Below, piece after piece: positions 1 to 64,000 of a stretch of 64,000 nucleotides of DNA; positions within the stretch are counted from its first letter, which is position 1; every line of letters starts with the position of its first letter. The translations under genes and the position numbers were made by a program. The DNA comes from Escherichia coli (GTDB lineage: Bacteria; Pseudomonadota; Gammaproteobacteria; Enterobacterales; Enterobacteriaceae), in the NCBI RefSeq assembly GCF_003334355.1, contig NZ_QOWP01000006.1; one strand, given 5' to 3'. Below the pieces are notes generated by a model. That model searched no databases. It was not told where the DNA came from and worked only from the letters and a program-made list of their open reading frames with translations.

Positions 1-153
1 CCAGCGCATTGGCGGCCCGGCGTGAAGCAGTGTTTTGCCCTCGTTTAGTTCGCTGATAAGTGAAGAAGCCGGTTGCACATCCAGCCAGTGTGGACGAGCG
101 CGACGAATTTGTTCGATAACCGCAGCATTGGCTTGCGCTACTGATGTAAACAT
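1..153 (-). CDS. ylbE: YlbE (DUF1116) N-terminal fragment; gene continues past the window start
   Basis: Minus-strand ATG at 151-153, open to the window edge; translation MFTSVAQANAAVIEQIRRARPHWLDVQPASSL... matches recalled YlbE N-terminus; sits directly downstream of fdrA as in K-12. Confidence 0.6.
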   Translation of the reverse strand, partial: MFTSVAQANAAVIEQIRRARPHWLDVQPASSLISELNEGKTLLHAGPPMRW

Positions 154-162
154 GGGAACCCC

Positions 163-1830
163 TTATTGCAAACGTTCTAATAAACGAGCCAGTTTTTTAT
201 TGCCGCCGGCGACTGGCGACCATTGGTAATGCACAACCGGTTTGCTGGCGCTTTGTAGCTCCAGCGCAAAGCTGCGTAATCCGATGTTAATCACGGCGAC
301 GTTTTCCAGTAATGACGGTGTGTGTTGCTGAGTGGCAGGCGAAAGCGGACGAATCAGTGCCGCCGCCAGCAAGGTGGCTTCCGGCAGCGAACTCACTACC
401 GCGATCCCTGCATCTTCCAGCGTGGCGATTTGCTGCGAGCGGCATTGCGGGTCACGTTCAGTGCCTGTCACCGTGGCAATGGCATACAGTGGTTGATTGT
501 CTGAAAGCGCGGCACATGCTTTTTGCCAGGCGCTTACCAGCGAGGCGGCAGGATCGGCGGTCGCACCGAAGCCAATCACGACATCAAGCAGCAATACGCG
601 CACTTGCGGTTTAGCGCCGAGATCGGCAATTAACTGGTTGCGTAAGGCTGGGTCGATCATCGGATGGGGACGCCCGACGGTGTAGAAATCATCGCCGAGG
701 TCAATAATCTGGTGACCATCAGCGTCGAGCATCATGCCGTGATGATGGGTATCGTCGGCTTCCACGCCAAGGTGTCCAGCAAGTAATCCCGCCGCTTCGG
801 CAGCCAGCGTACCGCCGGTATACAAACCGCAAATAAATCCGCTGCTGACAGGCGCTATTGCGTTACGTCGCGCCGTGACACGTGAAAGCAGGCAAGCCAG
901 GCGTGCGGCCTCATCCAGCGAGGAGGCAAACCAGACATTCTCGTCGCGGGCCACCGCCGGGGTATAACCTAAAAACAGCGCCACCGTCGGTTTGCCGGTT
1001 GCTTTCATGGCATTAACAATTTTCAGACGCACAGCTTCGGCAGGCGGTTTTGAAACAAATGCCAGCACTTCGCTTTTCTCGTCTGCACTGAGCATTTCCA
1101 GCGCCGTCAGCGCACTGATGCCGCCTACTTCACGGCTGAGGTCGCGCCCGCCAAGGCCAATCGCGTGAGTAATTCCCTCCCCTGCCAGCGCAATCTGCGA
1201 GCACAGCTCCTGAATCCCGGTACCGGAAGCGCCAATGACGCCAATGTTGCCTTCCGGCATCACGTTAGCAAAAGCCAGCGGCGTGCCGGCAATCATCGAC
1301 GTACCGCAGTCCGGCCCCATCACCAGCAAGCCTTTTTCTCGCGCGCGGGTTTTAAGTTGGATTTCATCTTCCAGCGTGACGTTATCGGAGAACATCATCA
1401 CGTTGAGGTTGCGATCCAGCGCCTGATTCGCCAGCTCCGCCGCATACTCGCCAGCCACTGAAATCAGCGCCAGACTGGCATCGGGTAATTTCTGACAGGC
1501 GCTGTCCCAGCGACGCACCTGCGTCAACGCCTGGCTGCTGCCTGACCCCTGCGCCAGTTGTTTTAGCGCCTCTTCAAGCTGCTGCATAATCGCCTGCGCG
1601 ATCCCCGCATCCGCCGCTTCGCTACGAATTGCCACGCAAATATCGTTCGGCGTGGCGTTATTAAAATCGTCATGCCAGAAACCTGTGGTATCTAATAACG
1701 CTTTATTGGCGGGCGTACCCATCATTACGGAAACATCATCAACATTTTCTGATTCGCTGAGTTTTCGTGAAATAATCATTAAACTGACCGAATCCTGAAA
1801 ACACCCTTTTTTAATAAAGGCGTGGATCAT
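163..1830 (-). CDS. fdrA: FdrA, acyl-CoA synthetase-like protein (555 aa)
   Basis: 555-aa ORF of K-12 FdrA length; position next to allD; CoA-ligase-like glycine-rich motifs. Confidence 0.9.
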   Translation of the reverse strand: MIHAFIKKGCFQDSVSLMIISRKLSESENVDDVSVMMGTPANKALLDTTGFWHDDFNNATPNDICVAIRSEAADAGIAQAIMQQLEEALKQLAQGSGSSQALTQVRRWDSACQKLPDASLALISVAGEYAAELANQALDRNLNVMMFSDNVTLEDEIQLKTRAREKGLLVMGPDCGTSMIAGTPLAFANVMPEGNIGVIGASGTGIQELCSQIALAGEGITHAIGLGGRDLSREVGGISALTALEMLSADEKSEVLAFVSKPPAEAVRLKIVNAMKATGKPTVALFLGYTPAVARDENVWFASSLDEAARLACLLSRVTARRNAIAPVSSGFICGLYTGGTLAAEAAGLLAGHLGVEADDTHHHGMMLDADGHQIIDLGDDFYTVGRPHPMIDPALRNQLIADLGAKPQVRVLLLDVVIGFGATADPAASLVSAWQKACAALSDNQPLYAIATVTGTERDPQCRSQQIATLEDAGIAVVSSLPEATLLAAALIRPLSPATQQHTPSLLENVAVINIGLRSFALELQSASKPVVHYQWSPVAGGNKKLARLLERLQ

Positions 1831-2067
1831 AACAACTCCTTAAAAATTGCACCCATGGCAATTGCACGAGCAGTGTTAATGTGGCGATTACGGTATCGAT
1901 GACAACGGGTAAATAAGGTGATGAATATCACACAGGGATTATTAACAAAAGAATTCAAATAACCGCCATGCTATTACGTGTTATTTTTTAATAAGCGTGG
2001 TTGTTTTAAAAACCAGGTTAAAAGCGAGCGGATTATCAAATAAATTCTAACTATATTTTTTTGCCTG

Positions 2068-2087
2068 TCTGGATCACATAATCCAGA
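2068..2087. promoter_or_regulatory. Perfect inverted repeat TCTGGAT-N6-ATCCAGA about 60 bp upstream of allD; candidate activator (AllS?) site
   Basis: 7-bp arms with 6-bp spacer read directly in the fdrA-allD divergent intergenic region; the assignment to a regulator is inference. Confidence 0.3.
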
Positions 2088-2146
2088 TATTTTCCCTGTA
2101 TGTTAATTGCAGTCATGCTTCACACCGTCGTTAAAAAGGAAGACAG

Positions 2147-3196
2147 ATGAAAATCAGTCGGGAAACACTCCACCAGCTAATTGAGAATAAACTCTGCCAG
2201 GCTGGGTTAAAACGTGAGCACGCTGCAACCGTGGCTGAAGTATTGGTTTACGCCGATGCCAGAGGGATCCACTCTCATGGCGCGGTGCGCGTGGAATACT
2301 ACGCGGAACGCATTTCAAAAGGCGGCACCAACCGCGAACCGGAGTTTCGTCTTGAGGAAACCGGGCCGTGCTCGGCAATTTTACATGCCGACAATGCCGC
2401 CGGACAGGTCGCGGCGAAAATGGGTATGGAACATGCCATCAAAACCGCCCAGCAAAATGGCGTTGCGGTGGTCGGTATCAGCCGGATGGGTCACAGCGGC
2501 GCAATCTCTTATTTTGTGCAGCAGGCAGCCCGCGCCGGATTCATTGGCATTTCGATGTGCCAGTCCGATCCAATGGTGGTGCCGTTTGGCGGCGCGGAAA
2601 TTTACTACGGTACTAACCCCCTGGCCTTTGCCGCGCCGGGAGAAGGCGACGAGATCCTTACCTTTGATATGGCGACTACCGTACAGGCATGGGGAAAAGT
2701 GCTCGACGCCCGCTCGCGTAATATGTCTATCCCGGATACCTGGGCGGTCGATAAAAACGGTGTACCAACAACCGATCCGTTCGCGGTACATGCTCTGCTC
2801 CCCGCCGCCGGGCCAAAAGGGTATGGCCTGATGATGATGATTGACGTCCTCTCAGGCGTCTTACTCGGCTTACCGTTCGGGCGACAGGTTAGTTCGATGT
2901 ATGACGATTTACACGCAGGGCGTAATTTGGGGCAATTACATATAGTTATTAATCCGAACTTTTTCTCCTCCAGCGAATTATTCCGTCAACATCTTAGCCA
3001 GACCATGCGCGAATTAAATGCCATTACCCCCGCGCCCGGTTTTAACCAAGTTTATTATCCCGGACAGGATCAGGATATTAAACAACGCAAAGCCGCCGTC
3101 GAAGGCATCGAAATTGTTGATGATATTTACCAGTATTTAATTTCCGACGCGCTTTATAACACGTCATACGAAACGAAAAATCCCTTTGCGCAATAA
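2147..3196 (+). CDS. allD: Ureidoglycolate dehydrogenase AllD (349 aa)
   Basis: 349-aa ORF, N-terminus MKISRETLHQLIENKLCQAGL...; first gene of allDC-allE operon. Confidence 0.9.
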   Translation: MKISRETLHQLIENKLCQAGLKREHAATVAEVLVYADARGIHSHGAVRVEYYAERISKGGTNREPEFRLEETGPCSAILHADNAAGQVAAKMGMEHAIKTAQQNGVAVVGISRMGHSGAISYFVQQAARAGFIGISMCQSDPMVVPFGGAEIYYGTNPLAFAAPGEGDEILTFDMATTVQAWGKVLDARSRNMSIPDTWAVDKNGVPTTDPFAVHALLPAAGPKGYGLMMMIDVLSGVLLGLPFGRQVSSMYDDLHAGRNLGQLHIVINPNFFSSSELFRQHLSQTMRELNAITPAPGFNQVYYPGQDQDIKQRKAAVEGIEIVDDIYQYLISDALYNTSYETKNPFAQ

Positions 3197-3217
3197 TTAT
3201 TGAGACAGGACTTTCTT

Positions 3218-4453
3218 ATGATTACACATTTTCGTCAAGCCATAGAAGAAGCGCTGCCCTAGCTTTCCTCATTTGGCGCTGACCCAACGGGTGGGATGAC
3301 CCGTTTACTTTATTCGCCGGAATGGCTGGAAACCCAGCAGCAATTTAAAAAAAGAATGGCAGCAAGCGGGCTGGAAACACGTTTCGATGAAGTGGGGAAT
3401 TTATACGGTCGCCTGAGTGGCACCGAATATCCACAGGAAGTGGTTCTGAGCGGTTCGCATATCGATACCGTGGTTAACGGCGGTAACCTCGACGGGCAAT
3501 TCGGCGCGCTGGCGGCGTGGCTGGCAATTGACTGGTTGAAAACGCAATACGGCGCGCCGCTACGTACGGTCGAAGTGGTGGCGATGGCAGAAGAAGAAGG
3601 CAGCCGCTTCCCGTATGTCTTCTGGGGCAGTAAAAATATCTTTGGGCTGGCGAATCCTGACGACGTGCGGAATATCTGTGATGCCAAAGGAAATAGTTTT
3701 GTCGATGCGATGAAGGCTTGCGGATTTACTCTGCCGGACGCCCCGCTAACTCCGCGTCAGGATATTAAAGCCTTTGTCGAACTGCATATCGAACAGGGCT
3801 GTGTGCTGGAAAGTAATGGGCAATCAATTGGCGTGGTGAATGCAATTGTCGGGCAACGTCGCTATACGGTGACGCTGAACGGCGAATCAAACCATGCAGG
3901 CACCACGCCGATGGGTTATCGTCGTGATACGGTTTACGCTTTCAGTCGCATTTGCCATCAGTCGATCGAAAAAGCGAAAAAGATGGGCGACCCGCTGGTT
4001 CTGACCTTTGGGAAAGTAGAGCCGCGCCCGAATACGGTGAATGTGGTGCCGGGTAAAACCACGTTCACCATTGATTGTCGTCATACCGACGCCGCCGTGC
4101 TGCGTGATTTCACCCAACAGTTAGAAAACGACATGCGGGCGATTTGCGATGAAATGGACATTGGTATTGATATCGATTTATGGATGGACGAAGAACCCGT
4201 GCCGATGAATAAGGACCTGGTCGCCACCCTGACAGAATTGTGTGAAAGTGAAAAACTGAATTACCGGGTGATGCACAGTGGTGCCGGGCACGACGCGCAA
4301 ATTTTCGCGCCTCGCGTGCCGACCTGCATGATTTTCATTCCCAGCATCAACGGGATCAGCCATAACCCGGCGGAACGCACCAATATTACCGACCTTGCCG
4401 AAGGGGTCAAAACGTTGGCACTCATGCTTTATCAACTTGCCTGGCAGAAATAA
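3218..4453 (+). pseudogene. allC: Allantoate amidohydrolase AllC interrupted by an in-frame amber codon at codon 15 (TAG 3260-3262); the uninterrupted reading frame resumes at ATG 3296 and gives 385 aa
   Basis: ATG 3218 with AGGA 7 nt upstream encodes MITHFRQAIEEALP then TAG; the same frame continues through ATG 3296 to the stop at 4451-4453; 3218-4453 is 412 codons, matching 411-aa K-12 AllC, which by recollection has Trp at this codon. Confidence 0.55.
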
Positions 4454-4463
4454 GGAGTCATAA

Positions 4464-5249
4464 ATGGGATATTTAAATAACGTCACCGGTTACCGCGATG
4501 ATTTACTGGCTAACCGTGCGATTGTGAAACACGGTAATTTCGCACTGTTAACCCCGGACGGTCTGGTAAAAAATATTATTCCGGGCTTTGAAAATTGTGA
4601 CGCGACAATCCTCTCCACGCCAAAGCTGGGTGCCTCTTTTGTTGATTATCTGGTCACACTGCATCAAAACGGCGGCAACCAACAGGGCTTCGGTGGCGAA
4701 GGCATTGAAACGTTCCTGTATGTGATCACTGGAAATATCACTGCCAAAGCCGAAGGCAAAACATTTGCCTTAAGCGAAGGTGGCTATCTTTATTGCCCGC
4801 CAGGCTCCTTAATGACGTTTGTTAACGCCCAGGCCGAAGACAGCCAAATCTTTTTATATAAGCGCCGCTATGTTCCGGTAGAAGGCCATGCACCGTGGCT
4901 GGTTTCTGGCAATGCCAGCGAACTGGAACGCATTCACTATGAAGGTATGGATGATGTGATCCTGCTGGATTTTCTGCCCAAAGAGTTAGGTTTTGATATG
5001 AACATGCATATCCTCTCTTTTGCACCAGGTGCCAGCCATGGTTATATCGAAACACATGTTCAGGAACACGGTGCCTATATTCTTTCCGGTCAGGGGGTTT
5101 ATAACCTCGACAATAACTGGATCCCGGTGAAAAAAGGCGATTACATCTTTATGGGCGCTTATTCTTTACAGGCTGGTTATGGTGTAGGGCGTGGTGAAGC
5201 GTTCAGCTATATTTACTCGAAAGATTGCAACCGCGACGTAGAGATTTAA
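4464..5249 (+). CDS. allE: (S)-ureidoglycine aminohydrolase AllE/YlbA (261 aa, cupin)
   Basis: 261-aa ORF directly after allC; matches recalled YlbA. Confidence 0.85.
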   Translation: MGYLNNVTGYRDDLLANRAIVKHGNFALLTPDGLVKNIIPGFENCDATILSTPKLGASFVDYLVTLHQNGGNQQGFGGEGIETFLYVITGNITAKAEGKTFALSEGGYLYCPPGSLMTFVNAQAEDSQIFLYKRRYVPVEGHAPWLVSGNASELERIHYEGMDDVILLDFLPKELGFDMNMHILSFAPGASHGYIETHVQEHGAYILSGQGVYNLDNNWIPVKKGDYIFMGAYSLQAGYGVGRGEAFSYIYSKDCNRDVEI

Positions 5250-5291
5250 GTCATACCACTCGCCTGATTATTTTTAGCTATGTTGGATTTT

Positions 5292-5318
5292 GCCACGGTT
5301 TATACCGTGGCTTTTTTT
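5292..5318 (+). terminator. Rho-independent terminator of allDCE operon
   Basis: GCCACGGT-TTAT-ACCGTGGC hairpin followed by TTTTTTT. Confidence 0.7.
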
Positions 5319-5326
5319 GTAACATT

Positions 5327-5431
5327 GCCTGATGCGCTTCGCTTATCAGGCCTACATGATCTCTGCAATATATAGAATTTGCGCGATTTTCAGGAAGGAT
5401 ATAGTACTCATGCCGCATCCGGCATGAGTAC
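5327..5431. repeat. REP element plus a 12-bp-arm perfect palindrome between allE and glxK
   Basis: GCCTGATGCGCTTCGCTTATCAGGCCTAC REP-like unit; AGTACTCATGCC-GCATCC-GGCATGAGTACT palindrome at 5402-5431. Confidence 0.6.
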
Positions 5432-5476
5432 TGCGCTCTTATACGAAATAAATAGCATCCGCTTTAAAGGCAAGAG

Positions 5477-6622
5477 TCAGTTTTTAATTCCCTGACCTAT
5501 TTTAATGGCGCAGGCAATATTTCGCGCGCTGTTGAAGAGATTGATTTCACCGCTGGCGAGTACTTCGGCTAAAGGTGCCAGACGTGGCAAAATGCTGAAT
5601 ACCGCATCAATGCCATACTGGTGCACCACTTCCACGCCATCACCCAATACGCCAGCAATCCCAATCACCGGTACATTAAACTGCTTCGCCACCGACGCCA
5701 CACCCAGCGGCGCTTTACCGCCTGCCGTTTGCGAGTCGATGCGCCCTTCCCCGGTAATCACCAGTGCTGCGCCCTGCACTGCCTGCGCAAGATTGACCGC
5801 ATTCAACACAATCTCAATACCTGGTTTAATATCCGCATTGAGAAATACCGCCGCCGCAATACCCATACCGCCCGCAGCGCCGCCGCCCGCCATCTGGCAG
5901 ACGTTGATTTCAGTTTGCTGTTGTAAAACACGGGCGTAATTTTGCAGCCCCTGTTCCAGCTCTTCGACCATTTCCGGCGTTGCCCCTTTTTGCGGGCCAA
6001 ACACCGCCGCCGCGCCGCGTGCCCCTACCAGCGGGTTATCAACGTCACATGCTACTTCAATATGGCAATTCGCCAGACGCGGATCGCATTCATCCATCTC
6101 AATGCTTGCCACGCGCGCTAAATTACCGCCGTTAGCCACCAGCACCTGACCGTCGGCATCAAGGAAACGCACACCGAGCGCCTGCGCCATGCCCATACCG
6201 CCGTCGACCGTCGCACTGCCGCCAATGCCGAGAATAATATGGCGAATGCCGTTATCCAGCGCATGACGAATTAACTCCCCCGTACCAAAACTGGAGGCCA
6301 GCAACGGATTACGCTTTTCAGGCGCGACCAGCATCAGGCCACTTGCTGCCGCCATCTCAATCACCGCCGTTTTCCCGTCGCCGGTAAGGCCATAAAAAGC
6401 ATTCACTGTTTCGCCCATCGGCCCGCAGACTTCAAGCGTCACGATGTTGCCGCCCGTCGCGGCGACCATCGCATCCACCGTTCCTTCGCCGCCATCCGCT
6501 ATCGGCAAACAGATATAGTGCGCATCGGGAAAGAGGGTCGAAAACCCGGCTTTAATTGCCTGGCAACATTTTTCTGCACTTAAGCTCTCTTTAAAAGAGT
6601 CTGGCGCAATGACAATCTTCAT
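5477..6622 (-). CDS. glxK: Glycerate 2-kinase GlxK (381 aa)
   Basis: [30 protein letters not shown]...; start trimmed to the Met that gives K-12 length. Confidence 0.9.
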
Positions 6623-6643
6623 TATCAATCCTTTTTCAACAAA

Positions 6644-7945
6644 TTATTCGATGCGTTCCCACGGAATAAGATTATCCATAAGAACAGCCAGTAAAATCCC
6701 GACCAATAAGCCGTTACTGAGCAGAGGACGCAGCGTTAATGGAAGGTCTTGCAGATACACAGGCGGTAATGCCATTAAAAATATGCCGACAAATAACGGC
6801 AATGCGAGTCGATAAATATTGCGAGCGGTAAAGGTTATTTGCTGGCTAAACACCAGCGCGGAAAAGAGTAAAGGCAGATAAGAAACCAGCATGACCGCGC
6901 TACTCACGGGTAAAGGGATACTGCAAAACAGTCGTGTGAGTGCCGGAACCAGCGCCACCAGCAGGCAAATAACGCTGCCATAAATAAACGAACGCCGCGT
7001 GTAATCGCCAGTCTGGGTTAATAAACCAATGGATGAAACAAACGGTGAAAATGGAATTACCGCCAGCGGTACGGTTATCAGCGTCATAAATCCGGTCGCC
7101 ACAAAGCTACGACGATAACGCGTATTCCCCGCGCCCTGCTGCGGATAAAAAACATCCGTGCCCCGAATCGCACCGTAGGTATTGCTGATATTCACCAGAC
7201 CTGTAATCACCGCCGTCAGAATAATTCCCGGCGACAAAGCACCGCCACTGCCGAGCGGGAACCACTGCCAGTGCAACTCACCGGAGAGCGAATGCGAAGA
7301 AGGAAAGCAAAAGTACCACAACAACCAGCCGGTTATCGTACCGACCAGCAGGCCATAACGGGCAAAACGTTGCGGCAGAAAGATAATCATCGCCAGTACC
7401 AGGCACATCACCGCCACCGAGAGCGCGAACGGTGGTAACTGAATTTTAAAATTTGGGTCGGCTATGCCAAACGGCAGCCCGAGCATACCTTTGAAAAAGA
7501 TAGTGGTCAGCTGCGCGCCCAGCATCAACATAAACAAGACCATCACCGACGGCGTAAATAACCGTGCCAGGCGATGGCCTAATCCGCTAAAACCAATCAA
7601 CATCGTCAGCACGCCGGAGAGTGCAATCCCCACCGCCAGACTGGTAGCGATATCGTTGATCGGTGTCCCGCGCGATGCTTCGCCAAGGGTGATAGTAAGG
7701 ATGGTTCCCCACCACAGGCCACCCGGCCCTTCCATAATAGCGCGACGATGACCGCAGAACGCCTGAGCGAAGCAGGCCAGTGCGGTAGCAAGAAAAGCAT
7801 ATTGCGTGAGCGTAAGCAGGCTACTTTGCGGCAACTGAAAAGCAGAAAGTAGCGTAGGAGGAACCACAACCGTGTTGCAAAAAATAAAGAAAAACCACTG
7901 AAATCCTGATAACAGGCTTTCGCGGCTGACTGCAAAATTGAACAT
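6644..7945 (-). CDS. ybbY: Putative purine/allantoin-pathway permease YbbY (433 aa)
   Basis: Polytopic membrane ORF; ATG at 7943-7945 with AAGGTG 5 nt upstream (the track ORF starts at a GTG 2 codons earlier). Confidence 0.85.
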   Translation of the reverse strand: MFNFAVSRESLLSGFQWFFFIFCNTVVVPPTLLSAFQLPQSSLLTLTQYAFLATALACFAQAFCGHRRAIMEGPGGLWWGTILTITLGEASRGTPINDIATSLAVGIALSGVLTMLIGFSGLGHRLARLFTPSVMVLFMLMLGAQLTTIFFKGMLGLPFGIADPNFKIQLPPFALSVAVMCLVLAMIIFLPQRFARYGLLVGTITGWLLWYFCFPSSHSLSGELHWQWFPLGSGGALSPGIILTAVITGLVNISNTYGAIRGTDVFYPQQGAGNTRYRRSFVATGFMTLITVPLAVIPFSPFVSSIGLLTQTGDYTRRSFIYGSVICLLVALVPALTRLFCSIPLPVSSAVMLVSYLPLLFSALVFSQQITFTARNIYRLALPLFVGIFLMALPPVYLQDLPLTLRPLLSNGLLVGILLAVLMDNLIPWERIE

Positions 7946-8001
7946 AAACACACCTTAACCGGAGAATGCCCGCCGCAAGGACGGGCATTGCAGGGGCCAG
8001 A

Positions 8002-9363
8002 TTACTGCTGATGTTTAAGGATAAATTGACCTTTCGGCGCAACAGGGAAGCCCTGTTCAATGTCGTAAATCACATCACCACGTAAGATGGTTTTCGTGAT
8101 ACGCGCGCCAATGGTACGGCCAACATACGGGCTGACTTTGTGGCGATATTCCAGATCGTCATTGGTAAGAACATAGCTGCTATTCGGCTGAATGAAGACG
8201 AAGTCGGCATCTTTTCCTGGGGCGATACGGCCTTTTTGCTGCAGACCGAAAATATCTGCTGCGTTAGTCGCCATTAATTTGCCGAACATTGGCAGAGACA
8301 TTCCGCGTTTCTGTACCGCTTCATCGAACATCACGTCCATACAGTTTTGCAGACCGGCAATACCGCCCCATGCTTCCATGATGTTGCCGGCTTTCATTTC
8401 CGGAGGGCATGGTGAGTGGTCGGAAACCAGGCAGTCGATTTCACCGTTAAACAGTTTTTCCCACATGCCTTTCTGGTTTTCCAGATCGCGGATCGGCGGT
8501 GAACACTTCGCCAGAGTACCGATTTCTTCGAACTGATCGGTATCCAGTACAAAGTAATGCGGGCAGAATTCACAAGTAACATCCTGACCTTCCTGACGTG
8601 CACGAATCACTTCTTCAACACCTTCTGGGCTGCTGATATGGCAAATGTGCAGACGGCAACCGGCAACTTTCGCCAGGTACAGTACGCGGCGAATCGCTTC
8701 CATTTCGGTAAATACCGGACGCGAAGCCACATAGTCATGGGCAGTTACACGACCTTCACTTTTCGCTTCTTCGCCCAGTGCATCACAGATCAGCGCGTTT
8801 TCGCAGTGCACCAGCACCGGCTGCCCCAGTTCGCCCAGCTTCTGCGCACCTTTGAAGAACTGCCAGTCGTTTACATCACGGAAGTCGTTGTCGATACCGC
8901 GATCGCCACAGGTCGCAACGAAGCATTTGAAGCCGACAACGCCCACTTCATCCAACTCATGCAGACGATCAATGTTGTAAGACACCAGGCCACCGAGTTG
9001 TGCCGCATCGATAGTCAGCTTGCCTTTAGCGGCATCGAACTTCAGTTCAATTGAAGCACGGTCAACCGTTGCAGGCAGCTGGTTGAGCGGCATTTCGATC
9101 ATGGTGGTGATACCACCTTTTGCCGCTGCGCGAGTACCGGTTTCATAACCTTCCCAGTGGCTACGACCCGGTTCAGAAATATGGGTGTGCGCATCAACCA
9201 TGCCCGGCGAAACCACCAGACCAGACGCATCCATAACTTCTTTTGCATCGCCCAGATCCTGACCGATAGCAGCAATTTTTCCGCCTTTAACGGCGATATC
9301 TACAACGCGAGCTTCGTTTTCTAAAATAACGGTGCCGTTTTTAATGATTAAATCAAAAGACAT
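8002..9363 (-). CDS. allB: Allantoinase AllB (453 aa)
   Basis: 453-aa amidohydrolase-family ORF with DAHTH metal motif; position in all cluster. Confidence 0.92.
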
Positions 9364-9422
9364 AACAAACTCCTTGTAAAATACAGATTGGTTTTTAACT
9401 CAATGTTCAATATCGGGATTAA

Positions 9423-10877
9423 TTAACCTATGGTTTTTTGCTCTCCTGTTTTTTCTGCTGTTGTACGTTTCTTTAATAAGGCGTAGGCCGCAAAGGCGAC
9501 GATGACGCCGACAAACCATGAAACACGCGATAACGGTTCCATAAAGTGAATAAACTTACCGCCAAGAGATAAAATAACGGCCACCAGAGTTACTGAAAAC
9601 GCAGTGAGGTTAAAACCGTTATCGTAATATTTATAATCGCCAGGTGCGGTATACAGTTCATCAAGATTAATTTGTCCGCGCATCACCACAAAATAATGCG
9701 CCATCATGACACCAATTACCGGACCAAGCATTCCGCCGATAATATCGAGGAAAAGATAAATGCTGTCCTGATTTTCCATTAATTTCCACGGGCAGATCAG
9801 CAAGCTGATAATACTGGCAATCAGTACGCCGTTTTTATAGGTCAGTTTTGTCGGTGCAATGGCGGCAATCTGATAACCGGCTGGAATAATATTACCGGTC
9901 GCGTTAGTGGAGATAGTTGTCATCAGAATAACCAGTACCGCAAAGAACGAGGCGAACAGGCTGTCCCAACGCTGAACAATATCCAGCACGTTCCAGGTAT
10001 CAGCGCCGTAGTGAATACTGACTCCGGCAATAATACATACCCCGGCGACCGCAAACAGAATATAGGCCACAACTAAACCCAGCGTTTGCCCCAGCGCCTG
10101 CTCACGAAACGAGTGGGCGTTTTGCGTAAAGTCGGATGCGCTCACCGCCGGTGCCGCCCAGACCGCAACTACCGCGTTAATCACCACCAGGAACAGGAAG
10201 CCACCGTTTTCTGCTTTCTGAATACCGCTCGGAATGTAGTCAAAGATTGGACCGATCCCGACCAGTGAAATCGCCCAAATCGCCATACCGCCGAAAACGA
10301 TATAGATGCACGGGTTAAGAATGGCAGTGAATTTATTTAAAACTTTGCCACCGCCAAAACCTATACCAACGTTGACCAGCCAGAAGATTAAGAAAGTAAT
10401 TAAGCCCGGTAGAGAAAGGCCTAACAGAGTGAAATCACCACCGAGAGTTAAAAATCCCGGCCAGATTTTGCCAATCAGAATCAAGCAGGCCAGTGACCCC
10501 GCGTAACATTGCAAACCAAACCACATGATGGCGGCAATTCCGCCCCTTAATAATCCGGGAAACAGTGCACCACGTACACCGTAAGAAGCACGCAGGATCA
10601 TGGCAAAAGGCACACCGTATTTACTGCCCGCAGCACCGTTTAATACCATTACCGCGGCAATGAAAAAGGCGCTGAGGATAATTGCCAGCATAATACTAAA
10701 GGTAGACAAGCCGAGAATAAAAAAGCCGCCGACCATCACATAATTGGGAACGTTATGAACCGAACCCATCCATAAGGTAAAATAGTTAAATGTTTTCCAG
10801 GTCCGCTGGCTTTGCGTTTTCGGCAATAGATCTTCGCTATAGCCGCGTTGCTGGAATAGTTTTCTCTGATGTTCCAT
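9423..10877 (-). CDS. ybbW: Allantoin permease YbbW/AllW (484 aa, NCS1 family)
   Basis: 484-aa multi-TM ORF between glxR and allB. Confidence 0.9.
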   Translation of the reverse strand: MEHQRKLFQQRGYSEDLLPKTQSQRTWKTFNYFTLWMGSVHNVPNYVMVGGFFILGLSTFSIMLAIILSAFFIAAVMVLNGAAGSKYGVPFAMILRASYGVRGALFPGLLRGGIAAIMWFGLQCYAGSLACLILIGKIWPGFLTLGGDFTLLGLSLPGLITFLIFWLVNVGIGFGGGKVLNKFTAILNPCIYIVFGGMAIWAISLVGIGPIFDYIPSGIQKAENGGFLFLVVINAVVAVWAAPAVSASDFTQNAHSFREQALGQTLGLVVAYILFAVAGVCIIAGVSIHYGADTWNVLDIVQRWDSLFASFFAVLVILMTTISTNATGNIIPAGYQIAAIAPTKLTYKNGVLIASIISLLICPWKLMENQDSIYLFLDIIGGMLGPVIGVMMAHYFVVMRGQINLDELYTAPGDYKYYDNGFNLTAFSVTLVAVILSLGGKFIHFMEPLSRVSWFVGVIVAFAAYALLKKRTTAEKTGEQKTIG

Positions 10878-11014
10878 AAATCCCTCTTAATTTCACGTAT
10901 CGAATAACGTTGTTTTAATCTAGCTATGAGGAACAAATAAAATAAAAATATTATTTTTAATACTGAAGCAACATCTTTGGCTGCTTTCTTTTTTAATATT
11001 GCTGGCCGATTCAT
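10736..11014 (-). CDS. ybbV: YbbV-like hypothetical 92-aa ORF overlapping the ybbW 5' end; probably not a real gene
   Basis: 92-aa ORF of the size and position recalled for K-12 b0510; heavy overlap with ybbW and no convincing SD. Confidence 0.2.
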   Translation of the reverse strand: MNRPAILKKKAAKDVASVLKIIFLFYLFLIARLKQRYSIREIKRDLWNIRENYSSNAAIAKIYCRKRKASGPGKHLTILPYGWVRFITFPIM

Positions 11015-11045
11015 TTTCTGATATCGGCCATTTTTATTGCGGGTA

Positions 11046-11924
11046 TCAGGCCAGTTTATGGTTAGCCATTAATTCCAGCGCCTGCACTAACGCAGAGTGA
11101 TCCAACTGGCTGCCACCGTTTGCCGCACAGGTATTAAATAACTCCTGGCAGGTCGCAGTGTTTGGCAGGTTCAGCGCAAGTGCTTTCGCACTTTGCAGTG
11201 CCAGGTTGAGATCTTTCTGGTGCAGAGCGATTTTGAAGCCCGGATTAAAGGTGCGTTTAATCATACGCTCGCCATGAACTTCCAGAATACGTGAGGAAGC
11301 AAAGCCGCCCATCAGCGCCTGGCGCACACGTACCGGGTCCGCACCGGCTTTTGAAGCAAATAGCAGGGCTTCAGAAACCGCTTCAATATTGAGCGCCACG
11401 ATAATCTGATTTGCCACTTTGCAGGTTTGACCATCGCCGTTACCGCCCACGAGGGTGATATTTTTACCGAGCAGTTCAAACAGCGGTTTAACACGTTCAA
11501 ATACCGCTTCATCACCGCCAACCATAATCGACAACGTCCCTTCACGCGCACCGATTTCACCGCCGGAGACTGGCGCATCGAGATAATCGCCGCCCAGTTC
11601 ATTCACCTGACGAGCGAAACGCTTAGTTTCAATCGGGGAAATGGAGCTCATATCAACAATGGTTTTGCCCTTCAGCGAGGCTTTGGTACAACCATTTTCA
11701 CCGAACAGAACTTCTTCAACCTGAGGTGTGTCCGGCACCATAATAAAAATGATGTCCGATGCTTCCGTTACCTGGCGAGCAGTTTCAACACTGACGGCAC
11801 CCAGTGACAGTAATTCATCAGCAACCGGTCCAATGGTCGTGACATGTAATTGATGACCGGCACGCGCCAGATTAATGGCCATCGGTGTACCCATAATGCC
11901 TAAGCCAATAAATCCCAGTTTCAT
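11046..11924 (-). CDS. glxR: Tartronate semialdehyde reductase GlxR (292 aa)
   Basis: N-terminal Rossmann motif MKLGFIGLGIMGTPMA; 292 aa. Confidence 0.92.
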   Translation of the reverse strand: MKLGFIGLGIMGTPMAINLARAGHQLHVTTIGPVADELLSLGAVSVETARQVTEASDIIFIMVPDTPQVEEVLFGENGCTKASLKGKTIVDMSSISPIETKRFARQVNELGGDYLDAPVSGGEIGAREGTLSIMVGGDEAVFERVKPLFELLGKNITLVGGNGDGQTCKVANQIIVALNIEAVSEALLFASKAGADPVRVRQALMGGFASSRILEVHGERMIKRTFNPGFKIALHQKDLNLALQSAKALALNLPNTATCQELFNTCAANGGSQLDHSALVQALELMANHKLA

Positions 11925-12023
11925 AATTAACCTCTTTTAAATTTCGCTTTTCCTGAATTCAGACAACACGATCCCCTGCCAACTTAGCGGCCTAAAAAAG
12001 CATTGTCTGAATAGCGTTACGTT

Positions 12024-12800
12024 TTAACGGTACGGATCCATCCAGCGTAAACCGGCTTCCGTGGTGGTTTGGGGTTTATATTCACACCCAACCCAACCGT
12101 TGTAGTCAGAATTTTCGATTACCTTAAAGAGATAATCATAATTAATTTCTCCGGTTCCCGGTTCGCCGCGATGCGGATTATCGGCAATTTGCAGGTGACC
12201 AATTTTATCAGCCCACTGAGTCATGGTGTTGGTTAATTCACCTTCCATCCGCTGCATGTGATAAATGTCATACTGAATTTTCAAATTGCAGCAACCAACA
12301 TCATCAATCAATTTCAGCGCCTGCCGAGTTCCGGTGAGATGGAAACCAGGAATATCAAAATGGTTAATAGGTTCAATCAGTAATAAAATATCTTCTTTCA
12401 TCAGCATATTCGCGGCATAACGCAGGTTTTCTACAAGCGTTGCGTGAATCTGTTCACTGCTGAAACCAGCCGGCGTTTTACCGACCAGACAGTTAATTTT
12501 TTTATTACCCAGCGCACGGGCATAACGAATCGCTGCTGCTACGCCATCCCGAAACTCTTCTTCACGGCCAGGAATACAGGCAATACCGCGCTCCCCCGCC
12601 GCCCAGTCACCCGCCGGTAAATTGTGCAGCGTATGTTCGAGTTTATTACTCGCCAGCACATGTTTTAATTCTTCAATGTCGTAGTCATAAGGAAACATAA
12701 ATTCAACGCCGCGAAAACCACACTGCGCAGCTTTCTCAAAACGGGCGAGAAAATCATATTCTCCAAATAACATCGATAAATTAGCAGAGAAACGTAACAT
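12024..12800 (-). CDS. hyi: Hydroxypyruvate isomerase Hyi (258 aa)
   Basis: 258-aa TIM-barrel isomerase-like ORF between gcl and glxR. Confidence 0.9.
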   Translation of the reverse strand: MLRFSANLSMLFGEYDFLARFEKAAQCGFRGVEFMFPYDYDIEELKHVLASNKLEHTLHNLPAGDWAAGERGIACIPGREEEFRDGVAAAIRYARALGNKKINCLVGKTPAGFSSEQIHATLVENLRYAANMLMKEDILLLIEPINHFDIPGFHLTGTRQALKLIDDVGCCNLKIQYDIYHMQRMEGELTNTMTQWADKIGHLQIADNPHRGEPGTGEINYDYLFKVIENSDYNGWVGCEYKPQTTTEAGLRWMDPYR

Positions 12801-12812
12801 TATTTATCTCCC

Positions 12813-14594
12813 TTATTCATAGTGCATGAAGCAGGTTTCAGTCGGTGCGTCCGCTGCGTTATCGGCGATATCTTCAAATTCCATGACGTTATCCAGTTCG
12901 CTGCCCATCGAAATATTGGTCACACGCTCGAGAATAACTTCCACGACTACCGGTACCCGATATTGCGCCATTAAGGCTTTCGCCTGTTCAAAGGCTGGCG
13001 CAATATCTTCCGGTTTGAAGACCCGAATAGCTTTACAACCTAAACCTTCCGCTACTTTTACGTGGTCAACACCGTAGCCATTCACTTCACTGGAGTTGAT
13101 ATTCTCGAAAGCGAGTTGCACGCAGTAGTCCATGTCAAAAGCGCGTTGTGACTGACGAATCAGGCCGAGATAGGCGTTATTCACCAGCACATGGATGTAC
13201 GGAATGTTGAACTGCGCGCCAACGGCTAACTCTTCAATCAGGAACTGGAAGTCAAAGTCGCCAGAAATCGCCACCACATTGCGTTTCGGATCAGCGGCAC
13301 AAACCCCCAGCGCCGCCGGAATCGTCCAGCCTAACGGACCAGCCTGACCACAGTTGATCCAGTGGCGGTCTTTAAAGACATGCAGCATTTGTGCCGCAGC
13401 GATTTGTGACAAACCAATGGTGGTGACATAGCAAACATCGCGACCAAAGGCTTTGTTCATCTCTTCATACACGCGCTGCGGTTTCACCGGCACGTTGTCG
13501 AAATGGGTTTTGCGCAGCAAAGTGCGTTTGCGCTGCTGGCAGTCGGCGACCCATTCTTTACGACACGGCAGACGACCCGCTTTTTGCATCTCCTGCGCCA
13601 CTTCAACCAGCAGTGTCAGCGCCGCTTTAGCATCAGAGACAATGCCGAGATCCGGACACAGCACGCGACCAATTTGCGTCGGCTCAATATCGATATGAAC
13701 GATTTTGCGCCCTTCGGTGTATTTCTCTACCGAACCGGTATGACGGTTAGCAAAACGGTTACCGATACCAAACACCATGTCGGACGCCAGCAACGTTGCG
13801 TTACCGTAACGATGCGCGGTTTGCAGACCCACCATCCCGGCCATCAGTTCATGATCGTCCGGGATACAGCCCCAGCCCATCAGCGTTGGGATCACCGGAA
13901 CGCTGGTCAGTTCAGCAAACTGTTGTAACAGTGCAGCTGCGTCAGCATTAATTACCCCGCCCCCGGCAACAATCACCGGACGTTCGGCCTGGATTAACAT
14001 TTCTACAGCTTTTTCGATCTGCATACGGCTGGCAGCAGGTTTGTAGACCGGCAGCGGTTCGTACATGTCAGGATCAAACTCGATTTCCGCAACCTGAACG
14101 TCGAACGGTAAATCCACCAGTACCGGACCCGGACGACCAGAACGCATCAGGTGAAATGCCTGTTGCAGCACGCGAGGCACCAGCGCCGCTTCACGAACTG
14201 TAACCGCCATTTTGCTGACCGGTTTAGCAATTGCTTCAATATCTACGGCCTGAAAATCTTCTTTATGCAGACGGGCGCGCGGTGCCTGGCCGGTAATGCA
14301 CAGAATAGGAATGGAATCAGCAGAAGCGGAATAGAGCGCGGTGATCATGTCCGTGCCCGCAGGACCGGAAGTCCCCAGACATACGCCGATATTTCCTGCC
14401 GTTGCGCGGGTATAACCTTCCGCCATGTGCGAAGCACCTTCCACATGACGCGCCAGAATGTGACGAATACCGCCGTGCTTACGCATCGCTGAGTAGAACG
14501 GATTGATTGCAGCTCCCGGAACACCGAAGGCGGTGGTGATACCTTCTTTCTCCAGCACATACATTGCCGCGTCAACGACTCTCATTTTTGCCAT
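12813..14594 (-). CDS. gcl: Glyoxylate carboligase Gcl (593 aa, ThDP enzyme)
   Basis: ORF contains [19 protein letters not shown]...; start placed at the Met that gives 593 aa. Confidence 0.92.
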
Positions 14595-14614
14595 TTTATT
14601 CCTACCTCTATTTA

Positions 14615-14631
14615 TTGGAAAATTTTTCCAA
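14615..14631. promoter_or_regulatory. AllR operator in gcl promoter (TTGGAAAATTTTTCCAA palindrome)
   Basis: Perfect TTGGAA-N5-TTCCAA dyad directly upstream of gcl; a near-identical dyad recurs in the allA-allS intergenic region. Confidence 0.7.
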
Positions 14632-14683
14632 CTTTCAAATTTTGTCAAAAAAACCCGCTCCGCAGAGCGGGATGCGACAGACA

Positions 14684-15499
14684 TTATGGATGTGCTTTCA
14701 GTCCCAACGCCGTGCTGATATCGCGGGCGGTGTCTCTGACCAGCTCACCCTGACTGACAAAACGATCTTCTGTCAGTCTTGATGAAGGCCCGGAGATGGA
14801 GATAGCGGCAACAACACTACCGACATCATCGTAAATTGCTGAAGCTATGCAATTCAGACCTACAACATGCTCTTCTTTATCTACGGTATAGCCCAGTTCA
14901 CGCGCTTGTTCCAGGTCCTTCAGCAAGGTGGGCATATCCACAAGCGTAGTTGGCGTAAACTGCTGCAAACCGGTTTGCAGAATGATGCTCATCAACTCCT
15001 CTTCCGCCAGCGGATAAAGCAGCGCTTTGCCCGCACCGGAAGCATGCAGTGGCAGACGACTGCCCAGTGGCGCACACATCCTGACCATCGATTTACACTC
15101 TAACTGACCAATTAATACCGCTTCATTGCCGTTACGGATCGCGACATTGACCGTTTCGCCGGAAAGTAACATCAGGCGGCGCATAAACGGCCCGGCGACG
15201 GAGAGGACATCGCGGTTATGGATGTACGCCGCACCGACGTTAAAGACACCTAATCCTATATGCCACCAGCCTAATTGACTGTCCTGATAGACAAAATCCG
15301 CTGCCTGTAAAACCTTCAGCAAGCGAAAGGTCGTGGAGAGCGGCAAATCCAGATTGAGAGAAATATCGCTAACCGACGAACTTCCCCCACTTTTTTCCAA
15401 ATATTGCAGAATCGCAATTCCCCGCTCTAACGCCTGTGCGCCCTTCTGTGCCACAGGCTCCGCCTGTCCTGGCCTGCCGCGCCGTCTAACTTCCGTCAT
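14684..15499 (-). CDS. allR: IclR-family allantoin repressor AllR (271 aa)
   Basis: 271-aa ORF with N-terminal HTH and IclR effector domain; between allA and gcl. Confidence 0.92.
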
Positions 15500-15576
15500 A
15501 CCTACGTTAACTCCGACCTACAAGTGAGCATAAACAATGAACAATTAGTTTATCTTATGCAAGTCGGTTGCAGGCG

Positions 15577-16059
15577 TCACGCAAAACAGAGTTCCTGTTC
15601 AGGAATACTTTCAACATCACAGTTGTCACTGCCGCCGCGATCGATGGTCAGAAAATCGGTGACGCGCTGCCAGGCGAAAAGTGGGTGATGCCAGACGTTA
15701 CGATGGTAATTCACTCCCTGTTCGCCGTTGGTGATAAACGCCCGCAGCGTTGACAGGTCTGGTTTGTCGTCACCTAACGCCACGACCACCACAAACACCT
15801 CACCTTTCATCGGGATAAAGGCCTGAGTACCCAGCGGATGACGTTCGAGTTCGTGAATGGTCAGCGGCAGATTCGCCGGTTGCGCGCGGTTAATGCTGAT
15901 AAGCGTACGGTCTTGCTCAAGAATCTCAACCAGCGCCAAATCGTGGTAACGCTCCACCAGGCCATTGTTAATATGGAAAAAATCCCGTTGCTGCGTTTCG
16001 ATTACGTCGCCATAAGCACTAAAGGCTTCCTGACTTAACGGTAATACCTGAAGTTTCAT
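15577..16059 (-). CDS. allA: Ureidoglycolate lyase AllA (160 aa)
   Basis: 160-aa [24 protein letters not shown]... Confidence 0.9.
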
Positions 16060-16164
16060 CTTTTTGTCCTTGTAACATAATTCCGTTCAACCACCGCCGA
16101 CCGGTCAGCTTGGTTTCAATAACAGGCAATCTAAAACCTTAAGAGAACAACATCAATACAAAAG

Positions 16165-16181
16165 TTGGAATATTTTTCCAA
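16165..16181. promoter_or_regulatory. AllR operator in the allA-allS divergent region (TTGGAATATTTTTCCAA)
   Basis: Same dyad as in the gcl promoter. Confidence 0.7.
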
Positions 16182-16288
16182 AACTAGATTTAGTCCACAA
16201 ATTGAACAGGGTTATCATGTAAAAATACTGATAAATCAGAGGATAAGAAAATCACGCAACTTGCGGATTTAAAAGGGGATACCTGAAG

Positions 16289-17215
16289 ATGTTCGATCCA
16301 GAAACCTTGCGGACTTTCATTGCGGTTGCTGAAACAGGAAGTTTTTCAAAAGCGGCAGAACGATTATGTAAAACCACGGCGACGATCAGTTATCGCATTA
16401 AACTTCTGGAAGAGAATACCGGAGTAGCGCTGTTTTTCCGTACGACTCGCAGCGTGACGTTGACAGCGGCTGGCGAGCATCTACTTTCCCAGGCCAGAGA
16501 CTGGCTGAGCTGGCTGGAAAGTATGCCAAGCGAGCTGCAACAGGTGAATGATGGCGTGGAACGCCAGGTGAATATTGTCATCAACAACCTGCTCTACAAC
16601 CCCCAGGCCGTCGCCCAGTTGCTGGCGTGGCTGAATGAGCGTTACCCCTTTACCCAGTTTCACATCTCCCGACAAATCTATATGGGCGTCTGGGACTCGA
16701 TATTGTACGAAGGTTTTTCGCTGGCTATCGGCGTCACGGGAACTGAGGCGCTGGCAAATACCTTTAGTCTTGATCCCTTAGGATCGGTGCAATGGCGCTT
16801 TGTCATGGCGGCGGATCATCCGCTGGCGAACGTTGAAGAGCCGCTAACAGAAGCGCAGTTGCGGCGCTTTCCGGCGGTCAATATTGAAGACAGCGCCCGC
16901 ACCTTAACCAAACGCGTCGCCTGGCGATTGCCAGGGCAAAAAGAGATTATTGTTCCCGATATGGAAACGAAAATCGCCGCCCATCTGGCGGGCGTTGGCA
17001 TTGGTTTTTTGCCAAAATCGCTTTGCCAGTCAATGATCGATAATCAACAACTGGTCAGCCGGGTAATCCCAACGATGCGCCCTCCTTCGCCATTGAGTCT
17101 GGCATGGCGCAAATTTGGCAGCGGCAAAGCGGTAGAAGATATTGTGACCTTGTTTACCCAGCGCAGGCCGGAAATCAGCGGATTTTTAGAAATTTTCGGC
17201 AACCCACGCAGTTAA
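16289..17215 (+). CDS. allS: LysR-type activator AllS (308 aa)
   Basis: 308-aa LTTR with N-terminal HTH; divergent from allA. Confidence 0.9.
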
Positions 17216-17268
17216 AAATCAAGTTTCCTTGCGCGTTGGCGCGTAAAATAGCGCGCAAGCTGATTTGA

Positions 17269-18378
<1,110 letters not shown>

Positions 18379-18441
18379 TGGGCGGTATTCTGAAACGGCG
18401 ATTGTCGTGAGAACAGAATGGTTGCACCAGAATACAGATAT

Positions 18442-18478
18442 AAAAAAACCGACATGACAGTCGGTTTTTTTATTTTTT
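18442..18478. terminator. Bidirectional rho-independent terminator (selU on +; candidate sRNA on -)
   Basis: AAAAAAA-ACCGAC-ATGACA-GTCGGT-TTTTTTTATTTTTT; A-tract before and T-tract after the hairpin. Confidence 0.75.
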
Positions 18479-18530
18479 CCGCCCAAGACTTGGTGGTTCC
18501 GGGCAGAAATGAAACAGTCCTCATCTAGCA
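18442..18530 (-). ncRNA. Candidate antitoxin sRNA (~88 nt); its 5' end is antisense to a 16-nt element that recurs in the toxin leader
   Basis: Minus-strand promoter (-35 TTGAAT, 17-bp spacer, -10 TATAAT) puts the start near 18529-18533; transcript begins with the reverse complement of CAGTCCTCATCTAGCA (18515-18530) and ends at the bidirectional terminator. Confidence 0.4.
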
Positions 18531-18535
18531 AGTGA

Positions 18536-18564
18536 ATTATAAGTCAGGATGCCTACATATTCAA
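18536..18564 (-). promoter_or_regulatory. Predicted sigma-70 promoter of the candidate sRNA
   Basis: Minus-strand -35 TTGAAT (18559-18564), 17-bp spacer, perfect -10 TATAAT (18536-18541). Confidence 0.45.
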
Positions 18565-18680
18565 ACAGCTATGTTGGCGATACAATCCCGACGCTAGTAG
18601 TGATACTGCCTCAAGGGATTACCGCAGTGCGGAAAAGTACTTTTAAGTCCTGGTCAGGATACAGGTGGTGCTGATTCTGG

Positions 18681-18689
18681 TGCTCTAAT
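18681..18689 (+). promoter_or_regulatory. Predicted extended -10 promoter (TGcTCTAAT) for the toxin mRNA
   Basis: TGn + TCTAAT on the plus strand; predicted start near 18696, just 5' of the second 16-nt copy (18701-18716). Confidence 0.3.
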
Positions 18690-18789
18690 TTGGAGAGAGG
18701 CAGTCCTCATCTAGCACATGAAGAAAATCATAGTTACAGGCAACGTAAGGGTAAGCTGTGATTGTCTTTCTCCCTTAAGGGAGCAACGG

Positions 18790-18873
18790 ATGAAAACTTT
18801 TCTCGATAAAGTTCTCATCGTTCTTAAGGCGCTAATCGCGCTGCTGGAACTGATCCGTCAGTTTATTGAATAA
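18790..18873 (+). CDS. Candidate type I toxin: 27-aa hydrophobic peptide MKTFLDKVLIVLKALIALLELIRQFIE (DinQ-like)
   Basis: ATG 18790 with AAGGGAG SD 6 nt upstream; SD lies in a CTCCC/GGGAG hairpin; single predicted TM helix; own terminator downstream; core ALIALLELIR recalled as shared with DinQ. Confidence 0.5.
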   Translation: MKTFLDKVLIVLKALIALLELIRQFIE

Positions 18874-18893
18874 CTGAGGAAACGTAGCTAAGG

Positions 18894-18920
18894 CCGAAGG
18901 TTTACCACCTTCGGTCTTTA
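18894..18920 (+). terminator. Terminator of the small toxin ORF
   Basis: CCGAAGGT-TTACC-ACCTTCGG hairpin followed by TCTTTA. Confidence 0.6.
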
Positions 18921-18944
18921 AAAAAACCGACATGACAGTTGGTT
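18920..18944. repeat. Second copy of the 25-nt selU-terminator motif (one mismatch)
   Basis: AAAAAAACCGACATGACAGTTGGTT versus AAAAAAACCGACATGACAGTCGGTT at 18442-18466. Confidence 0.7.
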
Positions 18945-18976
18945 TCATATTTATTGCCAAAATGCACACTGTTCAT

Positions 18977-19074
<98 letters not shown>

Positions 19075-19090
19075 AATCTAACACCTGTCA

Positions 19091-21505
19091 TCACCCCGCA
19101 AACTGCCTGAACAGCGCCTTACCCTTAACCAGTCTCGCGCCCAGCCAGCCGCCGAAAAGCGACAGCAGCAGCGCACCGCTGCACGGCAGAACAATCCACA
19201 ATCGCCAGTCTGGCTCCCACGGGAAATCAAACACTTTCGCCTGCAACACTGCCAGTGCCGTTTCCGCACCAATTGCGGCCACCAGGCCGGAAACAAACCC
19301 AAGCATGGCGAACTCACACCACAATGTCGTGCGCAGCAGTTTTTTCCCCGCACCGAGTGTGCGCCATACCACCAGCTCCTGATGACGCTGGCGCATTCCC
19401 ACCTGCACCTGTGCCAGCAACAGCAACATACCGCAGGCGGTGACCAGCACCACCATCACCTCCAGCGCCCGACTTACCTGCTCCAGCACCTGACCGACCT
19501 GTTTTAAAATCGCGCCAATATCTAACAGGCTAATGGTCGGGAACTGGCGGTTGAGTTGCGTCAACATGCCGTTGCCATTCTCCCAGCGGAAACTGGTAAG
19601 CCAGCTCTGCGGTTGCCCGTCTAATGCCCCTTCCGGGAAAATAAAATAGAAATTAGGCCGCAGACTTTCCCAGTCCACTTTGCGCAGGCTGGTCACTTTA
19701 GCGCGGAACTCCTGGGTATCGCCCATAAAAGTCACGGTATCACCGAGGGCAACGTTTAAGCGTTTCGCCAGCCCCTCTTCCATCGACACTTCATCGGCTT
19801 TTGGCGGCCAGTTACCGGCGACAATCGGATTATGATCGGGCCGCGTATTTTGCCAGGTAAGATTGAGTTCGCGATTAAGCGCCTCATCTTCATTACCTTC
19901 TGTCGGCTTATCGTTAATCGCCGTCAGCCGCGCCCGCACTACCGGATAAAATGATTCCGGGACTATATGATGTTCCGCGAGGAACGCTTTTAGCGGTGCT
20001 ACCTGTTCTGTGGCGATGTTAATTAAAAAGTAGTTCGGGCTTTCTGGCGGTAGCTGCTGCTGCCAGCGGTCGAGCAGATCGCCACGCAATACCAGCAACA
20101 GCGCCAGCAGCATAAAGGAGAGCGAAAATGCCGAAAGCTGACTTAACGTTGACCACGGCTGACGTAACAGGCGGCTAACCGCCAGGCGCAGAGGCAGCGA
20201 TTTCAGCGTCATGCGGCGAAGTACATTCAGCAGCATCCAGCCCAGCACACCGCACAGCAAAGCCAGTACTACCGCGCCCGCCAGCACCGCCCAAAGCAGC
20301 ATGCTGCCACCCATTAATCCGGCGAGCAGCAGCACAACCACCACACTGACAATCGGCAGATAAAACTTCAGCGGCCAGACGTTCGCTACCACATCATTAC
20401 GTAATACGCGTAAAGGCTGCGTTGCCAGCAACAAGCGATATGGTCGTAGCCCCACCAGCAGCGAGATGACCGTCATGGTGCCAAGCGCCCACAGCCACGG
20501 CCAGAGGCTGGCTGGCGGTAGTGCAGCAGGCAGAACGGGCTTGAGCAGCACCATCAACACGTTTTCGAACAACAGACCTATGGCCCCACCGGTAACGGCT
20601 GAAAGCGTCAGCACCATCAACCACTGACCGACGATTAGCTTACGCAGTTGCGCTCGCCCTGCCCCCAGCGTTTTGAGGATCGCCACCAGATCGTAGCGAC
20701 TGCGACAGTAATGATTCATCGCTACCGCCACCGCTGCCACTGCCAGCAGCAAGGTCAGAAGCGCCGAAAGCAGCAGGAACTGTTGCGAGCGTTCCATCGA
20801 TCGCCCCAGCGCGCCTTCGTCCTGTTCCAGACCGTACCAGCGTTGTTCGGGTTTAAGCTGAGGTAACAACCATTTCTCATAGCCGTCGAGCTGGTTCTCG
20901 TTGCCGCCGAATTTATAACGCCAGGTGACCCGACTCCCCGGCTGCACGGCTCCGGTTTTATCGACATCCGCCAGATTCATCATCAGACGCGGAGCCATCT
21001 GGAAGGGGTTAAAACCGGAATCCGGTTCCTGAATCACTTCTCCGGCAATCCGCAAGGTGGCATCGCCCACGTCAATGGTGTCGCCCGTTTTCAGGTTAAG
21101 CAGTGCCATCAGGCGTGGGGCCAGCAATACGCTGCCCGCCTGCGGTTTCAGGCCAGGGGGATTAGTTTGCAGATCGCCATACATCGGGTAGATATCATCC
21201 ACCGCTTTGACGTTCGCCAGCTGCGGTGTGTCGCCTGCAAAGGTCATTGTGGCGAAAGTCAGCTGCTTGCCGACTTTCAGGCCGCGCTTTTGCGCTTCCT
21301 CCAGCCACGCTTGCGGCACTTCGCGTGAACTGCGCAACGCCCGATCGCCCGCCATAAACTCACGGCTTTGCTGGCTTAAGCCCTTCTCCATGCGATCGCT
21401 GATATTGCCCAGCGCCAGCACGCAGGCCACCGCCAGGCTTAGCGCCAGCCAGACAATTAATAGCGACGGCGAACGCCATTCGCGCCAGAACCAACGTGCA
21501 ATCAT
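19091..21505 (-). CDS. ybbP: ABC transporter permease YbbP (804 aa, FtsX-like)
   Basis: 804-aa ORF, start overlaps ybbA stop. Confidence 0.9.
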   Translation of the reverse strand: MIARWFWREWRSPSLLIVWLALSLAVACVLALGNISDRMEKGLSQQSREFMAGDRALRSSREVPQAWLEEAQKRGLKVGKQLTFATMTFAGDTPQLANVKAVDDIYPMYGDLQTNPPGLKPQAGSVLLAPRLMALLNLKTGDTIDVGDATLRIAGEVIQEPDSGFNPFQMAPRLMMNLADVDKTGAVQPGSRVTWRYKFGGNENQLDGYEKWLLPQLKPEQRWYGLEQDEGALGRSMERSQQFLLLSALLTLLLAVAAVAVAMNHYCRSRYDLVAILKTLGAGRAQLRKLIVGQWLMVLTLSAVTGGAIGLLFENVLMVLLKPVLPAALPPASLWPWLWALGTMTVISLLVGLRPYRLLLATQPLRVLRNDVVANVWPLKFYLPIVSVVVVLLLAGLMGGSMLLWAVLAGAVVLALLCGVLGWMLLNVLRRMTLKSLPLRLAVSRLLRQPWSTLSQLSAFSLSFMLLALLLVLRGDLLDRWQQQLPPESPNYFLINIATEQVAPLKAFLAEHHIVPESFYPVVRARLTAINDKPTEGNEDEALNRELNLTWQNTRPDHNPIVAGNWPPKADEVSMEEGLAKRLNVALGDTVTFMGDTQEFRAKVTSLRKVDWESLRPNFYFIFPEGALDGQPQSWLTSFRWENGNGMLTQLNRQFPTISLLDIGAILKQVGQVLEQVSRALEVMVVLVTACGMLLLLAQVQVGMRQRHQELVVWRTLGAGKKLLRTTLWCEFAMLGFVSGLVAAIGAETALAVLQAKVFDFPWEPDWRLWIVLPCSGALLLSLFGGWLGARLVKGKALFRQFAG

Positions 21506-22188
21506 GCTTCCTCCTGCAACTGCCCGTTCACCAGCCGTAAGCAGCGGTCGCAGCGTGCCGCCAGTTGCAGGTCGTGGGTCACCATAATCAACGTGGTGCC
21601 ATGTTCACGGTTGAGGGAAAACAGCAGGTCGGCAATTTTATCGCCCGTCTGGCGGTCAAGGTTGCCGGTGGGTTCGTCGGCAAACAGCACATCAGGTCGA
21701 CCATTAAAGGCTCGTGCCAGCGCCACTCGTTGCTGTTCACCGCCGGAAAGCTGTGCCGGAAGATGATCCAGACGTTTACCCAGCCCTAACTGTTCGAGCA
21801 ACGCTTTCGCCCCGTTACGACTTTCCGCGCTACTCTCACCGCGCAGCAGAGCCGGAAGCTCGACGTTTTCCAGCGCGTTAAGGGTAGGAATTAACATAAA
21901 TGACTGAAAAACAAAGCCGACGTGCTTCGCGCGCAACTTTGCCCGCGCTTCTTCGTCCATATTATGTAGCGGTTGTCCCACCAGACTCACTTCGCCACTG
22001 CTGCCGTCATCAAGCCCGGCGAGGATCGCCAGCAAGGTTGACTTACCCGATCCCGACTCGCCCACCAGTGCGATGGTCTCGCCACGTTTGACAACCAGCT
22101 CAACTCCGGTGAGGATGGAGAGTTCATGCTCCCCCTGACCGACGGACTTCTTAAGATGATGAACTTCAACAATGTTTTCCGCTGGCAT
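21502..22188 (-). CDS. ybbA: ABC transporter ATP-binding protein YbbA (228 aa)
   Basis: Walker A GESGSGKST and signature LSGGEQQR. Confidence 0.9.
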   Translation of the reverse strand: MPAENIVEVHHLKKSVGQGEHELSILTGVELVVKRGETIALVGESGSGKSTLLAILAGLDDGSSGEVSLVGQPLHNMDEEARAKLRAKHVGFVFQSFMLIPTLNALENVELPALLRGESSAESRNGAKALLEQLGLGKRLDHLPAQLSGGEQQRVALARAFNGRPDVLFADEPTGNLDRQTGDKIADLLFSLNREHGTTLIMVTHDLQLAARCDRCLRLVNGQLQEEA

Positions 22189-22782
22189 TTGCCCTTCCTG
22201 TTCCTGGTCCTGTTAACCTTCCGTGCCGCCGCAGCGGACACGTTATTGATTCTGGGTGATAGCCTGAGCGCCGGGTATCGAATGTCTGCCAGCGCGGCCT
22301 GGCCTGCCTTGTTGAATGATAAGTGGCAGAGTAAAACGTCGGTAGTTAATGCCAGCATCAGCGGCGACACCTCGCAACAAGGACTGGCGCGCCTTCCGGC
22401 TCTGCTGAAACAGCATCAGCCGCGTTGGGTGCTGGTTGAACTGGGCGGCAATGACGGTTTGCGTGGTTTTCAGCCACAGCAAACCGAGCAAACGCTGCGC
22501 CAGATTTTGCAGGATGTCAAAGCCGCCAACGCTGAACCATTGTTAATGCAAATACGTCTGCCTGCAAACTATGGTCGCCGTTATAATGAAGCCTTTAGCG
22601 CCATTTACCCCAAACTCGCCAAAGAGTTTGATGTTCCGCTGCTGCCCTTTTTTATGGAAGAGGTCTACCTCAAGCCACAATGGATGCAGGATGACGGTAT
22701 TCATCCCAACCGCGACGCCCAGCCGTTTATTGCCGACTGGATGGCGAAGCAGTTGCAGCCTTTAGTAAATCATGACTCATAA
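22156..22782 (+). CDS. tesA: Acyl-CoA thioesterase I / lysophospholipase L1 TesA (208 aa)
   Basis: MMNFNNVFRWHLPFLFLVLLTF signal peptide then GDSLSAGY SGNH motif; start placed at the MMNF Met. Confidence 0.9.
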   Translation: MMNFNNVFRWHLPFLFLVLLTFRAAAADTLLILGDSLSAGYRMSASAAWPALLNDKWQSKTSVVNASISGDTSQQGLARLPALLKQHQPRWVLVELGGNDGLRGFQPQQTEQTLRQILQDVKAANAEPLLMQIRLPANYGRRYNEAFSAIYPKLAKEFDVPLLPFFMEEVYLKPQWMQDDGIHPNRDAQPFIADWMAKQLQPLVNHDS

Positions 22783-23581
22783 AGCAACGGAGATCCTGAC
22801 AGGTAAAGTTATGCAAAAATCGGTCTTAATTACCGGATGTTCCAGTGGAATTGGCCTGGAAAGCGCGCTCGAATTAAAACGCCAGGGTTTTCATGTGCTG
22901 GCAGGTTGCCGGAAACCGGATGATGTTGAGCGTATGAACAGCATGGGATTTACCGGCGTGTTGATCGATCTGGATTCGCCAGAAAGTGTTGATCGCGCAG
23001 CCGACGAAGTGATCGCCCTGACCGATAATTGTCTGTATGGGATCTTTAACAATGCCGGATTCGGCATGTATGGCCCCCTTTCCACCATCAGCCGTGCGCA
23101 GATGGAACAGCAGTTTTCCGCCAACTTTTTCGGCGCACACCAGCTCACCATGCGCCTGTTACCCGCGATGTTACCGCACGGTGAAGGGCGTATTGTGATG
23201 ACATCATCGGTGATGGGATTAATCTCCACGCCGGGTCGTGGCGCTTACGCGGCCAGTAAATATGCGCTGGAGGCGTGGTCAGACGCACTGCGCATGGAGC
23301 TGCGCCACAGCGGAATTAAAGTCAGCCTGATCGAACCCGGTCCCATTCGTACTCGCTTCACCGACAACGTCAACCAGACGCAAAGTGATAAACCAGTCGA
23401 AAATCCCGGCATCGCCGCCCGCTTTACGTTGGGACCGGAAGCGGTGGTGGACAAAGTACGCCATGCTTTTATTAGCGAGAAGCCGAAGATGCGCTATCCG
23501 GTAACGCTGGTGACCTGGGCAGTAATGGTGCTCAAGCGCCTGCTGCCGGGGCGCGTGATGGACAAAATATTGCAGGGGTGA
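22772..23581 (+). CDS. ybbO: Short-chain dehydrogenase/reductase YbbO (269 aa)
   Basis: TGCSSGIG cofactor motif and YAASK active-site motif. Confidence 0.88.
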   Translation: MTHKATEILTGKVMQKSVLITGCSSGIGLESALELKRQGFHVLAGCRKPDDVERMNSMGFTGVLIDLDSPESVDRAADEVIALTDNCLYGIFNNAGFGMYGPLSTISRAQMEQQFSANFFGAHQLTMRLLPAMLPHGEGRIVMTSSVMGLISTPGRGAYAASKYALEAWSDALRMELRHSGIKVSLIEPGPIRTRFTDNVNQTQSDKPVENPGIAARFTLGPEAVVDKVRHAFISEKPKMRYPVTLVTWAVMVLKRLLPGRVMDKILQG

Positions 23582-23599
23582 GTTGAAGCGCGCGCTTAA

Positions 23600-24496
<897 letters not shown>

Positions 24497-24526
24497 TATT
24501 CCGTTGATCGGCACATGAACCACAAC

Positions 24527-24552
24527 GCCGGATGCGATGCTGCGCATCCGGC
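24527..24552. terminator. Hairpin between convergent cnoX and fetB (likely bidirectional terminator)
   Basis: GCCGGATGCG-ATGCTG-CGCATCCGGC palindrome. Confidence 0.5.
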
Positions 24553-24558
24553 ATCGCA

Positions 24559-25338
24559 TCATTTCTTCTTCAATTGCGTCACCACCAACTGGTGGCGCGA
24601 ATTATAAAACTTACGATAGGTTAAATAGCAGGCAATAATGGTCGACAAGCTGGCGGTTGAGAGCAGCATAAAGGTCACCATAATCTGATATTTAATCGCC
24701 TTCACCGGATCAATCCCGGCAAATATCAGCCCGGACATCATTCCTGGTAAACTCACTAAGCCAACCGTTTTTGCTGAATCGACCGTCGGAATTAAAGCCG
24801 CGCGAATACTGTCGCGAATCAATATCGCTGAAGCCTGCTTCGGCGTCGCGCCAAGACTCAGTTTCTCCTGAATCTGTTGCTGTTCGCTAATGACCCGTTG
24901 CCCTAAATTGTTGTAACACAACCCCACCGCTACCATGGCGTTACCGGCAATCATCCCGGCGATAGGGATCACCTGCATCGGGATAAATTCAATCGACCCT
25001 GAGAGAATCAGCACCGCCAGGGTAATTCCCGCCCCGACCGTAATGGCAATAAACGATGAGATAAAAGCTTTAGCAATATATTTACTGCGTTTTTGCGCGT
25101 TCCACGCCGCATTAAAGCAGATAAATAACACCATCAATAATGTCAGGCTGGCATCATCCACGCTGAAAATATACTTCAGCACATAGCCGACAATAATCAG
25201 CTGAATTATCGCTCGCCCGACGCTCCAGAGAATATCTTTCTCCAGCGCCAGTTTTTCTTTATGGCTAATTAAGATTGCCACCACCACCAGCATTAATGCC
25301 AGTGCTAATGATTCGTTAGTAATATTATGCGAGTTCAT
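24559..25338 (-). CDS. fetB: Iron export permease FetB/YbbM (259 aa)
   Basis: Multi-TM ORF MNSHNITNESLALALMLVVVAIL... Confidence 0.88.
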   Translation of the reverse strand: MNSHNITNESLALALMLVVVAILISHKEKLALEKDILWSVGRAIIQLIIVGYVLKYIFSVDDASLTLLMVLFICFNAAWNAQKRSKYIAKAFISSFIAITVGAGITLAVLILSGSIEFIPMQVIPIAGMIAGNAMVAVGLCYNNLGQRVISEQQQIQEKLSLGATPKQASAILIRDSIRAALIPTVDSAKTVGLVSLPGMMSGLIFAGIDPVKAIKYQIMVTFMLLSTASLSTIIACYLTYRKFYNSRHQLVVTQLKKK

Positions 25339-26002
25339 AGCGTGCTTCCTGCATTTCTCCGGCATGCGGTTGCAGTGTAATCACTTTATCCGCATGATTA
25401 ATTTCGTCTTTATCGTGTGTCACCCACAGCACGGCAATATTTTGCTCGCGCACATAACGATGGATCATCTCATTGACGTTATGTTTATTACTTTCATCCA
25501 GCGCACTGGTTATTTCATCCAGCAATAAAACCTTCGGCATAAATTGCAGGTTACGAATCAATGAGATGCGTTGTTTTTCACCACCAGATAGCTCGGCGAT
25601 ATCCTTCGTCAAAATGCTGTCCGGCAAAGCGAAGCGTTCGAGAAAATCGAGAAAAATGGCCGGGTCAGGCTGCTGGTTACGGATCTGCCAGGGAAAGATC
25701 AGATTATCGTATACCGTATCGCCAAACAGCGTCGGTGTCTGGGCGCAGTAAGAGACTTGCTGGCGGTAGATTTCTGGCTTTAGTGTGCTGACATCCTCCC
25801 CTTCAAACAGTAACGTTCCGCTGGTTGGGCTGATCAATGAAGCAACTATTTTTAGCAGCGTACTTTTGCCACAACCAGAAGGACCGGTAATTAACTTAAA
25901 TTCGCCAGCACGCAGCGAAAAATTGATGTTATTAAGAATCTTCGTATCACCCGCCAGATATCCTACGTTTTGTAGCTGAAGCAAAGGACTATTTTCCTGC
26001 AT
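25325..26002 (-). CDS. fetA: Iron export ABC ATPase FetA/YbbL (225 aa)
   Basis: Walker A GPSGCGKST and signature LSGGEKQR. Confidence 0.9.
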   Translation of the reverse strand: MQENSPLLQLQNVGYLAGDTKILNNINFSLRAGEFKLITGPSGCGKSTLLKIVASLISPTSGTLLFEGEDVSTLKPEIYRQQVSYCAQTPTLFGDTVYDNLIFPWQIRNQQPDPAIFLDFLERFALPDSILTKDIAELSGGEKQRISLIRNLQFMPKVLLLDEITSALDESNKHNVNEMIHRYVREQNIAVLWVTHDKDEINHADKVITLQPHAGEMQEARYELA

Positions 26003-26147
26003 CGCTGTTCCCTTTTTCTGATTTTTACTAAAAACAGTTTATCCTTCGCAGGAATAAGGGGGAACTCTCTTTCAGTAATCAGGTATAATTTGTTTAATCA
26101 AGCAGCAATTTTGCTGATTATGGACGGTACAACAGGAGGTTTTTCCG

Positions 26148-27065
26148 ATGCTTATCTTTATCCCGATTCTCATTTTTGTCGCGCTGGTCATTGTCGGCGC
26201 GGGCGTCAAAATCGTGCCGCAGGGCTATCAATGGACGGTAGAACGTTTTGGTCGCTATACCAAAACGTTACAGCCGGGGCTCAGTCTGGTGGTGCCGTTT
26301 ATGGATCGCATTGGTCGCAAGATCAATATGATGGAGCAAGTGCTCGATATCCCTTCCCAGGAAGTTATCTCGAAAGATAACGCCAACGTTACCATCGACG
26401 CAGTCTGTTTTATTCAGGTGATTGACGCGCCGCGCGCGGCTTATGAAGTCAGCAATCTGGAGCTGGCGATCATCAACCTGACCATGACTAACATCCGTAC
26501 CGTGTTGGGTTCAATGGAACTTGACGAAATGCTCTCTCAGCGCGACAGCATCAACTCACGCCTGCTGCGTATTGTCGATGAAGCCACCAACCCGTGGGGG
26601 ATTAAAGTCACCCGTATTGAAATTCGCGACGTGCGCCCACCGGCAGAGCTTATCTCTTCAATGAACGCGCAGATGAAAGCGGAACGTACCAAACGCGCTT
26701 ACATTCTTGAAGCGGAAGGGATCCGTCAGGCGGAAATCCTCAAAGCCGAAGGTGAAAAACAGTCGCAAATCCTGAAAGCGGAAGGCGAACGTCAGTCGGC
26801 GTTTTTACAGGCTGAAGCGCGTGAACGTTCCGCCGAAGCAGAAGCCCGCGCCACCAAAATGGTGTCTGAAGCTATCGCCTCCGGTGATATTCAGGCGGTG
26901 AACTACTTCGTAGCGCAGAAATACACCGAAGCGTTACAGCAGATCGGTTCGTCCAGCAACAGCAAAGTAGTGATGATGCCATTAGAGGCCAGCAGCCTGA
27001 TGGGGTCGATTGCCGGGATTGCCGAGCTGGTGAAAGACAGCGCCAACAAGCGGACTCAGCCATGA
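26148..27065 (+). CDS. qmcA: SPFH/band-7 protein QmcA/YbbK (305 aa)
   Basis: N-terminal TM then stomatin-like domain with KAEGEKQ repeats. Confidence 0.9.
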
Positions 27066-27520
27066 TGGAGTTAATGGTCGTTCATCCACATATTTTCTGG
27101 CTCAGTCTCGGCGGTTTGCTGCTGGCAGCCGAGATGCTGGGCGGAAATGGTTATTTGTTGTGGAGCGGCGTGGCAGCGGTGATTACCGGCCTGGTGGTCT
27201 GGCTGGTGCCGCTGGGTTGGGAGTGGCAAGGGGTAATGTTTGCCATCCTGACGCTGCTCGCCGCCTGGCTGTGGTGGAAATGGTTGTCGCGGCGGGTGCG
27301 CGAACAAAAGCACAGCGATAGTCATTTAAACCAGCGCGGGCAGCAGCTGATTGGCCGACGTTTTGTGCTGGAATCTCCGCTGGTCAACGGGCGCGGTCAT
27401 ATGCGCGTCGGTGACAGTTCATGGCCTGTCAGCGCCAGCGAGGATCTCGGTGCAGGTACGCATGTTGAAGTCATTGCGATAGAAGGGATAACCCTACATA
27501 TCCGAGCCGTCTCGTCTTAA
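27062..27520 (+). CDS. ybbJ: NfeD-like inner-membrane protein YbbJ (152 aa)
   Basis: ATGA overlap with qmcA stop; membrane N-terminus. Confidence 0.88.
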
Positions 27521-27928
27521 TCACCCTGCCCGATGATGACAGCAGCCGGAGAGATTTTCGATAATCGGGCAGTCGGCGCTGTCATCGCCAGGGCAGGCAT
27601 TCGCCAGTGCCAGCAGCTGGTCGCGCATGGATTGCAGCTCCTCAATGTGTCGTTCGATCTCCGCCACCTTCTCCAGCGTGCGCCGTTTGACGTCGGCGCT
27701 GTGCCGCTGCGGGTCGTTAAACAGATTCACCAGCTCGCCGCTCTCTTCCAGGTTAAAGCCCACCTGCCGTGCCTGGCGCAGTAAGGTCAGTTCGTTGAGA
27801 TGCTGCTGCGTGTAGGTGCGATAACCGTTTTCGCTGCGCATCGGCGGCGTCACCAGCCCCTTCTCTTCATAGAAGCGAATGGCTTTGCTAGTCAGGCCGG
27901 TAATTTTTGCTACATCGCTGATGTTCAT
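27521..27928 (-). CDS. cueR: MerR-family copper-responsive regulator CueR (135 aa)
   Basis: [25 protein letters not shown]... and C-terminal [10 protein letters not shown] metal loop. Confidence 0.95.
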
Positions 27929-28052
27929 CGTTCGCGCAACGCCTCCTGTGCTTTGTTAAAGGGTTTCAACAGATATTCAAGCACGTTTTTTTGCCAGTGC
28001 GAATATCGACCGCCACCACAATAATACAGGAAGTACTGCGCACAGAGAGATG

Positions 28053-29345
28053 TTATACGGTTTTATTGCGCTTCATGACCATTGCCACAATAAGGCTGAG
28101 TAAGAGTGAGCCAATAATCCATATCAACGCACGGCTACCCTGGGACCACAGACTGTAGATAAAGCCAACGATCACCAACAACATCACCAACGTACCAACG
28201 ATAAGAATCGGCAACGAGGCGTGAATATCATGACGCAGGCGGATCGCCACCACAAACACCGCCAGGTAGCAAATCAAAAAGGTGGCGCTGGCAACACTGG
28301 CGAGTGAGCCTAAATTTAGCGCCGCCGTCATCAGCATAATCAACACCACGACAATAATGTTGCCCCAGGTACTCTGCCGCCACAGGGATTTATTCATTAG
28401 CTTCGGCAGTTCGCGTTCGCTGCCCATGTTGTCCATGATGTTAAACACGGCGAACAGGTTCGCGTTAATGGCTGAAGCCGTCGCCAGTAAAGCGCCGATG
28501 ACGACGATCACATAACCCACATGCCCGAGCAGCGGAGAAGCAGCCTGCGCTACGGCGGTATCGGCATATTTTTCTAACTCTAATGCCGATACATCGCTAA
28601 GCAAAACCAGTGCCAGCGAGATATAAAGCAACGTGGTAACGCCAATCGCCACCAGAAACGCCCGCGGCATAATGACCTGCGGATCTTTCACTTTATCCGC
28701 CGCGTTCGCCATCATGCCAAAGCCCGCATAGGCAAGGAAGGTTATCCCGATACAGGAGAAGAACGCACCGGAGCTGGGGGGCGCAGAGACGGAAATATGC
28801 GCCGGTTGCAGCGACCAGACACCTGCAATGATCAGCAATAACAGGATCATCATTTTAATGCCGACGAGGATCACTTCCAGCCGCCCTACCGCATGGTTGC
28901 TTAAGGAGTTGAAAAGCGTCATCACCGCAATGATCCCCAACGCGTAGAGCAAAATAAGATGCTCCTCCTGGCTGCCTTCATGCAAAAACTGCACGGCATA
29001 AGCGCCAAAAGCACGGGCGACCATGGCGATGCTCACCGCCAGCGTCAACAGGTACAGTAACGAGAGCGCCAGCGAAAAGACGCCGTTACCTAATCCGCGA
29101 CGAAAGAAGTCGATAATGCCGCCATTGCTGGGATAGCTCGCCCCCAGGCGCGCATAGGCATAACCGGAAAACATCGCCACAATACCGCCAAAAGCAAAGG
29201 CGACCCAGGTCGAGGCTTCCATTAGCAATGCAGCCTGCCCCAGCAGCGCGAAGATCCCCGCCCCCACCATTGCCCCAATGCCGATGGAAACGACGTTCCA
29301 TAGACCGAGAGGTTTGTTACCGTTATTACCTTCCGTGTTCATCAT
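28053..29345 (-). CDS. ybaT: Putative amino-acid/polyamine transporter YbaT (430 aa)
   Basis: 430-aa APC-family multi-TM ORF, co-directional with glsA. Confidence 0.88.
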   Translation of the reverse strand: MMNTEGNNGNKPLGLWNVVSIGIGAMVGAGIFALLGQAALLMEASTWVAFAFGGIVAMFSGYAYARLGASYPSNGGIIDFFRRGLGNGVFSLALSLLYLLTLAVSIAMVARAFGAYAVQFLHEGSQEEHLILLYALGIIAVMTLFNSLSNHAVGRLEVILVGIKMMILLLLIIAGVWSLQPAHISVSAPPSSGAFFSCIGITFLAYAGFGMMANAADKVKDPQVIMPRAFLVAIGVTTLLYISLALVLLSDVSALELEKYADTAVAQAASPLLGHVGYVIVVIGALLATASAINANLFAVFNIMDNMGSERELPKLMNKSLWRQSTWGNIIVVVLIMLMTAALNLGSLASVASATFLICYLAVFVVAIRLRHDIHASLPILIVGTLVMLLVIVGFIYSLWSQGSRALIWIIGSLLLSLIVAMVMKRNKTV

Positions 29346-29347
29346 GA

Positions 29348-30280
29348 TCAGCCCTTAAACACGTTATAGCCGAGTTGCTTAGCGACCGATGCCACCATTT
29401 TTTGACCGCGAACACTGTTGCCTTCTTCGTCCAGCGGTGGTGAGAACGCGGCAATTCCCATCACGCCAGGGACGACCGCCAGAATACCGCCACCTACACC
29501 GCTTTTGCCCGGTAAACCAACGCGATACGCCCAATCACCGGAGCGACCATACAGCCCTTCCATCATCATTTCGGCCAGAATGTACGGCACGTTGTCGGCC
29601 TGAAGAACGCGTTTATGCGTCAGCGGATTCACACCACCCGCCGCCAGCGTCGCGCCAAGCGTTGCCAGTTCAACAGTATTGATGAGCGTGGAGCACTGAC
29701 GGGTGTACACGTCACAGGCTTCCATTGCATCACAATAGAGATATCCGGCGGAGTACAGCAGCCAGGCAATGGCCCGGTTATGGAAGTTGGTTGTTTGTTC
29801 CGACTGGTTGACTTCATCAGAGAGCGCTACCTGCTCACCAGCCAGTTGCTGTTGGATATGTAAAATTCGCTGCCAGCGTTGTTCAATATTTTCAGCGTTA
29901 ATCAGGCTGGTGGTGGCAATAGCGCCAGCATTTACCAGTGGCGACAGTGGTTTGCCGCCATGCAACTCTAAGGCGATAACTGAGTTAAAGGGCAATCCGG
30001 TCGGGTCAGCGCCAATTTTGTCCTGTACCGCCTGCGGGCCGACATCTTCTAACGCAAGGGCTAACGTACAGACTTTCGAGATGGATTCCAGCGCAAAGCG
30101 GTAATCACTATCACCCGCGCGATAGATGTTGCCATCGCAGGTCACAATAGCCACTGCTGCCAGTTGACCAGGTACATTCGCCAGAAAGGGAATGTAGTCG
30201 GCATTTTGTCCGCCATTAAGTGAGTGAAATTGGGTGTAAGCCTGATCCACTGCCTGCTGTAATTTGTTTGCATCTAACAT
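29348..30280 (-). CDS. glsA: Glutaminase 1 GlsA/YbaS (310 aa)
   Basis: 310-aa ORF MLDANKLQQAVDQAYTQFHSLNGGQNADYIP... Confidence 0.9.
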   Translation of the reverse strand: MLDANKLQQAVDQAYTQFHSLNGGQNADYIPFLANVPGQLAAVAIVTCDGNIYRAGDSDYRFALESISKVCTLALALEDVGPQAVQDKIGADPTGLPFNSVIALELHGGKPLSPLVNAGAIATTSLINAENIEQRWQRILHIQQQLAGEQVALSDEVNQSEQTTNFHNRAIAWLLYSAGYLYCDAMEACDVYTRQCSTLINTVELATLGATLAAGGVNPLTHKRVLQADNVPYILAEMMMEGLYGRSGDWAYRVGLPGKSGVGGGILAVVPGVMGIAAFSPPLDEEGNSVRGQKMVASVAKQLGYNVFKG

Positions 30281-30471
30281 CTTTTGTTAACTCCTTTTTA
30301 TAGATGCGGGAGGTAATTCCTCACCCCGGTGCCGATTTTCAGGCATCCTGATTTAACTTAGCACCTGCAACTTAACTACAGGAAAACAAAGAGATAAATG
30401 TCTAATCCTGATGCAAATTGAGCCAATTTTTTAATCTTTACGGACTTTTACTCGCCTGGTTTATTAATTTC

Positions 30472-30502
30472 TTGACCTTCCCCTTGCTGGAAGGTTTAAC
30501 CT
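30472..30502 (+). promoter_or_regulatory. copA promoter with CueR operator (-35 TTGACC, 19-bp spacer with ACCTTCC-N7-GGAAGGT dyad, -10 TAACCT)
   Basis: MerR-type 19-bp-spacer promoter read directly; dyad at 30475-30495. Confidence 0.85.
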
Positions 30503-30541
30503 TTATCACAGCCAGTCAAAACTGTCTTAAAGGAGTGTTTT

Positions 30542-33046
30542 ATGTCACAAACTATCGACCTGACCCTGGACGGCCTGTCCTGCGGTCACTGCGTTAAACG
30601 CGTGAAAGAAAGTCTTGAACAGCGCCCGGATGTGGAACAAGCGGATGTGTCTATCACTGAAGCGCACGTTACCGGGACTGCCAGTGCAGAACAGCTGATC
30701 GAAACCATCAAACAAGCGGGTTATGACGCATCTGTAAGCCACCCAAAGGCTAAACCGCTGGCGGAGTCATCAATCCCGTCGGAAGCACTGACAGCGGTTT
30801 CTGAGGCGCTTCCGGCAGCGACCGCCGATGACGATGACAGCCAGCAGTTGCTGCTGAGCGGCATGAGCTGCGCCAGCTGTGTCACCCGCGTACAAAATGC
30901 GCTGCAAAGCGTACCGGGCGTCACTCAGGCACGGGTAAACCTGGCGGAGCGTACTGCGCTGGTGATGGGCAGTGCCTCCCCACAAGATTTAGTGCAGGCG
31001 GTGGAAAAAGCGGGCTACGGTGCGGAAGCGATTGAAGATGACGCTAAACGCCGCGAGCGCCAGCAAGAAACCGCCGTAGCTACGATGAAGCGCTTCCGCT
31101 GGCAGGCAATTGTTGCACTGGCTGTGGGTATCCCGGTAATGGTCTGGGGGATGATCGGCGATAACATGATGGTCACCGCTGACAACCGCAGCTTGTGGTT
31201 AGTTATCGGCCTGATAACCCTGGCAGTGATGGTTTTCGCCGGCGGCCATTTTTACCGCAGTGCATGGAAAAGCCTGCTGAACGGTGCAGCGACGATGGAT
31301 ACGCTGGTGGCGCTGGGAACGGGTGTGGCGTGGCTCTATTCGATGAGCGTCAACCTGTGGCCGCAGTGGTTCCCGATGGAAGCGCGGCATCTTTACTATG
31401 AAGCCAGTGCGATGATTATCGGTCTGATTAATCTCGGCCATATGCTGGAAGCGCGCGCACGTCAGCGTTCTTCTAAGGCGCTGGAGAAATTACTCGATTT
31501 AACCCCACCGACGGCGCGAGTGGTCACCGCAGAGGGTGAAAAAAGCGTGCCGCTGGCGGAAGTTCAGCCAGGGATGTTACTGCGCCTGACGACCGGCGAT
31601 CGCGTGCCGGTAGATGGCGAGATTACCCAGGGCGAAGCATGGCTGGATGAAGCGATGCTGACGGGCGAACCAATCCCACAGCAAAAAGGCGAAGGCGAAA
31701 GCGTCCATGCCGGGACAGTGGTACAGGACGGCAGTGTGCTGTTTCGTGCCAGTGCGGTTGGCAGCCATACCACGCTGTCACGGATCATTCGCATGGTGCG
31801 CCAGGCCCAGAGCAGCAAGCCAGAAATCGGTCAGCTGGCGGATAAAATCTCAGCCGTATTTGTACCTGTGGTGGTGGTGATTGCGCTGGTCAGTGCGGCA
31901 ATCTGGTACTTCTTTGGTCCGGCACCGCAAATTGTTTATACCCTGGTGATTGCCACCACGGTACTGATTATCGCCTGTCCGTGTGCGCTGGGGCTGGCGA
32001 CGCCGATGTCGATTATTTCCGGCGTCGGGCGGGCGGCTGAGTTTGGCGTGCTGGTGCGGGACGCCGACGCGCTGCAACGCGCCAGTACACTCGATACCGT
32101 CGTGTTCGATAAAACCGGGACGCTGACCGAAGGGAAGCCGCAGGTTGTCGCAGTGAAAACGTTTGCTGATGTTGATGAAGCGCAGGCATTGCGTCTGGCG
32201 GCGGCACTGGAGCAAGGTTCCAGCCATCCGCTGGCACGGGCGATCCTCGATAAAGCAGGTGATATGCAGCTGCCGCAGGTCAACGGTTTCCGCACATTGC
32301 GCGGGCTGGGCGTGAGCGGTGAAGCTGAAGGTCATGCGTTATTGCTGGGCAATCAGGCGTTGTTAAATGATCAGCAAGTCGATACTAAAGCGATTGAAGC
32401 CGATATTTCAGCTCAGGCATCGCAAGGGGCAACGCCTGTGCTGCTGGCGGTTGACGGGAAAGCGGTAGCCCTGCTGGCAGTACGCGATCCGTTGCGTAGT
32501 GATAGCGTGGCGGCGCTGCAACGCCTGCATAAAGCGGGATATCGTCTGGTGATGTTGACCGGGGATAACCCAACCACCGCCAATGCGATCGCCAAAGAAG
32601 CCGGGATTGATGAGGTGATAGCCGGGGTGCTGCCGGACGGTAAAGCCGAAGCGATCAAACGTCTGCAAAGTGAAGGACGTCAGGTGGCAATGGTGGGCGA
32701 CGGCATTAACGATGCGCCAGCGCTGGCCCAGGCAGATGTCGGCATTGCAATGGGCGGCGGCAGTGATGTTGCCATTGAAACCGCGGCGATTACCCTGATG
32801 CGCCATAGCCTGATGGGCGTTGCGGATGCGCTCGCTATTTCCCGCGCAACGCTGCGCAACATGAAGCAGAACCTGCTCGGTGCCTTTATCTACAACAGCA
32901 TCGGTATTCCGGTCGCCGCCGGTATTTTGTGGCCGTTTACTGGAACACTGCTTAACCCGGTAGTTGCCGGAGCGGCAATGGCGCTCTCGTCGATTACCGT
33001 AGTGAGTAACGCCAACCGGTTGCTGCGGTTTAAACCGAAGGAATAA
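30542..33046 (+). CDS. copA: Cu(I)-translocating P1B-type ATPase CopA (834 aa)
   Basis: Two N-terminal GxxCxxC metal-binding domains, [16 protein letters not shown] motifs. Confidence 0.97.
30742..30754 (+). other. copA: Programmed -1 ribosomal frameshift site giving 70-aa CopA(Z) copper chaperone
   Basis: Slippery heptamer C CCA AAG at 30742-30748 (codons 68-69); -1 frame reads CCC AAA GGC TAA. Confidence 0.8.
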
Positions 33047-33103
33047 GTACGTCATTGCGGATGCGCTGCTTTAGGGCGGCGCATTTGGCATCGACGCATG
33101 ACT

Positions 33104-33238
33104 GCCGGATGCGGCGTGAACGCCTTATCCGGCCTACGGTTCAGGCACAAGTTTGTAGGCCTGATAAGACGGGTAAGCGTCGCATCAGGCAATGGTGCTC
33201 GGATGCCGGATGCGGCGTGAACGCCTTATCCGGCCTAC
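33104..33238. repeat. BIME cluster: three REP units in alternating orientation between copA and ybaQ
   Basis: GCCGGATGCGGCGTGAACGCCTTATCCGGCCTAC twice, flanking an inverted GTAGGCCTGATAAGACGGGTAAGCGTCGCATCAGGC. Confidence 0.85.
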
Positions 33239-33260
33239 GAGATGAAGCGATGTTTTGGCC

Positions 33261-33602
33261 TTACGCGACCTTTTTTGCACGCTCTTCACGGCGTGCCAAA
33301 TATTCAGCCACTGTTTCAATCCGTCCCAATTCTTCCTGGGTGCGCAGGTTGTTTTCAACTTCCCAAAGATCAACCGCCGCCTGGAGGTTTAGCCAAAAAT
33401 CGACTGTGGTATCAAAAACTTTCGCCAGACGAAATGCCATCTCAGTAGTGAGTTTACGATTGTTATTGATCAGTGCACTGACGCTATTACGATGAACATG
33501 CAGCAACTCTGCTAACTCATTGATTTTCAAATCGAGCGGTTCCAGATATTCATAGAGAAGAATATCTCCGGGTGTCGTCGGTTTTCTTGTTGCCTGTTTC
33601 AT
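33261..33602 (-). CDS. ybaQ: XRE-family HTH protein YbaQ (113 aa; HigA-antitoxin-like)
   Basis: ORF contains MKQATRKPTTPGDILLYEYLEPLDLKINELAELLHV... Confidence 0.85.
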   Translation of the reverse strand: MKQATRKPTTPGDILLYEYLEPLDLKINELAELLHVHRNSVSALINNNRKLTTEMAFRLAKVFDTTVDFWLNLQAAVDLWEVENNLRTQEELGRIETVAEYLARREERAKKVA

Positions 33603-33739
33603 GGTTTTTAACTGTTGCTTCCTTGTGAATAGCGATGCAAGAACATACTGAATCATACAAACACATTAAACAAGTCTCCAACTCCATTTGCGCCATCCCT
33701 CACCGCGCGCTAGCATGATATTTCACAAAGGGAGGTCGT

Positions 33740-34534
33740 ATGGATCTGTTGTACCGGGTAAAAACGCTTTGGGCCGCGCTGCGCGGTAATCATTACACCT
33801 GGCCTGCCATCGATATCACCCTCCCCGGCAATCGCCATTTTCATCTGATTGGCAGTATTCATATGGGTAGCCACGATATGGCTCCCCTGCCCACCCGTTT
33901 GCTCAAAAAGCTCAAAAACGCCGATGCGCTGATCGTCGAGGCGGATGTTTCCACCAGCGATACGCCTTTTGCTAATTTGCCTGCCTGCGAGGCGCTGGAA
34001 GAGCGCATTAGCGAGGAGCAACTCCAAAACCTGCAGCACATTAGCCAGGAGATGGGCATTTCTCCCTCACTCTTTTCTACCCAACCGCTGTGGCAAATCG
34101 CGATGGTTCTTCAGGCGACGCAGGCACAAAAACTGGGGCTGCGGGCAGAATACGGTATCGATTACCAGCTATTGCAGGCGGCGAAGCAACAACATAAACC
34201 CGTGATTGAACTGGAAGGGGCTGAAAACCAGATTGCCATGTTGCTCCAGCTCCCTGACAAAGGACTGGCGCTGCTGGACGATACGCTGACCCACTGGCAT
34301 ACCAACGCACGGTTGCTGCAACAAATGATGAGCTGGTGGCTGAATGCACCGCCGCAAAATAATGATATAACGCTGCCCAATACGTTCAGTCAGTCGCTGT
34401 ACGATGTGCTGATGCATCAGCGAAATCTCGCCTGGCGGGATAAATTACGCGCCATGCCGCCGGGGCGATATGTGGTCGCGGTCGGTGCACTACACCTGTA
34501 TGGAGAAGGGAATTTGCCGCAAATGTTGCGCTAA
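33740..34534 (+). CDS. ybaP: TraB-family protein YbaP (264 aa)
   Basis: 264-aa ORF divergent from ybaQ. Confidence 0.85.
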   Translation: MDLLYRVKTLWAALRGNHYTWPAIDITLPGNRHFHLIGSIHMGSHDMAPLPTRLLKKLKNADALIVEADVSTSDTPFANLPACEALEERISEEQLQNLQHISQEMGISPSLFSTQPLWQIAMVLQATQAQKLGLRAEYGIDYQLLQAAKQQHKPVIELEGAENQIAMLLQLPDKGLALLDDTLTHWHTNARLLQQMMSWWLNAPPQNNDITLPNTFSQSLYDVLMHQRNLAWRDKLRAMPPGRYVVAVGALHLYGEGNLPQMLR

Positions 34535-34616
34535 AAAAATGGCCAATATCGCTATTGGCCCGTCAAAGAGGAATTTCATTTTTTTATTATTATGCCGTCA
34601 CTTTAAGCGACGGTGT
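34533..34616 (-). ncRNA. chiX: ChiX (MicM/SroB) Hfq-dependent sRNA, ~84 nt
   Basis: Minus strand reads ACACCGTCGCTTAAAGTGACGGCATAATAATAAAAAAATGAAATTCCTCTTTGACGGGCCAATAGCGATATTGGCCATTTTTTT, matching recalled ChiX; ybaP-ybaK intergenic as in K-12. Confidence 0.85.
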
Positions 34617-34722
34617 AACTCGATTGTCGCTCAATCTCACCATCCTGCCAATACTCTTAGGCAAGATGACTCTTTTTTTTGGACCGCCATCAGGCGTATG
34701 CTTGCTTCGTTTTTTTGTTTAA

Positions 34723-35217
<495 letters not shown>

Positions 35218-35222
35218 GCATT

Positions 35223-35250
35223 GTGCCGGATGCAAACATCCGGCACTTTC
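35223..35250. terminator. Hairpin between convergent ybaK and ushA
   Basis: GTGCCGGATG-CAAA-CATCCGGCAC followed by TTTCGG. Confidence 0.55.
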
Positions 35251-35253
35251 GGA

Positions 35254-36906
35254 TTACTGCCAGCTCACCTCACCTTTCGGTTCATAAACACTCACATCCA
35301 GCGGCGAGCTTTTCTGGATATACGCTTTCAGCACTTCGGCATCAATAAAGCCGGTATTCACATAGCCCGGTTTGTTATCAAGGCGCGGATATCCATCACC
35401 GCCGGTGGCATTGAAGTTTAATGTCGCCATACGGTAAGTTTTCGCCGGATCGACCGGTTCGCCTTTGATTTTAAGGTCGTTCAGTTTGCCGTCTTTCGCC
35501 ACAAAGCTAACGTTGGCAAATTGCGGGTAGGCACCTGAATCTGGCTTCATCTGCGCGACGGCGGTCAGGTAATCAATCACCTCTTTACCGGTCATGTCGG
35601 CATACACCACCACATTGCCGAATGGCTGCACTTTCAGCACGTTTTTATAGCTGATATCGCCTGCTTCGATAGAATCACGAATTCCGCCTCCGCTCATCAC
35701 CGCAAAGTCGGCACCAGTGCGATCCATTTGGGCTGCCAGAATCAACCGCCCCATATTGGTCTGTACAAAACGCACTTTGTCACGATCGCCTTCCAGACGA
35801 CCATTGGTTTCGCCTATTTTCACTTCCAGCTGCGCTTTGCCTTTGTTCTGGAACGGTGATAACAGCGAGATCATTTGCTGGTTTTCAGCGATTTCAGGAG
35901 TGTAAAGCACGCGCTCGCTTTTCCCGTCTTCCCAGGTCACTTTCTTCTTCAGGTTCACCGGAATCAGCTGGTAGTTAACCATTTTCATTTCGCCATTACG
36001 AAACTCAAAATCAGCCCGTCCCACGTATTTGCCCCACTCATGCGCCTGCACAATCCAGATGCCGTTTTGTTGATCTGGTTTGCATGGCGTACCCGGCACG
36101 TAATCGACCTGTTTTTTGTTTTCTGCCGCCATGCAGACCGGATCTTGCGAGTGACCACCGACGATCATCGCCAGCGATCCGGCAGGCAGCGCGCGTGCCA
36201 TCTCCACATCGCCCGGTGCGTTAGAGCCGTGCTCACCATTATCGTAATGCCCCATATGGGTCGCCGCGATAATAATGTCTGGCTTTTCTGTCTGTTGCAG
36301 CTCCTGAATCACCAGCTTCGCTTCATCGGCGGGCTTACGAAATTCGATATCAGTGAAGTATTCCGGGTTACCAATTTTTGCTGTGTCATCGGTTGTCAGC
36401 CCAATAACGGCAATTTTCAGATCCTGACGCTTAAACAGCGCCCACGGTTTAAACAGGCGCTCGCCAGTACTTTTCTGGTAGATATTCGCGGAAAGCAACG
36501 GGAACTTGGCCCACTTTTCCTGCTGGCGTAATACGGTGAGCGGATTATCAAATTCATGATTACCGATCGCCATCGCGTCATAGCCCACCAGATTCATACC
36601 GCGAAAATCAGGTTCGGCATCCTGTAAGTCAGACTCGGGCACGCCAGTGTTAATGTCGCCACCGGAAAGTAGCAGCACGCTACCGCCTTCAGCCGCAACC
36701 TCTTTGCGGATACCATCCACCAGCGTTTTTTGCGCCGCCAGACCATATTCGCCATATTCATTGCGCCAAAAATGCCCATGATGATCATTGGTATGCAGAA
36801 CTGTAATTTTGTAGGTTTTATCCTGCTCATACGCCAGAGCAGTTTCACTCGCCAGTGTAAATGTGGTTAACAGCGCTAACGCCACGCCCCGCTGCAATAA
36901 TTTCAT
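35254..36906 (-). CDS. ushA: Periplasmic 5'-nucleotidase / UDP-sugar hydrolase UshA (550 aa)
   Basis: Signal peptide then metallophosphatase motifs (NDHHG, GNHEFD). Confidence 0.93.
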   Translation of the reverse strand: MKLLQRGVALALLTTFTLASETALAYEQDKTYKITVLHTNDHHGHFWRNEYGEYGLAAQKTLVDGIRKEVAAEGGSVLLLSGGDINTGVPESDLQDAEPDFRGMNLVGYDAMAIGNHEFDNPLTVLRQQEKWAKFPLLSANIYQKSTGERLFKPWALFKRQDLKIAVIGLTTDDTAKIGNPEYFTDIEFRKPADEAKLVIQELQQTEKPDIIIAATHMGHYDNGEHGSNAPGDVEMARALPAGSLAMIVGGHSQDPVCMAAENKKQVDYVPGTPCKPDQQNGIWIVQAHEWGKYVGRADFEFRNGEMKMVNYQLIPVNLKKKVTWEDGKSERVLYTPEIAENQQMISLLSPFQNKGKAQLEVKIGETNGRLEGDRDKVRFVQTNMGRLILAAQMDRTGADFAVMSGGGIRDSIEAGDISYKNVLKVQPFGNVVVYADMTGKEVIDYLTAVAQMKPDSGAYPQFANVSFVAKDGKLNDLKIKGEPVDPAKTYRMATLNFNATGGDGYPRLDNKPGYVNTGFIDAEVLKAYIQKSSPLDVSVYEPKGEVSWQ

Positions 36907-37123
36907 ACTTCTCTCCCTGACCTGATTTCAACGTGTTGAAAAATAGTATGACGCGACATCATAGACAAGTCTGCGTCCGGTGAAGATAAATCTGCATCCA
37001 GATTAGAAATTCTGTATTCGGCGTTGAGACTTCCTTCAGACGACGCATACAGGTATGTTAGTCTGGTAATAATCACAAATAAGATCATTCTTTACATCGC
37101 AACCCTGAAAAAGTGACTTTCCT

Positions 37124-38344
37124 ATGGCAATGAGTGAACAACCCCAGCCTGTGGCGGGCGCGGCTGCGTCAACGACCAAGGCCCGAACATCGTTTGGTAT
37201 TTTAGGTGCTATCAGCCTCTCACATCTGCTGAACGACATGATCCAATCGCTGATTCTGGCGATTTATCCGCTGCTTCAGTCAGAATTTTCTCTGACATTT
37301 ATGCAGATTGGCATGATAACCCTCACCTTCCAGCTCGCCTCTTCGCTACTGCAACCAGTGGTCGGCTACTGGACCGATAAATATCCGATGCCATGGTCGT
37401 TGCCAATTGGCATGTGCTTTACCTTAAGCGGTCTGGTGCTGCTTGCGCTGGCGGGCAGTTTTGGCGCAGTTCTGCTGGCGGCGGCGCTGGTCGGTACCGG
37501 TTCATCGGTCTTTCATCCGGAATCTTCTCGCGTGGCCCGTATGGCTTCCGGCGGGCGGCATGGCCTGGCGCAATCTATCTTTCAGGTCGGCGGCAACTTT
37601 GGCAGTTCCCTGGGACCCTTGCTGGCGGCGGTGATTATCGCGCCTTATGGCAAAGGCAACGTTGCCTGGTTTGTGCTTGCGGCACTGCTGGCGATCGTGG
37701 TGTTGGCGCAAATCAGCCGTTGGTACTCGGCACAGCACCGAATGAATAAAGGAAAACCCAAAGCGACGATTATCAATCCACTGCCGCGCAATAAAGTTGT
37801 ACTGGCGGTCAGCATTCTGTTAATCCTCATTTTCTCGAAATATTTCTATATGGCGAGCATCAGCAGCTATTACACCTTTTATCTGATGCAAAAATTCGGA
37901 TTATCTATCCAGAATGCTCAGCTTCATCTGTTTGCCTTCCTGTTTGCCGTTGCGGCAGGTACGGTGATCGGCGGGCCTGTAGGGGATAAAATTGGGCGGA
38001 AATATGTGATTTGGGGCTCTATCCTCGGCGTTGCGCCGTTTACGCTGATTTTACCCTACGCCAGCCTGCACTGGACGGGGGTTTTAACGGTGATTATTGG
38101 ATTTATCCTCGCTTCGGCATTCTCTGCCATTCTGGTCTACGCTCAGGAGCTGCTTCCAGGACGTATCGGTATGGTTTCTGGACTCTTTTTCGGTTTTGCT
38201 TTTGGCATGGGAGGTCTGGGAGCGGCAGTTCTGGGGCTTATCGCCGATCACACCAGCATCGAGTTAGTCTATAAAATCTGTGCTTTCCTGCCACTATTGG
38301 GGATGTTGACCATATTCCTGCCTGATAACCGGCATAAAGACTGA
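37124..38344 (+). CDS. fsr: Fosmidomycin resistance MFS transporter Fsr (406 aa)
   Basis: 406-aa 12-TM MFS ORF. Confidence 0.88.
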   Translation: MAMSEQPQPVAGAAASTTKARTSFGILGAISLSHLLNDMIQSLILAIYPLLQSEFSLTFMQIGMITLTFQLASSLLQPVVGYWTDKYPMPWSLPIGMCFTLSGLVLLALAGSFGAVLLAAALVGTGSSVFHPESSRVARMASGGRHGLAQSIFQVGGNFGSSLGPLLAAVIIAPYGKGNVAWFVLAALLAIVVLAQISRWYSAQHRMNKGKPKATIINPLPRNKVVLAVSILLILIFSKYFYMASISSYYTFYLMQKFGLSIQNAQLHLFAFLFAVAAGTVIGGPVGDKIGRKYVIWGSILGVAPFTLILPYASLHWTGVLTVIIGFILASAFSAILVYAQELLPGRIGMVSGLFFGFAFGMGGLGAAVLGLIADHTSIELVYKICAFLPLLGMLTIFLPDNRHKD

Positions 38345-38351
38345 TTTCATT

Positions 38352-38384
38352 GCAGCCAAAGGCAAACTTTGGCTGCATCGTTTT
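38352..38384 (+). terminator. fsr terminator hairpin
   Basis: GCAGCCAAAG-GCAAA-CTTTGGCTGC followed by ATCGTTTT. Confidence 0.5.
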
Positions 38385-38581
38385 ACAGTCGCCATAAGCC
38401 TTTCCTCTGTTAAACCGCCTTCTGTTTTCCGATCCGTGCTTTTTTTGCAGCTAATTCCATTTTTCTGCAAAATTCAATAATTATTCATGAACATCATCAA
38501 TGAAATTGTCATAAACTATTACCTGTAATTTTGGTTTTCCCGGCCAAAAATGGACAATAACCACCAGGAAAAGGAGACGGA

Positions 38582-40258
38582 ATGCATCACGCCACCCCGC
38601 TTATCACCACCATTGTTGGCGGCCTTGTGCTCGCCTTTATCCTCGGCATGCTGGCCAATAAACTACGTATTTCTCCTCTGGTGGGATATCTGTTAGCGGG
38701 TGTGCTGGCAGGACCATTCACTCCGGGCTTTGTTGCCGATACCAAGCTTGCCCCGGAACTGGCTGAACTGGGCGTCATTCTGTTGATGTTTGGCGTCGGT
38801 TTGCACTTTTCGCTGAAGGATTTGATGGCGGTAAAGGCCATCGCCATTCCCGGTGCGATCGCCCAGATAGCCGTGGCGACGCTGCTGGGTATGGCGCTCT
38901 CTGCCGTGCTGGGCTGGTCGTTAATGACCGGTATCGTGTTCGGTTTATGTCTTTCCACCGCCAGTACCGTGGTGTTACTGCGCGCACTTGAAGAACGGCA
39001 ATTAATTGACAGTCAGCGTGGGCAAATCGCCATCGGTTGGTTGATTGTGGAAGACCTGGTAATGGTTCTGACGCTGGTGTTGCTGCCCGCAGTGGCAGGA
39101 ATGATGGAACAGGGCGATGTGGGCTTTGCCACTCTTGCAGTCGATATGGGGATCACCATCGGCAAAGTGATCGCATTTATCGCCATTATGATGCTGGTAG
39201 GTCGCCGTCTGGTGCCGTGGATTATGGCACGCAGCGCGGCAACCGGTTCTCGCGAGCTGTTTACCCTGTCGGTGCTGGCGCTGGCGTTAGGGGTTGCCTT
39301 TGGTGCGGTAGAGCTGTTTGATGTCTCCTTTGCACTCGGTGCGTTCTTTGCCGGGATGGTACTGAACGAGTCTGAACTGAGTCACCGTGCCGCCCACGAT
39401 ACGCTGCCATTGCGCGACGCGTTTGCGGTGCTGTTTTTTGTCTCCGTCGGGATGTTGTTTGATCCGTTAATTCTGATTCAGCAACCGCTGGCAGTGCTGG
39501 CGACGCTGGCGATTATTCTGTTTGGTAAGTCGTTAGCCGCATTTTTCCTGGTGCGACTGTTTGGTCACTCCCAACGTACGGCATTAACCATCGCCGCCAG
39601 CCTGGCGCAGATTGGTGAGTTCGCGTTTATCCTGGCGGGACTGGGAATGGCATTGAATTTACTGCCGCAGGCCGGACAAAACCTGGTACTGGCAGGGGCG
39701 ATCCTGTCGATTATGCTCAACCCGGTACTGTTCGCACTACTGGAGAAATATCTGGCGAAGACCGAAACGCTGGAAGAGCAGACGCTGGAAGAGGCAATCG
39801 AAGAAGAGAAGCAGATCCCAGTGGATATTTGCAACCATGCGCTACTGGTGGGTTACGGTCGTGTAGGCAGCCTGCTGGGGGAGAAATTGCTCGCCTCTGA
39901 TATTCCGCTGGTGGTGATTGAGACGTCACGAACCCGTGTTGATGAGCTGCGAGAGCGCGGGGTCCGCGCAGTATTGGGCAATGCGGCGAACGAAGAAATT
40001 ATGCAACTGGCGCATCTGGAATGTGCAAAATGGCTGATCCTGACGATTCCCAACGGTTATGAAGCGGGTGAGATTGTGGCATCTGCCCGCGCGAAAAATC
40101 CGGATATTGAGATTATTGCCCGCGCCCATTATGACGATGAAGTGGCGTATATCACCGAACGTGGTGCGAATCAGGTAGTGATGGGCGAGCGTGAAATCGC
40201 CCGTACCATGCTGGAACTGCTGGAAACGCCACCGGCGGGTGAGGTGGTGACGGGGTAA
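38582..40258 (+). CDS. ybaL: CPA2-family cation/proton antiporter YbaL (558 aa, C-terminal RCK/TrkA-N)
   Basis: Membrane domain plus GYGRVGSLLG Rossmann motif. Confidence 0.9.
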   Translation: MHHATPLITTIVGGLVLAFILGMLANKLRISPLVGYLLAGVLAGPFTPGFVADTKLAPELAELGVILLMFGVGLHFSLKDLMAVKAIAIPGAIAQIAVATLLGMALSAVLGWSLMTGIVFGLCLSTASTVVLLRALEERQLIDSQRGQIAIGWLIVEDLVMVLTLVLLPAVAGMMEQGDVGFATLAVDMGITIGKVIAFIAIMMLVGRRLVPWIMARSAATGSRELFTLSVLALALGVAFGAVELFDVSFALGAFFAGMVLNESELSHRAAHDTLPLRDAFAVLFFVSVGMLFDPLILIQQPLAVLATLAIILFGKSLAAFFLVRLFGHSQRTALTIAASLAQIGEFAFILAGLGMALNLLPQAGQNLVLAGAILSIMLNPVLFALLEKYLAKTETLEEQTLEEAIEEEKQIPVDICNHALLVGYGRVGSLLGEKLLASDIPLVVIETSRTRVDELRERGVRAVLGNAANEEIMQLAHLECAKWLILTIPNGYEAGEIVASARAKNPDIEIIARAHYDDEVAYITERGANQVVMGEREIARTMLELLETPPAGEVVTG

Positions 40259-40292
40259 ACGGTGGTTGCCGGATGTAAAATATGAAAAATAT

Positions 40293-40376
40293 GTAGGCAT
40301 GATAAGACGCGCCAGCGTCGCATCAGGCATCGAGAGCCAAATGCCAGATGCGGCGTGAACGCCTTATCTGGCCTAC
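40293..40376. repeat. REP pair between convergent ybaL and gsk
   Basis: GTAGGCATGATAAGACGCGCCAGCGTCGCATCAGGC and GCCAGATGCGGCGTGAACGCCTTATCTGGCCTAC. Confidence 0.8.
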
Positions 40377-40390
40377 GAACCGACGATAAC

Positions 40391-41695
40391 TTAACGATCC
40401 CAGTAAGACTCTTCCAGGCTGTCTTCACGCTCCGGCAAGCCGCGCGTTAAACGAGGTGAATGCTGGTTCAGTACCTGATAGCTCACACGGTTAGCATATT
40501 TACACACCTGCGCTAACGATGAATAAGTTAACCAGGTGAATTTATGTTTGCTGGAGTTTGGTACGTTGCTACGATGGTAGCTGTTGGCGGTAATGTCATG
40601 CAGCAACGCTGCCAATGCGCCATCCCCCGCTCCATTAGTGTTCATGATTTTTTCCGGCCCGCCCATGTACGGCGCAATGTGCGAATATACACGCAGCGGA
40701 TTCTGGCAATCCTTGTGGCGCATGGCGCGGCTAAACTCATACTGGTTGAATTCCGCTATAGCGCCCGGCAGCAGCGGATGCTGGGTTTTACGTTTCGCTT
40801 CGTCTTCGGTAAAGCCCGCCATATACAAGCCGATTGGCCCGGCGGTGCACAGCACCAGATCTACCCAGTCCAGCGCCTTGTCAGATGCCAACAACGGATC
40901 GCTTTCTCCGGTCAACGCTTCGGCTTCATCTTCGTTCATCGCAAGGATAGAGACGTGGTCTTTGAGGAATTGCTGCCACCACTGCGGATTCTCGGCAATG
41001 ACAAACTTAGTTCCCAGCGTCAGCACCACCGGTACGTTATATTTCTTCGCGTACTCAATGGCTTTCATGGTTGCTTCCGGCATGGGTTCACCCGGCTTGC
41101 AACGCACCAGATAAGAGGTGAGAACCAGTGCCGAGGCTCCGGCAATCACATCTTCCGGAATACTTTCAGCCCGCAGCTGGTTCATGTGGCCAGGGCTGAT
41201 AGCAAAGGTACGTTCCCCGGACTCGCCAATCAGCGTAAAGCAACGACCAATCGGACCATCCACGCCTTGTAGATAGTTAAGATCGGTACGGCTGGAGGTG
41301 TTACACAGGTAACGATAGGCATAGCTGCCAATTTCAATATTGCTGCACATGACGCCCAGCAGCACCGAACGGTCGTCCGCGAGCACCGAGTAGTTGTGCA
41401 TGGTGTTACCAATAGTGCCACCCGCAAACTGATGGGTAATCAGGTTTTTCTGTTTTAGTTCCTGATAAAGCGCTTCGGCTACGTCATCCTCAATCACCAG
41501 TGAATGCCCGACGCTTAATCCATAACGCTCAATGAATTCGTCATCCACTTTCGCTTCAATATCGACCAGCGTTTGATCGATACCCACTACCCAGGCGGCG
41601 CTGGTTTCGTTTTCTGGCTGGAACTGCTGAAGCAGCGGATCGCGTGCATTTACAGGGAAGTAATGTTTGGATTTACGTTTACCGGGAAATTTCAT
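40391..41695 (-). CDS. gsk: Inosine-guanosine kinase Gsk (434 aa)
   Basis: 434-aa PfkB-family ORF MKFPGKRKSKHYFPVNARDPLLQQF... Confidence 0.92.
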   Translation of the reverse strand: MKFPGKRKSKHYFPVNARDPLLQQFQPENETSAAWVVGIDQTLVDIEAKVDDEFIERYGLSVGHSLVIEDDVAEALYQELKQKNLITHQFAGGTIGNTMHNYSVLADDRSVLLGVMCSNIEIGSYAYRYLCNTSSRTDLNYLQGVDGPIGRCFTLIGESGERTFAISPGHMNQLRAESIPEDVIAGASALVLTSYLVRCKPGEPMPEATMKAIEYAKKYNVPVVLTLGTKFVIAENPQWWQQFLKDHVSILAMNEDEAEALTGESDPLLASDKALDWVDLVLCTAGPIGLYMAGFTEDEAKRKTQHPLLPGAIAEFNQYEFSRAMRHKDCQNPLRVYSHIAPYMGGPEKIMNTNGAGDGALAALLHDITANSYHRSNVPNSSKHKFTWLTYSSLAQVCKYANRVSYQVLNQHSPRLTRGLPEREDSLEESYWDR

Positions 41696-41846
41696 GGTTG
41701 TTTTTACGGGTGGTTAACTGAGCGGCGAATGTTAACACAATCTGACGGGAGCGCGCGAGACGCAGCCAGTTTCAATATCAGCAGGCGGGATCGCATTTTC
41801 ATGGCAGTGGTTCCTTACAATGACGTAATTTGAAAGGAGTTTTTGT

Positions 41847-42806
41847 ATGAAGCCGGAAAACAAATTACCTGTTCTGGACCTTATTTCTGCTGGAATGAAG
41901 ACCGTTGTGAATACTCTTCAGCCGGATTTACCGCCCTGGCCCGCAACGGGAACGATTGCTGAGCAACGACAGTATTACACGCTTGAGCGCCGATTCTGGA
42001 ATGCGGGCGCTCCAGAAATGGCAACCAGAGCTTACATGGTTCCAACAAAATATGGGCAGGTGGAAACACGTCTCTTTTGTCCGCAGCCAGATAGCCCGGC
42101 GACGCTATTTTATTTGCATGGAGGCGGTTTTATTCTCGGCAATCTCGATACCCACGATCGCATCATGCGCCTGCTGGCAAGCTACAGCCAATGTACGGTG
42201 ATTGGTATTGATTACACCCTTTCACCTGAAGCGCGTTTTCCGCAAGCGATAGAGGAAATTGTGGCTGCTTGTTGTTATTTCCACCAGCAGGCGGAGGATT
42301 ATCAAATCAATATGTCCCGCATTGGCTTTGCCGGTGATTCCGCAGGTGCCATGCTGGCGCTCGCCAGTGCGTTGTGGTTGCGTGATAAACAGATCGATTG
42401 CGGTAAAGTTGCGGGCGTTTTGCTGTGGTATGGGCTTTACGGATTACGGGATTCCGTGACTCGTCGTCTGTTGGGCGGTGTCTGGGATGGCTTAACGCAA
42501 CAGGATTTACAGATGTATGAAGAGGCGTATTTAAGCAACGACGCGGACCGCGAGTCGCCGTATTACTGCCTGTTTAATAATGATCTCACTCGCGAAGTTC
42601 CGCCCTGTTTTATTGCCGGGGCGGAGTTCGATCCGCTGCTGGATGACAGCCGTCTGCTTTACCAGACGTTAGCGGCGCATCAGCAGCCCTGTGAGTTCAA
42701 ACTCTACCCAGGCACGCTGCACGCCTTTTTGCATTATTCACGGATGATGAAAACCGCCGACGAGGCTCTTCGCGACGGCGCTCAGTTCTTTACCGCTCAG
42801 CTTTAG
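41847..42806 (+). CDS. aes: Acetyl esterase Aes (319 aa)
   Basis: HGGGF oxyanion motif and GDSAG catalytic serine motif. Confidence 0.93.
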
Positions 42807-43765
42807 CGATACGCGGCAACAAGATTAGCCATCATTTCAATATGTTCCGGCGTGGCATTAAGCGCTGGAATATATTCATATTTTTTCCCGCCGGCACCGA
42901 GGAAGACCTCACGGTTTTGCTCGGCAATCTCTTCCAGCGTCTCCAGACAATCCGCAGCAAAGCCCGGGCACATCACCTGTATATGACCTACGCCTTTTTC
43001 TCCGAGCATTTTCAGCGTTTCGTCGGTATAAGGCATCAGCCAGGGTTCCCGGCCAAAGCGCGACTGAAAGGTCATCATCACTTTTTCCGGTGCCATCCCC
43101 AGTGCGGAAGCCAGTTCGCGAGTCGTTGTGCGGCAACGTTGCGGGTAATCATCGCCTTCATCTGCATAACGCTGGGGAATGCCATGATAAGAGAGCAGCA
43201 GCAGATCCGGTTCGCCATGTTTGGCAAAAGAAGCGCGTACGCTGTTCGCCAGTGCATTAATGTAATCGTGGTTATCGGCGTAATCACGAATAAACGATAT
43301 CCCCGGAATGCTACGTTTGCGCGCCAGAATGCGTGCCAGTTCATCCCATACCGCACCGACCGTAGAACAGGAGAATTGCGGATAAAGCGGCAGCACCACA
43401 ATATGATCTACATGCTCTGCCAGGAGTTCATCGACGGCGCTTTCCAGTGATGGCGAGCCGTAGCTCATGCCCAGCGCCACTGGCGTATCCGGTAAACGTT
43501 GTGCCAACGCCTGCTGTTGCTGGCGGCTGTAAACCATCAGCGGCGAGCCGTCTTCCATCCAGACCGAGGCGTACAGCTTCGCCACACGCGGCGAGCGCAG
43601 CGGCAAAATCACGCCGCGCAGCAACGGCCACCATAACAACCGTGAGGTATCAACCACGCGTCTGTCGCTTAAAAATTGTTTCAGATAGCGTTTTACCGCT
43701 TCAGGTGTGGGGGCATCGGGCGTACCCAGGTTTGCCAGCAGGATACCGGTTTTAGTCTGACGCAT
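42803..43765 (-). CDS. hemH: Ferrochelatase HemH (320 aa)
   Basis: 320-aa [35 protein letters not shown]...; 3' end overlaps aes by 4 nt. Confidence 0.93.
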
Positions 43766-43896
43766 TACCGCCTCTTATCGATTCAACTTGTTGATAATTG
43801 TAGCGGAAAAGTGAGGAAGAAGAACTAATTGCTGTGAGAGGTATTGCCTGAGGAGGATGAGCAGACCTGCCCGAAAGCAGATCTGCTGCGGCTTGA

Positions 43897-44613
<717 letters not shown>

Positions 44614-44679
44614 TCAAGAAAGGCACCTGAGGCTGAAACGGTTAATGGCGAGATAATTTGCGGAAAGTGCAGATGATGA

Positions 44680-44716
44680 AAAGAAAAATGCCGGATGACA
44701 CAAAGGTCATCCGGCA
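44680..44716 (-). terminator. htpG rho-independent terminator
   Basis: Minus-strand hairpin TGCCGGATGAC/GTCATCCGGCA (11 bp) followed by U-tract (plus-strand A-run 44681-44688). Confidence 0.7.
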
Positions 44717-44721
44717 TGACA

Positions 44722-46596
44722 TCAGGAAACCAGCAGCTGGTTCATACGACGAATAAACAGGTTCGGATCTTCCAGCGTGCCGCGTTCTGCCAGCAGCGCC
44801 TGATCCAGCAGCAGTTCTACCCACTCGCTGAACTTCGCTTCATCTTCAGTATCTGCCGCACGTTTCACCAGTACGTGATCCGGGTTCAGTTCGAAGATGT
44901 ATTTCACTTCTGGCACTTTCTGGCCCGCCGCAGCGAACAGTTTCGCCATCTGAGTGCTCATTTCGTCCGCGTCGGTCGAAACGATCGCTGGCGTATCGGT
45001 CAGACGGTGAGTCAGACGGACATCTTTCACGCGCTCGCCGAGCAGGGCTTTCACACGGTCGATGAACGGAGTCAGTGCTTTCTCCGCTTCTTTCGCGCTC
45101 TCATCAACTTCGTCAGCCAGTTTTTCAAGCGACTCGTCAACTTTAGACACCGACTGGAACGGTTTACCGTCGAACTCAGTCAGATAGTTCATCATCCACT
45201 CATCGATGCGGTCGGAAAGCAGCAGAACTTCGATGCCTTTCTTACGCAGCAGTTCCAGGTGCGGGCTGCTCTTCGCTGCCGCATAGCTGTCTGCGGTGAT
45301 GTAGTAGATTTTCTCCTGCCCTTCTTTCATGCGGGAAACGTAGTCTTCCAGAGATACGGTCTGCGCAGAAGAATCGGTATGGGTAGAAGCAAAACGCAGC
45401 AGTTTGGCGATCGCTTCCTGGTTAGCGAAATCTTCCGCCGGACCTTCTTTCAGTACCAGGCCAAACTGTTGCCAGAAGGTCTGGTATTTTTCCGCGTCGT
45501 CTTTCGCCAGTTTTTCCAGCATTTGCAGCACACGCTTGGTCAGCGCATTGCGCAGGTTACGCGTTACCGTGCTGTCCTGGAGGATTTCACGGGAAACGTT
45601 CAGCGGCAGATCGCTGGAGTCAATCAGACCACGCACGAAGCGCAGATAGTTCGGCATGAACTGTTCTGCGTCGTCCATGATGAACACACGCTGAACATAC
45701 AGTTTCAGGCCGTGTTTATGATCGCGGTTCCACATATCCCACGGAGCCTGGGACGGGATGTACAGCAGGCTGGTGTACTCCTGCTTACCTTCAACACGGT
45801 TGTGGCTCCAGGTCAGCGGATCATTAAAGTCGTGGGCGATGTGTTTGTAGAACTCTTTGTACTCTTCATCGGTGATTTCCGACTTGTTACGAGTCCACAA
45901 CGCCTGCGCTTTGTTGATTTTCTCCCAGGAGATAACGGTTTCGCCGTCTTTCTCTTCGCGTTTTTCGATCTCTACCGGCAGCGCGATATGGTCGGAGTAT
46001 TTGCTGATGATGGAACGCACGCGCCAGTCATCGAGGAACTCGTCTTCGCCTTCACGCAGATGCAGGGTGATTTCAGTACCACGATCTTCTTTGGTGATGT
46101 CGGCAACGGTATATTCACCTTCGCCAGCCGATTCCCAGAAGACGCCGTTTTCTGGTTTTTCGCCTGCCGCGCGAGTACGCACGGTCACTTTGTCGGCCAC
46201 GATAAACGCAGAGTAGAAACCAACACCAAACTGACCGATCAGCTGGCTGTCTTTCGCCTGGTCAGAACCCAGGGATTCGAGGAATGATTTGGTACCGGAT
46301 TTAGCGATAGTCCCCAGATGGTCAATCACTTCGTCGCGGGTCATCCCCACGCCGTTATCGGAGATGGTCAGCGTACGCTTGTCTTTATCGAAAGAGACAC
46401 GAACGCGTAGTTCGCCATCACCTTCGTACAGGTCCGGGTTAGAGAGCGCACGGAAACGCAGCTTGTCCGCCGCATCGGAGGCGTTAGAGATAAGCTCACG
46501 CAGGAAGATTTCTTTATTGGAATAGAGAGAATGGATCATCAGGTGCAGAAGCTGTTTCACTTCTGACTGAAAACCACGAGTTTCTTGTCCTTTCAT
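44722..46596 (-). CDS. htpG: Hsp90-family chaperone HtpG (624 aa)
   Basis: [46 protein letters not shown] ATPase motifs. Confidence 0.97.
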
Positions 46597-46647
46597 GTAG
46601 GTCTACCTCAATAATGCCATTTTAAGGTTAAAAACAGGATGTGGGAG

Positions 46648-46676
46648 AGATGGGGACAAGGGAGAATAATTTCAAG
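46648..46676 (-). promoter_or_regulatory. Sigma-32 heat-shock promoter of htpG
   Basis: Minus strand CTTGAAA (46670-46676), 14-nt spacer, CCCCATCT (46648-46655). Confidence 0.7.
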
Positions 46677-46705
46677 CGAGAGCAGGTGATCCTGCTCTCG
46701 TTTGC

Positions 46706-47310
46706 TTAAAAACGAATCTTATGACGCCCGGCAAGGGAGTGTGACAACGTGGTGCCGTCGACCATTTCCAGCTCGCCGCCAACCGGAACGCCATGAGCGA
46801 TTCGGCTGGCTTCCACGTCATATTGCGCGCAAAGCTCGGCAATGTAGTTAGCGGTAGCTTCACCTTCAACCGTGGGGTTGGTGGCGAGGATCACTTCAGT
46901 GATTTTTTCCTCTGCCAGACGCTGTTCCAGACGATCAAGCCCGATATCATCCGGACCGATGCCGTCCAGCGGTGACAGATGCCCCATCAACACAAAATAA
47001 CGACCTGAAAACTGCCCCGTCTGCTCAATGGCGTAGATGTCCGCCGGACTCTCCACCACGCAGATTTGACCGTTTTCCTGACGACGCGGATTCGAACAGA
47101 TGTTACAGACTTCCTGTTCGGTGAAAGTGCGGCAATCGGCGCAGTGGCCGATTTCCGACATCGCCCGGGTGAGCGCCTGCGCCAGACGCATCCCGCCGCT
47201 ACGATCGCGCTGAAGCAGCGTGAACGCCATACGCTGCGCCGACTTCGGGCCAACGCCCGGCAGACAGCGCAGTGCTTCCATAAGCTGTGTTAACAGCGGG
47301 CTGGTTTGCA

Positions 47311-47311
<1 letters not shown>
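46706..47311 (-). CDS. recR: Recombination protein RecR (201 aa)
   Basis: C4 zinc finger CRHCGN...C and Toprim domain. Confidence 0.95.
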
Positions 47312-47655
<344 letters not shown>

Positions 47656-47692
47656 TCACGTTAAGGATGACGAACGTAAGCTGTGCTTACGA

Positions 47693-49624
47693 TCAAATGG
47701 GGCGGATACTGTCTTCATCCAGCTCCGCATCGAAGAATCGACGCAGGGTCTGAATATTATTATCCGCAATAATGGACTCGCGCGCCTGCGCAAGTTTTTC
47801 TTCGTATATCGCCTGACGCCATTCCAGCGGCGTACGCACCGCGGGATTATCATCTTCAACGATAGTCAGTTCAACCGTTGAACCTTTTAACGTGCTCAAC
47901 GCTTCAGCCAGTTTTTGCTGTGCACCGCGGTTGTTCAAATGCCGCTGAGAGGTGCGCAAATGCAGACATACTGCGTTGTCGCTCTCCTCTTTCCAGGCAT
48001 TTAAGGCCACCTGTTCGACCAGTTTTGGTAGCGAAAGTTGGCTAACCTGTGCCGCCCACGCGTCGCGCTCAATGGCTTCTGCCGCCAGCTTCGCCGCCAG
48101 TTCCGGCGTTTTTTCATGTTCCAGCGCTTTTTTCAGCGCCTTCGGCGTGGCGACCACTTCTTTTTGCTGCATCACCGGAGTGGTCGCCTTCCAGCGATAC
48201 GCTTCTTTTTTAGCTGGCGCTTTTTCCAGCGCCGATGGCACCGGACGCGCCTGAACGCGATCGGTGACCGAAGCCAGTCTTTCCAGCGCAGCGTTATTCA
48301 CCGGCCGCGCGCGGGTAGCGGCTGCCGGTTCACTCTTTTTTGCTTTGGTTGCTCCCTGCACGCGCTGCAACTGCTGGCGCGCCGCCAGCACCTGGCTGGT
48401 GGTTTCCGGGAGCGGTACAGTCGGAGCCTGCTGCGGCGCTGATTGCGGTTGCGGCGGCACCTGGGTTGGCGTCATTACTGCCGTTGGTGCGACAGGTGCA
48501 AAGGACTGGCGTGGCACTTCTGGCTCAGGCAGCGGCATACGCGGATGGAATGCCAGCGCGCGCAGCAGCGTCATCTCAACGCCCATGCGGCGGTCCGGCG
48601 CATACGGTAATTCTTTGCGACCAATCAACAGCGTCTGATAGTAAAGCTGAATATCCGTCGGCGGTATGGTGCGCGCCAGTTCACGCATCCGCAGCTCGAT
48701 GGCGGCCATGTCGTTGCCAAGTGCAGCAGGCGAAAGTTGTACCATCGCAATACGATGCAACAGACCGAGCATTTCCACCAGCAACGCTTCCCACTCGATA
48801 CCACGGGCAGCGGCTTCATTAATCAGCGCCATTACGCGCTCGCCGTTGGCCTCGACCATCGCTTCAACCAGCGACAGCGCCTGATCGTCGTCAAGCGTAC
48901 CCAGCATCGCACTGACCGCCTGGGTTGAAACCTGGCCGTCACCGCTGGCAATCGCCTGGTCGGTCAGACTTAAGGCATCTCGCAGGCTGCCTTCAGCGGC
49001 GCGCGCCAGCAATTGCAACGCCCGCGGCTCGTGAGCGATATGTTCTTCGTTGAGGATGTGCTCAAGCTGATGGCGAATTTGCTCGACATCCAGCGCCTTG
49101 AGATGAAATTGCAGACAGCGTGACAAAATCGTCACCGGCAATTTCTGTGGATCGGTCGTCGCCAGCAGAAACTTAACGTGCTCCGGCGGCTCTTCAAGGG
49201 TTTTTAACAGTGCGTTAAAGCTGTGGCGCGACAGCATATGCACTTCGTCGATCAGATAAACTTTGAAACGACCACGCGCCGGAGCGTACTGGACGTTATC
49301 CAGCAGGTCGCGGGTATCTTCAACTTTGGTGCGCGAGGCGGCGTCGATTTCAATCAGATCGACAAAGCGCCCCTGCTCGATTTCACGACAGTTATCGCAC
49401 ACGCCGCACGGCGTCGCGGTAATGCCGGTTTCGCAGTTTAGCCCCTTCGCCAGCAGTCGGGCGATAGAGGTTTTTCCGACGCCACGGGTGCCGGAAAAAA
49501 GATAAGCATGATGAATACGCCCTAACGACAAGCCGTTCGCCAGTGCGGTCAGCACATGTTCCTGGCCGACGACGTCAGCAAAGGTTTGTGGGCGCCATTT
49601 TCGGGCTAAGACCTGATAACTCAT
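47693..49624 (-). CDS. dnaX: DNA polymerase III tau subunit DnaX (643 aa); gamma made by frameshift
   Basis: AAA+ Walker A GTRGVGKTS; 643 aa. Confidence 0.97.
   Translation of the reverse strand: MSYQVLARKWRPQTFADVVGQEHVLTALANGLSLGRIHHAYLFSGTRGVGKTSIARLLAKGLNCETGITATPCGVCDNCREIEQGRFVDLIEIDAASRTKVEDTRDLLDNVQYAPARGRFKVYLIDEVHMLSRHSFNALLKTLEEPPEHVKFLLATTDPQKLPVTILSRCLQFHLKALDVEQIRHQLEHILNEEHIAHEPRALQLLARAAEGSLRDALSLTDQAIASGDGQVSTQAVSAMLGTLDDDQALSLVEAMVEANGERVMALINEAAARGIEWEALLVEMLGLLHRIAMVQLSPAALGNDMAAIELRMRELARTIPPTDIQLYYQTLLIGRKELPYAPDRRMGVEMTLLRALAFHPRMPLPEPEVPRQSFAPVAPTAVMTPTQVPPQPQSAPQQAPTVPLPETTSQVLAARQQLQRVQGATKAKKSEPAAATRARPVNNAALERLASVTDRVQARPVPSALEKAPAKKEAYRWKATTPVMQQKEVVATPKALKKALEHEKTPELAAKLAAEAIERDAWAAQVSQLSLPKLVEQVALNAWKEESDNAVCLHLRTSQRHLNNRGAQQKLAEALSTLKGSTVELTIVEDDNPAVRTPLEWRQAIYEEKLAQARESIIADNNIQTLRRFFDAELDEDSIRPI
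48301..48354 (-). other. dnaX: dnaX programmed -1 frameshift cassette (A AAA AAG, downstream stem-loop, upstream AGGGAG)
   Basis: Plus strand shows CTTTTTT at 48335-48341; palindrome CCGGCCGCGCGCGGGTAGCGGCTGCCGG at 48301-48328; -1 frame gives ...KKE then UGA. Confidence 0.85.
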
Positions 49625-49752
49625 TGGCAGGCTCTGAAACGCTGGAAGGTGGATTCACGAAGGGGTAATGCTAACACAGCCCCGTCAGAACGGCGAGGCT
49701 GAATGCACATCTTGTGCTGTCCGTAGCGTGGGCAGCACAAGACTGGCGATAA

Positions 49753-50304
49753 TTAATGGCCCGGGAACGGGACAAGGCTGTAGCTGGTAATGCCCTGTTT
49801 TTCGAGACGCTGTTCGCCGCCGAGATCGAACAGGTTGATAATGAACGCAGCGTCAGCCACTTCACCACCCAGACGACGGATCAGTTTAACGGTCGCTTCG
49901 ATAGTGCCGCCGGTTGCCAGCAGATCGTCCACCACCAGAACTTTGTCGCCCGGTTTGATGGCATCAACGTGGATCTCCAGCTGATCGGTGCCGTATTCCA
50001 GATCGTAAGTTTCACTGATAGTTTCACGCGGCAGTTTGCCCGGTTTACGGACCGGCACAAAGCCAACGCCCAGACCCAGAGCTACCGGAGCGCCAAACAA
50101 GAAGCCACGCGCTTCGGTGCCGACAACTTTGGTAATGCCCGCATTTTTGTAACGCTCAACCAGCAAGTCGATGCTGAGAGCGTAAGCTTTCGGGTCTTCC
50201 AGTAAGCTGGTGACATCGCGGAAAAGAATGCCGGGTTTTGGGTAGTCCTGAATGCTTTTGATGCTATTTTTGAGATACTCAAGCTGCTGTGCAGTCGCGG
50301 TCAT
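49753..50304 (-). CDS. apt: Adenine phosphoribosyltransferase Apt (183 aa)
   Basis: PRPP-binding motif [13 protein letters not shown]; start trimmed to [11 protein letters not shown]. Confidence 0.93.
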
Positions 50305-50456
50305 AAGTGTATGCCTGCTTGTTACGGTGGTACTCACGGCGCGTTTTAAACGTATCAAAAGTAACAGTTGTTTAACCTTTGACCGCCTGCGCCTGTGCTC
50401 GAAAACGCCAGAATGTACTGGCTGTACGCAATAATTGCAACTGCGATTGTTGTGCT

Positions 50457-50834
50457 TCAGTGCTTTTCTTGCTTTTCATCAATCACCGGAATTCGCCACA
50501 TATAGAAAAGCAAACAGGCGAGAATTACCAGCAACATGATGCGCACCCATGGCATCTGGACGAACCACAGAGAAATGGCAAACGTGAGCAAAATAAGCAA
50601 AATCGCCCGCGGTTTGACGCCGCGCGGCATCGCATGATGTTTCTGCCAGAAACGTAGATAGCTGCCAAACCATGAGCGGTACAGCAACCAGGCGTGAAAG
50701 CGCGGGGAAGAACGGGCAAAGCACCAGGCCGCCAGCAGGATAAACGGCGTCGTCGGTAATACCGGTAATACCACGCCCAGCGTACCCAGCACTACCGCCA
50801 GCCAGCCAATGATGATTAAAATGATTCGTTGCAT
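50457..50834 (-). CDS. ybaN: DUF454 inner-membrane protein YbaN (125 aa)
   Basis: 125-aa hydrophobic ORF divergent from priC. Confidence 0.85.
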
Positions 50835-50903
50835 ATTGAGTGTTGTCAGCTTACAGAGTGGCTACTTTAGCATAACAATTATCATTTTCATTGAGGTCTT
50901 ATC

Positions 50904-51431
50904 GTGAAAACCGCCCTGCTGCTGGAAAAACTGGAAGGACAGCTCGCTACGCTGCGTCAGCGTTGTGCCCCGGTGTCACAGTTCGCCACGCTAAGTGCTC
51001 GTTTCGACAGGCATCTTTTTCAGACTCGTGCGACAACACTACAGGCTTGTCTCGACGAGGCGGGCGATAATCTGGCTGCGCTTCGTCATGCAGTTGAGCA
51101 GCAACAGCTGCCGCAAGTGGCCTGGCTGGCGGAACATCTGGCGGCACAACTGGAAGCCATCGCGCGTGAAGCCTCCGCCTGGTCATTGCGCGAGTGGGAC
51201 AGTGCGCCACCGAAAATTGCCCGCTGGCAGCGTAAACGTATTCAGCATCAGGATTTTGAGCGGCGGCTACGTGAGATGGTTGCCGAACGCAGAGCCCGCC
51301 TGGTGCGGGTGACCGATCTCGTGGAACAGCAAACGCTGCATCGTGAAGTGGAAGCCTATGAAGCGCGCCTGGCACGCTGCCGCCATGCGCTGGAAAAAAT
51401 CGAAAACAGGCTAGCGCGCTTAACCCGCTAG
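50904..51431 (+). CDS. priC: Primosomal replication protein N'' PriC (175 aa)
   Basis: 175-aa basic [23 protein letters not shown]... Confidence 0.88.
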
Positions 51432-51444
51432 CAATGGAGAGAGT

Positions 51445-51606
51445 ATGTCACTTGAAAATGCCCCTGACGATGTCAAACTGGCTGTCGATTTGATTGTGCT
51501 GCTGGAAGAAAATCAGATCCCAGCCCGCACCGTGCTGCGCGCGCTGGATATTGTAAAACGCGATTATGAAAAGAAATTAACGCGCGATGATGAGGCGGAA
51601 AAGTGA
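51445..51606 (+). CDS. ybaM: Small protein YbaM (53 aa, DUF2496)
   Basis: ATG 51445 encodes [53 protein letters not shown]; below the 60-aa track cutoff. Confidence 0.75.
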
Positions 51607-51659
51607 GAAATAAATGGGGCCGCTAAATGTCCCCTAAGATTGTGGGCAAACGCAAAACT

Positions 51660-51758
51660 GCCTGATGCGCTACGCTTATCAGGCCTACACCGCTCCTGCA
51701 ATATATTGAATTCTTGCGGTTTCGTAGGCCGGATAAGGCGGTCACGCCGCATCCGGCA
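51660..51758. repeat. REP pair between convergent ybaM and mscK
   Basis: GCCTGATGCGCTACGCTTATCAGGCCTAC and GTAGGCCGGATAAGGCGGTCACGCCGCATCCGGCA. Confidence 0.8.
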
Positions 51759-51817
51759 TGAACAACGCGCACTTTGTCAGTAATCTCGGGGCAACTAAAT
51801 GTCGCCCCCTTTGGTTA

Positions 51818-54800
51818 TTACCCAACCGCTGGTGTCGGATCGTCGCCTTTGTAGTCGCGTTTTACTTCCGTCACCTCATCGCCCTTCTCGTTGTGCAGAT
51901 GCACTTCAAGCTGGTTAAAGGCAATGTTGATGTCGTTTTCACGGCACAGCTGATCGATAGTACGGTTCAGCTCATCGACAGTACGACTACGGTCACGCAG
52001 TTCACGCACATACAGACGCAGCTCATGATCCAACGTGCTGGCACCAAACGCCGTAAAGAAGACTTCCGGCATTGGTTCGTGCATCACTCTTGGGTGCTCA
52101 GTCGCCGCCTTCAGTAACACTTTACGCACTTTTTCCAGATCGGAGCCATAGGCTACGCCGAGACGGATCACCAGACGCGTAGTAGTGTCAGTCAACGACC
52201 AGTTGATCAGACGCTCGGTAACAAACGCTTTGTTCGGGATGATCACTTCTTTGCGATCGAAATCGGTAATCGTTGTCGCACGAATACGGATCTTACTTAC
52301 CGTCCCCGAGAAGCTACCAATGGTTACCGTATCGCCAATACGCACCGGACGTTCGAATAGAATGATCAAACCGGAGACGAAGTTACCGAAAATTTCTTGT
52401 AAACCAAAACCAAGACCTACGGATAATGCTGCGGCCAGCCACTGGAGTTTATCCCAAGAGACGCCCAGCGATCCGAACACCGTCATCGCACCAACAGCAA
52501 TAATGATGTAGTTAAGGATGGTAGTAATGGCATACGACGCGCCCTGGCGCATATTCAGTCGCGAGAGCACCAGCACTTCCAGTAAACCAGGCAGGTTGCG
52601 AATCAACGCCCAGGCCACCATTGAGGCGATAATCGCAAACAACAGACTGCCCATGGTGACGTTTTTCACCACCGCAGCGCCAGCTTCAGTGCCGTTGTAA
52701 TGCCAGAGCGTGATGCTGTCGAGATAGCTGAACACGGTGATCAAATCGGACCAAATTGCCCAGAACATGACACCGAACAGCGCAAACATCAGCAACATGG
52801 TAATACGCAGCGTCTGCTGGTTAACTTGCTCCAGTGCAATGGTGGGTTCTTCCGGCGGTTCAGCACCTTCTGCGCCCTCTTTCACCAGATTCTGCCGACG
52901 CGCCAGCGCACGACGCCAGGCGATACGCCGCGCCGCTACGCTTAAGCCACGCAGTACCGTCTGGTACAGCAGGTTCCAGATGATCACCAGATAAACGGTT
53001 TCAATCCAGCGTCCTGCCAGACGCAGCGTAGTGTAGAAGTAGCCTGTAGCAGTCAGCACCATCAGCGCAATCGGGATTATCGACAGCACGGTAATGGTGA
53101 CCAGTCGCATGGTGTGCGACTCTTTATCACGCCAGCTTTCGCGGCACATCGGCCATACCAGGAAGGCAATCAGCAGCAGGTTGAAGAAAATCATCGCTTG
53201 CCCCAGCACATCATCCATCAGATGCAGCGGGGAAAGTTCTGCCACCACAGACCAGAAATGGATAGGCAGCAATGCGAGACTGATGCGGACAATTTGCCGA
53301 CGCCAGTGGCTGGTCTGCTGTTCCGGCATGCCGAAGTGACGTACGGCAACGCCGTTTTTCTCCAGTACCTTCCAGCACAGGCCAAACACCAGCCAGAATA
53401 TCGCCAGTTTTTTGCTGAACGACCATAGCAGTTCGCTGATGTTGAGCTGCATGGTCAACAGAATCAGGCCAACCGCGAGAATAATCAGGCACACCGGCAG
53501 CGCACGGATCAGGTCGATAAGGATCGCTTTTGGTGTGTTGAGCTGGCTGTCGTTACGCAGGGAACCCACAGCGGAAGCCAGTTTTTGTTGATACGCTTTC
53601 AGCCAGCCCAGACGCCAGTGGATCAGCCCGGCAATCAACAGCAGCGGCAAACCAGCGAGGAAAGCGATAAAAACGGCGGGCCAGGCTTTTTGCCAGTTCA
53701 CCGTGATTTTCATCGACTTAAATTCATCTTTCAGGCTTTGCGGGAACGCTTTGATCCAGTCCCAGTCCATTGGACGGTTACTGTTCACCCAAAAGATTTG
53801 CTGAGTCAGGATGGATTTCAGGTTTTTCGACACACTCATTAACTGCTGCTGGTTGATTTGCAGGTTAATGGCCATCATCAGCTGGTTACCCAACTGTTTG
53901 TTGAGTTGATCCAGCAATTCGCGACGCATATCAACCACTTGCAATAACGCATCGTGAACTTCGCTGTTGACTTCGTTGGTGTGACCTTCTTCCAGTTTGT
54001 TGACGAACGCATCGCTCTGGAAGAGTGCATCACGCTGCTGGTTAACTTCAAACTGTTCGAGACGCAAATCCGCGATGCGGTTGGTCATGTTTTCCAGTTC
54101 ATCCGCCGAGGGCAGCGTTTGTTGTTGCTGGTAAAGGATACGAGACAACAGCAGGCTGCCCTTCAGGACGGCAATCTGCTCTTTAATATTGCGTTCCGAT
54201 TGCAGCGCCCGCTCCAGCCAGTTTTTGACTTTAATGTTTTGCTGCATCAACTGATTACCGTTTTCAGTCGCGGTAATCAGACGCTGACTTAACTGCTGGT
54301 TAATTTCCAGTTCCTGCTTCACCAGCGGATTAGCCTGAATACGCGCGGCTTCATCCGGGGAGACGGCTTCCTGCGCCGTTTTTTCGGTTAAAGTCAGGCG
54401 CTTGCTGTTTACCGCTTCTTGCAACAGTTGTAACTGGTGCTCCAGACGAGCGCTGTTCGCCGTCACGTAATCACGTTGCTTTTGCAAGGTATCCTGCAAG
54501 ACGGTGTTCCCTTCCAGGCTTTTACGCTGCTGGTCAATCTCCGCATTCAGCAACGCCTGCTGGGCCTGCATTAACACTTTCTGGCTGGGACGTAAGGCTG
54601 TCTCGCCGACATCAGTCCCATCCAGACGACTGCGAATTTGTTGCAGCTGCTGCGAAGCGTTATACATCGCATTTTGCACGCGTTCGGGCTGCGTCTGTAA
54701 CGAAACCAGCTGGCTGTTATAAGACGCCAGATCGTTTTGTGCGTTTTGCAAATCGTCCAGCGCCTGGGCAACGCGAGTTTCCAGCTGGCGCAACGAAAGC

Positions 54801-55180
54801 GTGCTCAGAATTTTGCGCGTTTCTTCGTCGTTATCGACATCGCTAAGTGCTGTTAACGCCGCGGTCGCCTGGCGCATTTTTTCCGGCGCTTCAGCGACTT
54901 TTTGCCGTAGCTGAACTGTCTCTTCTTTTATGCGATCGATTTTATCGAGGGTGGCTAATGTATCTGTCAGATCCTGCTGCACCAGTTTGTCCTGAGCAGA
55001 AAGATCTTTTTGTTTATTTAGTGAGTCAAGTTGCGCCTGCAGGTCCGCTTTTGTCGGCAGATCACCATTCGATGACGCCCGCGCAAACGCCGTGTTCTGG
55101 CATAACAAGACAAAAACAAAAGCAATAAATGCTGAAAAAACAAAATGCCGTGATCGTTTGTAATACTGGAACATAGTCAT
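51818..55180 (-). CDS. mscK: Potassium-dependent mechanosensitive channel MscK/KefA (1120 aa)
   Basis: Signal peptide, long coiled-coil periplasmic domain, multi-TM region and MscS-like C-terminus. Confidence 0.95.
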   Translation of the reverse strand: MTMFQYYKRSRHFVFSAFIAFVFVLLCQNTAFARASSNGDLPTKADLQAQLDSLNKQKDLSAQDKLVQQDLTDTLATLDKIDRIKEETVQLRQKVAEAPEKMRQATAALTALSDVDNDEETRKILSTLSLRQLETRVAQALDDLQNAQNDLASYNSQLVSLQTQPERVQNAMYNASQQLQQIRSRLDGTDVGETALRPSQKVLMQAQQALLNAEIDQQRKSLEGNTVLQDTLQKQRDYVTANSARLEHQLQLLQEAVNSKRLTLTEKTAQEAVSPDEAARIQANPLVKQELEINQQLSQRLITATENGNQLMQQNIKVKNWLERALQSERNIKEQIAVLKGSLLLSRILYQQQQTLPSADELENMTNRIADLRLEQFEVNQQRDALFQSDAFVNKLEEGHTNEVNSEVHDALLQVVDMRRELLDQLNKQLGNQLMMAINLQINQQQLMSVSKNLKSILTQQIFWVNSNRPMDWDWIKAFPQSLKDEFKSMKITVNWQKAWPAVFIAFLAGLPLLLIAGLIHWRLGWLKAYQQKLASAVGSLRNDSQLNTPKAILIDLIRALPVCLIILAVGLILLTMQLNISELLWSFSKKLAIFWLVFGLCWKVLEKNGVAVRHFGMPEQQTSHWRRQIVRISLALLPIHFWSVVAELSPLHLMDDVLGQAMIFFNLLLIAFLVWPMCRESWRDKESHTMRLVTITVLSIIPIALMVLTATGYFYTTLRLAGRWIETVYLVIIWNLLYQTVLRGLSVAARRIAWRRALARRQNLVKEGAEGAEPPEEPTIALEQVNQQTLRITMLLMFALFGVMFWAIWSDLITVFSYLDSITLWHYNGTEAGAAVVKNVTMGSLLFAIIASMVAWALIRNLPGLLEVLVLSRLNMRQGASYAITTILNYIIIAVGAMTVFGSLGVSWDKLQWLAAALSVGLGFGLQEIFGNFVSGLIILFERPVRIGDTVTIGSFSGTVSKIRIRATTITDFDRKEVIIPNKAFVTERLINWSLTDTTTRLVIRLGVAYGSDLEKVRKVLLKAATEHPRVMHEPMPEVFFTAFGASTLDHELRLYVRELRDRSRTVDELNRTIDQLCRENDINIAFNQLEVHLHNEKGDEVTEVKRDYKGDDPTPAVG

Positions 55181-55307
55181 GATGAATGAAGGTTTCTGAA
55201 CCTGAAGAACGACCTGAAAAAGTCAAACCGCAAGAATATCACGACGCAGTGAACCAGAATAGCAACGACGAAAATGTCCAGGAAAAATCCTGGAGTCAGA
55301 TTCAGGG

Positions 55308-55955
55308 TTATTCGTTAGTGGCAGGATTACGAAGCGTGGGGCACAGGAGATACATCTCCAGTAAGATGGCAACGTAATCGCGGGCTTCTTTTTTAAGATC
55401 AAAAGATTGCGGGGCAAAGAGCCAGTTTTCCATCAGGCCGGAAATATAGCCGCGCATAATAATTGCTGCGCGACGCGTCATTAAATCCGCAGGCAACATT
55501 TTCGCTTCAATACAATGTTTTAACGTTTGTTCTATACGGTCATAACTTTCCAGACAGAGATTACGTTGTGCCTGTTGCACAACAGCCATTTCTCCGACAA
55601 ATTCGCATTTGTGGAATATAATCTCCATCAATAATCGACGCCGTTCTTCTGTCACCGTGGATTCAAGAACATGAATTAATATCTCTCTTAATACTGAGAG
55701 TGGATCGCCAGGGAATTTTGCCTGATACTCAAGCTCTAGTTCACCAATATTGGATTCTGACAGTTCCCAGATCTCACTGAACAAATCCGACTTGTCTTTA
55801 AAATGCCAGTAGATTGCACCGCGCGTAACGCCAGCTGCTTTTGCAATCTCGCCCAGCGAGGTGGATGATACCCCCTGCTGTGAGAAAAGACGTAGAGCCA
55901 CATCGAGGATGTGTTGGCGCGTTTCTTGCGCTTCTTGTTTGGTTTTTCGTGCCAT
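55308..55955 (-). CDS. acrR: TetR-family repressor AcrR (215 aa)
   Basis: [52 protein letters not shown]. Confidence 0.95.
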
Positions 55956-55983
55956 ATGTTCGTGAATTTACAGGCGTTAGATT

Positions 55984-56007
55984 TACATACATTTGTGAAT
56001 GTATGTA
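55984..56007. promoter_or_regulatory. AcrR operator (24-bp palindrome TACATACATTTGTGAATGTATGTA) in acrR-acrAB promoter region
   Basis: Near-perfect inverted repeat in the divergent intergenic region. Confidence 0.8.
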
Positions 56008-56096
56008 CCATAGCACGACGATAATATAAACGCAGCAATGGGTTTATTAACTTTTGACCATTGACCAATTTGAAATCGGACACTCGAGGTTTACAT

Positions 56097-57290
56097 ATGA
56101 ACAAAAACAGAGGGTTTACGCCTCTGGCGGTCGTTCTGATGCTCTCAGGCAGCTTAGCCCTAACAGGATGTGACGACAAACAGGCCCAACAAGGTGGCCA
56201 GCAGATGCCCGCCGTTGGCGTAGTAACAGTCAAAACTGAACCTCTGCAGATCACAACCGAGCTTCCGGGTCGCACCAGTGCCTACCGGATCGCAGAAGTT
56301 CGTCCTCAAGTTAGCGGGATTATCCTGAAGCGTAATTTCAAAGAAGGTAGCGACATCGAAGCAGGTGTCTCTCTCTATCAGATTGATCCTGCGACCTATC
56401 AGGCGACATACGACAGTGCGAAAGGTGATCTGGCGAAAGCCCAGGCTGCAGCCAATATCGCGCAATTGACGGTGAATCGTTATCAGAAACTGCTCGGTAC
56501 TCAGTACATCAGTAAGCAAGAGTACGATCAGGCTCTGGCTGATGCGCAACAGGCGAATGCTGCGGTAACTGCGGCGAAAGCTGCCGTTGAAACTGCGCGG
56601 ATCAATCTGGCTTACACCAAAGTCACCTCTCCGATTAGCGGTCGCATTGGTAAGTCGAACGTGACGGAAGGCGCATTGGTACAGAACGGTCAGGCGACTG
56701 CGCTGGCAACCGTGCAGCAACTTGATCCGATCTACGTTGATGTGACCCAGTCCAGCAACGACTTCCTGCGCCTGAAACAGGAACTGGCGAATGGCACGCT
56801 GAAACAAGAGAACGGCAAAGCCAAAGTGTCACTGATCACCAGTGACGGCATTAAGTTCCCGCAGGACGGTACGCTGGAATTCTCTGACGTTACCGTTGAT
56901 CAGACCACTGGGTCTATCACCCTACGCGCTATCTTCCCGAACCCGGATCACACTCTGCTGCCGGGTATGTTCGTGCGCGCACGTCTGGAAGAAGGGCTTA
57001 ATCCAAACGCTATTTTAGTCCCGCAACAGGGCGTAACCCGTACGCCGCGTGGCGATGCCACCGTACTGGTAGTTGGCGCGGATGACAAAGTGGAAACCCG
57101 TCCGATCGTTGCAAGCCAGGCTATTGGCGATAAGTGGCTGGTGACAGAAGGTCTGAAAGCAGGCGATCGCGTAGTAATAAGTGGGCTGCAGAAAGTGCGT
57201 CCTGGTGTCCAGGTAAAAGCACAAGAAGTTACCGCTGATAATAACCAGCAAGCCGCAAGCGGTGCTCAGCCTGAACAGTCCAAGTCTTAA
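56097..57290 (+). CDS. acrA: Multidrug efflux membrane fusion lipoprotein AcrA (397 aa)
   Basis: MNKNRGFTPLAVVLMLSGSLALTGC lipobox; start trimmed to this Met. Confidence 0.97.
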   Translation: MNKNRGFTPLAVVLMLSGSLALTGCDDKQAQQGGQQMPAVGVVTVKTEPLQITTELPGRTSAYRIAEVRPQVSGIILKRNFKEGSDIEAGVSLYQIDPATYQATYDSAKGDLAKAQAAANIAQLTVNRYQKLLGTQYISKQEYDQALADAQQANAAVTAAKAAVETARINLAYTKVTSPISGRIGKSNVTEGALVQNGQATALATVQQLDPIYVDVTQSSNDFLRLKQELANGTLKQENGKAKVSLITSDGIKFPQDGTLEFSDVTVDQTTGSITLRAIFPNPDHTLLPGMFVRARLEEGLNPNAILVPQQGVTRTPRGDATVLVVGADDKVETRPIVASQAIGDKWLVTEGLKAGDRVVISGLQKVRPGVQVKAQEVTADNNQQAASGAQPEQSKS

Positions 57291-57309
57291 CTTAAACAGG
57301 AGCCGTTAA

Positions 57310-60462
<3,153 letters not shown>

Positions 60463-60480
60463 TACAACGTGTAATCACTA

Positions 60481-60504
60481 AGGCCGCGTAAGCGGCCTTT
60501 TTTA
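60481..60504 (+). terminator. acrAB rho-independent terminator
   Basis: AGGCCGC-GTAA-GCGGCCT followed by TTTTTT. Confidence 0.85.
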
Positions 60505-61007
60505 TGCATAACCTACGAACATTAAGGAGTAATTGAACCACCAACTCAGGATCTCATACGAAAACCAGTATTAACCACGGATAAAATTCATAAAAAATAC
60601 TGATTGTTAGTTAATTTATATTAAGTAGCGCTAATAGATTTAATAATCCATAATCATTTAGAGGCTATTCTTAATTATTTGCGGTAATTCTTTATTCATT
60701 CCTCGGTTATTACGTCATATTCAGAGCAATCCTGGTATTAGTGTCACCAATTTCATCTGGCGATAATCCTGAAATGTTATGAATAGTTCGAGCAAACTGC
60801 TTTTACCTGCTGCGGGTTAGTGCTAGTATGAAAAAGTGAGTCCTGTCCCGCTTCCTTCCTAATTGTAATTTTTCGTAATAATGCGATGAAAACCTGCAAA
60901 GAGTGGCTTATAGTTAAGCTAACAAACGAGAGGGCAAGTCCAGGTCAGTAAGTTTTTTCCATCCCGAAAGGTGTCCGTTAGTTCAACCGCTAAGAAGGGG
61001 ACGCGTT

Positions 61008-61382
61008 ATGGATGAATACTCACCCAAAAGACATGATATCGCACAGCTTAAGTTTCTCTGTGAAACCCTGTATCATGACTGCCTTGCAAACCTTGAAGAA
61101 AGCAATCATGGCTGGGTAAACGACCCAACCTCGGCGATCAACCTCCAGTTGAATGAACTGATTGAGCATATTGCGACCTTCGCACTTAATTACAAAATTA
61201 AGTATAATGAAGACAATAAGCTCATTGAGCAGATCGACGAATATCTGGATGACACCTTTATGTTGTTCAGTAGTTATGGTATTAATATGCAGGATCTTCA
61301 GAAATGGCGGAAGTCAGGTAATCGACTATTCCGTTGTTTTGTCAATGCGACGAAAGAGAATCCTGCGAGTTTATCTTGTTAG
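61008..61382 (+). CDS. tomB: Hha toxicity modulator TomB/YbaJ (124 aa)
   Basis: 124-aa [34 protein letters not shown]... directly upstream of hha. Confidence 0.93.
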
Positions 61383-61407
61383 AATTATTACAACCATGGG
61401 TAGAAGT

Positions 61408-61626
61408 ATGTCCGAAAAACCTTTAACGAAAACCGATTATTTAATGCGTTTACGTCGTTGCCAGACAATTGACACGCTGGAGCGTGTTATCGAGAAAAAT
61501 AAATACGAATTATCAGATAATGAACTGGCGGTATTTTACTCAGCCGCAGATCACCGCCTCGCCGAATTGACCATGAATAAACTGTACGACAAGATCCCTT
61601 CCTCAGTTTGGAAATTTATTCGCTAA
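61408..61626 (+). CDS. hha: Hemolysin expression modulator Hha (72 aa)
   Basis: ATG 61408 encodes [72 protein letters not shown]. Confidence 0.95.
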
Positions 61627-61797
61627 TAAATAATTCGCTTTCGGAGCTATAACCGGCTGTTTATTAAGAATTTTATACTTTTTCGCCATGAAGACATACC
61701 CTATGTGATCTTTATCACACAGATGTAATGGGAACGTTCTCTTCACTGACTTTTCGTCTTACTGTGTTGCCGCATTTTCAGCAACCGGAGGTCAGTA

Positions 61798-62349
61798 ATG
61801 AGCACAGAAAAAGAAAAGATGATTGCTGGTGAGTTGTATCGCTCGGCAGATGAGACGTTATCTCGCGATCGCCTGCGCGCTCGTCAGCTTATTCACCGAT
61901 ACAATCATTCCCTGGCGGAAGAGCACACATTACGCCAGCAAATTCTCGCTGATCTATTCGGTCAGGTGACAGAGGCTTATATTGAGCCAACGTTTCGCTG
62001 TGACTATGGCTATAACATTTTTCTCGGTAATAATTTTTTCGCCAACTTCGATTGCGTGATGCTTGATGTCTGCCCTATTCGCATCGGTGATAACTGTATG
62101 TTGGCACCAGGCGTTCATATCTACACGGCAACACATCCCATCGACCCTGTAGCACGTAATAGCGGTGCTGAACTGGGGAAACCCGTCACCATCGGTAATA
62201 ACGTCTGGATTGGCGGACGCGCGGTCATTAACCCTGGTGTGACCATTGGTGATAACGTCGTGGTAGCCTCAGGTGCAGTTGTCACAAAAGATGTCCCGGA
62301 CAACGTTGTCGTGGGCGGTAATCCAGCCAGAATAATTAAAAAATTGTAA
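61798..62349 (+). CDS. maa: Maltose O-acetyltransferase Maa (183 aa)
   Basis: Hexapeptide-repeat left-handed beta-helix acetyltransferase ORF. Confidence 0.93.
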
Positions 62350-62464
62350 TCGGTTTTTCGCAACTGTTATGCAAAATTGTGGTAGATCTGTTACTTCCCC
62401 TCTACTATTCCCACGTTAAAATAGGGTGTTCCCTGGAAAGTTGCAGATACCACGAAGGCAAACG

Positions 62465-62935
62465 ATGACCGAAATACAACGCCTGCTGACCGAAACGATT
62501 GAGTCTCTGAATACCCGCGAAAAACGCGACAACAAACCCCGCTTTAGTATCAGTTTTATCCGTAAACATCCGGGGCTGTTTATCGGTATGTACGTTGCTT
62601 TTTTTGCCACCCTGGCGGTGATGTTGCAGTCCGAAACGCTGTCAGGCTCTGTCTGGCTACTGGTTGTATTATTTATCCTGCTTAATGGTTTCTTCTTTTT
62701 CGATGTCTACCCACGCTACCGCTATGAAGATATCGACGTGCTGGATTTCCGCGTTTGCTATAACGGCGAATGGTACAACACGCGCTTTGTACCTGCCGCG
62801 CTGGTTGAAGCCATCTTGAACTCTCCGCGTGTCGCGGATGTTCATAAGGAACAACTGCAAAAAATGATCGTCCGTAAAGGTGAACTGTCTTTTTACGATA
62901 TTTTTACCCTCGCTCGCGCCGAATCAACATCTTAA
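62465..62935 (+). CDS. ylaC: Inner-membrane protein YlaC (156 aa)
   Basis: ORF contains [27 protein letters not shown]...; start trimmed to give 156 aa. Confidence 0.8.
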
Positions 62936-63092
62936 GTTAGGGTTACATACCAGGCGTAAAGCTCTGCGCCTGGTCAAATGACAATGATCGTTTCCACCCA
63001 TCACTTCATGAAATACCAGCTCTACCTCCTTATCTCCAGCCAGCCTTTTTCCACAATCAGATATACTTTCCCTACACTGTGTTAATAAGGAT

Positions 63093-64000
63093 ATGCTGGT
63101 GAGAACACGACATCTGGTCGGCCTTATTTCGGGAGTACTGATTCTTTCAGTATTGCTGCCTGTCGGCTTAAGCATCTGGCTGGCCCATCAGCAGGTAGAA
63201 ACATCGTTTATTGAAGAGCTGGATACCTATTCCTCCCGCGTCGCTATTCGAGCCAATAAGGTGGCGACACAAGGGAAAGATGCGCTGCAGGAGCTGGAAA
63301 GATGGCAAGGCGCTGCCTGTAGCGAAGCCCATCTCATGGAAATGCGTCGGGTATCTTACAGTTATCGCTATATTCAGGAAGTGGCTTATATCGATAACAA
63401 CGTTCCCCAGTGTTCGTCTCTGGAGCATGAAAGTCCGCCCGATACCTTCCCCGAGCCAGGTAAAATTTCGAAAGATGGTTATCGTGTCTGGTTAACATCG
63501 CATAACGATTTAGGCATTATCCGTTACATGGTCGCCATGGGAACGGCACATTATGTCGTCATGATCGACCCCGCTTCCTTTATTGATGTCATTCCCTATA
63601 GCTCATGGCAAATTGATGCCGCCATTATTGGCAATGCCCATAACGTTGTCATAACCAGCAGCGATGAAATTGCTCAGGGAATTATTACCAGGCTACAAAA
63701 AACACCCGGTGAGCATATCGAAAATAATGGAATCATTTACGATATCCTGCCCTTACCGGAGATGAATATTTCGATCATCACATGGGCTTCAACGAAAATG
63801 TTGCAGAAAGGCTGGCATCGGCAAGTCTTTATTTGGTTACCGCTCGGGTTGGTGATTGGCCTGCTGGCAGCGATGTTTGTGCTGCGTATTTTGCGCCGTA
63901 TTCAGTCACCGCATCATCGGCTGCAGGATGCTATCGAAAATCGTGATATTTGCGTGCACTATCAGCCGATTGTCTCCTTAGCCAATGGCAAAATTGTCGG
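63093..64000 (+). CDS. pdeB: c-di-GMP phosphodiesterase PdeB/YlaB, 5' portion (CSS-motif sensor domain); runs off window end
   Basis: ATG 63093 opens a frame with no stop to 64000 (so absent from the track); N-terminal TM, CSS-domain cysteines, second TM. Confidence 0.85.
   Translation, partial: MLVRTRHLVGLISGVLILSVLLPVGLSIWLAHQQVETSFIEELDTYSSRVAIRANKVATQGKDALQELERWQGAACSEAHLMEMRRVSYSYRYIQEVAYIDNNVPQCSSLEHESPPDTFPEPGKISKDGYRVWLTSHNDLGIIRYMVAMGTAHYVVMIDPASFIDVIPYSSWQIDAAIIGNAHNVVITSSDEIAQGIITRLQKTPGEHIENNGIIYDILPLPEMNISIITWASTKMLQKGWHRQVFIWLPLGLVIGLLAAMFVLRILRRIQSPHHRLQDAIENRDICVHYQPIVSLANGKIV

Follow-up and report, generated by a model that had tools for sequence, protein, structure and literature searches.

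We asked whether copA in this Escherichia coli genome encodes a second, shorter protein by programmed −1 ribosomal frameshifting (−1 PRF), as had been proposed from the sequence of the surrounding 64-kb stretch of DNA (hereafter the window), and which elements of the sequence would carry such a signal. The mechanism, which produces the 70-aa protein CopA(Z), is attributed to Meydan et al. (2017, Mol Cell 65:207) and Drees et al. (2017, Mol Microbiol 106:635). The gene itself was assigned by its match to the copA equivalog profile NF007952, which scored 1745.7 bits against a curated cut-off of 1316 for the open reading frame at 30542..33046, as expected of a copA orthologue. The following features of the gene and of its putative frameshift cassette are referred to throughout.

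30542..33046, plus strand: copA zero-frame coding sequence, encoding an 834-aa Cu(I)-exporting P1B-type ATPase (ORF list, translation and NF007952 match)
30542..30753, plus strand: CopA(Z) reading path of 70 aa, in the zero frame as far as AAG, with a −1 slip at the heptamer, then GGC and TAA (translation)
30581..30592, plus strand: codons of the CGHC metal-binding motif (C14–C17) of the first metal-binding domain, MBD1 (translation; inside the HMA match)
30742..30748, plus strand: slippery heptamer C CCA AAG (sequence and translation)
30749..30754, plus strand: 6-nt spacer from the heptamer to stem S1 (coordinates of heptamer and S1)
30751..30753, plus strand: stop codon TAA of the −1 frame (translation from 30742)

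Positions 30740..30756 read CAC CCA AAG GCT AAA CC, where CAC is codon 67, CCA codon 68 (30743–30745) and AAG codon 69 (30746–30748), such that the heptamer is made up of the last base of codon 67 together with codons 68 and 69 and lies in the X XXY YYZ phase of −1 PRF sites. The frame that starts at 30742 reads CCC AAA GGC TAA (P K G stop), and the predicted −1 product is M1..H67-P-K-G, 70 aa long with HPKG at its C-terminus. Its single HMA domain (PF00403, residues 8–62, E = 1.4 × 10−13) has the CxxC motif at C14/C17, so that MBD1, CxxC and the length of 70 aa, as expected of CopA(Z), were all found by translation and domain search. The original prediction had placed the heptamer at codons 68–69 in phase in copA, had followed it with GGC TAA to a 70-aa product ending in PKG, and had described this product as comprising the first metal-binding domain, all of which our translation and domain search bear out; only the end of the feature, given as 30754, was one base too far, as the TAA ends at 30753. 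Downstream, the 6-nt spacer falls within the ~5–9 nt that separate a slippery site from a stimulatory stem-loop or pseudoknot, and it is followed by two predicted, interleaved stems of H-type topology, S1 and S2.

The heptamer taken alone was not enriched over chance, as CCCAAAG occurred eight times on both strands of the window compared with 8.76 ± 3.0 expected from shuffles of the 64 kb. Of the eight copies, that of copA alone combined X XXY YYZ phase, a position inside a long genuine ORF and a −1 stop three codons from the heptamer start. Because the frequency of the heptamer is at chance level, its significance has to come from context and conservation rather than from the heptamer itself.

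Conservation was assessed at the scale of the species and among relatives. Positions 30641..31000 were 100% identical to E. coli K-12 MG1655, in agreement with the claim that the site is intact, and the laboratory strain has the same gene with the heptamer at codons 68–69, GGC UAA and the 70-aa product. Over the 601 bases of 30400–31000 we counted seven differences from MG1655, three of them upstream of the −35 element of the copA promoter and four synonymous (codons 28, 31, 32 and 33). None touches a known element, and the 70-aa peptide and the CueR promoter are identical. Given this identity, the 70-aa product is that of K-12, as are all the cis elements that have been studied there. Synonymous destruction of the heptamer reportedly abolishes the 70-aa product. 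Across complete E. coli genomes, the 601 bases were found, annotated as copA, in 5423 of 5426; the 95-nt cassette at 30736–30830 was 100% identical in 5321 of these 5423, with the weakest match differing only at 30820 and 30822, both 3′ of S2, and the 32-mer around the heptamer (30734–30765) was exact in 5376 of 5426. Overall, the copA frameshift element has been kept intact in some 99% of E. coli genomes. About ten complete genomes contained the copA region and lacked a 28-nt exact word within the 32-mer at 30734–30765; in these, the heptamer, the stop or the 5′ arm of S1 may be altered by substitutions.

Among relatives, we assembled 104 unique enterobacterial copA 5′ regions. Sampling was made independent of the site by scanning metagenome contigs for a DNA motif 160 nt upstream, and genome-derived and protein-fragment-derived copA loci were added. 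A scan of genome contigs with full-length CopA was dominated by hits to the universal P-type ATPase motif and yielded only three Enterobacterales; it was replaced by the protein-fragment look-ups and the metagenome DNA pattern. CCCAAAG was in phase at the end of MBD1 (codons 67–72) in 101 of the 104 regions, and every one of these 101 had a stop (TAA or TGA) as the third −1 codon. The three apparent losses of the site were rejected as frame artefacts of indel-ridden assemblies, a group that among the fragment-derived loci comprised L089, L093, L105, L154, L155 and L207; all three carry CCCAAAG and the stop behind upstream indels, which brings heptamer and stop to 104 of 104. The zero-frame residues around the site were variable, with H, S, R, F, D or L before it and A, P or S followed by K, N, D or E after it (the pairs AK, AN, AD, AE, PD, PE, SD, SE, PK and PN), yet the pattern NNC CCA AAG NNT RAN was invariant, such that codon 67 always ended in C, codon 70 always ended in T and codon 71 always started with RA. 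An invariant nucleotide pattern despite variable residues indicates selection on the −1 reading and not on the protein.

Synonymous variation, assessed as pairwise synonymous difference among 66 Enterobacteriaceae-type sequences of equal register, was suppressed over both the heptamer and the region downstream. The difference was 0.43 over codons 24–66, fell to 0.0007 over codons 67–71 and was 0 in codons 72–73, 79–81, 83–85 and 89–92, compared with 0.17–0.70 in the loop codons 74–75, 82, 86–88 and 93. The aligned sequences show the imprint of purifying selection, which has acted on the heptamer and stop as well as on both stems. The arms of the stems are as follows.

30755..30760, plus strand: S1 5′ arm CCGCUG, pairing with 30792–30797 (zero synonymous variation in codons 72–73)
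30778..30786, plus strand: S2 5′ arm GUCGGAAGC, pairing with 30808–30816 (zero synonymous variation in codons 79–81)
30792..30797, plus strand: S1 3′ arm CAGCGG, pairing with 30755–30760 (zero synonymous variation in codons 84–85)
30808..30816, plus strand: S2 3′ arm GCUUCCGGC, pairing with 30778–30786 (zero synonymous variation in codons 89–92)

From these pairings we infer an H-type pseudoknot formed by S1 (30755–60/30792–97) and S2 (30778–86/30808–16). Pairing was counted on a 67-sequence alignment (A2), in which 100% of S1 cells and 93.7% of S2 cells were paired, S2 having an invariant CGG/CCG core of three pairs that never vary. Taken as a whole, S1 and S2 were 96.2% paired, compared with 18–48% when partners were slid by 1–3 columns, and the S2 3′ arm stayed paired across differences in the length and sequence of loop L3. 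Compensatory changes were found at two positions of S1, where C-G is replaced by U-A in 15 sequences (a U-G intermediate occurs once) and by A-U in two; a U-A pair at 30758/30794 occurs naturally, in sequences of the Pantoea type. As the 15 sequences with U-A appear to form a single clade, the number of independent events behind this covariation is probably only about three, including a G-C to C-G flip in Photorhabdus S2; shuffle controls likewise overstate significance because the sequences share ancestry. The energies calculated for the separate stems were −9.2 kcal/mol for S1 (6 bp) and −14.2 kcal/mol for S2 (9 bp). A copA pseudoknot with stems S1 and S2, variants of both stems and ribosome stalling feature in the portion of PMC6182138 that deals with this site.

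Other foldings of the region found less favor. The nested minimum free energy (MFE) fold was unremarkable (z = −1.2), as expected since nested folding cannot model pseudoknots, and its outer helix (30759–64/30822–27) was E. coli-specific, with 47% of cells paired, which is the level of the slid controls, and was rejected. A third helix, UCA/UGA at 30767–69/30789–91, was paired in 93.5% of cells and showed neither compensatory change nor nearest-neighbour stabilisation, and we regard it as unsupported. Loop codons 76–78 (UCA UCA AUC) and 83 (CUG), which sit in L1/L2 (30761..30777 and 30787..30791), also had low synonymous differences, of only 0, 0.07, 0.03 and 0; the UCA/UGA mini-helix is unconvincing as the cause, and a tertiary contact or a constraint of another kind may be responsible.

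Upstream of the gene, the original prediction had placed an intact CueR operator next to the site, which was confirmed by a perfect inverted repeat identical to that of K-12.

27521..27928, minus strand: cueR, encoding the 135-aa Cu(I)-responsive MerR-family activator of copA (ORF and NF007590)
30472..30502, plus strand: promoter PcopA, with −35 TTGACC (30472–77), a 19-bp spacer and −10 TAACCT (30497–502) (sequence; K-12 identical)
30475..30495, plus strand: CueR box, ACCTTCC-N7-GGAAGGT, with perfect 7-nt arms (inverted-repeat reading)

The box overlaps the −35 element by 3 bp, ends 2 bp from the −10 element and lies inside the 19-bp spacer. The position of the CueR box relative to −35 and −10, together with a 19-bp spacer as hallmark of MerR-type promoters, is described in PMC8169799, and the core CCTTCC-N7-GGAAGG in both PMC8169799 and PMC1526738. 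With this dyad, the long spacer and a cueR gene (308.6 bits for NF007590 against a cut-off of 244; annotated as such in the identical strain MLI023K1), the region has what is expected of a CueR-regulated MerR-type promoter. PcopA was not called by a generic sigma-70 scan, because its 19-bp spacer exceeds the 16–18 bp limit of that scan. Gene order (cueR-ybaT-glsA-copA-ybaQ) was as in E. coli.

We conclude, with a probability of about 0.95, that the locus is the programmed −1 frameshift cassette of E. coli copA in its canonical form, yielding CopA(Z), with the shifting itself taken from the literature. The section of PMC9548414 on this gene describes efficient −1 frameshifting in E. coli copA with support from ribosome profiling and refers to Drees et al. 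as independent confirmation, while copA products of 70 aa, compared with 834 aa for the full protein, are given in a passage of PMC5009743, and an efficiency of ~0.5 is quoted in one of PMC9375231. That this is the known CopA(Z) mechanism, as had been claimed, is therefore supported by identity with K-12, by the literature and by the comparative signal of selection. The site is already known and is ordinary in being identical to that of the laboratory strain. For annotation, this reading means that copA here encodes two proteins, where automatic annotation lists one. The comparative data provide sequence-only support for the copA frameshift signal, and the stems could serve as the starting point of an RNA family model.

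In mechanistic terms, Cu(I)-bound CueR would activate PcopA and ribosomes would translate MBD1 until tRNA-Pro on CCA and tRNA-Lys on AAG could re-pair one base back, on CCC and AAA, following the X XXY YYZ rule and the literature. According to PRF rules and published work, the slip would be stimulated by the H-type pseudoknot, which lies 6 nt downstream and would sit at the mRNA entrance, and the nascent chain is described as a further stimulant. Shifted ribosomes would then decode GGC and stop at UAA, releasing the 70-aa HMA-domain protein CopA(Z), for which the literature gives a function as soluble Cu(I) chaperone, and unshifted ribosomes would go on to produce the 834-aa pump.

A short MBD1 protein could also derive for the most part from a short copA transcript of its own or from proteolysis of CopA, with the heptamer playing a minor part. 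A contribution at the transcript level has indeed been claimed, as the citing passages of PMC9548414 and PMC7558416 credit Drees et al. 2017 with ‘differential transcript formation’ in addition to frameshifting. Neither a short transcript nor proteolysis needs an in-phase heptamer with a −1 stop, however, and both of these were kept in 104 of 104 relatives, where synonymous freedom was lost; our terminator/promoter scan found no terminator-like site within the cassette or just 3′ of it, and the ribosome profiling referred to in the copA section of PMC9548414 supports frameshifting. We consider this explanation unlikely. A shift at the level of RNA, through transcriptional slippage on CCC or AAA, is the least probable of the explanations that we considered, to the point of being negligible. 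For slippage during transcription to be productive, homopolymer runs of about 7 or more are required, and the runs here are only 3 nt long, whereas a conserved pseudoknot at 6-nt spacing is a signature of ribosomal −1 PRF.

It is also very improbable, if somewhat less so than slippage, that heptamer and stop arose by chance and that their conservation reflects protein constraint on the MBD1–MBD2 linker combined with codon bias. In favor of this, CCCAAAG was no more frequent in the window than expected by chance, the linker is conserved at the protein level in its motif PK..PL..S..PSEALTA, and E. coli prefers the codons CCG and CUG. Protein constraint would nevertheless have to account for flanking residues that vary while the bases of codons 67, 70 and 71 are fixed, and for a complete lack of synonymous variation in the stem codons of Ser, Pro, Leu, Thr and Ala, compared with 0.26–0.7 in the intervening loops. 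Compensatory pairs cannot arise from protein constraint, and none of the 104 sequences was a relative with the same motif and freely varying synonymous sites. Programmed frameshifting on a conserved RNA signal remains the reading that we prefer.

Among known systems, E. coli dnaX resembles copA in being a chromosomal −1 PRF site at which tRNA-Lys slips on AAG, the −1 frame soon ends in a stop and the shortened product is functional. It uses A AAA AAG, a Shine–Dalgarno-like upstream enhancer and a simple hairpin (Rfam RF00382), whereas copA has C CCA AAG and a pseudoknot and is without an Rfam family. The dnaX element is itself present in the window (RF00382, 96.8 bits, 48296..48360, minus strand; A AAA AAG at 48341..48335, minus strand), such that the window has both of these well-characterised chromosomal −1 PRF sites of E. 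coli, ~17.6 kb apart. At the protein level, CopA(Z) is like stand-alone CopZ/Atx1 chaperones in having ~70 aa, one HMA domain (PF00403) and CxxC, and solved homologues include 2roe, 3fry and 2l3m; unlike them, it has no gene of its own. Against the NCBIfam CopZ models NF047957, NF033794 and NF033795 it scored 60.7, 39.7 and 38.8, all below the respective cut-offs of 85, 95 and 91, and CopA(Z), which would work like a CopZ, is MBD1 of CopA and not a member of those CopZ families. Human ATP7B is an orthologous Cu-ATPase for which −1 PRF was proposed in the same 2017 paper as for copA. The part of PMC9548414 concerned with ATP7B attributes that claim to a fused-reporter artefact without sequence conservation, whereas the bacterial site is extremely conserved, both in the 104 relatives and at synonymous sites.

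A variant arrangement was seen in Photorhabdus caribbeanensis (L005, NZ_RCWB01000027.1, locus about 1900–2020), where copA has three HMA domains and the cassette follows the second of them, at codon 138. The site reads TCC CCA AAA TCT GAG, with CCC AAA ATC TGA in the −1 frame, such that the heptamer is C CCA AAA, with AAA in place of AAG. S1 is CCGCUG/CAGCGG, and S2 is ACCGGAAC/GUUCCGGU with the G-C to C-G flip. This sequence predicts a tandem two-domain product (MBD1–MBD2) of ~140 aa with SPKI at its C-terminus. A search of Rfam 15 over 30742..30816 of the window returned no copA family, whether the gathering threshold or an E-value threshold was applied, and alignment A2 could seed an Rfam family for the copA frameshift pseudoknot. 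The idea that the cassette is a distinct Enterobacterales RNA family, currently lacking an Rfam model and possibly including unreported variants such as a Photorhabdus two-domain chaperone, is a tentative one that we hold with low confidence; in the window itself nothing novel remains.

Among 70-odd CopA loci outside Enterobacterales, in-phase heptamers combined with an early −1 stop downstream of an HMA domain were not found with any consistency. Four distant loci (L008, L022, L027 and L057) had an in-phase A AAA AAA/G within an ‘(A)VKKAGY’ motif near the end of the HMA domain, with a −1 stop 3–5 codons on, and these heptamers are probably a by-product of the Lys-Lys motif. Further RNA elements in the window were matches to naRNA4/CssrE (REP-type) at 33158..33235 (both strands), directly 3′ of copA, and at 40296..40373 (minus strand), together with Rfam matches to sroB (34533..34616), STnc480 (5256..5322), ES036 (5348..5390) and AgrB (18440..18528), all four on the minus strand.

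Follow-up and report, generated by a model that had tools for sequence, protein, structure and literature searches.

Where did the partner of a solitary antitoxin gene lie, and how was it lost? The gene ybaQ raises this question in the 64-kb stretch of Escherichia coli DNA analysed here (hereafter, the window). A preliminary description had read ybaQ as a solitary antitoxin-like regulator standing beside an array of three REP units, that is, a BIME, and had suggested that the BIME may mark the place from which a partner gene disappeared. The core of the answer is already known: YbaQ was listed as a solitary antitoxin in 2007 (RASTA-Bacteria; PMC2374986), and work of 2020-21 identified and tested the lost partner, higB-1. 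With a probability of roughly 0.9, we conclude that ybaQ is an orphan left behind when the higB-1 toxin gene upstream of it was lost, and that the BIME is unrelated to this loss.

ybaQ encodes a HigA-family antitoxin that has no toxin gene beside it

The genes around ybaQ are arranged in the order copA, ybaQ, ybaP, ybaK and ushA, and the coordinates of the features discussed here are collected in Table 1. The position of ybaQ, the length of its product and the 137-bp gap to the divergent ybaP had been described correctly to the base.

Table 1. Features surrounding ybaQ in the window.
Feature	Position	Strand	Basis and remarks
copA, copper-exporting P-type ATPase	30542..33046	+	834-aa ORF; copA annotation throughout the matching E. 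coli records; convergent with ybaQ
Hairpin just past the copA stop	33056..33090	+	RNA fold; alignments of allele states
REP unit 1, Y-type	33104..33137	+	0 mismatches to Y consensus
REP unit 2, Z-type, inverted	33155..33190	-	0 mismatches to Z pattern
REP unit 3, Y-type	33205..33238	+	0 mismatches to Y consensus; with unit 2, 101-bp Z-Y period
ybaQ, HigA-family XRE-HTH antitoxin/repressor, without toxin here	33261..33602	-	113 aa; TIGR02607, HTH_3, PDB 2EBY
ybaQ-side stretch specific to orphan alleles, 76 nt	33603..33678	-	Alignments, promoter scan, operator search
Stretch 5' of the ybaP start codon (presumed promoter/leader)	33679..33739	+	Common to all allele states, partly to Citrobacter
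ybaP (TraB/GumN family), divergent neighbour	33740..34534	+	ORF listing and annotation
sroB (Rfam match), directly downstream of ybaP	34533-34616	-	

Compared with NCBIfam, YbaQ scores 105.3 bits for the equivalog TIGR02607, 'HigA family addiction module antitoxin' (cutoff 47.7); its residues 6-84 align to positions 2-80 of the 81-position profile. Residues 16-70 match the Pfam domain HTH_3 (PF01381; 1.6e-10), which identifies an XRE/Cro-type helix-turn-helix protein. The solved YbaQ structure (PDB 2EBY) is a single residue apart from the window protein (L86 in the window, M86 in the structure), and VapI, GraA and a number of HigA proteins follow as the next-best solved relatives. The earlier assignment of ybaQ as a homologue of HigA-type antitoxins is thus well supported. 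The same annotated protein, WP_000806442.1, occurs both in strain no107, in which the toxin-antitoxin (TA) pair is intact, and in the orphan-bearing strains G8 and ECJXMCRH7, the window copy differing from it by M86L. A longer reading of the gene, as a 131-aa ORF starting from an ATG at 33656, was rejected because the family match gains nothing from the extension and this ATG falls inside a predicted -10 element.

As the preliminary description had stated, no toxin ORF adjoins ybaQ, whether sought by ORF listing, by tblastn or by HMM. The search for degraded toxin remnants that it had proposed was carried out on the whole window: a HigB-1 family HMM built from 15 homologues and run with filters off against the six-frame translation gave no match at E<=100. 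A complete type II TA system consists of a toxin gene and an antitoxin gene, and the window holds the antitoxin alone.

Other Rfam matches in the window are the dnaX frameshift element (48296-48360), STnc480 (5256-5322), AgrB (18440-18528) and the sroB match at the end of ybaP, which we take to be the sRNA ChiX. These elements look ordinary for E. coli.

An intact HigB-1/YbaQ pair occupies the same locus in other E. coli

A 1-kb (1001-bp) query spanning the locus matched all 5426 complete E. coli genomes and sorted them into distinct states. The orphan junction found in the window is present in 3567/5426 genomes (66%), and a spacer containing a toxin gene lies at the copA-ybaP locus in 1266/5426. 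The 5' end of ybaQ is present in 4834/5426 genomes, so that about 592 (~11%) have no ybaQ.

Strain no107 (L001) illustrates the intact state. Its ybaQ (1705-2046) and a gene for a 100-aa toxin (2082-2384) are both on the minus strand and separated by 35 bp, and the toxin gene adjoins ybaQ on its upstream side, between ybaQ and ybaP. The toxin is annotated as a member of the RelE/ParE family, matches PF05015 (HigB-like_toxin) over its full length with 111 bits and has Pseudomonas putida GraT as its closest solved relative (6F8S_B, 4e-15). On the copA side of ybaQ, the stop codons of copA and ybaQ are only 57 bp apart in TA-intact E. coli (L001), which leaves no room for a gene there.

This arrangement is the HigB-1/YbaQ module described in B2/F E. 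coli by Rousset et al. (bioRxiv 10.1101/2020.05.25.114553): the locus is the same, the allele is orthologous and YbaQ is one residue apart in the window. Compared with that module, the window lacks higB-1, the operator-promoter and the native Shine-Dalgarno sequence, and it carries a three-REP BIME that TA-intact alleles lack. In the same study, ybaQ was essential in 5 of 18 strains, these being B2/F strains with higB-1 upstream; knockdown of ybaQ de-repressed higB-1 in S88, a YbaQ motif was found in the higB-1 promoter, and higB-1 was truncated in CFT073. The toxin was reported to be missing from most phylogroups, including that of K-12, and phylogroup D to have lost both genes. Our genome counts and the anatomy of the locus agree with these reports and extend them.

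Toxin, operator and native ribosome-binding site are replaced by 76 nt

In a global alignment of the 137-bp spacer of the window with the 470-bp TA-intact spacer, the common part is confined to the 61 nt proximal to ybaP. At the other end, alignments show that homology between the window and the TA-intact allele ends ~10 nt ahead of the ybaQ ATG, which means that the native ybaQ Shine-Dalgarno sequence was lost as well. A stretch of 76 nt (33603-33678) therefore stands in place of higB-1, its promoter-operator and this native Shine-Dalgarno.

The operator itself was derived from the aligned toxin upstream regions of 14 close TA-linked loci (L020 was left out), after a generic inverted-repeat search had missed it. 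These regions share a conserved promoter-operator, GCAC-N4-GCAC-N-GTGC-N4-GTGC, that overlaps the -35 and -10 elements; in a fuller reading, GCAC-TTG(N)-GCAC-N-GTGC-N4-GTGC-(N)-TAnnAT, it comprises four half-sites with two-fold symmetry. The window contains no match to GCAC-N4-GCAC-N-GTGC-N4-GTGC at <=3 mismatches, and ybaQ thus has no such operator at a promoter of its own. When the orphan-specific stretch (76-82 nt) was compared with 15 TA loci by local alignment, the scores did not exceed those of shuffled sequences, and no toxin remnant was found in it. An ungapped match seen by eye, ACTTGTTTAATGTGTTTGTATG against ACTTGTGCACAGTGCTTATGTG, lies at the right position for a decayed operator; it is without statistical support and we do not claim it. 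The promoter scan gave a sole promoter-like match for ybaQ, with a -35 element at 33680-33675 and a -10 element at 33657-33652, and this match (9/12) is at chance level. Expression of the orphan from this predicted promoter (33680-33652), whose match is at chance level and which is no longer accompanied by the native Shine-Dalgarno, is accordingly only putative.

Near-identical orphan spacers, differing by few substitutions, are found in the window and in L004, L005 and L009, which are Escherichia genomes standing as separate GTDB species representatives. The sharing of one spacer suggests that the orphan junction arose only once. The alleles of these three genomes are toxin-less while B2/F E. 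coli keep the toxin, and simple vertical loss would therefore require either an old polymorphism or recombination. We also considered that the 76 nt might be the ancestral copA-ybaP spacer and, on comparison with Citrobacter, rejected this, since the spacer there is a REP pair and homology begins only just upstream of ybaP.

The following course of events is very likely. In Escherichia, the module between copA and ybaP consists of a promoter/operator followed by higB-1 and then ybaQ, a chromosomal toxin-first type II TA operon. In the lineage of the window, 76 unrelated nt would have taken the place, in one event, of higB-1, its promoter, the operator with its four half-sites and the ribosome-binding site native to ybaQ, thereby orphaning ybaQ; all toxin-less alleles examined have one common junction. 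The source of the 76 nt is without a match, and the loss may have proceeded by deletion plus insertion or by recombination. The orphan YbaQ can probably still bind DNA and act as an antitoxin, with no toxin encoded in cis, given that the protein matches, exactly or nearly so, the antitoxin by which HigB-1 is neutralised and repressed in TA-intact strains. The three-REP BIME is an ordinary array of variable copy number, separate from the loss of the toxin.

YbaQ homologues at other loci are paired with an upstream toxin

A scan of species-representative genomes returned 14 ybaQ homologues outside the copA-ybaP locus, in Trabulsiella, Citrobacter, Enterobacter, Kluyvera, Sodalis, Erwinia, E. albertii, other Escherichia and one Caldilineaceae MAG. 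At all 14, a homologue of HigB-1 lies directly upstream on the same strand, and the toxin precedes the antitoxin at 15/15 TA-linked loci examined. The same scan gave three matches at copA-ybaP in Escherichia, all toxin-less like the window. The idea of a lost partner had been held open to refutation should ybaQ homologues never be toxin-linked in any genome, and a synteny comparison had been proposed as the check. That comparison finds a higB-like neighbour at 14/14 loci elsewhere and in 1266/5426 E. coli at copA-ybaP itself.

Among these loci, the HigB-1 homologue of Enterobacter sp. Bisph1 (L013) is frameshifted. In E. albertii NBRC 107761 (L019:2590-2635), five tandem copies of ATGACCA stand where the higB-1 homologue has its start codon and create several ATGs that differ in frame, and the related copies L010 and L024 have two units only; the tract could be a slippage tract that affects translation of the toxin.

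Relatives of the module also occur on mobile elements. Approximately 100 enterobacterial plasmids carry toxins at least 60% identical to HigB-1, and many of these plasmids are 75-90 kb in length and come from E. coli and Salmonella. In the E. coli phage-plasmid NZ_CP076307.1 (L024; 86.8 kb), the TA pair lies at 1501-2212, between phage tail and baseplate genes. Its toxin is 79% identical to HigB-1, its antitoxin is 77% identical to YbaQ over the aligned 105 residues, and the GCAC/GTGC operator is present.

Orphan ybaQ as a possible relic or a possibly useful gene

Loss of ybaQ from the locus has occurred by at least two independent routes, deletion (L002) and replacement by an interspersed repeat (L003). 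In Escherichia sp. E1V33, the copA-ybaP copy (L009:3001-3342) is frameshifted after residue 93, and this genome has a second, intact HigB-1/YbaQ module elsewhere (L010). Together with the ~592/5426 genomes that have no ybaQ and the disappearance of the native operator and Shine-Dalgarno, these losses and the L009 frameshift are what would be expected of a functionless relic drifting towards loss. We consider this reading possible though doubtful, as it has to be set against an ORF that is intact in six full-length orphan alleles examined, including that of L004 (pS up to 0.17 relative to other alleles), and against pairwise pN/pS values of ~0.1-0.2 among orphan alleles, with 0-13 substitutions per pair. 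In addition, ChIP-exo of chromosomally tagged YbaQ in K-12 gave peaks that yielded a motif (PMC6237786).

The same values of pN/pS, and the presence of the orphan in 66% of genomes, would also suit a gene kept because it is useful, either as a putative anti-addiction or immunity factor against HigB-1/YbaQ modules of phage-plasmids or as a regulator recruited to other chromosomal genes. On the side of immunity are the relatives carried by ~100 enterobacterial plasmids, the 79%/77% identity of the copy on the 87-kb E. coli phage-plasmid, the occurrence of the same GCAC/GTGC operator in phage-plasmid copies, and the identity of the orphan protein with a working antitoxin (WP_000806442.1). Regulation of other genes would be in keeping with Gao et al. 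(2018; PMC6237786), who found YbaQ among six confirmed transcription factors for which a palindromic motif was obtained from ChIP-exo peaks in K-12, a toxin-less strain; other functions of YbaQ have also been proposed by Rousset et al. (bioRxiv 10.1101/2020.05.25.114553). We nevertheless judge that usefulness is rather unlikely to be the explanation, for ~11% of E. coli do without ybaQ altogether, L009 carries the frameshift and L022 the substitution W69R, the substitutions are few, and recombination with TA-intact strains could mimic constraint.

A specific form of usefulness, which from sequence comparison we can put forward only tentatively and regard as improbable, is that orphan YbaQ serves in immunity or anti-addiction: by binding the GCAC/GTGC operator of incoming phage-plasmid modules and neutralising their toxin, it would weaken their post-segregational hold.

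The sequence that stands in place of ybaQ at copA-ybaP in E. coli MLI106K1 (L003:1648-2010) is ~363 nt long and is found in 350 E. coli genomes. Its core of ~270 nt is a GC-rich, hairpin-full and unannotated interspersed repeat that occurs in all 5426 E. coli genomes, with a median of 3 copies per genome at 91-95% identity; another copy lies between aqpZ and lysO. Its sole Rfam match, to TwoAYGGAY, is sub-threshold (27.5 bits against 43).

The REP array varies independently of the toxin

The array downstream of ybaQ had been described as 135 bp of three REP units, and this holds in full: across 33104-33238, Y(+), Z(-) and Y(+) units follow one another without a mismatch. The Y consensus is matched 5 times in the window, where shuffles give an expectation of 0, and copies of the Z-type are also found elsewhere in the window. 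The REP region folds far more strongly than shuffled sequences do (z = -5.7), and the Z-Y pair at 33158-33235 matches Rfam naRNA4 (RF02564) with 79.9 bits, above the gathering score (59.5). A second naRNA4/BIME lies at 40296-40373. The units of ~35 nt alternate between Y and Z, are extragenic and multicopy and vary in copy number, as is characteristic of a BIME; a 1001-bp query containing the BIME has a median of at least 33 match places per E. coli genome. Known here from its sequence, the array resembles described BIME/REP arrays, including REP325/naRNA4 (RF02564), in its alternating Y/Z units, its position in a spacer between convergent genes, its multicopy nature and its variable number, and has nothing distinctive about it.

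Between the array and copA lies the hairpin that follows the copA stop, likely the stem of the copA terminator; a terminator scan found no T-tract terminator at 33056-33090. This hairpin is common to REP-less alleles too, and in the alignments its 3' arm is the point at which REP-bearing and REP-less alleles diverge. Beyond it, the number of REPs between copA and ybaQ ranges from none in the TA-intact no107 and the toxin-less L004, through one in MEI008 and L005 and three in the window and L009, to five in G8 (K-12; judged by its 409-bp span) and seven in ECJXMCRH7. At this spacer the window, with 3 REPs, therefore differs from a K-12 laboratory strain, with 5 apparent, and does not correspond to K-12 MG1655 here.

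Among the matches listed, REPs are missing from every TA-intact locus and present at nearly every orphan locus, a correlation that is best read as linkage on one haplotype. L004 provides a toxin-less allele without any REP. Moreover, the copA-ybaP locus of Citrobacter is an empty site, in which copA is followed by 153 bp and then ybaP, and this spacer is a REP pair: in Citrobacter freundii (L028:2348-2500 and L029:2348-2500) the inverted pair comes right after copA, with no ybaQ at the locus. REPs thus seem to have reached the 3' end of copA independently in two genera. The REP-less L004, the position of the toxin on the other side of ybaQ and the Citrobacter REPs after copA together show that the BIME is not a scar of toxin loss. 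It is a REP array of the ordinary, unstable kind, lying where the 3' ends of the convergent copA and ybaQ meet, and is independent of that loss.

The suggestion that the BIME marks a lost partner accordingly fails on position, for the site of the toxin is on the ybaP side of ybaQ and the BIME is on the opposite, 3' side. What stands of the earlier interpretation is that ybaQ is a solitary antitoxin and that its partner was lost, as the 1266/5426 intact alleles indicate; what falls is the BIME as the site of loss. That a partner toxin once lay downstream of ybaQ and was replaced by the BIME is barely conceivable, since this reading has the correlation between REPs and toxin-less alleles in its favour and is already refuted by gene order (toxin upstream at 15/15 TA-linked loci), quite apart from the 57 bp between the copA and ybaQ stops in TA-intact E. 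coli, the absence of both toxin and REPs from L004, a REP number of 1, 3, 5 or 7 that follows a period of 101 bp, the REPs after copA in Citrobacter, where ybaQ was never at the locus, and the lack of any toxin-like translation in the window.

Relation to known systems

In GraTA, the operon has a toxin-first order and the HTH antitoxin is folded throughout; in HigBA of Rts1/Proteus vulgaris and of CFT073, the gene order is reversed. The higBA pair of E. coli K-12 (ygjN/ygjM) is a separate locus. GraTA of Pseudomonas putida (PDB 6F8S, 6F8H) supplies the closest solved toxin to HigB-1 (GraT, 4e-15) and one of the closest solved antitoxins (GraA, ~5e-10). The sequence kinship is distant, and YbaQ has a C-terminal tail of ~30 residues beyond the 81-position TIGR02607 core; unlike GraTA, the window has no toxin. 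The antitoxins of HigBA Rts1/Proteus vulgaris (PDB 4MCT, 4MCX) and CFT073 HigA (PDB 2ICP, 2ICT) belong to the same TIGR02607 family (E 3e-9 to 4e-6), and the intact E. coli allele likewise has a PF05015 toxin, but the ybaQ module represents a different subfamily with a different operator.

Although the significance of these observations beyond published work is little, several points are added here. The site of the toxin is opposite the BIME, the operator and Shine-Dalgarno were lost along with the toxin at a junction that appears to be of single origin, and the BIME, with its variable copy number, is an array independent of that loss. Finally, phage-plasmids carry close relatives of the module, and the question of why the orphan is kept thereby becomes testable as an anti-addiction hypothesis.

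Follow-up and report, generated by a model that had tools for sequence, protein, structure and literature searches.

The minus strand of the window from 34616 to 34533 carries chiX, the gene for an 84-nt trans-acting small RNA (sRNA) whose dependence on Hfq is known from the K-12 literature. We hold this identification to be practically certain. The window is the whole 64,000-nt stretch of Escherichia coli contig NZ_QOWP01000006.1 that was analysed. The gene is not new, and the copy in this window does not differ from the reference. Few enterobacterial sRNAs are better characterised than ChiX, and the finding has little importance except for annotation, where it closes a gap, as most PGAP-annotated E. 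coli genomes show no feature at chiX. The small addition made here concerns the junction of chiX with the stop codon of the convergent gene ybaP, which is kept across most of the Enterobacterales genera sampled, with a few lineages extending ybaP into or through chiX.

Identity and Genomic Context

The minus strand of the segment reads ACACCGTCGCTTAAAGTGACGGCATAATAATAAAAAAATGAAATTCCTCTTTGACGGGCCAATAGCGATATTGGCCATTTTTTT. In an Rfam scan of the whole window, it matches RF00368 (sroB) from 34616 to 34533 with 82.1 bits (E = 1.8e-10) over model positions 1-83 of 83; the gathering score of that family is 44 bits. The initial annotation had placed ChiX at this position and strand and had named an Rfam scan as a check, and the full-length match is found under the older family name. 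SroB, MicM, RybC and ChiX are synonyms for one RNA (PMC4098024, PMC3384567). The segment is identical at 84 of 84 nt to chiX of K-12 MG1655 (b4585, 507204..507287), and published 3'-end mapping in K-12 agrees with it (see below). Both strings that had been quoted in support of the identification are present: ACACCGTCGCTTAAAG occupies the 5' end at 34616-34601, and the terminator string GGCCAATAGCGATATTGGCC lies at 34560-34541, followed by an A and then T7 at 34539-34533. Nothing contradicts the ChiX identification.

The location between ybaP and ybaK, also as first annotated, agrees with the open reading frame list and with K-12, and these two genes are the flanks of chiX in the literature (PMC3384567, PMC4355480). 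The gene order is that of K-12 reversed: copA (+), ybaQ (-), ybaP (+), chiX (-), ybaK (+) and ushA (-), with chiX on the strand opposite to both of its neighbours. The order ybaK-micM-ybaP is conserved in many enterobacteria, Proteus excepted (PMC4355480). Since the 401-bp stretch around chiX is found in 5423 of 5426 complete E. coli genomes, the observation of chiX here is far beyond chance. The PGAP annotation under the 401-bp match consists of ybaP and ybaK only, with no chiX feature. In complete E. coli genomes, the ybaP-chiX-ybaK stretch is matched 5428 times, and two of these matches are in records classed as plasmids. The coordinates of the features are collected in Table 1.

Table 1. 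Features of the chiX locus and other Rfam matches in the window.
Feature	Position	Strand	Basis and remarks
chiX (sroB/micM/rybC), 84-nt transcript	34533..34616	-	Rfam, K-12 identity, Term-seq; 5' end A34616, 3' end last U 34533
ybaP, TraB/GumN family, 264 aa	33740..34534	+	ORF list, RefSeq annotation of identical DNA, K-12 b0482; convergent with chiX
ybaK, Cys-tRNA(Pro)/Cys-tRNA(Cys) deacylase, 159 aa	34738..35217	+	divergent from chiX, 121-bp spacer
chiX predicted sigma-70 promoter	34623..34651	-	-35 TTGGCA 34651-34646, 17-nt spacer, -10 GACAAT 34628-34623; putative function, from position
ChiX 5' stem-loop, nt 4-22	34595..34613	-	MFE fold; 8 bp, 3-nt loop
ChiX A/U-rich single-stranded linker, nt 23-44, CAUAAUAAUAAAAAAAUGAAAU	34573..34594	-	unpaired in MFE fold; ARN repeats
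ChiX C/U-rich seed, nt 45-58, UCCUCUUUGACGGG	34559..34572	-	complementarity to K-12 chiP and chbB-chbC
ChiX terminator hairpin, nt 57-76, GGCCAAUA-GCGA-UAUUGGCC	34541..34560	-	terminator scan and fold; 8-bp stem
ChiX U7 tail, nt 78-84	34533..34539	-	sequence, Term-seq 3' end; contact for Hfq proximal face (PMC6348989)
Weak terminator-like hairpin and T-run	34691..34716 (site 34691-34704)	+	consensus scan only; 5-bp stem
DnaX ribosomal frameshifting element	48296-48360	-	Rfam, 96.8 bits, above gathering
STnc480	5256-5322	-	Rfam, 87.6 bits, above gathering
ES036/CssrF	5348-5390	-	Rfam, 38.1 bits, barely above threshold
Second naRNA4/REP element	40296-40373	-	Rfam, 74.3 bits, above gathering

Promoter, Fold and 3' End

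The predicted chiX promoter is the only promoter-like site that a promoter scan returns between 34300 and 34900. Judged by sequence, with the transcription start taken from the K-12 annotation, its -10 element ends 7 nt before the +1 at A34616. The minimum free energy fold of the whole RNA (z = -3.9) consists of two hairpins, with the linker and the seed left open. The 3' end has been mapped in K-12 by Term-seq (Adams et al. 2021, PMC7815308) at 507287(+), which corresponds to window position 34533, with scores from 4.5e5 to 9.6e5 over three growth conditions; the end is labelled there as "primary: chiX; antisense: ybaP".

ChiX is described as a class II Hfq binder, and according to the K-12 literature, its polyU tail occupies the proximal face of Hfq and its ARN repeats the distal face (PMC6348989). 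Both hallmarks of that class, the U-tail and internal ARN repeats, are visible in the window sequence. The class is a mechanistic one and not a sequence family, and the seeds and targets of its other members are unrelated. MgrR and CyaR are two of those members.

Target Pairing and the Chitosugar Circuit

The partners known for ChiX, chiP and the chb operon, lie outside the window, and the K-12 copies were used to compute pairing. ChiX nt 45-56 (UCCUCUUUGACG) form 12 perfect base pairs with CGUCAAAGAGGA in the chiP leader (-21.0 kcal/mol), a stretch that spans the Shine-Dalgarno sequence and ends 8 nt upstream of the chiP (ybfM) AUG. The chbB-chbC spacer, which is the published decoy for ChiX (PMC4098024), pairs over a greater length, with 12 perfect base pairs to nt 47-58 plus a second contact to nt 37-43 (-28.1 kcal/mol). 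These values come from the longest Watson-Crick stretch combined with a seed-only duplex. They replace RNAduplex runs of full-length ChiX against the chiP leader and the chbBC spacer, which returned unrealistic long-range duplexes. A mononucleotide shuffle is a weak control for 12-bp matches, since A and T runs pair by chance, and 4 of 500 shuffles reach 12 bp.

The published model (PMC4098024, PMC7815308, PMC6348989, PMC4355480) fits the observed sequence features. In that model, drawn from K-12, ChiX is made constitutively and silences chiP, the gene of a chitin-sugar porin. Upon induction of chb by chitosugar (chitobiose), the chbBC spacer pairs with ChiX and leads to its decay, and chiP is freed. 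ChiZ, a fragment of the chiP 5' UTR, also acts as a sponge for ChiX (PMC7815308). The chiP leader is found in 5425 of 5426 complete E. coli genomes, and the chbB-chbC spacer in 5405 of 5426. Since both partner sites are thus present in nearly all E. coli genomes, we infer that the window's strain probably runs the same circuit. Its expression, Hfq binding and regulation would be those documented in the literature for the identical K-12 sequence, the pairing and structural elements being the part seen here.

Conservation in the Enterobacterales

At least 120 homologous loci were retrieved with the ChiX core AAATTCCTCTTTGACNGGCC from contigs of one genome per species. Nearly all of the matches listed have ybaK upstream and divergent and ybaP convergent. 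The seed is invariant in every locus listed, which is partly built into the sample since the retrieval used a seed-plus-GGCC pattern. The informative signal comes from the stems of the two hairpins. In the terminator stem, RNAalifold finds compensatory changes from AU to GC at two of the six consensus pairs, in 8 and 5 sequences, respectively, spread across genera. The terminator stem was also the only one that RNAalifold recovered from a MAFFT alignment of 42 diverse homologues, in which the 5' hairpins fell out of register because of lineage-specific indels. The 5' hairpin was therefore analysed sequence by sequence. Among the matches listed, it has at least 5 bp in 90 of 94 distinct 5' parts from other species, which use 64 different arm sequences and have a mean z of -3.0. 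The alignment also conserves ATAA and A-rich columns in the linker, and at least three consecutive ARN triplets occur in 69 of 117 listed loci.

Conservation of the promoter follows lineage. A -10 of the form GnGAnAAT is present in 78 of 117 listed loci from other species, and in 58 of these a TTGGCA -35 precedes it with 17-18 nt between the two. Another 32 of the 117, in Serratia, Yersinia, Rahnella and Hafnia, have a -10 of the TACCCT type. These four genera have a different 5' hairpin as well and keep the seed and the terminator. On sequence comparison, the constrained part of ChiX appears to be its regulatory 3' half.

Could the segment be something other than an sRNA gene? One alternative would read the hairpin and T-run merely as a shared or bidirectional terminator, or as the 3' UTR of ybaP, with no independent gene. 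The hairpin does abut the ybaP stop, with an A7 run ahead of it on the ybaP strand. However, past the hairpin, that strand continues with CGTCAAAGAG, which holds 1 T in 10 nt, unlike the tail of an intrinsic terminator, and the U7 is on the chiX side only. The very strong 3' end that has been mapped belongs to the other strand. The minus strand further carries the promoter-like site, the covarying 5' hairpin and the conserved seed upstream of it, and both Rfam and the K-12 annotation treat the segment as an sRNA gene. A pure ybaP terminator is excluded by these observations, and we give it next to no chance. A bidirectional intrinsic terminator was rejected on the placement of the U-tract; convergent gene pairs that share such an element have the same layout, with a single hairpin at the junction, but they need a U-tract both ways. 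A full-text search of the literature for ChiX as a bidirectional terminator gave only an unrelated use of the phrase. The other alternative, a small-protein gene, is equally remote. Mechanically, the frames exist: 29 codons from the AUG at ChiX nt 38-40, and on the plus strand ORFs at 34470-34754 and 34555-34722. However, the ChiX-sense frame has no Shine-Dalgarno sequence, meets no stop within the RNA and runs beyond the mapped transcript end. Pantoea lacks its AUG (AAAC there), and in Yersinia and Serratia the AUG is frame-shifted. Between lineages, the linker and the 5' hairpin differ by gaps whose lengths are not divisible by three, and the changes are compensatory for RNA pairing. A small protein is excluded on these grounds.

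The Junction with the ybaP Stop Codon

The ybaP frame ends with ATG TTG CGC TAA at 34523-34534 of the plus strand. Its stop codon (34532-34534) has two bases, 34533-34534, in common with the ChiX U7 tail, and the K-12 annotation has the identical 2-base overlap between chiX and ybaP at 507286-507287. It had been proposed initially that the template of the U-tract overlaps the ybaP stop, and this is correct to the extent of these two bases.

The same arrangement recurs widely. In 90 of the 120 Enterobacterales loci listed, the U-tract gives its two final T's to the ybaP TAA, and in 5 more, all Pantoea, a TGA gives a 1-base overlap. Among the matches listed, the junction is kept even in genera whose YbaP identity has dropped to 54-62%. 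The other loci depart from this pattern. In three that are listed (Kosakonia sp. S29, Enterobacter sp. ENT03 and the metagenome-assembled genome UBA3516), a G comes after the T-run; ybaP there is longer by five codons (QKNGQ), which lie antisense to the ChiX U tail and 3' stem arm, and its stop codon is within the terminator loop. In Phytobacter massiliensis, the predicted ybaP ORF passes antisense through all of chiX, adding ~31 aa; this extension could be real or could reflect a homopolymer sequencing error. About 16 of the listed loci have gaps of 1-217 nt between ybaP and chiX, and in four Proteus species among the matches listed, chiX is located elsewhere. The sharing of the stop codon with the U-tail is an old, conserved and compact convergent junction. 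It is also the plain outcome of a T-run followed by A, read on the other strand. Its conservation would matter only if the junction proves regulatory.

Transcription across the Junction

On the ybaP strand, neither hairpin of chiX is followed by a U-tract: the terminator hairpin runs into the T-poor sequence given above, and TGTAACTCG comes after the complement of the 5' hairpin. The terminator scan finds no intrinsic terminator for ybaP within chiX. The first terminator-like site downstream of the ybaP stop is the weak one at 34691-34704, beyond chiX and its promoter. Since a polymerase leaving ybaP meets no canonical intrinsic terminator inside chiX, read-through antisense to chiX is plausible, unless Rho or a head-on collision with chiX transcription stops the polymerase. 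The initial annotation had stated outright that ybaP is transcribed antisense through chiX. The missing terminator makes that statement plausible, but the data surveyed show neither a ybaP-sense 3' end nor such a transcript to go with it, and the published Term-seq list has no ybaP-sense or ybaK 3' end in any condition (PMC7815308). The SMRT-Cappable-seq supplements make no mention of ybaP or ybaK transcript ends or operon structure.

In the other direction, there is a Rho-dependent region at K-12 507468(+), approximately window position 34352 on the minus strand, antisense inside ybaP and downstream of the chiX terminator (Rho score 3.71, p = 4e-10; PMC7815308). Upstream and downstream reads there are 1492 and 22 in untreated cells, versus 2100 and 115 with bicyclomycin (PMC7815308). 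From these counts, read-through of the chiX strand into antisense ybaP is small, a few per cent, and limited by Rho. RIL-seq tables (PMC10954441) also list a minus-strand entry, "ybaP.EST3UTR", at K-12 507215-507289 (window 34531-34605, plus strand), antisense to ChiX, whose Hfq chimeras have ArcZ and SdsR among their partners. The authors assign this entry to ChiX, and it amounts to ~0.2% of the ChiX signal (~9.8e3 versus 5.3e6 reads; PMC10954441). Either a rare but genuine antisense RNA or strand leakage could account for it.

These observations bear on the question of whether chiX and ybaP form a functional sense/antisense pair in addition to the trans role of ChiX. Transcripts of ybaP running through chiX would then be anti-ChiX RNA, or chiX transcription and its read-through would damp ybaP, and the overlap would be a sign of coupling. 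The wide retention of the shared stop codon, even with strongly diverged YbaP, is in its favour, as are the lack of an intrinsic terminator for ybaP in chiX, the Term-seq call of the ChiX 3' end as antisense to ybaP with a Rho-dependent region inside that gene, and the minus-strand reads in Hfq chimeras. However, the overlap is only two bases long and is just what a T-run and a following A produce. Gapped loci exist, and Proteus moved chiX yet kept the ChiX-chiP-chb circuit. Term-seq lists no ybaP-sense 3' end, the minus-strand RIL-seq reads are compatible with leakage from a very abundant RNA, and the chiX-strand read-through is small. We consider a functionally coupled pair of this kind unlikely. 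The reading that the junction itself marks the coupling, with ybaP run-on yielding a cis-encoded and perfectly complementary anti-ChiX RNA or with constitutive convergent chiX transcription keeping ybaP low, seems to us decidedly unlikely. If coupling were true, the anti-ChiX RNA would be a third sponge beside chbBC and ChiZ, and the Hfq-associated minus-strand reads would be real. We retain the reading of chiX as a trans-acting sRNA gene.

Comparison with Known Systems

The nearest known system is ChiX of E. coli K-12 and Salmonella (RF00368); the window copy agrees with it in length and strand relations, in its neighbours, in where the promoter lies, in terminator and seed, and in complementarity to the targets. 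The sRNA itself shows no differences from K-12, whereas the surrounding window does: it is a mosaic with 99.96% identity from ushA to ybaQ (33103-37820) and only 96.8% on the copA side (29921-33239). MicM of Proteus mirabilis shares the seed, UGAAAAAUUCCUCUUUGACUGG, as well as the circuit: repression of ImpR, the ChiP homologue, depends on Hfq and is lifted by the chbBC spacer (PMC4355480). Its 5' part is different, and its gene lies between copA and PMI2174, where it is not convergent on ybaP and has no stop-codon overlap. The four Proteus loci in our sample were recovered by the seed pattern. ChiX also resembles other sRNAs controlled by decoys or sponges (RybB with 3'ETS-leuZ, RbsZ, FtsO) in that its activity is set by competing RNAs, here the chbBC spacer and ChiZ, and not by its own transcription. 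The decoys are specific to each sRNA, and those of ChiX are outside the window.

Other Features of the Window

The break in the mosaic coincides with a REP-type repeat (Rfam naRNA4 match at 33158-33235), of which another copy is near 18975-19010. Beside mnmH, an Rfam match to AgrB (RF02891; 18440-18528, minus strand, 53.6 bits) adjoins a gene annotated by RefSeq as dinQ, a damage-inducible type I toxin. The K-12 dinQ/agrAB locus is at a different place, between arsR and gor. The 601-bp dinQ/AgrB stretch of the window (18200-18800) is found in only 1315 of 5426 complete E. coli genomes, and it looks like an accessory second toxin-antitoxin locus of the dinQ/agrB type.

Follow-up and report, generated by a model that had tools for sequence, protein, structure and literature searches.

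The window analysed here, a stretch of 64,000 nucleotides of Escherichia coli DNA, carries within its dnaX gene a cassette that is almost certainly the canonical E. coli dnaX -1 frameshift signal, an already known and ordinary element. A search against Rfam gave a match to RF00382 of 96.8 bits (gathering threshold, 35; E = 5.8e-20) covering model positions 1 to 65 of 65, and the PGAP feature "DnaX frameshifting element" on the identical sequence of strain ATCC 8739 translates to window positions 48360-48296, which coincides with the Rfam match. The 65-nt cassette is also identical to that of K-12 MG1655 at 65 of 65 positions. The preliminary description of this DNA had called the tau/gamma frameshift cassette intact, and the presence of all its elements, the full-length RF00382 match and the identity to K-12 bear this out; in the alignment to the reference dnaX that it had proposed, both the heptamer and the stem-loop are undisrupted.

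A survey of complete E. coli genomes found the cassette once each in 5424 of 5426, labeled by PGAP as "DnaX frameshifting element." Its identity was at least 99% in 5373 of these genomes and 95 to 99% in 51, and the remaining 2 gave no match; among the matches listed, variant H10 differs near the 3' end only, outside the stem. The dnaX cassette ranks with the best-studied recoding signals known in biology, and finding it unchanged from the reference in an E. coli genome is what one would expect; it raises no new question.

The dnaX gene and its two products

By family score and gene order, the open reading frame at 47693-49624 is dnaX. Its product exceeds the 613-bit cutoff of the NCBIfam equivalog NF005942 with a score of 982 bits, its DNA matches the dnaX genes of E. 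coli ATCC 8739 and HS at 100% identity, and the gene order, apt-dnaX-ybaB-recR-htpG, is as expected. A full-length tau chain of 643 residues is present in the PDB (8gj0_B). As seen in Table 1, the shorter product shares the zero frame up to the slip point, where G48335 is re-read within GAG before the -1 frame UGA. The predicted gamma protein has 431 aa and 47.5 kDa, with a C terminus of ...AKKE, and scored 791 bits against NF005942; a chain of 431 residues is likewise found in the PDB (8giy_B).

Table 1. Features of the dnaX locus, in coordinates of the window
Feature	Position	Strand	Details
dnaX zero-frame ORF (tau)	47693..49624	minus	643 aa, 71.1 kDa, stop codon included; from the ORF list
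gamma coding range	48330..49624	minus	zero frame 49624 to 48335, then -1 slip
DnaX ribosomal frameshifting element (Rfam/PGAP definition)	48296..48360	minus	RF00382
Internal Shine-Dalgarno-like stimulator AGGGAG	48352..48357	minus	10 nt 5' of heptamer
Slippery heptamer A_AAA_AAG	48335..48341	minus	third base of codon 428 + Lys429 + Lys430
-1 frame UGA stop	48330..48332	minus	one codon past slip, inside AGUGA linker
3' stimulatory stem-loop	48300..48329	minus	11 bp (6+2+3), -18.0 kcal/mol

In the K-12 RefSeq annotation, dnaX holds tau and a gamma coding sequence joined from two pieces that ends at gene nucleotide 1295, and the -1 UGA of the window dnaX falls exactly at this end point. The family score, the synteny and this shared gamma end point agree with the minus-strand and frame assignment made previously. 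The cassette serves the window as an annotation check on the strand and frame of dnaX, both of which it bears out, and the locus should be annotated with tau (643 aa) as well as gamma (431 aa, with a -1 slip at 48335) instead of a single product.

The window dnaX differs from that of K-12 at 18 nucleotides, none of them inside the 65-nt cassette. These sequences differ by four amino acid changes (P522A, S558T, M578T, and E638D), all located in the C-terminal part that belongs to tau only. Against ATCC 8739, local alignment of the window gave 99.88% identity across 11.7 kb; a position-by-position comparison over 13.9 kb had counted 1688 mismatches, an artefact caused by an intergenic indel.

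Elements of the frameshift cassette

The preliminary description had placed, on the minus strand, an upstream AGGGAG, a slippery A AAA AAG and a -1 frame that ends after Glu at UGA to give gamma, and each of these was recovered at the positions of Table 1. A spacer of 10 nt separates the Shine-Dalgarno (SD)-like element from the heptamer. Since the heptamer begins with the last base of codon 428, it lies in the shift-prone X_XXY_YYZ phase with respect to the tau frame, with AAA and AAG as codons 429 and 430 of 643. Reading in the -1 frame gives AAA AAA GAG UGA (Lys-Lys-Glu-stop), and the linker between the heptamer and the stem-loop has 5 nt, AGUGA. The interval previously given for the cassette, 48301-48354, cut off 3 nt of AGGGAG, which extends to 48357; the complete element spans 48296-48360.

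The GC-rich stem-loop that had been described as a palindrome is present on the minus strand as a hairpin. The plus-strand string CCGGCCGCGCGCGGGTAGCGGCTGCCGG occupies 48301-48328 precisely as it had been quoted, and in the fold of the minus-strand RNA one additional closing A-U pair (48329/48300) flanks it. The palindrome is imperfect: the 11-bp stem, capped by a UACCC loop (48317-48313), is interrupted at 48323/48306, where A is apposed to G, and at 48309, where a C bulges out. The minimum free energy fold obtained with ViennaRNA equals the Rfam consensus structure.

Conservation of the cassette in relatives

To sample relatives independently of the cassette, dnaX genes were anchored on a DnaX peptide located about 70 codons upstream, and the 21 assessable genes with 65% or higher identity to E. 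coli DnaX were compared. The combination of an in-phase heptamer, a single -1 codon followed by UGA, an SD-like element and a CCGGC...GCCGG hairpin was found in 20 of the 21 relatives. The SD-like element stands at the same distance in 21/21 E. coli-type cassettes, with GGG/GGA (alignment columns 8 to 10) nearly invariant, and A_AAA_AAG is unchanged in all but one of the 21 aligned relatives, Rahnella, which has A_AAA_AAA. The T-G-A of the -1 stop (columns 32 to 34) is invariant in all 21 sequences; the zero-frame codon that ends in its T encodes S, N, A, G or R.

The DnaX protein is poorly conserved around the cassette. Fourfold-degenerate sites within the stem are invariant across genera, whereas an unpaired third-position column varies among A, T and G. 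Compensatory changes were observed at pairs 35-67 (AU:10/GC:8/GU:1), 40-62 (CG:20/UA:1) and 45-57 (CG:10/UA:2), so that the formal covariation consists of three pairs, drawn from related sequences, and 6 of 10 pairs never vary. Stem cells were paired in 91.4% of cases versus 23 to 54% when the partners were slid by 1 to 3 columns, and none of 500 shuffles reached the observed covariation score. The MAFFT alignment yields no single consensus for the upper stem, with Escherichia and Citrobacter carrying GCCGC...GCG-C-GC, with the bulge, versus a GCGC...GCGC type. Pairs 44-58 and 45-57 appear broken in 7 to 9 sequences because the two stem types pair in different registers; each relative's sequence individually folds into a hairpin. 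From the covariation and the constrained synonymous sites, we judge that the stem structure is under selection in these relatives. This cassette-blind sample provides a mildly useful, independent confirmation of selection on each element across Enterobacterales.

Proposed mechanism and comparison with known systems

In the proposed mechanism, tRNA-Lys would occupy AAA in the P site and AAG in the A site of the heptamer, at codons 429 and 430. The 11-bp GC-rich hairpin, 5 to 6 nt downstream, would then lie at the mRNA entrance and hinder translocation, while AGGGAG, 10 nt upstream, would base-pair with the 16S rRNA anti-SD. Caught between the hairpin and the SD-like element, a large fraction of ribosomes would let both tRNAs re-pair one base back on AAA_AAA. 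After the slip, GAG would be decoded as Glu and UGA would end translation, giving the 431-aa gamma; ribosomes that do not slip would give the 643-aa tau. Domains IV and V, the C-terminal part specific to tau that binds DnaB and Pol III alpha, are missing from gamma.

The E. coli K-12 dnaX element (RF00382) shows zero differences from the window inside the element. Both have the same sequence, gene, codon position and spacings (10 nt and 5 to 6 nt), the same 11-bp stem with its A·G apposition and bulged C, the same Glu-ended -1 product and the same product sizes. This element has been described by Tsuchihashi & Kornberg 1990, Tsuchihashi & Brown 1992 and Larsen et al. 1997 (cited in PMC6771820). 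Its shift efficiency has been given as 50 to 80%, with AGUGA as the linker (PMC7282821); loss of the SD lowers it to about 50%, loss of the hairpin to 20% and loss of the slippery site to 2% (PMC5389563). PMC6771820 reports that two tRNAs slip during translocation and that a starvation route exists as well, and PMC5009743 describes a 50% shift with a stop one codon later and a stem of 11 bp that contains an A:G apposition and a bulged C. Because the cassette is 100% identical to the K-12 one used in published experiments, we infer efficient frameshifting in the source strain, probably at about 50% in vivo (50 to 80% in assays); gamma would be expected in this strain as well, at about the same level as tau.

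Other systems resemble this one in part. In IS3-family elements such as IS911 (PMC5009743), the same A_AAA_AAG is found together with an upstream SD-like sequence and a 3' structure, and these sites share a dependence on the single E. coli tRNA-Lys. The IS shift fuses two ORFs into a longer transposase, at lower efficiency and with more elaborate 3' structures; in dnaX, shifted ribosomes add one codon and stop, at a frequency of about 50%, so that the protein is shortened. Caulobacter crescentus likewise has two DnaX forms with a common N terminus, but its gamma arises post-translationally by proteolysis of tau, without an mRNA recoding signal (PMC5009743).

Alternative readings of the site

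A short gamma and a long tau are also made from one gene, at roughly 1:1, in Thermus thermophilus, where PMC5009743 attributes them to RNA polymerase slippage on an A9 tract with stops in both frames and with no hairpin or SD needed. If gamma arose in this way on the A run of the window, the hairpin and AGGGAG would be incidental. The site does hold a homopolymeric A tract, and A9-A10 tracts with nearby stops in both alternative frames occur in other sampled dnaX genes, for example in Acerihabitans (L041), Haemophilus (L043/L085) and several metagenome-assembled genomes (MAGs), which indicates that a transcriptional slippage route exists in the dnaX family. However, the tract of the window has 6 A's only, and efficient bacterial transcriptional slippage is described for runs of about 9 A or T (PMC5009743); a heptamer scan of the window dnaX found no runs of 8 or more A or T. 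Furthermore, the nearby stop lies in the -1 frame only, since the +1 frame remains open for 22 more codons beyond the heptamer. Relatives keep the SD-like element, the hairpin (with compensatory changes) and the exact spacings, which are stimulators at the level of translation, and mutagenesis of the identical sequence in the literature points to a ribosomal event (PMC7282821, PMC6771820, PMC5389563). The window thus departs from the Thermus type, and transcriptional slippage, ruled out here by the 6-A tract and the conserved translational stimulators, is left with a negligible probability.

Ribosomal frameshifting at the cassette was also weighed against a chance co-occurrence of its parts in a GC-rich, Lys-containing coding stretch, in which case conservation would reflect selection on the tau protein only. 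Some single elements are indeed unremarkable. The window contains 23 A_AAA_AAG heptamers versus 15.4 expected, a difference that is not significant, and dnaX itself holds two further AAAAAAG strings. The energy of the hairpin relative to 200 shuffles gave z = -1.9 to -2.1, and 8 to 9 of the 200 fold equally well; hairpin stability alone is therefore modestly unusual, which is weak evidence in a GC-rich coding sequence. Because the heptamer occurs at chance frequency and the hairpin reaches a z of only about -2, the case rests on the combination of elements, their conservation and the identity to the reference. The composite of SD, 10-nt spacer and heptamer occurs a single time in the window, versus 0.07 expected even when one mismatch is allowed. 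Both other AAAAAAG strings of dnaX are in a non-slippery phase, and the dnaX site is the sole in-phase A_AAA_AAG within ORFs of more than 150 codons in the window. The invariant fourfold-degenerate stem sites and the invariant T of the -1 UGA, kept despite a poorly conserved protein and a changing amino acid, also stand against a coincidence, as do the compensatory changes in the stem and the RF00382 E value. A coincidence is refuted as far as sequence analysis can refute it, and we consider it extremely improbable.

Hardly any probability attaches to a third reading, in which the plus-strand hairpin (48301-48328) and its CTTTTTT run form an intrinsic terminator of an antisense transcript: the plus strand reads TTCACTCTTTTTTGC after the hairpin, which is superficially terminator-like, but the T run begins 6 to 7 nt past the stem, whereas the terminator scan needs it within 0 to 2 nt and called no Rho-independent terminator at this hairpin, the region holds no more terminator-like matches than shuffled sequence does (3 versus 3.3 expected), the plus-strand ORFs here are mechanical antisense ORFs only, and no antisense gene is annotated in the reference genomes.

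dnaX sites in other lineages

Outside the E. coli-type cassettes, other arrangements were observed. At the homologous site of Acerihabitans arboris (L041), A_AAA_AAA is kept, but the CCGGC hairpin is gone and there is no longer a -1 stop close by; about 170 codons upstream, the same gene has an A9 tract with close stops in both alternative frames. Within Enterobacterales, transcriptional slippage may thus have taken the place of ribosomal frameshifting in this lineage.

The string A_AAA_AAG CC UGA was found in Vreelandella, Haemophilus sputorum, Oceanisphaera, Arsenophonus and one MAG, and the dnaX of Vibrio breoganii has the same layout with GG UGA instead; at all these sites the hairpin is absent or different. 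A joint reading, in which the enterobacterial cassette would be replaceable and several non-enteric Gammaproteobacteria would carry a cassette that RF00382 misses, is tentative, and we hold it to be somewhat unlikely. There is nothing novel in the window cassette itself; the comparison points to lineages whose dnaX seems to make the short product by other means.

Anatomy and reading phase of the dnaX frameshift cassette

Both strands were read over window positions 48200 to 48460. The preliminary description had placed an intact tau/gamma frameshift cassette at 48301-48354, with AGGGAG, a slippery site, and a GC-rich stem-loop on the minus strand, and all three elements are present, although the end at 48354 cuts off the first three bases of the Shine-Dalgarno (SD)-like element. 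The plus-strand string quoted as a palindrome, CCGGCCGCGCGCGGGTAGCGGCTGCCGG, was found at 48301-48328, but it is an imperfect one. As seen in the table, the elements lie within a single dnaX open reading frame (ORF).

Features of the dnaX cassette and other matches in the window
Feature	Position	Strand	Source
SD-like AGGGAG	48357-48352	minus	sequence reading
Spacer CAACCAAAGC, 10 nt, between AGGGAG and heptamer		minus	sequence reading
Slippery heptamer A_AAA_AAG	48341-48335	minus	sequence reading
Linker AGUGA	48334-48330	minus	sequence reading
GC-rich hairpin	48329-48300	minus	sequence reading
Enclosing dnaX ORF, 643 aa	47693-49624	minus	ORF list
AAAAAAG in tau-only part of dnaX	48205-48211	minus	phase calculation
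AAAAAAG in tau-only part of dnaX	48127-48133	minus	phase calculation
In-phase A_AAA_AAG, 134-codon ORF	33270-33276	minus	
In-phase A_AAA_AAG, 110-codon ORF	10988-10994	minus	
Other Rfam match	5256-5322	minus	Rfam, above gathering score
Other Rfam match	5348-5390	minus	Rfam, above gathering score
Other Rfam match	18440-18528	minus	Rfam, above gathering score
Other Rfam match	33158-33235	both	Rfam, above gathering score
Other Rfam match	34533-34616	minus	Rfam, above gathering score
Other Rfam match	40296-40373	minus	Rfam, above gathering score

The phase calculation places the heptamer's first A at the third position of codon 428, so that AAA and AAG are codons 429 and 430; this X_XXY_YYZ phase is the one required for tandem -1 slippage. 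The predicted products are a full-length zero-frame tau of 643 aa (71.1 kDa) and a -1 gamma of 431 aa (47.5 kDa) with the C terminus AKKE. The claim that the -1 UGA yields gamma agrees with the K-12 RefSeq annotation, which carries a tau coding sequence (CDS) and, for gamma, a CDS joined from two pieces whose end, gene nucleotide 1295, is exactly the UGA found in the window.

The hairpin was folded with ViennaRNA into an 11-bp stem (6+2+3 pairs; -18.0 kcal/mol) capped by a UACCC loop and broken by an A·G apposition (48323/48306) and by a bulged C at 48309, and a 66-nt context gave an identical fold. The predicted structure corresponds pair for pair to the consensus of RF00382, the Rfam DnaX frameshifting element model, and to the wild-type dnaX stem as published (PMC5009743), which likewise has 11 bp, an A:G apposition, and a bulged C. 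The linker is that of PMC7282821.

Locus identity and comparison with E. coli references

The 643-aa protein scored 982 bits against NF005942, the NCBIfam equivalog for DNA polymerase III gamma/tau (cutoff, 613), and the 431-aa product scored 791 bits; E. coli chains of 643 and 431 residues in the PDB match both products. The gene order apt-dnaX-ybaB-recR-htpG-adk is common to the window, K-12, and ATCC 8739. The dnaX DNA is 100% identical to that of E. coli ATCC 8739, HS, and others, with 99.88% identity to ATCC 8739 over 11.7 kb around the gene, and the PGAP "DnaX frameshifting element" on the identical ATCC 8739 sequence corresponds to window positions 48360-48296. Alignment to K-12 MG1655 revealed 18 nucleotide and 4 amino acid differences in dnaX and an identical 65-nt cassette. 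All four substitutions, E638D, M578T, S558T, and P522A (window positions 47711, 47892, 47953, and 48061, respectively), fall past the frameshift site, in the C-terminal region that only tau has, and the part common to gamma carries synonymous changes only. The observation in the preliminary description is confirmed and its interpretation supported; the element is already known, and its value here is that of an annotation sanity check.

The 65-nt element occurs in one copy in 5,424 of 5,426 complete E. coli genomes, at 99% identity or more in 5,373. Two of these matches are on records labelled plasmids and two genomes had no match to the element, which may reflect replicon mislabelling or assembly problems.

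Chance, terminator, and slippage readings

Taken singly, the heptamer count (23 AAAAAAG observed in the window versus 15.4 expected) and the hairpin energy (z of about -2; 8 to 9 of 200 shuffles equally stable) are weak signals. The combination is not: AGGGAG-N10-AAAAAAG occurs once in the window, against 0.07 expected even allowing one mismatch, and the RF00382 covariance model matched 65 of 65 positions with 96.8 bits (gathering score, 35; E = 5.8e-20). The cassette also holds the only in-phase A_AAA_AAG within ORFs longer than 150 codons; the two further AAAAAAG strings in the tau-only part of dnaX are in phase AAA_AAA_G and hence form no canonical tandem-slippage site.

Gamma could instead arise by transcriptional slippage at the A tract. 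This is unlikely, since the tract has 6 A whereas such slippage is described for runs of about 9 (reviewed in PMC5009743), and the conserved translational stimulators would be left unexplained. Read on the plus strand, the hairpin is followed by a T-run, as in an antisense terminator, but this reading fails: the spacing does not fit, the terminator scan made no call there, and terminator-like matches in the region are at shuffle level. Pure coincidence of the elements can be dismissed on three grounds: the composite statistics, the Rfam score, and the way the cassette is conserved.

Conservation of the cassette in relatives

One genome per species was scanned with a degenerate pattern for the DnaX peptide EMTLLRxLAF, an anchor some 70 codons 5' of the frameshift site that was chosen to avoid selecting on the cassette itself. 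Among the 120 loci recovered, one (L037) was a chance match; in the other 119 the anchor lies within a long DnaX-frame ORF, typically about 350 to 400 codons in where the upstream extent suffices. Twenty-one assessable genes share 65% identity or more with E. coli DnaX. Of these, 20 have an in-phase heptamer and then exactly one codon in the -1 frame before UGA; they also carry an SD-like element upstream, at about 10 nt, and a CCGGC...GCCGG hairpin 5 to 6 nt downstream. The heptamer is A_AAA_AAG except in Rahnella (A_AAA_AAA). These genes come from Citrobacter, Enterobacter, Superficieibacter, Pseudescherichia, Klebsiella sp., Yersinia, Serratia, Pantoea, Rahnella, Rosenbergiella, Pectobacterium, Brenneria, Budvicia, and three metagenome-assembled genomes (MAGs). 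The sites of Budvicia (48.9 bits), Yersinia (43.7), and Rahnella (41.0) still pass the RF00382 gathering score.

When these 20 sequences and the window's own were aligned, the lower stem showed no variation and the closing pair covaried (AU, 10; GC, 8; GU, 1), with compensatory C-G to U-A changes at pair 40-62 in Rosenbergiella and C-G to U-A at pair 45-57 in Pectobacterium and Brenneria. Paired cells made up 91.4%, versus 23 to 54% with partners slid by 1 to 3 columns, and none of 500 shuffles reached the observed covariation score. The region being coding, the synonymous sites are more telling: fourfold-degenerate third positions in the stem (columns 38, 59, and 65) are invariant, column 62 varies only jointly with its pairing partner, and column 41, the unpaired third position holding the A of the A·G apposition, is A, T, or G. 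The first T of the -1 UGA is invariant, while the zero-frame codon to which it belongs specifies S, N, A, G, or R. Together, the synonymous and covariation patterns show that each element is selected at the RNA level, beyond the tau protein sequence.

A contig labelled "MAG: Klebsiella pneumoniae" (L096) encodes a DnaX 59% identical to that of E. coli and lacks the cassette. Its dnaX has SRP RNA and a tRNA as neighbours, the arrangement seen in non-enteric Gammaproteobacteria, and the contig is probably mis-binned.

Putative mechanism

Since the sequence is identical to that used in published experiments, the published mechanism would carry over to the window, with heptamer, 3' hairpin, and 5' SD-like sequence acting as three cooperating signals. 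About 50% of ribosomes shift and stop one codon later, giving a gamma:tau ratio of about 1:1 (PMC5009743). Loss of the SD lowers the in vitro efficiency to about 50%, loss of the hairpin to 20%, and a change of the heptamer to the non-slippery G_AAG_AAG to 2% (PMC5389563). Slippage occurs chiefly during two-tRNA translocation; when aminoacyl-tRNA is limiting, there is also a slower "hungry" route that involves one tRNA (PMC6771820).

dnaX sites of other layouts

The following sites in other genomes are side observations and leave the verdict on the window unchanged. Seven non-enteric loci, from Vreelandella aquamarina (L013), a gammaproteobacterial MAG (L023), Arsenophonus (L025), Haemophilus sputorum (L043), Vibrio breoganii (L049), Saccharophagus (L078), and an Oceanisphaera MAG (L089), have an in-phase A_AAA_AAG, one codon, and then UGA. 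AAAAAAGCCUGA is present in five of them (L013, L023, L025, L043, and L089). Hairpins at these loci are either weak or of another kind, and none of the seven reached the RF00382 gathering score. These could be frameshift sites that the curated family does not cover.

Acerihabitans arboris (L041) is the one exception among the close enterobacterial dnaX genes of the sample: it lacks the E. coli-type cassette. Its homologous site keeps A_AAA_AAA_A (A8), with the -1 stop 34 to 35 codons off and the CCGGC hairpin lost. About 170 codons upstream lies an A9 tract whose nearest stops are 1 codon off in the -1 frame and 5 codons off in the +1 frame, a layout like Thermus-type transcriptional slippage; the tract and the homologous site are about 31 and about 201 codons after the EMTLLRALAF anchor, respectively. 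About 14 of the 119 dnaX genes sampled have A9-A10 tracts with near stops in both alternative frames, an arrangement that matches the Thermus-type layout mentioned in PMC5009743. Those listed (L004, L024, L025, L043, L045, L056, L059, L081, L085, L093, L099, L102, and L120) lie within dnaX downstream of domain III, and most have a stop within a few codons in each alternative frame, which points to transcriptional slippage as another possible way of making a short DnaX product.

Other observations in the window

Two in-phase A_AAA_AAG heptamers lie in shorter stop-to-stop ORFs; that at 33270-33276 is 4 codons ahead of its ORF stop and adjoins a naRNA4/REP-like match. The other Rfam matches comprise the sRNAs STnc480 and ES036, the antisense RNA AgrB, two naRNA4 (REP-derived) copies, and sroB. 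In the adk-hemH intergenic region (about 43842-43896), the window is about 104 bp shorter than ATCC 8739, a possible presence/absence polymorphism of a repeat element; identity is 99.88% from the indel toward dnaX and 98.9% on its far side.

Follow-up and report, generated by a model that had tools for sequence, protein, structure and literature searches.

What does the DNA between acrB and tomB do? In the stretch of Escherichia coli DNA analysed here (64,000 nucleotides, hereafter the window), the acrB–tomB spacer covers 545 bp (60463–61007) with a GC content of 37.8%; the window has 51.8% and its spacers, taken together, 49.1%. It is the second-longest among about 48 spacers (median ~128 bp), in a ranking that uses approximate gene coordinates for the first 44 kb of the window. 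An initial annotation read this DNA as a leader of about 0.5 kb in front of the Hha/TomB toxin-modulator pair, AT-rich, free of ORFs and typical of H-NS-silenced regulatory DNA. The genes that frame the question are the following.

57313–60462, plus strand: acrB, RND efflux permease (ORF list; RefSeq annotation of K-12 and ATCC 8739)
61008–61382, plus strand: tomB, YbaJ family, modulator of Hha toxicity (Pfam, RefSeq, DNA identity to K-12)
61408–61626, plus strand: hha, Hha/YmoA family H-NS co-repressor and the "toxin" of the pair (Pfam, protein identity to K-12)
61798–62349, plus strand: maa

The identity of the pair is clear. TomB matches the Pfam family YbaJ (PF10757, E = 1.1e-65), residues 13–69 of Hha match the family HHA (PF05321, E = 9.5e-40), the tomB DNA is identical to K-12 tomB and the Hha protein is identical to K-12 Hha. 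These matches bear out the assignment as Hha/TomB pair, and the coordinates confirm that the two genes are adjacent and co-directional with a gap of exactly 25 bp. Literature on the K-12 proteins, which are identical to those encoded here, reports that Hha toxicity is relieved by TomB. Position 18 of Hha reads as a cysteine, and PMC5155140 reports oxidation of Cys18 with the help of TomB. A region of 1261 bases around the locus matches strain ATCC 8739 at 100% identity and occurs in 5425 of 5426 complete E. coli genomes, with the spacer in single copy; the acrB–tomB spacer is identical to that of K-12 MG1655 at 545 of 545 bases. This locus is the chromosomal tomB–hha operon already known from E. 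coli, at its conserved site behind acrAB. The single E. coli genome with a disrupted locus that was examined carries a deletion from the 3′ end of acrB into hha.

Close to its acrB end, the spacer contains a terminator.

60480–60505, plus strand: intrinsic terminator of acrB (terminator scan, folding, conservation)

An 8-bp GC-rich stem (60480–60499) with a GUAA loop is followed by a U-run, and the fold has a dG of −18.8 kcal/mol (z = −4.26 versus shuffles). The footprint of this element (60478–60504) is conserved across genera with a pairwise identity of 0.80, compared with 0.61 at third codon positions. At this strong intrinsic terminator acrAB transcription stops, and tomB is insulated from it.

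As to where transcription of tomB begins, published data and the sequence point to the same place.

60886–60914, plus strand: sigma-70 promoter of tomB–hha, ATGAAA-17-TATAGT (promoter scan, Kim 2012 string, Shimada 2014)
60921–61007, plus strand: 87-nt 5′UTR of tomB (TSS from Kim 2012), with CCAUCCC at 60959–60965 and the Shine-Dalgarno sequence GAAGGGGA at 60994–61001
61293, plus strand: internal hha TSS within tomB, 115-nt UTR (Kim 2012)
61377–61392, plus strand: hha-proximal promoter in the end of tomB and the gap, with an extended −10 element TGTTAGAAT, TSS at 61392 and a 16-nt UTR (Kim 2012)

Kim 2012 recorded the 5′ ends of primary transcripts by modified 5′RACE-seq, in exponential growth only. 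The supplement of this study lists an E. coli tomB TSS at position 480019 of NC_000913.2 (minus strand) with 53 reads and a UTR of 87 nt. The upstream string given there, TTTCGTAATAATGCGATGAAAACCTGCAAAGAGTGGCTTATAGTTAAGCTA, equals window positions 60871–60921 and places the TSS at the A at 60921. A consensus promoter scan independently chose ATGAAA-17-TATAGT at 60886–60914, and this promoter is conserved in 76 species. Shimada 2014 classifies identical hexamers as a constitutive RpoD (sigma-70) promoter of tomB–hha. The orthologous Klebsiella promoter has the same hexamers, a 97-nt UTR and 151 reads (Kim 2012). In Salmonella, the proximal fragment p922 drove GFP expression, and the predicted promoters p201 and p622 further upstream were inactive. 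In Yersinia, ymoBA has two TSSs, which lie 106 nt (TSS2) and 188 nt ahead of the start codon.

The mapped TSS together with the conserved promoter indicates that both genes are co-transcribed from a promoter upstream of tomB. The operon is transcribed from one sigma-70 promoter with a start at 60921 and an 87-nt 5′UTR. The hha-specific TSSs in the same data carry 16 and 12 reads, so that the upstream promoter is not the sole route to hha; the gene also has its own, weaker starts at 61293 and 61392. The idea of a 0.5-kb leader does not survive this comparison: published mapping leaves a short leader of 87 nt in E. coli, the Klebsiella leader has 97 nt, and the distal Salmonella fragments are silent. 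As these TSS data cover exponential phase only, upstream promoters that respond to other conditions may exist.

The 87-nt leader is not remarkable as an RNA. Its folding is no better than that of shuffled sequence (z = −0.19), and RNAalifold over 22 genera returned invariant pairing between CCAUCCC and the Shine-Dalgarno sequence only, with no covariation. CCAUCCC (60959–60965) is invariant, as is the Shine-Dalgarno and start region to which it is complementary; for this reason, covariation is uninformative about the pairing. Among nine predicted pairs, a double change occurs in one, which falls in the coding part. A structured leader or riboregulator was rejected on account of the z score, the lack of covariation and the lack of any Rfam match (E ≤ 1, searched over 59500–63000).

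The composition of the DNA upstream of the promoter is exceptional.

60505–60780, unstranded: extreme AT- and TpA-rich tract, GC 28–31%, not transcribed from the mapped promoter and a candidate for H-NS nucleation or binding
61627–61797, unstranded: AT-rich hha–maa spacer, downstream end of a 1.3-kb low-GC islet (composition)

Positions 60581–60780 are the most AT-rich 200 bp in the whole 64-kb window (GC 28%). The 220 bp at 60505–60724 are 70% AT, with TpA steps at 13.7% versus a median of 4.1%, and both values lie in the top 0.1% of the window. AT-richness is unevenly distributed: it is extreme at 60505–60780, whereas 60780–61007, which holds the promoter and the UTR, has ~43% GC. With the spacer begins a low-GC islet of 1.3 kb (60463–61797, GC 39.1%) that also includes tomB, hha and the hha–maa spacer.

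This AT and TpA content is well above background and fits the preference of H-NS. We take TCGATAAATT to be the high-affinity nucleation motif of H-NS. A search for such Lang-type motifs gave one TCGATAAATT-like match with two mismatches, at a density no higher than that of the window. The periodicity of AA/TT at 10.5 bp, a sign of phased A-tracts, is weak (p ~0.04), and A-tract counts are unexceptional. Neither the motif nor the A-tract phasing adds to the case for H-NS. Of the AT and curvature profile suggested as a check by the initial annotation, the AT part is extreme and the curvature part weak.

Binding of H-NS has been reported in two kinds of experiment. Genomic SELEX, an in vitro method, marks the acrB/tomB spacer "HNS" (Shimada 2014). 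In vivo, the part of the Higashi 2016 ChAP-seq data available to us lists hha, maa and the hha–maa spacer as H-NS-bound, and acrA and ylaC as negative; it has no entry for tomB or the acrB–tomB spacer. For the acrB–tomB spacer itself, occupancy rests on the in vitro SELEX and on the flanking in vivo signal in this portion of the ChAP-seq data. Comparison with H-NS data thus returned reported occupancy. Of the two observations that the initial annotation named as refuting it, a short leader is borne out and a lack of H-NS occupancy is not. The binding component of the H-NS claim stands, but the word "silenced" goes too far: the promoter belongs to the constitutive sigma-70 class, and its 53 TSS reads are similar to those of the acrA promoters (47 and 61) in the same Kim 2012 data set. 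Since tomB–hha is expressed in exponential growth, the operon is better described as H-NS-bound or modulated than as silent. Our literature search found no H-NS effect on tomB–hha expression and no derepression in hns mutants. Composition and literature together suggest that the AT- and TpA-rich upstream DNA and the low-GC tomB–hha–maa tract form one 1.3-kb islet that binds H-NS. Because Hha itself is an H-NS co-repressor, binding of H-NS/Hha to its own islet could give negative feedback on the operon, which makes this a candidate regulatory loop.

How much of this architecture is maintained in other species? A scan for TomB gave 80 loci, spread over more than 20 genera of Enterobacteriaceae; 76 of these loci reach far enough to compare acrB and the spacer. 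In all 76, acrB lies upstream of tomB. Across these species the spacer measures 435–559 bp with a GC content of 35–40%, and the tomB–hha gap measures 23–28 bp. The third codon positions of acrB, tomB and hha served as a near-neutral baseline, with 0.54–0.60 identity to the window in non-Escherichia species. The spacer divides into blocks of very different identity to the window.

60513–60572: Escherichia-only block, identity to window 0.006
60573–60732: AT-rich tract block, identity to window 0.46
60733–60852: middle block, identity to window 0.30
60853–60920: promoter block, identity to window 0.72
60921–61007: UTR block, identity to window 0.66
60506–60580, unstranded: Escherichia-only, fast-evolving, single-copy segment, missing outside Escherichia and variable among Escherichia species

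The Escherichia-only segment is single copy in 5424 genomes, only 90–95% identical in 785 of them, and carries no annotated feature. A repeat or mobile element was considered for this segment and rejected on the grounds of its single-copy state in the 5424 genomes. Footprints were called above the 95th percentile of the synonymous-site baseline. They cover 60478–60504, 60599–60607, 60615–60622, 60721–60735, 60858–60897 and 60900–60919 in the upstream and promoter DNA, and 60954–60968, 60972–60979 and the Shine-Dalgarno region (60989–61007) in the UTR. Judged from this alignment, the upstream DNA holds its length and its AT/TpA composition while most of its sequence turns over.

The best-conserved non-coding stretch, TTGTAATTTTTCGTAAT, is essentially invariant in 76 species and includes a GTAAT-N5-GTAAT repeat.

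60865–60879, plus strand: GTAAT-TTTTC-GTAAT, a direct repeat of the CpxR type with its centre at −49, immediately ahead of the −35 hexamer

This box differs from the GTAAA-N5-GTAAA direct repeat by two mismatches. Because 69 such matches occur in the window, the pattern is not specific by itself, and the case for a CpxR box comes from conservation, position and literature. The CpxR targets in RegulonDB include both tomB and hha, and the CpxR iModulon contains tomB; tomB is absent from the direct targets found by CpxR ChIP-exo in E. coli. In Yersinia, CpxR~P binds the ymoBA promoter (EMSA) and activates it (reporter), with a site ~56 bp upstream of TSS2. A CpxR-type repeat that abuts the −35 hexamer would make the tomB–hha promoter responsive to envelope stress, as conservation and this literature suggest.

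Further conserved elements lie in the AT-rich DNA upstream.

60599–60622, unstranded: two short conserved islands, ACTGATTGT and TTTATATT, at −322 to −299 (footprint above the 95th percentile of the baseline)
60642–60647, plus strand: upstream −10-like hexamer, AATAAT here and TATAAT in most genera (alignment)
60721–60734, plus strand: palindrome resembling an RcsAB box, at −200 to −187; the E. coli version (TCAGAGCAATCCTG) is degenerate

The hexamer at 60642–60647 probably corresponds to Salmonella p622, which was silent in the GFP assay. In most other genera the palindrome reads TA[A/G]GAATATTCCT[A/G], to be compared with the 14-nt RcsAB-box consensus TaAGaatatTCcta (PMC4325325). It matches this consensus with at most three mismatches in 68 of 76 species and with at most two in 53 of 76. 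In nearly all matching species it is located 306–335 bp from the tomB start, the exceptions being three at 237 bp and one at 381 bp, and the spacers hold RcsAB-like matches at 114 times the density of the flanks. Whereas the palindrome of Salmonella, Enterobacter, Klebsiella and Kluyvera is near consensus, Escherichia has a degenerate one: the E. coli version, TCAGAGCAATCCTG, matches at 9 of 14 positions, keeps the core T, AG and TC, and is not above chance. A literature search returned no report that links Rcs or RcsB to tomB–hha. The RcsAB-like site is a prediction for the family and a weak one for the E. coli window. Since neither the CpxR nor the RcsB pattern exceeds chance in E. coli alone, cross-species conservation is the one sequence argument for both. 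The short conserved islands in the upstream DNA, including the RcsAB-like palindrome near −190, are probably additional operator sites.

Several other explanations of this spacer have to be weighed. A genuine long leader would call for a far-upstream promoter, for example near 60642–60647, that is active without H-NS, in stationary phase or under envelope stress, and that produces a ~360-nt AT-rich leader with regulatory signals. AT-rich DNA abounds in promoter-like sequences, and most genera conserve a TATAAT at this position; a low-resolution RpoS-holoenzyme SELEX peak lies near the acrB end of the spacer, Yersinia ymoBA sets a precedent with its two TSSs (188 and 106 nt before the start codon), and the available TSS data sample exponential phase only. 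Yet Kim 2012 contains no TSS at this place in either E. coli or Klebsiella, and in exponential phase no further tomB TSS in the E. coli spacer. The Salmonella fragments p201 and p622 were inactive, the segment at 60733–60852 evolves faster than synonymous sites, and the spacer has neither an Rfam match nor a coding signature. We regard such a leader as distinctly improbable. An unannotated gene for a small protein or a small RNA is harder still to believe. It would account for the unusual length of the spacer, which contains chance ORFs of 10–40 codons, including a 13-codon TTG ORF (60533–60574) behind an AAGGAG motif; this ORF, however, sits in the variable Escherichia-only segment. No ORF in the spacer exceeds 40 codons, tblastx against 72 other species matches all six frames equally, and similarity to other genera therefore shows no frame preference. 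Rfam is silent over the range given above, K-12 RefSeq annotates no feature in the acrB–tomB spacer, and apart from the tomB start Kim 2012 reports no TSS on either strand of it. The description of the upstream region as long, AT-rich and ORF-free agrees with the composition profile and with these ORF and tblastx checks.

The upstream DNA could also be passive, a neutral relic of an ancient low-GC insertion that brought in tomB–hha, with incidental H-NS binding and with function confined to the proximal 70 bp and the UTR. Most of 60505–60852 is indeed no more conserved than third codon positions, the entire islet (60463–61797) is low in GC, and H-NS-bound spacers generally evolve fast. One transposon insertion in the acrB–tomB spacer was tolerated, even selected, and the accessible part of Higashi 2016 codes hha as "L/n" in the column for horizontally transferred genes, where most genes carry "x" or "n". 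A relic of this kind would not be expected to keep a length of 435–559 bp and a GC content of 35–40% across 76 species and more than 20 genera while its sequence turns over, and several islands that keep a fixed distance to tomB are more conserved than the neutral baseline (the palindrome, for instance, lies 313–335 bp away in nearly all species). We consider a purely passive spacer unlikely. The same islands invite a more elaborate proposal, in which the spacer is a conserved multi-input control region that combines the CpxR box with a so far unreported RcsAB/RcsB-type operator ~190 bp upstream of the TSS, whose sequence is close to consensus in most Enterobacteriaceae and decays in Escherichia, and maybe with an H-NS-silenced promoter near 60650. 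We put this forward tentatively, as possible but doubtful. If true, the amount of the co-repressor Hha would be controlled jointly by Cpx, by Rcs and by feedback from H-NS/Hha. The explanation that we prefer, and hold to be likely, is that the ~380 bp between the terminator and the promoter are untranscribed DNA rather than leader, lie upstream of a sigma-70 promoter with a CpxR box and belong to an H-NS-binding islet.

Hha tunes the H-NS silencing of horizontally acquired and virulence genes, and TomB controls the activity of Hha; for this reason, regulation of the operon matters for biofilm formation, persistence and virulence. These results leave the accepted picture of the locus unchanged and correct the long-leader reading. 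The multi-operator proposal would be a modest extension of known biology. For the upstream DNA, what is conserved is length and composition, not sequence, and the promoter, the CpxR-type box and a few conserved islands, the latter as candidate operators, now have precise coordinates.

How does this locus compare with known systems? Riboswitches, attenuators and thermosensors share with it, superficially, a long ORF-free stretch before the start codon. Unlike these elements, the transcribed leader here is 87 nt long, has no Rfam match, folds like shuffled sequence and shows no compensatory changes. Closer are H-NS-regulated regions of the proU/bgl type, in which a promoter of lower AT content is flanked on either side by AT- and TpA-rich tracts and H-NS binding is reported. 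Here, GC content runs from 28–31% at 60505–60780 through ~43% at the promoter to 35.5% at 61188–61387. In contrast to that type, tomB–hha has a promoter of the constitutive class, is expressed during exponential phase and shows only weak phased A-tract curvature.

The direct counterpart is tomB–hha of K-12 (b0461–b0460), the oxygen-dependent Hha/TomB toxin-antitoxin pair, which has the same gene order, 25-bp gap, promoter and mapped TSS. Two SNPs within 61383–61802 distinguish the window from K-12: the G at 61398 gives rise to an in-frame ATG located 12 nt before hha, and the other is synonymous. Yersinia ymoB–ymoA and tomB(ybaJ)–hha of Salmonella and Klebsiella are the same two-gene operon. 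The second TSS of the Yersinia operon, at −188, has no reported equivalent in E. coli, and in Escherichia the terminator is followed by ~70 bp that these three operons lack. In all of them the promoter lies ~80–110 nt upstream of the first gene and, as in the window, a CpxR motif is found just upstream of this promoter.

Published TSS data give hha two transcription starts of its own:

61293 (+), hha start inside tomB (published TSS data)
61392 (+), hha start in the 25-bp tomB-hha gap, downstream of the extended -10 TGTTAGAAT (published TSS data)

Because these two starts are specific to hha, this gene can be transcribed without tomB. Such tomB-independent transcription could shift the ratio of toxin to modulator. 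Within the same gap, position 61398 carries a G in the window and an A in K-12. This SNP creates a new ATG in the hha reading frame, 12 nt upstream of the annotated hha start; if this codon is used, Hha would gain the N-terminal extension MGRS.

The 5'UTR of tomB contains an invariant CCAUCCC (60959-60965) that is complementary to positions 60994-61010. Its partners are the Shine-Dalgarno sequence, which reads GGGGAU in most genera, and the start region (AUGGA). Judged from this sequence complementarity, CCAUCCC could be an anti-SD element. The putative pairing between CCAUCCC and the Shine-Dalgarno sequence is not accompanied by covariation, and the fold of the tomB 5'UTR is unremarkable.

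Further upstream, most of the 76 tomB loci from other Enterobacteriaceae species have a palindrome that matches the RcsAB-box consensus, at the positions orthologous to 60721-60734. Its distance to tomB is near-constant across most of the family (313-335 bp upstream in most of these species), and the Escherichia version is degenerate. We found no connection between Rcs and tomB-hha in the literature. The segment directly downstream of the acrB terminator (60506-60580) is single-copy, evolves fast and is confined to Escherichia. Within it, a 13-codon ORF with a TTG start lies behind an AAGGAG motif; this ORF is not conserved.

A full-length match to the locus is missing in about 27 of 5426 E. 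coli genomes. In E. coli Br_112_kylling (NZ_CP182371.1), a deletion spans the 3' end of acrB, the acrB-tomB spacer, tomB and the 5' end of hha, so that acrB is truncated and hha is shortened.

Elsewhere in the window, a 137-bp segment of the copA-ybaQ spacer (33103-33239) has six further matching positions in ATCC 8739 (93-96% identity), which are spaced 101 bp apart. The copy number of this repeat array therefore differs between strains; within the window itself TRF detects no tandem array. Comparison of positions 1-44000 with K-12 and ATCC 8739 showed that the IS5 interrupting allC in the ATCC 8739 record is absent from the window. Over the same range, the rhsD region located between ybbP and selU in K-12 appears to be missing. 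The absence of this IS5 and the apparent absence of the rhsD region therefore identify the window as a third strain background, to which ATCC 8739 is closest, with the final 20 kb being 99.93% identical.
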